Positions 1-64,000 of a DNA stretch of 64,000 nt are shown here, one piece after another. The stretch is from Glycera tridactyla. Taxonomy: Eukaryota. A program made the translations under genes and the position numbers. Each line of letters starts with the position of its first letter. Position 1 is the stretch's first letter. The notes beneath the pieces are model-generated. The model had not been told where the DNA came from and made no database searches. It was given only the letters and a program-made list of their open reading frames with translations. The DNA is taken from assembly GCA_965644265.1 (NCBI GenBank), contig OZ286468.1, forward strand, positions 50,592,001-50,656,000, given 5' to 3'.

Positions 1-39100: not shown

Positions 39101-40414
39101 TCCCGCCAGAGGGGCGATCACTATCTGCAACTCTGCTTACCTATCCAGTTTCGCGGCCACGTAATAGACGTACATCACGATAGTCTAATGGGATGCCATA
39201 GAGGCGCCCTGAAACTGTTAATGAGCCTACGAAATAAGTATTATTGGCCAAAGATGACTGCTGATGTGAAAGCATACGTACAGAGTTGTTTGACATGTGG
39301 AAGGGGTAAGAGACCTTATAATTCGTATAAGGCCCCATTGGAATTGCGCCAAATATTTCCTATTTGGTATCATGTCCATATGGACGTCCTGTCCCTTCCA
39401 GCAGACCCCTATACAGGACATACTAAATTGCTGGTGATGATAGACTCATTTTCATCTTATGTAAAATTGGCGGCGGTACCAAATGAGAAAGCAGAAACGT
39501 TAGCAAAGGCGTTCTTCAGAGAGTGGATATGTCGGCATGGTTGCCCAGTCATATTAACGACAGATAGGCACCAAAGTTTCAGAAGTATTCTTATGAAGAC
39601 CTTAGCATCACTCTTAGGATACAAGCGCATTTTTACGAGTAGTCATAGGCCTGAATCTAACGCAAAAGTGGAGAGAGTGAATAGTTCGATATTAGCAATG
39701 ATGAGAATGTTGGTTAGCAAGACCAAAGAATGGGTTCAATATCTGCCAGTAGTTAGGTTGAACCTAAACACTTCAACCTCTCAGACTTCAGGGTATACCC
39801 CTATGTTTTTGGCTACAGGGGTGGATACCTCGGTTGGGGAATATTGTCATTTGAGAGATCCAGAGATGTTGTCGGATAAGGATCAAGAGGTTCTGGAAGC
39901 TTTGTTACCAGAACTTACTTATCATCGAGAAATGGCCCGAAAGAACATAGAAATTTCTGCAAAGAGATATAAGGAGGTATATGAGAAACGATACCAAGTG
40001 GGTCAGATGCCTTTCAAAATCGGTGATCTTGTCTGGATGAAAACAGCCAGACCAGCGGGACAAGCAGTAGGAAAAACAGATAACCAACGTTTGGGCCCAT
40101 ATCGTATCACCGATACTCTTGGTGGGGTTTTGTATAAATTACAAGACTCACACACAAATATGTCTCTGGGGTCTCTTATACATGGCAATAAATTATCGTT
40201 GTTCCGAGACGAAGACGATAGCAGAATAAGGAACCTTTCTAAGGAACCTCCTGCGAATCCTAACCCTAGAGTATATGCAGATCCGGCCAAAAGAAATAGA
40301 ACCCAGGTCAAACACATAGCAAAAACTGTCTCCAAACCAGCGAATGTACCTAGAGTGCGCTTAACCGGGCCGGTTACAAGAAGACAAGCTGCGTTGAGGA
40401 ATATCAAGATATAA
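36191..40414 (+). CDS. pol: pol polyprotein (protease, RT, RNase H, integrase)
   Basis: Open from the gag TGA. PR: VDTGA. RT: YRACIDYRALN, LDMLSGYYQI, LPFGL, FLDD. RH: TDAS, KEAF, TTDN, DALSR. IN: HHCC (HHDSLMGCH...CLTC), HMDV...TTD-35-E, GPY. Confidence 0.97.
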   Translation, partial: WSTFTPPKTKTGDPSISFNDDVRLSLNLDGSFIRVMHNGMVARAPVDTGATASLISKNQWEQFNLESYLPIDGDKFLKLADASGKQIPILGQVEIPFEIAGREISVSLMVAEGLPVSMILGMEFLKNHRAIIDLEQGIVSFEGVPLIATIMPHIPIDRAIDVISTDHITIPPHTFMTVRLQVANKYWLSALFSSGYTGESDVESVQGFVVPSNNADIPVNLQLDPCLVTISKSGSLVVKVANSGDKPLEVKPSMTQARLTLDDDIEIIEASNVGGEVMAIMQMITSSQQTTVTVPPNYFNEEAFKENVLGLELRGDRVFEEIDWHEILDLSDCNKEQRRQLVDLLNANRDIFATSTEQLGKVTCVEHEINLEPDAKIVRQRPYRLSPEKQESLDKQIQELLAAKVIVESDSSWQSPVVMVKKKNHAPDGSVLYRACIDYRALNAMTQKEAGYFVMPTFDDIHESIARQAPRWMSSLDMLSGYYQIAMEKNSQDCTTFTTGKGSYKFLRLPFGLSLAPFTYSRAMSAALSRLGQTYVWNFLDDVFVASRTFKDHLVHLARVFNQFRQYGFTVHPRKCDFARKKLKFLGHIWTEKGLEPDPEKVKAIQKFPAPTNVTEVRRWLGLTGYYRKFIKNYAEIAEPITNLTRKDTPFLWDRKCQAAMDTLKTELLKNAVLHYPRLDREFFLTTDASKHSVSSILSQKDDDDVLRPVAFFSKKLNEQQRVWDINSKEAFSLILSIRLYRHLLGRQKINVTTDNLTARYLKNLRTSSAPKLLRWALEIQGLNIEIKHAPGKTIEAVDALSRIPEEKSIKTNYTKRDLGTPLDETIVMFVRTIGGDMPRAKTISQIANETRHTSDHRDAYTKQEVETSQKEAIVADENDNAQQDGESDEEVHAFLGPRLLEEQLKQFKADLHLVRDMQQESPDFKEMYYYLKFGTLPKESEKMKVVLRDHQHYILGAEDLLYRIFSTPGSRQRGDHYLQLCLPIQFRGHVIDVHHDSLMGCHRGALKLLMSLRNKYYWPKMTADVKAYVQSCLTCGRGKRPYNSYKAPLELRQIFPIWYHVHMDVLSLPADPYTGHTKLLVMIDSFSSYVKLAAVPNEKAETLAKAFFREWICRHGCPVILTTDRHQSFRSILMKTLASLLGYKRIFTSSHRPESNAKVERVNSSILAMMRMLVSKTKEWVQYLPVVRLNLNTSTSQTSGYTPMFLATGVDTSVGEYCHLRDPEMLSDKDQEVLEALLPELTYHREMARKNIEISAKRYKEVYEKRYQVGQMPFKIGDLVWMKTARPAGQAVGKTDNQRLGPYRITDTLGGVLYKLQDSHTNMSLGSLIHGNKLSLFRDEDDSRIRNLSKEPPANPNPRVYADPAKRNRTQVKHIAKTVSKPANVPRVRLTGPVTRRQAALRNIKI

Positions 40415-41141
40415 GTTAGTAGCGCCTCTGGAGGACCGTTGTATATATGCATATATATATATATCTATACATATATATATATGGCCAAGAATTTGCTTGA
40501 TATTCATACATGTCTCAATGTAGTCCCTAAACCCTAATTTGAGCTCATACCATCCCCAGGTAAGGGAATACTAATAGATGTATATAAATAACTGTGAAAT
40601 CGGATACTATGTATATGTAGACCATCGTACGATTCACAGTAACCTAGGGATGAGTGGTGTCCGCCATAAGGACATGTTAGGTGATAGCGATGACCAGAAG
40701 TCGAATGTAAGAGCTTTTACGGGTGTCTCTTGACATCTTCTTACATTTATGACTTGGCCACGGATGTGGGCCGGAATCAGTACGATGGGGATCGTGAAAG
40801 CCAACTGGATTCTCCGATGAGCTATTTTGTATTTATAATGTGAATGTATGTAAGGTACCTTAAAAATTATCTGTGATAAAAATCGACTAAGCGTTGGTCG
40901 TAGGCTCTGCCATCTGGAGTCTTAGGCTACTGAGCAAAAGATGTGACCGTAAACTCACCTTGTAGGGTGCTGCATGGTGAAACATCGATATCGTTCATGT
41001 ATCTCCAGAATCCATGATGCGTCTGGGGAGAGGCTCGTGGAAATATAAGGGAGTCCCGTGATTATAGGGAGGATAAGGTAGATAGATCCTTCTAGTATAT
41101 ACAAATATGTACACATACGACCCACGTAGTCCACAAATCCT

Positions 41142-41819
41142 TTACTCCTCAGATGGGGGTATCTCTCCTTCTTCTAGGCTGGGGAGAGATATGTTAGAGT
41201 CATCATCTTCCATTAGTAGAGGCATTGGAGGATCATGTCCCCAGGCTGGTGGGGGGAAGTTGGGCGAATGTGGCAAGGAATCGATACTAGGAGCAGGTGA
41301 CATATGTCCAGGGGACGGAGTATCTAGCATTGGAGGAGGATCGATGGTGATATCTGAAAAGGGTGATCCTTCTTCGGATCTCGGTTGAGCTGCTCTAGAA
41401 GAGGCAACGGATAACCTTCGAGGTCTGACGGTAATGGAAGACCTGGAGGGAGGAGTATCCGTTCTCCCGGGAGCGGGAGGCATCTCAGTCGAAGGTATCT
41501 CAGACAGTAGAGATATCACTCTTTGCAGATCTCTATGTTCCTCATAACGAAGAGGCACATCAAGAATCCTAGTGGTCGTTAGCAAGTGGTCTCCCAGTGA
41601 CCATAGAGTTGAGTGAATGGTATGATGAGGAGGCTGGGACTGATTATAAATGCTATGTCCCATAGGTGGTGCCCCTGATCCTTGTTGATTTAGGATCGCG
41701 ATGGTGATATCTGTCTCTGCCAGTACATCAATGCGGGAGATGCCATGATGGGTATCAAGATCCTGTAGGATGTAAACCAGACGATCCAGAATCGATTCCC
41801 GCGGTATCGCTTGCTCCAT
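41142..41819 (-). CDS. Antisense accessory ORF, 225 aa, unknown function
   Basis: ATG-initiated (ACTATGG) and confined to the pol-env spacer. The N-half looks helical; the C-half is Pro/Ser-rich and acidic. Confidence 0.6.
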   Translation of the reverse strand: MEQAIPRESILDRLVYILQDLDTHHGISRIDVLAETDITIAILNQQGSGAPPMGHSIYNQSQPPHHTIHSTLWSLGDHLLTTTRILDVPLRYEEHRDLQRVISLLSEIPSTEMPPAPGRTDTPPSRSSITVRPRRLSVASSRAAQPRSEEGSPFSDITIDPPPMLDTPSPGHMSPAPSIDSLPHSPNFPPPAWGHDPPMPLLMEDDDSNISLPSLEEGEIPPSEE

Positions 41820-42060
41820 AGTAAGGTTCCGTGAGAAAAGGGTGGTGTTTGTGTACGATAACTGTAGAAGAAATCGTGGACCTCAGCAGTTGGAATCTGG
41901 GATAAACTTCGAGTCAGACGGTTTCGGCCGGATCTCAGCTTATCTGAAAGGAGGATAGTAGAAACATATAGGAATGAGAGGGGCTAATAGTAAGGTTGTA
42001 ATGGTCATAGTCAGAGTATAAAAACCAGTTCGCCATTTTTGGTGTTGCAGAAGCCGAGAG

Positions 42061-45000
42061 ATGGCGCTGGTTTGGATAGTCACCCTTATGGCCCTATCCA
42101 ATTTGGATATTTCGAATATCAAAATGGAAGTTGATGGGGTTCTAGATACAGTAAGTAGACCTAATTATGGTGTGAGTTTTCAACCTTTGAAAACCTTATA
42201 TCCAGCTTCTTCTAGTTGGACACATATCTTTCGAGTAGATATACCTCCTGAAGTTAGCAGACAGCTATTCAGAGATGTAGAAACGACATGCTCGGACCAA
42301 CACTGTACTGATAACCACTCTTTAGATAGATTTCTAAGAAGATTTCAGCGCCAAATGGTAAGAGATGCGAACAAAGTTCGAACCGCCATTTTGGACCTTA
42401 CTTCTCAGAATCTGACTAACGATAATAGTAGGAATAAGCGTGAAGTCACAGCTTCGTATGTGAACTGGAGTAGCTATGGGCGTTATACTCAGACCTATCA
42501 GGGTTATGCAGTCAACTATCATGCGTGTATGAAAAAGAATATAAATGATATCGATGAAGATATCATAACTCCTGGCACTCAAAAACGTCTGGTCTGTTCC
42601 AGACGAGCTGCCAGAGATGCATGTGAAAATAATAGACCTGATTGTATAAAGGAATTTGATAGAAAGTGTCCAGATCCACAATGTTCGTCCTTAATGGACA
42701 AGTGGGGACAGGGGAAACGCACCAGACGCTCTGTCCAGGATAGGAAAGCCCAACGAGCCCCAGAACCACCAATTCTGGGAAATATCACCAAAAAGGACTT
42801 ATTTGAGGTCAAAAATATTTTGGATCATAAATTAGCCCAATATAACCATTATTTAGAATTAGCGGTACAAGTAGATGTACAACTGGGTGAAATGAGTGAA
42901 ATGATTCAAGAGTACTTACCTATAGTGAAGAGTAATGACAGGGTGAAGAGATGGAATCCGTTTGCTTGGATAGGGAAACACGTGTTCGGACTGTCTACCA
43001 ACGAGGATGTTGAGAGACTGGCTAGGGTGGTGAAGTTTGCTACGGACCAGCAACTCACAGAGGCAAGGCGTTTCACTAAATTCCAAAGTGAAACTGCTTC
43101 ATTTATGGATGTTTTATCCCAACGATTTACCAACGTGGCAGGGACCATTTCAGCACTGCAAACGGAGTTGCAGGGACAGCTGCAGGACCTGTCCCATCAC
43201 GTGGATGACCGCCTCTGGAGGGTGATGCAGTACAGCATTAGTTCCAGTTCAGTGCTTGCAAGCATGATAGAAAAAATGCAAACACTGAGTCCCCAGATCG
43301 ACCACCTAATGTCAGCAGTAAATGATTTAGTACAAGGAAAGTTAAGTCCTTATCTAGTGAACCATACAGTCCTGACAGATACTATCTCGATCCTGCAAGA
43401 GCAAATGAGACGAGACTATCCATATTTTCATCTCACGGAGTTATCTCCACAGTTTTATTATCGATATGGTCGAGTGAATTATTTCCGGACCAATGAGGAA
43501 TATTTGATGGTATCTTTAGATTTTCCATTGTCAGCATTGACAAAGGACTTTAGGCTGTATTCAGTGACCATCCACAATACTCCCATTACTGATGATTCTA
43601 CTCAGACTAGTCGTCTAAAAACCCCTGTCGAATACTTTGGAGTATCTGATGATAGTATGAATTACATTGAAATGACTCATAAAGAGTTAGCTAGGTGTGA
43701 TGATACGACTGCCTTCAGATGCTCATCATCTATGAAAATATTTGATATGGACAAACCAACCTGTATGGCAGCCATTTTTCAAGATGATTCCAGTTTAGTA
43801 AAGGAACTATGTGGTTTCAGATTTGAGAAAACTGAGCCTGTAGTAGACTTGGTAGATGTTGGAAACGGTGAGGTGTTGGTACATAACGCTGAGAGTATCT
43901 TTCAACATTGTGGGGCGGAGTTGCCCCGGCAACGAGAAGGATGCGTATACTGCCAAATGGAATTACCATGCGGTTGTACGATTCATATATCTAATAAGAT
44001 CTCAGCAGCAGCCTTACCGGCTCGTATAAATAACTGTGTGAGGAAATCATCTGGGCTTACTATCGTACATCCAATCAATCTTGCTGCCTTATCACATATT
44101 TATGATTTAAAGAATATTGAAGAGGTGAATGGCGAGACCCTGTATAGTGAGAAGTGGCTACCGAAATTACCAGAAATCAAAGTAAGTAAGGACTTTGAAT
44201 TGAATTTGAATCGAGATTACAATTATTCAATGCAATTGGCCTCTGTGATGAAACGGGCTAAGGAAGGGCTGGATGTTGATCCTATCAAGCAAGTTGCCGC
44301 TAGTACGTGGGATCTGGATTCAGCTGATGAGTTCTTCACACTTTCGAATGTGTTAGGATTGCTCAGTATTCTGGTAGCCATTGCCTCCATGGGTCTGGCC
44401 ATTTACACAAGATGGTCATATCGTCTGCTAGAAAAGACGATGAGTGCATATACGTTAGCCGGTGTGTTACAACCTACAACTGTAGATGGGCTGGAGGACC
44501 TCCCTAGGGACGTCTATGAACGTCTATTAGGACGGGCCATTCCAACCACTTCAAAAAGTAGGATCCCTCATATTGATGGTTTCCAAGTAGATACCTTTGC
44601 TCAGGACATGTGTTACGAAGGTAAGCATGTCGGGGTAGTAGGTGTATTGGCGCTTCTGGCCGTGGTGGGACTATTGGTCATAATAGGCTATTTAGCGTAC
44701 ACGATGTATGCTCACCGCTGCCGGACAAGAAGTAAGCTGATCATAGAGTTAGGAAACCTAGTAGAATACCAGGATATAACTATCATGAAACTTCCTGGAT
44801 CCATGTCAAATTATCATTTGATGGGACTAGGTGTCCCGGGGCCTTATCAGGTCAAGGACTTCCGATGCAGGTCATATTTGACTGCCTCATGGAGAGGTTT
44901 GATTGTAGGGAACAGAATGGGTAATACACCTTTACCCATGCCTGAACAATTGAGACTACTTCCATGGGAGGCTCTGAAAGTCAAACGTATTCTACAAGGT

Positions 45001-45279
45001 CGCTTTACTGCTGTATTTAAGATTGAGATGGGATGTAAGTTCTATATCATTCCAAGAATCTGCCAACCGGATTGTGACGGTTGGGCATGTAAGGGGATAT
45101 ACAACCCAGAGATAACCCCTAATATACTATACCCTGCTATGGACCAGACCCCTAAGAATGCTATTGATAGTGCAAACATTCCTCTACTAGCCTCAGCTCC
45201 TGGAAATGGGATTGACAAATATGAGTTGCAAAACGATGGTAGGAAAGTGAATTCTCAAAGTGAGATCACTAGAATGTAA
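42061..45279 (+). CDS. env: env-like class I fusion glycoprotein (baculovirus F/errantivirus Env-like), 1072 aa
   Basis: Hydrophobic N-terminus. RVKR followed by fusion-peptide-like WNPFAWIGKHVFGLSTNED. Heptad segment, GKLSPYLV motif, Cys-rich ectodomain and N-glycosylation sequons. TM segments at aa ~764-782 and ~857-883. Confidence 0.88.
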   Translation: MALVWIVTLMALSNLDISNIKMEVDGVLDTVSRPNYGVSFQPLKTLYPASSSWTHIFRVDIPPEVSRQLFRDVETTCSDQHCTDNHSLDRFLRRFQRQMVRDANKVRTAILDLTSQNLTNDNSRNKREVTASYVNWSSYGRYTQTYQGYAVNYHACMKKNINDIDEDIITPGTQKRLVCSRRAARDACENNRPDCIKEFDRKCPDPQCSSLMDKWGQGKRTRRSVQDRKAQRAPEPPILGNITKKDLFEVKNILDHKLAQYNHYLELAVQVDVQLGEMSEMIQEYLPIVKSNDRVKRWNPFAWIGKHVFGLSTNEDVERLARVVKFATDQQLTEARRFTKFQSETASFMDVLSQRFTNVAGTISALQTELQGQLQDLSHHVDDRLWRVMQYSISSSSVLASMIEKMQTLSPQIDHLMSAVNDLVQGKLSPYLVNHTVLTDTISILQEQMRRDYPYFHLTELSPQFYYRYGRVNYFRTNEEYLMVSLDFPLSALTKDFRLYSVTIHNTPITDDSTQTSRLKTPVEYFGVSDDSMNYIEMTHKELARCDDTTAFRCSSSMKIFDMDKPTCMAAIFQDDSSLVKELCGFRFEKTEPVVDLVDVGNGEVLVHNAESIFQHCGAELPRQREGCVYCQMELPCGCTIHISNKISAAALPARINNCVRKSSGLTIVHPINLAALSHIYDLKNIEEVNGETLYSEKWLPKLPEIKVSKDFELNLNRDYNYSMQLASVMKRAKEGLDVDPIKQVAASTWDLDSADEFFTLSNVLGLLSILVAIASMGLAIYTRWSYRLLEKTMSAYTLAGVLQPTTVDGLEDLPRDVYERLLGRAIPTTSKSRIPHIDGFQVDTFAQDMCYEGKHVGVVGVLALLAVVGLLVIIGYLAYTMYAHRCRTRSKLIIELGNLVEYQDITIMKLPGSMSNYHLMGLGVPGPYQVKDFRCRSYLTASWRGLIVGNRMGNTPLPMPEQLRLLPWEALKVKRILQGRFTAVFKIEMGCKFYIIPRICQPDCDGWACKGIYNPEITPNILYPAMDQTPKNAIDSANIPLLASAPGNGIDKYELQNDGRKVNSQSEITRM

Positions 45280-47128
45280 TAGCGACTCACAAAACGTAAT
45301 ACGATTATACTTATGTCTCTTCTTTAAGTAATCCCGTCTCAGGAACTCTTATAGTTCGCAATAGAACCAATCTTGAGACCATGCGTAAGTGGGGAGACCT
45401 TATGAACGATGCAGATGATTGTTGACTCAGAATAAGAATATTCGACCTGTCTTCTTAGACTATGTCACCAAGGCCATGTACCCGACAATAATGGCGGAGC
45501 TTCGTATGTATGAGTGAGTCAGGGAGCCTTGCGTATTTTTGGCGGGAAAGTTTGAATGGGGAAACCAGCAGTATCAGTTATACGGAGCCCTGTTGTAAGC
45601 TACACCCCAGGACTTGATTTGAAGTTAGGTCATAAAGACCGTGGCTGTACTACTGATTCCCGTATTTGTGGCGAGAAAGGTGTATGGTACGATTGTGTGC
45701 GCAAATGGGAAGGATGTCCTTACCGCAATATGTCTTTTTCGACTTAACGTTTGTAGCACCCTATCAACCCTATTGTACCGAGGGAAATTTTTGATAGGGT
45801 ACTACATTGTAGTGAGGATTGATGTTATATTGTATTAGGGATGTGTTAGATATAGGTATCTTCTGGGTCTTTTATAAAATTGTTTTGAATCTATTTTTGC
45901 TATAAAAACTGTGAGGTGATACAAAGTGATAGACCTGTTGGTTTCATGATGTTTTCTTGGTGTGTACGGTTATTAACTGGTATGTTCATTTGCTTGAGTT
46001 CCAGGGACAGATGATGGACTGTATGTCAGGAGAACTACGATTCGGTCCCTGGACCTCGCAAATGGACGTGCTGGTGGTGCATATCGGGGTGACACATGGA
46101 TATTGGATACCAAAAATTTAGGATATCACTGTATCACCAGGAGATAAGAGCAGTGGGATAGTTCACCCTAGCTTAGCTGAGCAGAGACTAGTAGATAGGG
46201 AATCATGGGGAACTATTCCGGACGATGTATATATACTGCCTCGATGATTCTTGTATCGCGATACCTTGTCTGTATGAAACCCAGCCTAGGAGAGGCTGAA
46301 GATGGTGAACTCTAATGCAATCGCCATGAAAAACACTTGACTTTGACTGAATGGTCGGAATCTGACTATCAGTATGAATCATGGGTTTCCATGTGGGACC
46401 CCGGAGGAGATGATGTGTTGTATTGAGTCATTGTTGCTTAATTTCCCTGGACGGGTGTATGAACACATGCTAGGGGCATGGGTGTCTAATGGACACGCCT
46501 ATGGGCGTGAAGTGTAGACATAAACCGGTGGAAAGGACATGTTTATGAGAGATGTTGGAAATGGACCGTGTCGTCATAAAAAGGGGGCGTGGTCGACTTG
46601 TGACCTGTCTTCATTGTACTTGCCTGACGTGGCGATGCAGTTGATGTCTTGATTTGATGTAGTAAATGTTGTGATTTCTCTTATCGGTACGATTATCTTT
46701 CACTCGCTTTTTGTCTCTCTCTCTATTTCTGCGGTCTTTCTATTATTCTTGTTTCTACTTGGAAGGCCATTGGCATCTGTGTCACCTATCCTAACAAAAA
46801 CCCAGTTTGCGGTTTGATAACATTTCGATTACGTTGAGGTTGATATGCATGTTAGGGATGAATGGAGCTGTAGCCGGATACGCGATTCCTCGAGACTGCC
46901 AATCTTTTGGTTATTTCGTATCTAGTCTCTTAAATATGTATTTTGACCACACTATCGTTATGTCGATTGGAGGAAATCATATTTCTTTGGTTTTGATAGA
47001 GACGCAGAGCGTCTTCGAGATGTATATCTCATTTATGCCATGGGAAACCGACTGGAACGAAAAACAATCGCAGTTGAGGAATAACGCATCCCAGTGAGGG
47101 AATTAGGCGTTACTAATTCCAAAACCGC

Positions 47129-47729
47129 TCACGAGATGGCGCGACAGTTGAAAGGTCAACGTCAGGTCAACTCTGTGAAACCAGCATATAGTCATTTCAA
47201 TCGCAATTAAAAACTAGTTAGCGAGTCATATGAGAAACATAGGTACAAGATAGAGTAACCAAAATGCGTAGTTTTTCATGAAGAATACGTCGACTATGAT
47301 GAAACCCAGAACTGACGATGCTGAGTGTAGGGAAAAATCAGGATAGTGAAAAATCATTTTTGGGCATACGACCGGGGATAGGCTTGGAGTATCATAGTAT
47401 GAAGGTGGAGATTAAGCAGAGAAGGGTCATACATTCTGACCATGTATCATACTCCGGGCTAGAGATGCGTGTCAATGATTGCCATACACAATGAGTGTAC
47501 TGCACTCGTTTCTGGTGGCATTCTCCTCATCAATCTCTTCCATTAGTTCGGAGAATTGATGCGCCGGTGAAACCACCTTCTCTTCTTCCTCCTCCTTCTT
47601 CCTCCTTCTTCTCCTGGCCGGTTTTTACCGGCCAAATAAATCAAAAGAAACATGCAACCAAAAACCAAGCAATATCCTGTAAACCAAAGTTAGGCACGCC
47701 TAGTTCTGGGAAACCCCGCTAGATGGCGA
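47129..47729 (+). promoter_or_regulatory. Two CTCF-like motifs in the element's 3' region
   Basis: CCGCTAGATGGCGA at 47716-47729 is a close fit to the CTCF core. TCACGAGATGGCGC at 47129-47142 is a weaker fit. Confidence 0.4.
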
Positions 47730-48881
47730 ATAGATCTACGACGGCCATTTTTGTAGAATTCTCTGAAGATAGACTTTTAGTCAAGGTATAAAGAGGAATA
47801 TTTCTGTCAAAAATGGGCCGATTACTTTGAAACAAATATTAAAATTTGACATTTCGAAAGGGGAATCAGAAGAAATGAAGTAATAAGTATATTCTCTCTA
47901 AGGATCACCGAAAATACTTAGAATCGAGAATTTCCGGTGGATTGTCAAAACCCCAAATAGACGAAGGCTGAGTCTTATAAGGGTTGGAGAGGAAAGCAAC
48001 GGAGGCATACTTCCTGGGTATCAACCTCTGTAGTTTGCACAAGGGAGGAACCACCATGCTGGGGGGGATCCAGATTCCTTTCAGGTTGGTGGGGACCTTT
48101 CTTCACTACGGTACGGTTTGATGCTGACTCAGAGAGTGCTGGTGTCACAGCCTTGGAGACTCCTGGCTACCTGGTTGAACGTAGTTCGATTGGGTGGTGC
48201 ACAGGCTGACTCCTGGGTGTCTTTTTTGTAAAAAGGACAGTGCTTACCAGCGACTCCTGAAATTCAGTCCTTCGTCCACAGATCCCTGCTTTCCTCTTGC
48301 TTCCTTTCCCCCTCCTTCCTCTCCCCGGCCGATTTTTATCGGCCAAATAATCAATGAAAAATGCTCTAAGAGAGGGAGACCCATCGAGTCTCCCTCATAA
48401 GGCACTATCGGCAGCGGCAGAGCTGAATGGTATCAGTTCCGAATTCGCACACGGGGTGGCGTTGCGATTGGAGTCGATCTCGCCAAGTGACCTAGTTCTT
48501 CTGTACCAAACCGACTGGCATAATGGCTTTGCAATGTATAACTTCTTAAATCCGCAAGCCGGTCAGACGATTCCTGTATGAAAACTCGATAATAGTTGTG
48601 GTTGATGATTTTTGTATGTTGTTTGGATTGTTTGAGACCTTCAATCGCCAAAAATGGTGCAAGAAGTTGGGGGACCGGTAGTGCATGTCCCCGGCAATGG
48701 GTTTATAACCTATGCCTATGAAGGTTGAAGAGGGTTCCGGACTGGTCATACTTGTTTTACCAGTATCACTCTGTTTCATGAGAGTTGGATGGATGTTCAC
48801 CGTGGAAGTGTCGGTGAATGTCTCGTTCAGATTTACGAGAAACAGAGTGATACTCAACCCCTGGTTGGTTTTTACCAACCA
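47615..48881. other. Three homologous tetraloop hairpins
   Basis: TGGCCGGT-TTTT-ACCGGCCA (47615-47634), GGCCGAT-TTTT-ATCGGCC (48327-48344), TGGTTGGT-TTTT-ACCAACCA (48862-48881). Confidence 0.75.
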
Positions 48882-49563
48882 AAATGGCCAAAATAAATGC
48901 CTGGTAAATGTGGAGGAGACTTTCACCGACACTTCCACGCCAAGGCATCTAATGGTCTTAAGGGGGACAAAGAACCAAAAATGGAACTGTGTTATATCAT
49001 GTATGTAATAAGTTGTGCGAGCTTTGTTGGTTATTTTCGATGCGAAATGTCAAAAGGTTACGTTCGGCCTTGTCTGGATGAAGACCTGATTCGCCAGGCA
49101 AGAGCGGGATGAAAGCCAGAGACATATCTAGTTGGTATTAGAATTGTACAATACGAGATGTGTGAAGAAATAAGTAGATGCCGGTCTCCACTATGGAGGC
49201 GCGGACGTGTACGAAAGCATTCTCGAACTCATGCTGCGACTGACAGAGACGGCCGCTAGTAACAACCGGTCGAGCTATTTAGCGCAAGTAGCGCGAGAAA
49301 TGAGGGAAGCCAGTGGAAGCCGTTGGGCGCGAAATTCGAAAGTCGGATTGGGAGACAATAACTCCTCGTGGTGACCCTGCTTCACTAGCCATTTGGTTCG
49401 GTCAGGGGCGCTCAGTAAGTCTGCGACTAGTCAGAAATAACATCATTTTTCGAGGACCTCTCTATACGATTGGATCCACTTTTAATGACTGGTTGTAGAT
49501 GGCTGGACGTCTTTGGCTGGATTGGCTGGATGGGACCTGGAAGCTACGAGGACGTTAGCTTCT

Positions 49564-49575
49564 AAAGAAGAGATG
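49564..49575 (+). promoter_or_regulatory. Polypurine tract
   Basis: AAAGAAGAGATG lies immediately upstream of the 3' LTR. Confidence 0.75.
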
Positions 49576-50376
49576 TATATCTCAAATCGATTATATTAAC
49601 TATAACTGAACTCGTGAAAGTCACATCTGTGTCGCACGAGTAAGCCATTTTATGACCCCATAAATTAGGGCGCTTGACGCCTCGGGCTATAAAAATGGAA
49701 TGAAGGACAGATAATCTGATCCAGGGGATAAGAAGCCCCGTCTCCTGTATTAGCCATGAGCCATTAACTTTTACTGCCCCTCGCTCTTGGGATTACTCAC
49801 GGCCATTACTCTGAGTAATGGGACCCAAGAAGCGAGCCACTTGGATTGACCCTCGCCTTAAGGCAAAGATATCTTAATGGAAAATTCTCATGAAAGACAT
49901 GAATGTCAGATAGCACTGAGTTATGAGGGGTGAGCTAGTGCGAACCCCGCTTTTCTAGATCCATGTGCATCATAAAAATACCATAAAATAACCATAAAGT
50001 GCATGAGCGTGTAATCCCATGGTAATGACTTGTGAGCCTGAAACATATAAATACGTGGGAGAAGGAAGCACCGTCAGACCATTCCTTGAGCTGGGTCCAC
50101 GCTGGTCGAGTGTGCACTTCATGGGCTGACGGACTTCTTTCCCCACAGTATTACATCGTAGTATTTATACTATGTCTGCCTGATGTATACTGGGGAATAA
50201 ATGTTAAACTGGAACTCCACGTCGTTGACTTATTTGTGGCAACCCCTGCTACTGGTCACAACGAGAGAAGGGATCCCACCATCTCACACTGACATTGTAA
50301 AGCCAAGCGACATCACGCAGAAGGAACGACATCTTCAAGCGACATCCCTCCTATAGTCGAATGAATCTTTGATATA
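49576..50376 (+). repeat. 3' LTR
   Basis: Direct repeat of the 5' LTR (offset 16454). AATAAA at 50196-50201. Confidence 0.95.
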
Positions 50377-50429
50377 TTGTACATATGTTTTTCCTGTCAC
50401 ACAAATGAAGTTACAGTCTCAAAGTTTCA

Positions 50430-50770
50430 CTACTAATACTACTACAAGTACAGAGGTACAACAGAGGATTTCACTGTTGTTGTTATTACAAATGCATATT
50501 ACAACATTCATTCACAGTATATTTTGTCTTTGGACTATGATGAAAGATGCCTTCATTACTACCACGACTACCACTACTACTACAACTACTACTACCACTA
50601 CCATCACTATACCATCACCACCACTACTACTGCTACTACTACAACTACTATGACCACTACTACCACCACTACTACTACTACTACTACTACCACTACTACC
50701 ACCACTACTACTACTACCACAACTACTATTACCATTACAACTACATCCTCTACTACCATCATCAATAAAC
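50430..50770. repeat. Compound (ACT/ACC)n microsatellite
   Basis: Direct reading. Confidence 0.9.
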
Positions 50771-51057
50771 ACCATTTCTACTACCCTCTACTCGCTGCAG
50801 ATTCAAGATGGTGGATGGTGTAATTTATGGAGGAATGGCTGTACTGATAGTGATAATCCGCGGAAAGATGTCACATAAAACGATCAGTAAAGCAGACAGG
50901 GTGAGACCATACTAAAGTAGATCCACATCACAGCAGTTCCTATTTACGGAAGTCTCTTGTGATCTGTTCATGGTACATTTCCGTGTGTCGGACAGCTTGT
51001 GGGAGTTCTGTTATTCTAATGGACCGACCATTTCCTACAATCAAAATTATTCATATG

Positions 51058-51392
51058 AAGTCGAATCTGTCTACAATGATCACCAATGCTCCCATAGGAT
51101 TGTTGTTCATGTAGACAGGTGGCCATTGTGATTAGGTTGTTAACTGTCGGAAGCACAATTTCAGTCATAGCATTGGCTGGAAATCATAGGCAGGTAGCAT
51201 CTGTAGGCAGGTGATCGTTGTAAATGAGTTGTCCACCATAGAAAACACCATTACAGTCATTGCCGTTGTAGGCAGGTGGTTTTTGTGAAAAGGTTGTTTA
51301 CCATGGTAAATGTTCTCACAGTCCAGGCTCATGGTGACCATTGCGGGCAGATGGCTTTATAGAGGTGGTGCTCTCCTGAGCAGATTCAGCTG
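51058..51392. mobile_element. Degenerate Tc1/mariner-type MITE, related to 1039-1216
   Basis: Starts AAGTCGAATCTGTCTACAA and ends CAGATTCAGCTG|TA, with internal AGGCAGGTG subrepeats. Confidence 0.45.
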
Positions 51393-51717
51393 TATTGGTT
51401 TCACACAATCGTACCGAGATGAACTGTGATTTGCAATGTAATAACTGTTGTATTCATTCATCTCCTGTCTGAGCGGAAGTGCTCATAAGCCAGAACCGAT
51501 TGCTTCCGCTGAATACGTCGAATATGTAGGCCCGGTGATGAAGTATATGCCCATGCTTGTCATTCCAGGCCCTGCTATACTAAATCTATCCCCAAGTACA
51601 GGAAGACGAGATAGCAAGAACTTCCTCTCCCATACTTTTATACCGGATGCTCCTTACTCATTGAGTTATAAGGAGCTATCATTCCATACAAGACAAATGA
51701 CAATATGCTTGAAGTCT

Positions 51718-51730
51718 TCATCATCATCAT

Positions 51731-51796
<66 letters not shown>
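51718..51796. repeat. (TCA)n microsatellite
   Basis: Direct reading. Confidence 0.95.
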
Positions 51797-52097
51797 TGAA
51801 TGGGCACTTGCTTGCTTGCATTCTTGTTACGCCTTCGTCCACATCCTTGACGGAAGGTGATGATCTCTTAAATTCACAGATAAAAGTCAACTGTTCACTG
51901 TCGACTGGTCCATGATAATCACACCCGATCATTTTCTATCTCTATACCACATTCCCCACAAATACTCGCTATGGTTCCACTTCTTTGCAACATGCATGCT
52001 CCTCACATCTTTCAGAATGCTCACCCGAACAATGTCACCTATCTGATCTCTCTTTTCAGACCATACCTTGAGGCCCTAGAGCAGTAACAAGAACAAA

Positions 52098-52446
52098 TCA
52101 TACAGCATCAAAAACAAAACTGGAGAAAGTTTCTAGTCAATACCCAAAGTCAGGCAGCAACAACAAAACATTTGGAATATTTTAGGTCATACAGCAGCAA
52201 CAACAAAACATGGGGAATATTTCTAGTCAACACCCAAGGTCATACAGCAGCAAAATTAAAACATTGAGTATATTTCCATTCAACACCCAAGGTCATACTG
52301 CAGCAAAATCAAAACATTGAGTATATTTCCAGTCAACACCCAAGGTCATACTGCAGCAAAATTAAAACATTGAGTATATTTCTAGTCAACACCCAAGGTC
52401 ATACAATAGCAACAACAAAACATTATGAATATTTCTATTCAACATC
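52098..52446. repeat. Tandem array, ~53-bp unit, about 6 copies
   Basis: The unit is approximately TTTCTAGTCAACACCCAAGGTCATACAGCAGCAAAATTAAAACATTGAGTATA. Confidence 0.9.
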
Positions 52447-54849
52447 CATCGCCATCGTCATCACTCTGTTCTTCATTTTCTTTGGTTTCTTCCTCCACCA
52501 TCACTAACACCAGCATCATCCACATCATTGGTAAAGGTCAAGATGATTAGTGTTGTTTTATCATCTTTGCTTCCATTACCCGTGACTCTATATACCCCAT
52601 TTCCTACTCTATACTGACTACTAGGCCATAGCATCTCCTATGCAAGGGAGATCATGGGCAATTTATCTAAAGCCATTTCATCTCTACATTAGATGGCGTG
52701 GCTAGGAAGAGAGGATCATCACAAAAGACGGAATTGCCTCTGCCAAAGGTCAAGGACATTGTGTGCTCCAATGAATTGCCAATGAACTTAACTCAACTTA
52801 TGTATCAAAATATACACTCCTGCAGACCATCGTGATCTTCATTCCTCCCTTCCAGACTGCTCTCCCAGCTTTTTCATCTGTCTGACCTTCATGTATATTC
52901 CGTACATTGAGATTCTCAAGCAGCAACGACGTACAGGGCAACTGTGAATAAGTATAATGAAGAAAAAGCCTGTTTCGATTATTGGTGTGATTGAATGTGT
53001 GGGTGAATTTCTGTACATCCTGGAACCCCTTGTATGCACAGCCTGGGTGGCTTTATTGCCAAGTATGATTCAACAATGCCTCCACCGTGAGACAGTAGTC
53101 CCAAACCATTATTACTTCGTGGAGAGGCCAGTGCATTAGTGAGTGAAGTAGGAGTCATGATGGGCAAGCCTGTGATGAGTGTTTGCTCATTACATGGCCA
53201 ATATACCTGCAGCCAGCAACTGCTGATCTACAGCCCAGATCTACAGCTCCCATTCAGTGAGTCTACTGGTTAGAGTGACTCCTAGTGGTATCTCATGAAT
53301 ACAACAGGCCAAATCGTGAAATTTCACAAGCCATGACGATGATCTCGCAGTGAATCAGATGATCAGATAATTTATCCTGCACTGGCCATGCAATAATGTT
53401 TGTACTTTATCATGCACACATGGTGATGATAATGATCTATCAAGTTGGATATTTCGTATCGATTGCAGGAAGGCACTTGGAATTATATTCCATATTGACC
53501 CAGATTCCCATGGTAGTGATATTGTCGGAAAGTGGGAGTCAACTCACCGCAAGTACCACCTTGTGCCAATACATTGAAATACACTTGTGGAAACATCCGA
53601 GACTAAATGCTGTTATTTTCTATACCAAAGCCTACAAAGCCTACGATACTGCAAATGCTATTCAGACAATCGGCATCTGGATTTGATCTTTGCTCTGATA
53701 TTCTTTGTCTGGTGATATTTGTATCAAAATTCGTGGAGTCTTGTAGATTTGTGTAATGTCCAGATGGCGACACCTTCACTGCTCATATAATCTAGTTTTT
53801 GGCAGGAACACGTCCCACTCTCGTGTGTCCACTTGTCGGTATTACTCATACCATCACTTAGCTAAGCTGTGTTCTAATGAACAGTTTTTCTCCAAATGAT
53901 ACGCCTAGGAAAATAAGCTTTTGCCTTCCCAGTCTAACTTGTCGAGACTTGGAATCTCTGATTAGGCTACAGGGTATTTCATTTTCGGCAGGAGATCTAA
54001 AAGGCATACTGGCCAATTGAGAGTAGTGCTCAGTGGCACACGTCTTGTGTATGTCTGAAAAAATTGACAATACCATCTGTTGAAATTTGAGTGTCCATTA
54101 TTTCCGATATGAGGGAGAGATCCTGCAAAGAAGAGTTTTTTGCAGAATGGGAGTGTTGTATGATTCTTGAAAGAAGAAGATGTCCATCTCCAGCATAGGT
54201 ATACTAACGATGTGAAATTGCGAAACGCACTCGCTAGCTTCGAGTCTAACGGACTGGAGGTGTGCAACAGTGTGCCAATTCTTGAAAGGCCCAACCCGAA
54301 TGCGATCGGTGAGGCGCTTACAAGCTGAACTCTCTGATCATATGTGCGCACGTACGCACGTGCGGGGGACACTCACTCTCACACACGCGCACGCTACTAT
54401 TGTGGCCACCGCGTGCTCCAACCAAGCGCAGTTCGCTTTTTAGACTCCATACTGCATCGCGACTTTCCCAAAGGCTGGCAACGTCCACCGGAGTGATCAA
54501 ACTCATATGTCCCACACACCCTCCGTCTTGAAAGGACGTATTTGTGAATCGTCACGCATTCGCGGCTTGTAGCTTGCATGCGTCACACAGTGTGGGTGTG
54601 GCGGTGCGGGTGTGTCTGTCTAGGTGTGGTGTGGTGTCATGGAATCGACACGCTTGCCCAGCGCCTGGAGTACGTATATGGTTATCATAAGTGTGTGTCT
54701 ATTGGAGTACGCTTTAACACAGTTGGTAACTGCGGAAAACGCCGCCTATTACAGCAAGTAAGTCATTATTCTGGTGAATATGTACCAAAGAAATGTCCCT
54801 ATCCCTCTTCTAAACATCTTCGACGAAAAAGTATTTCGAACATGGTTCT

Positions 54850-56400
54850 GCGAGTCATTCATTTGATGAATGTCCACAATGAAGACAGAGTGTTTTCAAC
54901 CAGTGTTTGTCAGTCACCATTTGATAAATCTCCACAATGAAGATCAAATGATGACTGACACTTTTCAACCAGTGTTTGTCAGTCACCATTTGATAAATCT
55001 CCACAATGAAGACAGAGTGTTTTCAACCAGCGTTTGTCAGTCATCATTGATAAATCACAATGAAGATCAAATGATGACTGACAGTTTTCAACCAGTGTTT
55101 GTCAGTCACCATTTGATAAATCTCCACAATGAAGACAGAGTGTTTTCAACCAGTGTTTGTCAGTCATCATTTAATAAATCTCCACGATGAAGACAGAGTG
55201 TTTTCAACGAGTGTTTGTCAGTCACCATTTGATAAATCTCCACAATGAAGACAGAGTGTTCTTAACCAGTGTTTGTCAGTCACCATTTGATAAATCTCCA
55301 CAATGAAGACAGAGTTTTTTTCAACCAGTGTTTGTCAGTCATCATTGATAAATCACAATGAAGATCAAAAAATGACTGACAGTTTTCAACCAGTGTTTGT
55401 TAGTCATCATTTGATAAATCTCTACAATGAAGACAGAGTGTTTTCGACCAGTGTTTGTCAGTCACTATTTTGATAAATCTCCACAATGACGACAGAGTGT
55501 TTTCGACCAGTGTTTGTCAGTTACTATTTTGATAAATCTCCACAATGAAGACCAAGTGTTTTCAACCAGTGTTTGTCAGTCACTATTTTGATAAATCTCC
55601 ACAATGAAGACAGAGTGTTTCCAACCAGTGTTTGTCAGTCATCATTTGATAAATCTCCACAATAAAGACAGAGTGTTTTCAACCAGTATTTGTCAGTCAT
55701 CATTTGATAAATCTCCACAATGAAGACAGAGTGTTTTCAACCAGTGTTTGTCAGTCATCATTTGATATATCTCCACAATATAGATCAAATGATGACTGAC
55801 GGTTTTCAATCAGTGTAGCCTGCCTTGGTGCCTCAGTGGTAGTATGCTGGGCCGGCGTGCAATGGGTCTGGGGTTCAATCCCCGATCCTACCATGAAGGA
55901 ACGTTTCACCCTTCATCTTCGCTCCTCCTTGGCAGGTGGTCTGATTCAGCCTACTCAAGTGCAGAAAATGGACCTGAAACCTCAACATTTCCATTACAAC
56001 CTGTGTTTGTCAGTCATCCATTTGATAAATCTCCACAATGAAGAGAGACTTTCAACATGTATTGTGAGTCACTCATCTGATATATTACCTAAATGAAGAG
56101 CGACATTTTTGAACCAGGATCTGTGAGTCATTCATTCGATGAACCTCCCTGATGAAGAGATGCTTTATTTAACCAGTATTTGTCAGTCATTTATTCGATG
56201 AAGAAAGAATATTTCCTCCACTTTATGTGGGTCAATCATTTGATAAATCTACAAAATGAAGATTTTTTCAACTAATGTTTGTGAGTCATTTATTTGATGA
56301 ATTTCCGCAATGAAGAGAGAGTTTTCAACCACTTTGTGTGAGTCACTCATTTTATATAATTGCACGATGAATACACACGAATTCAACGAGATGATTGTGT
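54850..56400. repeat. Tandem array, 58-bp unit (about 16 copies before the SINE and about 7 decayed copies after)
   Basis: Unit GATAAATCTCCACAATGAAGACAGAGTGTTTTCAACCAGTGTTTGTCAGTCACCATTT, contiguous with no unique spacers. Confidence 0.95.
55818..55994 (+). mobile_element. tRNA-derived SINE inserted in the 58-bp array
   Basis: A and B boxes are present. Same family as 22648-22824. Flanked by CAATCAGTGT and CAACCTGTGT, a possible TSD of the array sequence CAACCAGTGT. Confidence 0.8.
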
Positions 56401-56490
56401 CATTGGCTGGGTTTTATGCATGCAGCTGCAATGATTATACATTTCTTATATGGGAGAATCTTTGAGGATATTGTACTTTGAATATAGTTA

Positions 56491-56575
56491 CAGTCAAACC
56501 TGTCTATTGAGGCCACCGTCGTTCAAAATTGGCCATATAGACAGGTAGTCCTTTTAGAGAGGTCATCCACTGTTG
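56491..56575. mobile_element. Fragment of Tc1/mariner-type MITE
   Basis: TA|CAGTCAAACCTGTCTAT resembles the left end of 1039-1216. Confidence 0.4.
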
Positions 56576-57197
56576 AAAATACTACTCATTATAATAATTA
56601 TCTATGTGCGCGTGTTTTTGTGCAACCGCTATGATCAAAGTCGTGTAAGGGGTCATCGTGAAGAGATGAAATATGAACTAATGAACTTTGACATGCGAAA
56701 TACTAGCTAAAATCTGGATCAAAGAAAGTTCTAACACACTGATGCCATTGTCTATCTAAAAATACCTATATGGCACAGATAATGATCATATCATATAGTC
56801 GGATGGCTGTCTGAGGGGGTACGCTAGAACTTCAGTTAGGCGAGCATTCCTACTTTTCTGGACTATTGATATAATCGTCACAAAGATTCCCATCTACTCA
56901 GTTATATGGATCATGGAAATATATATGTACTTCTGGCCATGATAAAACTGGCCATATTTTCCCACACGCGGTGCAGTAGGTTGCATGGAACCAGGAAGAG
57001 TGCCTTGCACCGACAAGCATGAATATGATTGAAATTCAGGGCTCGAACTCAGTTGACTGCCGTGGCTAGTTCATATATTTTATCAGTTCAAAGACTAGCA
57101 CTGATGAGCGTTTTGTTGCGCGTTTGTTGTAAAATAAGACACCAAAGGCGTGCATCTCATGGACTGTTGAAGAAGTTCTTCTGGCCAGTTTGATGAT

Positions 57198-57357
57198 CGG
57201 AGAATGATATTTCTGACATGGCCAATTTTTTACTCACGTTTGTTGACAGTTTCTAGCGCCATCTAGCGGCAAAGCTCCTAGAGAGATAGCTGTCAGCTGT
57301 CGAAACTGTCAACAAACGTGAGTAAACAATTGGCCATGTCAGAAGAAATGTTCTCCG
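57198..57357. mobile_element. Hairpin MITE with ~56-bp arms and a CTCF-like motif in the loop
   Basis: Arms 57198-57253 and 57302-57357 are nearly perfectly complementary. The loop contains GCGCCATCTAGCGG (minus strand CCGCTAGATGGCGC). Confidence 0.7.
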
Positions 57358-57689
57358 CGCATCTCATATACTCGACGTATCTAATGTTCCGGTAACGAAT
57401 TCAGAGACTTCAAAACTCAAGAAGATTGTAAATTTCTTCTATCCTCGAAAGGAGATGCACTGGTCAATACCTCTTTATCCTGCCTACCAGGTTTGACTAA
57501 TAGAATGTGGTGTGAATAGAAACATAATAACAATCAGTCGATTGGTTTCTCCTCTTCTCTTCCCATAAGCTATATCAAGATATAGATGAGTATGCTATAT
57601 AGTTGAGAGTGTGGAAAGATAGAGTTGCACTCTGCTGCTGTTACACAACTTGGGGATCTAAGAGGGGGGATCAACGGGTGAATGAATCA

Positions 57690-58070
57690 ATGATTGAATG
57701 AGTGGATTGATAAATGGATTAATAAATGGATAGATAACTGAATGACTGGATGAGTTAATGAACAGATAAATGAATAAATAAACAAATGGATAAAGGAAAT
57801 GATGGATGAATGAATAAGAAATGAATGATTAATGAATGGATAGATGAAAAAAATGAATGAATGAATAGACAAATGAAAAACAAGACGAATGAATAAATTG
57901 ATGGACGATAATCAAATAAATGAATAAATAGATAAATAGATGAATGTATGGATAAATGAATAATCAAATAAGTGAATGAATTAATAGACGAATGGATAAA
58001 TAGATGAACAGATGAGAAATTTTTTAAATGAATAGATAAATGAAGAAAATAATGAATAGATAAATGGAAT
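57690..58070. repeat. Degenerate (ATGA/ATAA/ATGG)n low-complexity tract
   Basis: Direct reading. Confidence 0.85.
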
Positions 58071-58399
58071 GAGCGTGCTCGACTCTGGTCAGCTGGTGAG
58101 GCAGTTGTTATTGACCCAACGTATGACGTAAACGCGGACTACACATTGATGACCCTTCACATGGTGATGTCAAAGCCTGGTGAATGGAGGTCGATGCATT
58201 GAGGATGACCTCATTGTCGAATGCCACGTCAAGTATCTTCCCCCACGTGCTCATATTATCATATTATGTCAGAATCGTCGACGTTTGCATTCGTAATGCA
58301 AATGTGCTCAGAATGTCGCCAGGTTGTATGAGTAGTATACTGGTCGGCTTTCAATTGTATTCTGGAGCACGAGCTGTTATCAGAGTCACTATCGTCATC

Positions 58400-64000: not shown

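Follow-up and report, generated by a model that had tools for sequence, protein, structure and literature searches.

The window, i.e., the whole stretch of 64,000 nucleotides of Glycera tridactyla DNA that was analysed, carries a 17-kb LTR retrotransposon of the Ty3/gypsy type with the gene order gag–pol–env, and a further open reading frame (ORF) on the opposite strand between pol and env. The following features of the element were recognised.

33122–33924, plus strand: 5′ LTR, 803 nt of which were aligned to the 3′ LTR with 6 mismatches; its TG start is possibly at 33109.
33925–33942, plus strand: primer-binding-site-like sequence starting with TGG, immediately 3′ of the 5′ LTR, recognised from the sequence.
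34492–36190, plus strand: gag (Pfam matches Retrotrans_gag, E 6.5e-4, and zf-CCHC, E 8e-10).
36191–40414, plus strand: pol, with the PR-RT-RNaseH-IN domain order of Ty3/gypsy elements (Pfam).
41142–41819, minus strand: antisense ORF, ATG-started, 225 aa.
42035–42050, plus strand: env splice-acceptor-like site, TGTTGCAG, 10 nt ahead of the env ATG.
42061–45279, plus strand: env, F-type-like, 1072 aa.
45280–49573, plus strand: env–LTR spacer, non-coding, 4.3 kb, common to family copies and ending in a purine tract.
49576–50378, plus strand: 3′ LTR, aligned to the 5′ LTR.

Since only 6 of the 803 aligned LTR positions are mismatched, the insertion is young. The LTRs terminate with ATATT instead of CA, the start of the 5′ LTR is offset by about 11 nt from that of the 3′ LTR, and no clear target-site duplication was found at the LTR flanks (33095–33125 and 50370–50395). 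The gag gene is broken in the window copy by an in-frame stop, which ends the frame 34492–35529, and by a frame change ahead of the zinc-knuckle part. The F-type-like assignment of env comes from its relatives: three of seven aligned env sequences matched Baculo_F (best E 1.3e-6), while the window's own env had no Baculo_F match in Pfam; no PDB match was obtained. An acceptor-like site occurs at the equivalent place ahead of env in the compared lineages and in family C (see below), as judged by eye.

The env–LTR spacer is 83–95% identical in 13 of 18 fetched copies; the five others were dropped because of low cover. No codon-phase signal, no shared ORF, and no second gene or coding exon were detected in the resulting set of 14 sequences (the window and these 13 copies). 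On the minus strand, 11 of the 13 copies have a scoring donor-like site at 45723. The least variable stretch of the spacer, 46901–47200 (diversity 0.04), contains at 47017–47031 a 15-nt exact copy of the junction between the purine tract and the 3′ LTR, the other copy being at 49570; it is possibly a second plus-strand priming site. Outside the element, the window contains tandem arrays of 53-nt units (52184–52501) and of 58/59-nt units (54789–56406).

The antisense ORF, which includes the segments SILDRLVYILQDL and LQRVISLLSEI, is separated from the pol stop (40414) by 727 nt and from the env ATG (42061) by 241 nt; as claimed in the original prediction, it overlaps neither gene. An ATG-started ORF of at least 225 codons appeared in only 2 of 2000 shuffles of the pol–env interval, which argues against a chance origin. 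At 41370, the window copy lacks 12 nt (4 codons) found in most copies of its family, giving 225 versus 229 aa.

A genome search for the antisense ORF yielded 2380 candidates, of which 150 were scored; these best-scoring rows favour intact copies. They comprised 81 members of the window's own family, designated family A (70–100% identity), and 69 members of family B (37–40%). Of the 72 family A rows that span at least 200 residues, 65 were free of internal stops. Pairwise dN/dS ratios were calculated by the Nei–Gojobori method for 46 of 50 family A loci, excluding the most decayed locus and three in which pol was not matched, and for all 20 family B loci. The antisense ORF in family A has dN 0.036, dS 0.283 and dN/dS 0.13, which is close to the ratios for the end of pol (0.15) and the start of env (0.15), while six neighbouring spacer frames range from 0.59 to 0.87. 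Codon-bootstrap intervals are 0.10–0.16 (95%) in family A and 0.14–0.27 in family B, and the ratio is steady across distance classes. In family B it amounts to 0.19 for the whole ORF and 0.05 for its first 115 codons; the C-terminal tail in family A gives 0.12, and a further six lineage groups (3–10 copies each) give 0.08–0.39. Among the six possible frames, that of the antisense ORF is the sole one free of stops. Distinct indels preserve the frame (multiples of three) in 7 of 8 cases within the ORF in family A and in 3 of 3 in family B, versus 11 of 64 and 1 of 24, respectively, in the spacer. The dN/dS near 1 and frequent stops in related copies that had been set as the refuting outcome were not seen, and the claim that this is not a shadow ORF agrees with the low ratio and the unique open frame. 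Altogether, the antisense ORF is very probably a protein-coding gene under purifying selection.

The distribution of the gene was studied at 60 further loci, 20 of them chosen by env similarity alone and 40 by ORF similarity. An antisense homologue was found at 51 of the 60 loci, in all 51 cases opposite pol and/or env. Among the 20 env-chosen loci, 11 carry a homologous antisense ORF and add five lineages, namely D, E, F, G, and H; eight belong to family C, all without an antisense ORF; and in the remaining locus the antisense ORF falls outside the fetched stretch. All 40 loci chosen by ORF similarity have it, opposite both pol and env in 34 and opposite one of them in six. The carriers thus make up at least 11 lineages of one 2.0-Gb genome (A, B, D, E, F, F2, G/G2, H, I, J/J2, and K), with pol 65–81% and env mostly 43–70% identical to the window, and this breadth, with the selection data, strongly supports the proposal of a real antisense accessory gene. 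Family C is 56% identical to the window in pol and 45% in env, and its pol–env gap is about 440 nt; no antisense ORF was found downstream of env either in the two copies read. Several family C copies have long open frames.

On an integrase tree with midpoint root (20 of 21 rows, one being too short), carriers are split from family C with a support of 100/100. The groups A+B and G+I+J are common to this tree and to the tree of the antisense ORF; the deeper forks are tentative, and long branches meet. The simplest reading, judged with one outgroup, is a single gain followed by vertical descent, the alternative being loss in family C. The gene is oriented head-to-head with env, at a distance of 200–350 nt from the env ATG where it could be placed. 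At least 150 near-identical stop-free matches in family B (all 150 scored were 92–100% identical) and more than 100 similar matches in family J represent very recent large expansions of env-bearing elements.

The antisense protein consists of two parts.

41475–41819, minus strand: alpha/beta domain of about 110 aa, defined by alignment A3 and an AlphaFold model.
41142–41474, minus strand: Pro/Ser/acidic tail, residues ~116–225, defined by composition.

Alignment A3, comprising 32 N-terminal sequences, is nearly gap-free, with 17–45% identity between lineages; D31 and D37 are invariant, and R29, G35, L43, and W73 are near-invariant. The predicted order of elements is helix 10–25, strands 27–34 and 38–44, a short helix, strands 67–75 and 78–86, and helix 95–105. 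The best AlphaFold model has pLDDT 71 and pTM 0.60 and the other four have pLDDT 48–63; an earlier model from eight sequences was poor (pLDDT 44). The amphipathic segments noted in the original prediction correspond to two helices of the predicted alpha/beta domain, but no HBZ-like zipper is present. No transmembrane or signal-like stretch was found (highest 19-mer hydropathy 0.9).

The tail is probably disordered and varies from ~20 to 335 residues among lineages, being Pro/Ser-rich and mostly acidic. The family D protein, 136 aa long, consists of the domain and a short basic end and is almost tail-less, which makes it the most suitable natural version for structural studies. Motifs in the tails of 13 lineage representatives were compared with residue shuffles; the patterns were picked post hoc and the shuffles ignore local clustering. 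Under these conditions, xL[DN]L[ST] was found in 5 of 13 tails (shuffle mean 0.21, 0 of 2000 shuffles), in the forms PLDLS in K, ALDLT in G and G2, ELDLS in H, and SLNLS in F. No enrichment is seen for the stricter PxDLS pattern (2 of 13 versus 1.4), and family A itself has no PLDLS-like motif. Adenovirus E1A and EBNA3C bind CtBP through PLDLS (PMC11209466). Basic clusters occur in 6 of 13 tails (shuffle mean 2.8, 54 of 2000 shuffles), S[SD]D[ED] in 7 of 13 (mean 0.73), and SPx[YFW][STP] in 5 of 13 (mean 0.97, 4 of 2000 shuffles). The S[SD]D[ED] sites are CK2-like, and the SPx[YFW][STP] pattern corresponds to SPxY/F motifs. PPxY is not enriched (1 of 13 versus 0.9). The Pro/Ser-rich acidic tail with PxxP motifs described originally is indeed there, but PxxP was rejected as a signal, since its frequency (12 of 13 representatives versus 11.6 in shuffles) merely follows composition.

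A single antisense protein had no relative among 5.8 billion proteins (lengths 123–394), nor did alignment A3 in a billion-protein set (lengths 62–209), and no relative was found in Pfam, PHROGs, PDB sequences, metagenome contigs, or viral contigs. A profile, A2, searched against 1.84 billion representatives produced one match, which was repetitive and spurious. Because these collections are poor in animal repeat proteins (env found one relative), such blanks say little about other animals. Weak matches to Pfam L544_NTransf were obtained for 3 of 32 members (best E 0.015). The fold search suggested originally, with AlphaFold and Foldseek, did not yield a homologue: nothing in PDB or BFVD matched the model at E ≤ 0.001. 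The VIA structural comparison gave a best Z of 3.8 (rmsd 3–5 Å), less than the background level stated for this tool. Several of its highest-ranking rows belong to the group of RsfS/Iojap/MALSU1 and minimal nucleotidyltransferase folds, but the domain lacks the catalytic motif GS-x-DxD. The RsfS lead was not upheld, with an hhalign probability of 2.8% against a shallow alignment of nine RsfS sequences and a model of moderate confidence. The antisense ORF represents a previously unnamed gene family, with no relative detected in the collections searched.

Candidate signals for an antisense transcript were located on the minus strand (a slash marks the splice boundary).

41944–41961, minus strand: conserved acceptor-like site, CCTTTCAG/AT, ~125 nt upstream of the antisense ATG.
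41862–41873, minus strand: first-proposed acceptor-like site, AG kept in 17 of 45 copies, not conserved.
40942–40972, minus strand: donor-like motif, CACCC..ACAAG/GTGAGT..ACAGTCACATC, with the exon end at 40959, 183 nt past the ORF stop.
37186–38751, minus strand: GT-AG intron, GAG/GTATGT..CTTTGTTACAG/, skipped by one contig of run X1.

The acceptor originally placed at 41862 exists in so far as TTTCTTCTACAG ends there, 43 nt upstream of the ATG, but it was rejected by conservation, since only 17 of the 45 other copies of the family retain its AG. The site at 41944 is retained by 44 of 45 family A copies, has a counterpart in 19 of 19 family B copies, and is matched in score by 11 of 300 shuffles. 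Among the lineages, the best upstream acceptor exceeds shuffles in A, B, F2, H, and part of the K copies only. In families B, D, and K, an extra ATG lies between it and the antisense start. All 46 family A and all 20 family B copies retain the AG/GT of the donor-like motif. The motif, which is partly palindromic, is recognisable in A, B, D, F, F2, G, I, J, and K, always on the strand of the ORF and mostly 450–560 nt from the end of pol. In lineages E and H, another strong donor is situated close by. A narrow donor pattern was found at 27 of 51 carrier loci versus 0 of 8 family C loci. The interval 41820–42060, which separates the ATGs of the antisense ORF and env, and its homologues contain a recurring CGATTT (ORF strand) in several lineages, tandemly repeated in lineage J; it is perhaps an internal enhancer or promoter.

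Run X1 is guessed to be RNA (share 0.11), and its contigs are unstranded and patchy. In the single X1 contig that skips 37186–38751, the CT..AC joint has a depth of 4.6, and its short side measures 27 nt. Provided that X1 is RNA, this joint shows antisense splicing over some family A copy; host-gene read-through would yield the same joint. The sites of this intron are conserved only in family A, and it is probably cryptic. X1 contigs also cover the antisense ORF, and two contigs are unspliced across the proposed acceptor (contig 41409–42030) and donor (contig 40714–41082); these two may be sense RNA or DNA. No AATAAA was found within 4 kb past the antisense ORF stop, and no spliced antisense joint from the 3′ LTR was present in the unstranded and patchy contigs of three runs.

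Several known systems resemble the element in part. HTLV-1 HBZ and related deltaretrovirus antisense proteins are likewise encoded by an antisense gene in an env-bearing retroelement. HBZ is spliced and nuclear, and its gene lies downstream of env, whereas the antisense ORF described here is upstream of env and the 3′ LTR has no strong minus-strand donor; neither did the ORF match bZIP in Pfam, an alpha/beta fold being predicted instead. The HTLV-1 antisense promoter is in the 3′ LTR, and plant GENE23 is nuclear with its own promoter (PMC7264820). Conserved antisense ORFs downstream of Ty3/gypsy pol (TRP28, GENE23), with a proposed regulatory role, are described in plant Retand, Grande, and RIRE2 and in fungal Boty (PMC11963269, PMC7264820); here, in contrast, the host is an animal and the gene lies between pol and a true env. 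No match to Transposase_28 (TRP28) was obtained in Pfam for the full ORF, nor for the 32 A3 sequences at E ≤ 1. Ancient errantiviruses (Chary and Hayashi, PMC13524379) are similar in having a Ty3/gypsy pol, LTRs, gag–pol–env, an F-type-like env, and many recent animal copies, while the carriers here differ by a fourth, antisense gene and a pol–env gap of 1.4–2.9 kb. The main text of that study does not mention antisense, accessory, opposite-strand, or small ORFs, and its supplements may list related elements; its prefilter accepted up to 1000 nt between POL and ENV outside insects, and env was also hand-annotated to 3000 nt downstream. The extra ORFs reported for rotifers are env-like or enzymatic ORF3s (PMC5408684), and an annelid survey cites, in its statement on antisense ORFs, plant work only (PMC8220671). 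The literature searches brought up no antisense gene in this position for any animal gypsy element.

Taking these data together, we tentatively favour, with somewhat less than even confidence, the reading that the accessory gene has a spliced antisense RNA of its own and that its product is a nuclear protein controlling expression of the element. The antisense transcript would enter via the acceptor at 41944, with a possible second splice at the donor at 40959. The folded domain would anchor the protein to a partner, either a nucleic acid or another protein, and the disordered tail, by means of its basic clusters, acidic CK2-like sites, SPxY/F motifs, and the PLDLS-like motif of four lineages, could recruit host transcription cofactors, e.g., CtBP. 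Such recruitment might tune LTR or env expression, as HBZ does for HTLV-1. It is more doubtful whether the clade has independently evolved the full design of a complex retrovirus, with a multi-exon antisense unit, a nuclear regulator of new fold, a CtBP-recruiting tail, and HBZ-like control of latency or escape from silencing.

One could alternatively hypothesise that the protein acts in counter-defence, for which Vif-like and VANC-like proteins are models: the domain would bind a host factor that restricts or silences (of the piRNA, RNAi, or chromatin machinery), and the tail would block it or send it for degradation. The domain has diverged between lineages (17–45% identity) far faster than pol (65–81%) or env (mostly 43–70%) while remaining constrained inside each lineage, as host conflict predicts, and carrier families are large, with the 92–100% identical, stop-free matches of family B as the example. 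Any small accessory protein could diverge fast, however, the viral proteins in BFVD gave no fold match, and the gene-less family C retains several copies with long open frames; we consider this role rather unlikely. Lower still is the probability of a Rev/Rex-like protein that binds element RNA, e.g., the 4.3-kb spacer or the ORF-side motif, and sets the balance of unspliced and env-spliced RNA or its export. The env gene seems to depend on splicing, given its acceptor-like site, a long conserved non-coding spacer is present, and the partly palindromic motif at 40942–40972 might function as a site on RNA or DNA instead of as a donor; but no arginine-rich RNA-binding motif is common to the lineages, no Rfam match was found, and family C has the env acceptor without the gene.

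A particle- or entry-associated helper acting with Env or Gag would be in line with the constant head-to-head placement relative to env, but is improbable, considering the lack of a transmembrane or signal segment, the PPxY frequency at shuffle level, and an antisense expression that uncouples the gene from the structural genes. Finally, the frame could be untranslated, a by-product of constraint on an RNA or DNA element, since reverse frame +1 also has a low dN/dS (0.24). That frame, with 9.6 stops per copy, is the expected shadow, and the protein alignment is nearly gap-free at 17–25% identity across lineages, with dS up to 1.0, which makes this explanation highly improbable.

Animal env-bearing Ty3/gypsy elements are described as simple gag–pol–env, and surveys capping the pol–env gap or reading the sense strand only would miss genes of this kind. 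The new protein family comprises at least 11 natural variants in hundreds of copies, which makes the role of antisense retroelement ORFs testable in an animal. The theme of an antisense accessory gene, otherwise that of complex retroviruses and of plant and fungal elements, thereby extends to animal env-bearing retrotransposons, and the presence throughout the clade of an antisense gene constrained like pol within families suggests a regulatory layer convergent with those of deltaretroviruses and plant Retand.

What the first reader, a model, noticed from the sequence alone, without database searches (positions are those of the whole stretch)
42430..43005. Env has three furin-type sites that could release a 96-aa, six-cysteine peptide
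Seen: RNKR (aa 124-127), KRTRR (aa 219-223) and RVKR (aa 294-297). Only the last precedes a fusion-peptide-like segment. The segment between the first two sites has exactly 6 Cys, and each flank has a similar helix-then-RxKR block. Established: baculovirus F/errantivirus Env typically use one furin site, whereas RSV F excises a peptide between two sites. Inference: the insert may be a captured disulfide-bonded module (receptor binding, immunomodulation or fusion regulation) released on maturation.
Basis: partly seen in the sequence, partly recalled or inferred. Interest (0 to 1): 0.7.

Follow-up and report, generated by a model that had tools for sequence, protein, structure and literature searches.

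The report
Triple-cut viral fusogen with detachable cassette
The envelope gene of a virus-like jumping gene carries three conserved furin-type cutting motifs around a small cysteine-rich domain that differs strongly between 12 related element families in this genome; the domain is likely cut free as a detachable host-recognition piece, a layout that extends the two-cut fusion protein of RSV.

Summary
Observation confirmed and strengthened. The ORF is an F-type (class I) Env of a gag-pol-env LTR element. Of 13 Env families sampled in this genome, 12 keep all three basic sites around a 63-118 aa module with 4, 6 or 8 Cys, though modules are only about 24% identical between families. In 54 family-A copies the module is under purifying selection (dN/dS 0.04), and arginines at sites 1-2 vary mostly synonymously. 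Site 2 is followed by [SDE][VILA] in 12 of 12 families. Outside the genome, 110 of 122 relatives have a short F2 with the fusion peptide right after the position of site 1. The whole 170-aa insert (module plus 74-aa helical spacer) therefore fills the slot of RSV p27 and the foamy-virus receptor-binding domain. Cleavage is inferred, not shown. 'Captured' is unsupported: no donor or fold match was found. Best reading: a three-cut F whose module is a non-covalently held, sheddable recognition cap (0.4). No earlier scan finding covered this. Side lead: the Env C-terminus weakly resembles mononegavirus matrix proteins.

The parts
33122..33924 (+). 5' LTR
   Evidence: 797 of 803 aligned bases identical to the 3' LTR; ends approximate
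34492..36190 (+). gag, broken in this copy (a premature stop and a frameshift)
   Evidence: Retrotrans_gag (below cut-off) and zf-CCHC matches in two pieces
36296..40414 (+). pol: protease-RT-RNase H-integrase (Ty3/gypsy order)
   Evidence: Pfam
41142..41819 (-). antisense accessory ORF, 225 aa, function unknown
   Evidence: open for 227 aa or more in 28 of 29 other family-A copies; similar ORF seen by eye in families B and J; no Pfam match
42061..45279 (+). env ORF, F-type class I fusion protein precursor, 1072 aa
42145..42429 (+). F2-like subunit: conserved N-terminal strand, C77-x4-C82 loop, helix 85-114 (HRC equivalent, inferred)
   Evidence: profile match to the F2 helix of 98 short relatives, probability 80-85%, E about 1e-5
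42430..42441 (+). site 1, RNKR|EV, at the position of the single site of short relatives
   Evidence: full motif in 52 of 54 family-A copies
42442..42729 (+). Cys module, aa 128-223, predicted three-helix disulfide-bonded domain ending in site 2
42718..42729 (+). site 2, (K)RTRR|SV
   Evidence: full motif in 12 of 12 module families and 48 of 54 family-A copies
42730..42951 (+). helical spacer, aa 224-297, no Cys, ending in site 3 RVKR (42940-42951)
   Evidence: a shorter form is present in two-site relatives (family C, P0001)
42952..43005 (+). fusion peptide candidate at the F1 N-terminus
   Evidence: F309 and G310 at least 90% conserved in 129 homologues
44341..44415 (+). first transmembrane helix (F1 anchor, inferred)
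   Evidence: hydropathy
44617..45039 (+). second transmembrane helix and C-terminal beta domain, preceded by a signal-peptide-like stretch
49576..50378 (+). 3' LTR

Best explanation
This F-type Env keeps three furin-type motifs that are likely all cut, which would give four pieces (F2, Cys module, helical spacer, F1), and the module is likely a separately folded, non-covalently held host-recognition cap that would be shed to allow fusion. Shown: the motifs, their conservation and purifying selection, the position of the insert between the F2 helix and the fusion peptide, and the module's even Cys count. Inferred: cleavage by a host furin-like convertase in the secretory pathway; intramolecular disulfides only, hence no covalent tether; a p27-like cap role for the helical spacer over the fusion peptide; a receptor- or attachment-binding role for the module, by analogy with the foamy-virus RBD in the same slot. 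I put cleavage of all three sites at about 0.75-0.8 and this particular function at 0.4.
For: 12 of 13 sampled families keep three sites while the module is about 24% identical between families against 61% for the first 250 aa of F1 (10 families). Site 2 is full R-x-[KR]-R in 12 of 12 and is followed by [SDE][VILA] in 12 of 12, against 5.5% background; Ser at P1' and Val/Ala at P2' are the commonest in good furin substrates (PMC3545927, passage). In 54 family-A copies, shared variants in the module are 53 synonymous to 9 non-synonymous (dN/dS 0.04; F1 core 0.03), and Arg codons of sites 1-2 vary synonymously. Family Cys counts are 4, 6 or 8; F and M lack the middle pair together and J adds a pair. 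Foamy Env has its RBD between HRC and the furin site before the fusion peptide (PMC11468914, passages). No separate attachment gene was recognised in the element. The closest relatives without the module (family C, P0001) instead have an expanded four-Cys F2 loop. Module N-glycan sequons vary from 0 to 7.
Against: No cleavage, expression or binding data. The foamy RBD stays covalently continuous with its N-terminal subunit, whereas motifs on both sides would cut this module loose, which is odd for a domain that must stay on the particle. Between-family variability is not specific to the module: the helical spacer is as variable (21%; A vs B 33% against 60% for the module). Within families A and B there is no sign of diversifying selection; only J shows an excess (8 non-synonymous/4 synonymous against 5/37, p = 0.0004, small numbers). 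Site 1 is only a minimal R-x-x-R in family J. Site 2 is lost in 6 of 54 family-A copies. One decayed K copy and some other single copies have odd Cys counts. Both structure models are weak (pLDDT 45 and 61).
Confidence: 0.4

Rival explanations
1. All three sites are cut and the module is simply released as a soluble protein that acts on the host (decoy, immune or signalling modulator), as virokinin is released from bovine RSV F.
For: Motifs on both sides are conserved and the Cys count is even, so nothing covalent would hold it. Size and disulfide content suit a secreted peptide. Virokinin precedent (PMC7552771, passage and cited titles).
Against: No similarity to any host peptide family or fold was found. 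Twelve very different sequences argue against mimicry of one host ligand.
Confidence: 0.25
2. The 170-aa insert is a pro-domain that helps folding or keeps the trimer unfused until all cuts are made, then is discarded; the module has no host target.
For: RSV p27 caps the fusion peptide and interferes with trimer assembly until removed (PMC10320223 section 1; PMC11468914). The two-site helical spacer is shared by a wider clade.
Against: Relatives with only the spacer (family C, P0001, P0016, P0018) do without the module, and 110 relatives do without either. It does not explain strong constraint on module surface residues within a family alongside divergence between families.
Confidence: 0.2
3. 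Only site 3 is used efficiently; sites 1 and 2 are leftovers of duplication or partly cut linkers, and the module stays covalently within a long F2.
For: A motif match does not prove cleavage (PMC3281273, passage). The spacer helix weakly resembles the ancestral F2 helix (probability 16-24%, E about 1e-3, above controls of 0.3-1.7%), so extra sites could arise by duplication. p27 removal in RSV is incomplete in some cells.
Against: Leftover motifs should decay at 24% background identity, yet site 2 and its P1'/P2' pattern persist in 12 of 12 families, with synonymous Arg variation within family A.
Confidence: 0.15

Closest known systems
F-type Env of Ty3/gypsy errantiviruses (Chary and Hayashi, PMC13524379; Pfam Baculo_F PF12259)
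   Same: gag-pol-env LTR element; F-like ectodomain with furin site and fusion peptide; many near-identical copies
   Different: The text read describes one conserved furin site; here there are three and a 170-aa insert. The window protein itself does not reach Baculo_F; the link is through relatives (15 of 40 scanned).
RSV F with p27 (and bovine RSV virokinin)
   Same: Two or more furin motifs between F2 and the fusion peptide, which would excise the intervening segment
   Different: Three motifs, two excisable pieces of 96 and 74 aa rather than one of 27; one is a folded, Cys-rich domain; cleavage not shown here
Foamy virus Env receptor-binding domain (PMC11468914)
   Same: Domain inserted between the HRC helix and the furin site before the fusion peptide of an F-like fold, in a reverse-transcribing element
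   Different: Foamy RBD is about 330 aa and covalently continuous with its subunit; this module is about 95 aa, predicted helical, bounded by cleavage motifs on both sides; no sequence or fold match to it appeared
Long class I glycoproteins of chu-like viruses, abalone herpesvirus and torovirus (Viro3D clade IV, PMC12583693)
   Same: Top Foldseek matches of the whole-protein model (E 7e-16 to 7e-5); similar length
   Different: Model is poor (TM about 0.1); their cleavage layout was not examined

Membership tests
Ty3/gypsy errantivirus (env-bearing LTR element) | two LTRs flanking gag, pol, env | tested here: met
Ty3/gypsy errantivirus (env-bearing LTR element) | pol order protease-RT-RNase H-integrase | tested here: met
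Ty3/gypsy errantivirus (env-bearing LTR element) | placement in the errantivirus RT tree | not tested
   no Pol tree built
F-type class I fusion protein (Baculo_F-related) | homology to baculovirus/paramyxovirus F | tested here: met
   indirect: 15 of 40 homologues pass the Baculo_F cut-off; family profile hits PDB 9w4c/9w4d 'fusion protein' at E 1e-21 and coronavirus S2; direct Pfam match absent
F-type class I fusion protein (Baculo_F-related) | basic site, fusion peptide, long heptad helix, TM anchor | tested here: met
F-type class I fusion protein (Baculo_F-related) | trimeric F fold and fusion activity | not testable with these tools
   monomer model pLDDT 45; no assay
RSV-type multiply cleaved F | two or more conserved furin motifs between the F2 helix and the fusion peptide | tested here: met
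RSV-type multiply cleaved F | cleavage at the extra sites and release of the segment | not testable with these tools
   needs protein data
RSV-type multiply cleaved F | sequence homology of the insert to p27 | tested here: inconclusive
   no RSV entry in the PDB searches; not compared directly; analogy only
Foamy-virus-type RBD insertion | position between HRC and the pre-fusion-peptide furin site | tested here: met
Foamy-virus-type RBD insertion | same fold as the foamy RBD | tested here: inconclusive
   not listed; model pLDDT 61
Foamy-virus-type RBD insertion | binds a host receptor | not testable with these tools
   none
Captured host disulfide-rich peptide | detectable cellular donor or known fold | tested here: inconclusive
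   no hit; own-genome search filled by element copies

The most novel reading that the evidence does not exclude
These errantiviruses use the F2-to-fusion-peptide slot as a cassette bay: a furin-excised, family-specific disulfide mini-protein that lets a dozen co-resident endogenous virus families each engage the host differently. A second lineage evolved a three-site layout with a different cassette, and the same Env polyprotein may also deliver a membrane-anchored matrix-like protein.
Probability: 0.3. Interest if true: 0.82.

Novelty: new variant of a known kind. Interest (0 to 1): 0.64.

Why it matters
A 2024 structure paper calls two consecutive furin sites before the fusion peptide a unique feature of RSV F compared with paramyxovirus and foamy-virus proteins (PMC11468914), and the fate of p27 is still open (PMC10320223). 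Here a retroelement lineage shows a graded series from one site, to two sites with a helical spacer, to three sites with a folded cassette. How invertebrate errantivirus Envs recognise cells is poorly known (my background knowledge); a 63-118 aa domain in 12 natural versions is a small, expressible handle on that question.

Tried and rejected
Module searches with no usable hit: ESM Atlas, PDB sequences (best E 0.39), Pfam (none at cut-off), stand-alone proteins of 34-207 aa, Foldseek PDB and viral (none at E 0.001), VIA-align (best Z 5.4, generic helices). Own-genome search for a host donor was filled by element copies and is inconclusive. Module as a duplicate of F2: not supported (probability 0.1-0.3%). 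Module homologous to the two-Cys inserts of outside three-site proteins: not detected (0.12%). One clade for both three-site groups: rejected by AU test, p = 0.00095 (quick tree, long branches, group named after seeing a first tree). Viral contigs: no match. Sequencing runs: no RNA holder listed. Complex prediction of the insert with the F core was not available, so retention versus release is untested. The pooled counts were set aside because loci repeat and detection depended on the motif. Literature searches: one search found no paper with all four terms; searches listed none describing a three-site errantivirus Env by title or abstract start; the main text of PMC13524379 has no 'second furin', 'p27', 'matrix' or 'antisense'. 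Its figure supplements (Env alignments) could not be seen, and supplement cells are cut at 400 characters, so the blank is weak.

Full report
Setting. The finding lies in the env ORF (42061-45279, 1072 aa) of a 17.3-kb LTR element with LTRs identical at 797 of 803 bases, a gag broken in this copy, and an open pol in Ty3/gypsy domain order. The host genome is 2.04 Gb and unnamed.

Observation. The three motifs, the 96-aa length and the six Cys are exactly as reported, and they are the only R-x-[KR]-R motifs in the protein. Shuffles of aa 21-297 give three or more motifs in 0.47% of 10,000 trials.

What the protein is. The window protein has no Pfam match above cut-off. A profile of nine relatives found 2,207 proteins at E 0.001 or better, of which the best 150 were returned. 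Of 40 of these scanned, 15 pass the Baculo_F cut-off. A 129-sequence profile hits PDB 9w4c/9w4d 'fusion protein' at E 1e-21 and coronavirus S2 (the tool does not name the virus). A poor whole-protein model (pLDDT 45) matches chu-like virus glycoproteins, an abalone herpesvirus protein, torovirus spike, and paramyxovirus and baculovirus F. It is an F-type class I Env, the kind surveyed in PMC13524379 (abstract, passages and section 6 part 1 of 2 read), whose text describes one conserved furin site.

Conservation in this genome. Searches of the own genome gave 13 Env families that I labelled A-M; the list is not exhaustive. Twelve have three sites around a module of 63-118 aa and a spacer of 71-81 aa; family C has two sites and only the spacer. 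Among the ten families compared, mean identity is 24% for the module, 21% for the spacer and 61% for the first 250 aa of F1 (the K copy is broken there, which lowers the F1 figure). The Cys frame is shared: four Cys are invariant in 19 aligned modules, F and M lack the middle pair together, and J adds a pair. Site 2 is a full motif 9-26 residues after the last Cys in 12 of 12 families and is followed by [SDE][VILA] in 12 of 12, against 5.5% background; no extra motif occurs in 1,876 aa of inserts. Ser at P1' and Val/Ala at P2' are the commonest residues in good furin substrates (PMC3545927, passages). Site 1 is full in 11 of 12 (minimal in J, invariant in 33 of 33 J copies). Site 3 is full in 11 of the 12 representatives and in two other M copies.

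Selection. For family A I took the 54 best-scoring of about 77 matches; the more decayed or truncated remainder was left out, which biases towards intact copies. Sites 1, 2 and 3 are full in 52, 48 and 53 of 54. Each module Cys is kept in 53 or 54. Variants shared by three or more copies give dN/dS 0.04 for the module, 0.10 for the spacer, 0.05 for F2 and 0.03 for the F1 core, and the Arg codons of sites 1 and 2 vary synonymously. Family B (30 of at least 150 copies) is similar; family J (33 of at least 150) shows 0.49 in the module on small numbers.

Outside the genome. Of 150 hits, 122 cover the N-terminal anchor (28 dropped). In 110 the fusion peptide lies a median 98 aa from the anchor, with at most one full motif in 105; the window's site 1 ends 92 aa from it and its fusion peptide anchor lies at 267. 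Helix 85-114 matches the F2 helix of the short class (probability 80-85%). So site 1 is the ancestral position and aa 128-297 are an insertion between the F2 helix and the fusion peptide. Twelve outside proteins are long; ten fall in one clade with the 13 host families (support 0.975 FastTree, 96 IQ-TREE quick; midpoint root, two long branches), and none has the module's Cys pattern. The 12 module families form a clade (100) with two-site proteins as nearest kin. A separate outside group has its own two-Cys insert, with three full motifs in two proteins. One clade for both three-site groups is rejected (p = 0.00095), so the third site arose twice or was lost more than once. The order two sites first, module later is the simplest reading, not a shown one.

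The module. Its model (pLDDT 61, core 72-81) has three helices. No family, stand-alone homologue or fold match was found, and the host-donor search was uninformative. 'Captured' is neither supported nor excluded.

How it most likely works. RSV F is cut at two sites and drops p27, which otherwise caps the fusion peptide (PMC10320223, passages and section 1); bovine RSV releases virokinin from it (PMC7552771, passages). Foamy Env carries its receptor-binding domain in the same slot, and that paper calls the double site unique to RSV among those proteins (PMC11468914, passages). Long class I proteins gained regulatory domains that are shed (PMC12583693, passages). I infer that all three sites are cut (0.75-0.8), that the spacer acts like p27, and that the module, with internal disulfides only, is a separate subunit. 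I favour a non-covalently held, sheddable recognition cap (0.4) over a released effector (0.25), a discarded pro-domain (0.2) or uncut linkers (0.15). A motif is not proof of cleavage (PMC3281273, passages), no protein or RNA data were available, and retention could not be modelled.

Verdict. Real, selected, and absent from the papers my searches reached, with the caveat that the figure supplements of PMC13524379 were not visible. New variant of a known kind; interest 0.64. The matrix-like C-terminal domain is a separate, weaker lead worth its own test.

Noticed in passing
window 44416-45039 (Env aa 786-993): After the first TM helix comes a signal-peptide-like stretch (basic, hydrophobic, A/G-x-A/G), a short ectodomain, a second TM helix and a beta domain; the pattern recurs by eye in most of the first 60 rows of the homologue alignment, though not in P0021/23/24/28. 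The beta domain's best structural matches are mononegavirus matrix proteins: Borna M Z 5.5 (rmsd 3.7, 100 aligned), measles M 5.2, Ebola VP40 4.5, Marburg VP40 4.4, hMPV M 4.0. Z is below the tool's trust level, but five matrix proteins cover the same range. Env may be a polyprotein with a membrane-anchored matrix-like protein.
   Followed up: partly
window 41142-41819 (-): Antisense ORF between pol and env, open in 28 of 29 other family-A copies, with look-alike ORFs in families B and J; no Pfam match.
   Followed up: partly
P0015, P0017, P0021, P0023, P0024, P0028, P0079, P0092: A sister group outside this genome has long inserts with a two-Cys helical segment and a spacer. Three full motifs in P0017 and P0021; two full motifs plus a weaker one in most others; P0079 is a fragment.
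   Followed up: partly
L067, L069, L165 (family J): Excess of shared amino-acid changes in the module (8/4 against 5/37, p = 0.0004); a possible sign of diversifying selection in a family of at least 150 copies.
   Followed up: partly
L037 (family C), P0001: Relatives without the module carry an expanded four-Cys F2 loop; family C has a further RVRR motif inside it.
   Followed up: no
window 45280-49575: 4.3 kb between env and the 3' LTR with no ORF above 167 aa.
   Followed up: no
window 34492-36295: gag is broken in this copy although LTRs are 99% identical and pol and env are open; pol follows gag in the same frame after stop codons.
   Followed up: no
   Followed up: no

Follow-up and report, generated by a model that had tools for sequence, protein, structure and literature searches.

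The 3′ region of a Ty3/gypsy element of Glycera tridactyla carries an RNA module with two predicted alternative folds, both of them long rods built around one common strand, and comparison among copies and between families gives good support to the view that this pair of folds is real and selected. The module lies in a window of 64,000 nt (GCA_965644265.1, contig OZ286468.1, positions 50,592,001 to 50,656,000 of the forward strand), and the positions given below are those of the window unless a locus is named. The original prediction had read two long crossing stems either as a pseudoknot or as two alternative folds making up a potential RNA switch. The second reading, that of a predicted switch, is supported by the conservation of both stems, and the pseudoknot is not favoured as a stable state. 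We suggest, with a probability of about 0.4, that the two-rod module may act as a gate on the handling of the element RNA, setting export and translation against dimerisation and packaging.

The host is a Ty3/gypsy LTR element of ~17 kb on the plus strand (33124–50376) in a genome of 2.04 Gb. Two LTRs of ~800 bp (~33124–33922 and ~49574–50376, with 793 of 799 bases identical) enclose, all on the plus strand, a gag region (34492–36190) with an interrupted reading frame, pol (36191–40414) and an env-like ORF of 1085 codons (42022–45279). Pfam domains for gag, zinc knuckle, protease, RT, RNase H and integrase follow each other in Ty3/gypsy order, and the two LTRs, gag and the pol order protease-RT-RNase H-integrase place the element in that group. 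The 1085-residue env-like product, which has basic cleavage-like motifs and hydrophobic stretches, is env-like by eye; it gave no Pfam match above the cut-off and no PDB sequence match, and one unnamed relative was found. It is a candidate for the F- or gB-type fusion protein that a third ORF encodes in errantivirus-like elements. The LTRs end in TAT...ATA and not TG...CA (33124, 33922, 49574 and 50376), and no clear target duplication was found at the element ends. Between the env-like ORF and the 3′ LTR lies a 3′ region of 4.3 kb without long plus-strand ORFs, and the module stands in it ~635 nt upstream of the LTR start at ~49574, in agreement with the ~640 nt given originally.

Several further features of the locus were recorded. 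Several copies show an RT-to-module distance greater by about one element length, which suggests nesting. An antisense ORF of 246 codons (41142–41882, minus strand) lies between pol and env; it has no Pfam match and no atlas match, and it is possibly an undescribed accessory gene. Relatives of it, likewise as antisense frames, occur in the sister family (32%, E 8e-30) and, less strongly matched, in four of the six distant families. A Rev/RRE-like pairing of the module with this ORF was rejected, because four of the six families without the module have relatives of the ORF. The pol-env gap of 1.6 kb exceeds the 1000-nt limit that the accessible part of a recent survey gives, so such elements would be missed there (PMC13524379). 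Outside the element, tandem arrays occupy 54800–56370 (~58-nt units) and 52184–52500 (53-nt units).

Two predicted folds around one strand

A (48762–48777) pairs with A′ (48839–48854) at 16 of 16 positions and B (48801–48824) with B′ (48916–48939) at 23 of 24, exactly as described originally, and the order A-B-A′-B′ is likewise correct, so that the stems cross in sequence order as those of an H-type pseudoknot do. The pairing of B with its cis-antisense arm extends to 39 nt at 87% (B′ then spanning 48901–48939). With 16 and 18 bp, A/A′ and B/B′ contain the two longest perfect inverted repeats with arms at most 400 nt apart in the whole 17 kb of the element; among 300 dinucleotide shuffles of the whole element, a perfect repeat of at least 16 bp appeared once and one of at least 18 bp never. 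The folding z values of the two hairpins are −8.5 and −10.1, respectively.

According to predicted folding, A/A′ forms the basal stem of a hairpin of 93 nt, rod 1 (48762–48854, ~39 bp). In its upper stem the A-B linker (48778–48800) pairs with the 3′ part of B (48819–48839), and the first ~18 nt of B (48801–48818) are looped out, with 9 nt open at the apex in the window copy and ~18 nt in diverged copies and in the sister modules. Rod 2 is the B/B′ hairpin, in which the 5′ part of B forms a perfect duplex with B′ and the 3′ part of B, a partner of the linker in rod 1, pairs with B′ instead, so that bases also taken by the rod-1 upper stem are used and A′ comes to lie within the loop. Since the full folds share 48810–48839, rods 1 and 2 are mutually exclusive. 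Hairpin 3 (48862–48881; 8 bp, U-rich loop) is part of both folds. It had been placed at the centre of a 140-nt rod; the B/B′ stem of that proposal stands but the continuous rod does not, as a stem of 36–39 bp closes a 61-nt loop with hairpin 3 at its side. The 7-bp hairpin ascribed to B itself exists as well, but it is the top of the longer A/A′-based hairpin and is conserved only in part, its three inner pairs being kept in 17, 31 and 34 of 39 copies and in 3–6 of 17 more diverged ones.

Smaller elements surround these stems, all on the plus strand. An upstream CATACT (48747–48752) may pair with the initial 5 nt of A when the rod-2 state sets A free; the five pairs are present in 39 of 39 copies and almost invariant, and the motif also precedes A in sister modules 1 and 2. 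In the rod-1 state, a weak self-fold of B′ is possible (48910–48916 with 48932–48938). Hairpins 1 and 2 (47615–47634 and 48326–48345) are paralogues of hairpin 3, with double changes; a pyrimidine tract precedes and an A-rich stretch follows each of the three, with AATAAA in two of them. A small hairpin at 48821–48840 was rejected because 20 of 39 copies have an A·C there. HDV-like, hammerhead and hairpin ribozymes were also rejected on a comparison of core motifs, given the lack of an Rfam match and the A·C in the inner hairpin of those 20 copies.

The predicted energy gap between the folds is small: over 31 distinct copies, rod 2 is favoured by +2.0 ± 3.3 kcal/mol, with single values between −4.2 and +10.9. 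For the growing transcript, rod 1 is predicted to have a probability of ~0.9 or more until B′ is almost complete, and the direct refolding path from rod 1 to rod 2 has a predicted barrier of up to 50 kcal/mol. Two conserved folds, a common strand and similar energy, as expected of a bistable switch, are by prediction and comparison all found here; such a switch would also have both states populated and tied to an output. Near-equal energies alone are weak evidence, since it is common in these 3′ regions for one segment to have two predicted partners of about equal strength, and the case rests on conservation and repetition.

As to conservation, a DNA search for the family yielded 83 candidates, of which 40 were scored, all being matches of 92–100% identity, and 39 copies were aligned (30 loci including the window, and those 9 of 20 further loci in which the region was covered and belonged to the window's family). 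Both stems are kept in 39 of 39, whereas conservation of one stem or neither in other copies had been named beforehand as the outcome that would count against the prediction. For A/A′, 621 of 624 cells are paired and there is a single double change (48776/48840, in six copies); for extended B/B′ the figure is 1349 of 1521, where a cell counts a sequence and not an event. Most of the B/B′ mismatches are accounted for by 48806/48934 together with four fixed positions, and five positions show double changes. The 19 pairs of the rod-1 upper stem below the variable top are paired in 719 of 741 cells, mainly with exchange between Watson-Crick and G·U pairs. Thirteen more diverged loci (14 module matches, 78–90% identical to the window over the module) also keep both stems, the A core and part of B being invariant there by construction because the search pattern demanded them. 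Pattern searches of the genome returned 2793 matches against 2184 for the control in the loose form, which is a lead only, and 77 against 4 in a tighter one.

The changes in B/B′ are of the kind expected of RNA. In 17 family sequences, 7 of 34 B/B′ pairs are changed on both sides, and none of 500 shuffles, which ignore relatedness, had as high a percentage paired and covariation score. Counted by position, G·U outnumbers A·C by 5 to 0 in A/A′, 12 to 5 in B/B′ and 12 to 2 in the rod-1 upper stem. Taken together, the double changes in B/B′ and the large excess of G·U over A·C mismatches argue for pairing of the plus-strand RNA and not for a one-off scar. Covariation of rod 1 within the family did not go beyond shuffles (69 and 27 of 500); rod 1 draws its support from conservation, the G·U bias and the sister modules. 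Three copies carry a triple change, 48822 with 48792 and 48918, that is consistent with both folds; the 48792 change stands uncompensated in four other copies. Of 14 copies tested, 12 had their two rods left equally stable in no more than 1 of 60 trials in which the same substitutions were placed randomly; the other two, L021 and L049, were no better than random placement (7 and 19 of 60 trials). One family copy is without most of the module; its deletion junction is spanned by 1 of 40 scored matches, namely itself, and this singleton status fits a requirement for the module, without being proof of one.

A replicated and rearranged module in the sister family

A search by RT retrieved a larger sister family, with 96% RT identity and an env ~72% identical in DNA, in which blastn aligned the 3′ region with that of the window family over just two short blocks. 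Each of the 13 copies examined has three modules per element and two antisense arms, one of them upstream. Module 1 has the order A-B-A′-hairpin-B′. In module 2, B′ is found 460 nt upstream, which gives B′-A-B-A′, and the stems still cross. Module 3 adjoins module 2 at a distance of 5 nt and has its own wobble-rich A; it is without a well-matched B′ (−37 to −43 versus −52 to −64 kcal/mol), and its match to the upstream B′ is poorer. Counterparts of hairpin 3 follow modules 1 and 3. At L041 and L110 (G000:C7 ~70.24 Mb), a sister copy has lost the greater part of env together with the first half of its 3′ region and retains all three modules.

The rod-1 fold recurs in each sister module, where the linker differs and the loop region measures ~18 nt, so that rod 1 is seen four times with different linkers, at z values of −3.5 to −8.5. 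Across both families, 14 of 38 B/B′ pairs and, between the families, 2 of 13 A/A′ pairs are changed on both sides. For these B/B′ pairs, too, none of 500 shuffles reached the observed percentage paired and covariation score. The unbroken run of B/B′ stops at pair 17–18 in all three B/B′ pairs, which is the boundary of the rod-1 loop. Rod 1 is favoured in sister module 1 by 0–14 kcal/mol, and self-folding of the sister B′ arms is predicted to be possible.

The module has a narrow distribution. A model of it gave no match at E up to 1 in a distant sample of 20 loci from six env-bearing families (RT identity 76–88% in the five with RT fetched), and with filters off the best hit in six distant loci, at E 0.15, lay outside the 3′ region of the element. 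The absence from six related families means that the module is not a universal need; lineage-specific gain is known for export elements, as the accessible parts of the sources report (PMC4588558, PMC11379458). A motif scan of viral contigs gave 21 matches, none of which the model confirmed, and no relatives of env were found in viral contigs. The four hits of an Rfam scan of the 3′ region were all sub-threshold.

Other signals were noted in these 3′ regions. A block at 45963–46075 (~45 nt, 77–95% identical over matches of 39–109 nt) recurs in the sister family and, among the six distant families, in five, within 3′ regions that otherwise do not align. It resembles a 3′ splice acceptor, with a branch-like motif, a U-rich tract and TTYCAG, and lies within a two-part stem whose partner strand changes along with it; no long ORF follows it, and metagenomes gave 0 matches. 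For a core 3′ signal, this clade-wide block (45963–46010) is a better candidate than the two-rod module. A short hairpin (49541–49586), just 5′ of the purine tract and the LTR, is common to the sister and four distant families. The 3′ region of a family without the module holds two adjoining, precursor-like hairpins of 31–33 bp with small loops (L059, 3455–3585). CTCF-like motifs occur in the 3′ region of the sister (L031, 4990 and 5600) and in the window at ~47716.

Readings of the two-rod module

How could two such rods work as a gate? During transcription rod 1 is predicted to form first, with the 5′ end of B shown in its loop. B′, perfectly complementary to just that loop, would dock there and zip on through the shared strand, so that rod 1 melts, the loop is buried in rod 2, and A and A′ are freed. 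Rod 1 would thus be a kinetic trap released by docking of B′, with a short-lived pseudoknot on the way. Given the high refolding barrier, the step would presumably require a helicase or a chaperone, for which the zinc-knuckle nucleocapsid of the element is a candidate. A protein or a second copy of the genome might distinguish the loop-shown from the loop-buried state, and the loop of one RNA together with the B′ of another might form a dimer link. Bacterial antisense pairs (RNAI/RNAII, CopA/CopT and hok/sok) use a loop toehold followed by zipping, and a co-transcriptional metastable fold; unlike in these pairs, the antisense arm of the module is within the same RNA, and the host is an animal retroelement.

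Retroviruses offer several systems for comparison, which we take from the accessible parts of the sources. The usual place of their export elements is between env and the 3′ LTR (PMC4588558), and the musD MTE and the CTE, RTE and DR elements are, like the module, structured, non-coding, upstream of the 3′ LTR and equipped with crossing (tertiary) pairings (PMC4588558, PMC11379458). The module differs from them in having no sequence or Rfam match, in consisting of two long alternative rods that share a strand, and in its invertebrate-type Ty3/gypsy host. Dimerisation switches of MLV and HIV expose or bury protein sites, and in HIV SL1, MLV SL-A/B and ALV L3 a loop contact likewise leads to strand exchange into a long duplex, in a chaperone-dependent way and with sequence exposed or buried (PMC5874298). 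Those loops are self-complementary and lie at the 5′ end, whereas in the module loop and partner differ, the location is the 3′ end, and pairing within one molecule is possible. The module is therefore not a dimer initiation site of the retroviral type, being at the 3′ end with B′, not itself, as the partner of its loop, and the 5′ position of known dimer signals counts against the gate. Crossing or long-range pairings needed by the RNA are also described for the Ty1 5′ pseudoknot with CYC5/CYC3 and for the bipartite PBS of Ty3 (PMC4974528). In contrast to Ty1 and Ty3, our element showed in its 5′ region nothing complementary to A, A′, B or B′ that stood out clearly from shuffled controls, and 5′-3′ cyclisation was rejected, three of the four segments doing no better than shuffles and A′ being marginal (−19.3 versus −18.9 for the best control). 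Pairing with host U2 snRNA was rejected too, the best value (−14.8 kcal/mol) belonging to one sister arm and not being common to the others.

The main rival of the gate, and less likely than it, is small-RNA output, either with rod 1 as a microRNA-like precursor and B′ as an antisense guard restraining the cutting of the genome RNA, or with rod 2 being diced. Drosha prefers a stem of ~35 bp and a loop of at least 10 nt; rod 1 has the shape of a pri-microRNA so defined, and all four of its versions (86–95 nt, 33–39 predicted pairs, ~35-nt 3′ arm) are close to this preference. In the sister family, moreover, three rod-1 hairpins are clustered, with modules 2 and 3 only 5 nt apart, and the module is lineage-restricted as viral microRNAs are. 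On the other hand, the putative seeds differ among modules and vary within the family (48825, 48830, 48831 and 48806), the optional pri-microRNA motifs, basal UG and downstream CNNC, are by eye not consistently placed, and a loop of 61 nt (or 460 nt) speaks against dicing of rod 2. The likeness of one loop variant to the miR-34 seed was rejected, as the base concerned is A, U or C among copies. There is a precedent in ALV-J, where the accessible text describes a microRNA made by the canonical pathway from the 148-nt non-coding hairpin of E(XSR), which is of similar size and belongs to a retrovirus-type genome; no antisense arm or second fold is described there, and the small RNA of our module is hypothetical (PMC3911700).

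It is unlikely that a single rod, rod 2 or rod 1, is functional as a long duplex for dsRNA-binding, localisation or editing proteins, the other being an intermediate or a leftover. Covariation within the family is clear in rod 2 and lacking for rod 1, and sister module 3 retains rod 1 without a good B′, both of which would suit this view; both rods are nevertheless maintained in the same copies. In low-depth contigs from two runs, a weak test, the stem changes were all seen in genomic copies too and so gave no sign of editing; the two contig sets, presumed to be RNA, held 5–7% of words and are not counted as evidence of expression.

A stable pseudoknot, in which A/A′ and the B/B′ core stand together as a tertiary export-type element, appears improbable. 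It would find a parallel in the musD MTE, which according to the accessible text requires a pseudoknot and a kissing contact (PMC4588558); the crossing order survives the relocation of B′ upstream, and A/A′ and the B core have no common bases. But beyond A/A′ the same fold pairs the linker with the 3′ half of B (the 719 of 741 cells given above). The very segment that a pseudoknot would need to lead across B/B′ is thus conserved as the partner of B, and it has just ~9–23 nt. Stems of more than one turn would need a linker wound along the helix, and stems of 1.5 and 3.5 turns on linkers of 9–23 nt should be sterically hard to hold together, so that on geometric grounds a lasting pseudoknot of a 16-bp and a 24–39-bp stem with short linkers is unlikely.

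The neutral reading, by which inverted copies were made and homogenised by template switching in reverse transcription, is largely refuted: the spacing of 61 nt between the arms in both repeats fits it, B′ must once have arisen as an inverted copy of B, and copying from arm to arm is able to mimic double changes, yet such copying would leave perfect arms and favour neither strand. The stems observed retain G·U while avoiding A·C, their fixed mismatches persist, and the design has outlasted the loss of alignment in its flanks. A template switch, which had been offered as an alternative origin, may thus account for how B′ arose and leaves its upkeep unexplained.

A bolder and less likely reading takes the hairpin with its built-in antisense arm as a modular device of retrovirus-like elements that was duplicated and circularly rearranged between families, and which might serve as a heterotypic 3′ dimer link, with the loop of one genome zipped to the B′ of the other, or as a refolding-throttled, microRNA-like cluster that spares the genome RNA. 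In the literature covered, mainly open-access and mostly by listing, we found no published description of such a module, which as far as searched is undescribed. In the accessible sources, almost no cis-acting RNA structure is described for env-carrying Ty3/gypsy elements outside flies, and the main text of the recent survey, as accessible, does not contain the terms 'UTR', 'untranslated', 'stem-loop' or 'secondary structure' (PMC13524379). The module is small (~200 nt), naturally replicated and permuted, and makes a clear prediction of two rods and a loop toehold, which lends it to a direct in vitro test. If the proposal is true, it would be a comparatively supported RNA switch of an animal, and would illustrate how a retrovirus-like RNA may use its 3′ end to time or ration a decision on its fate.
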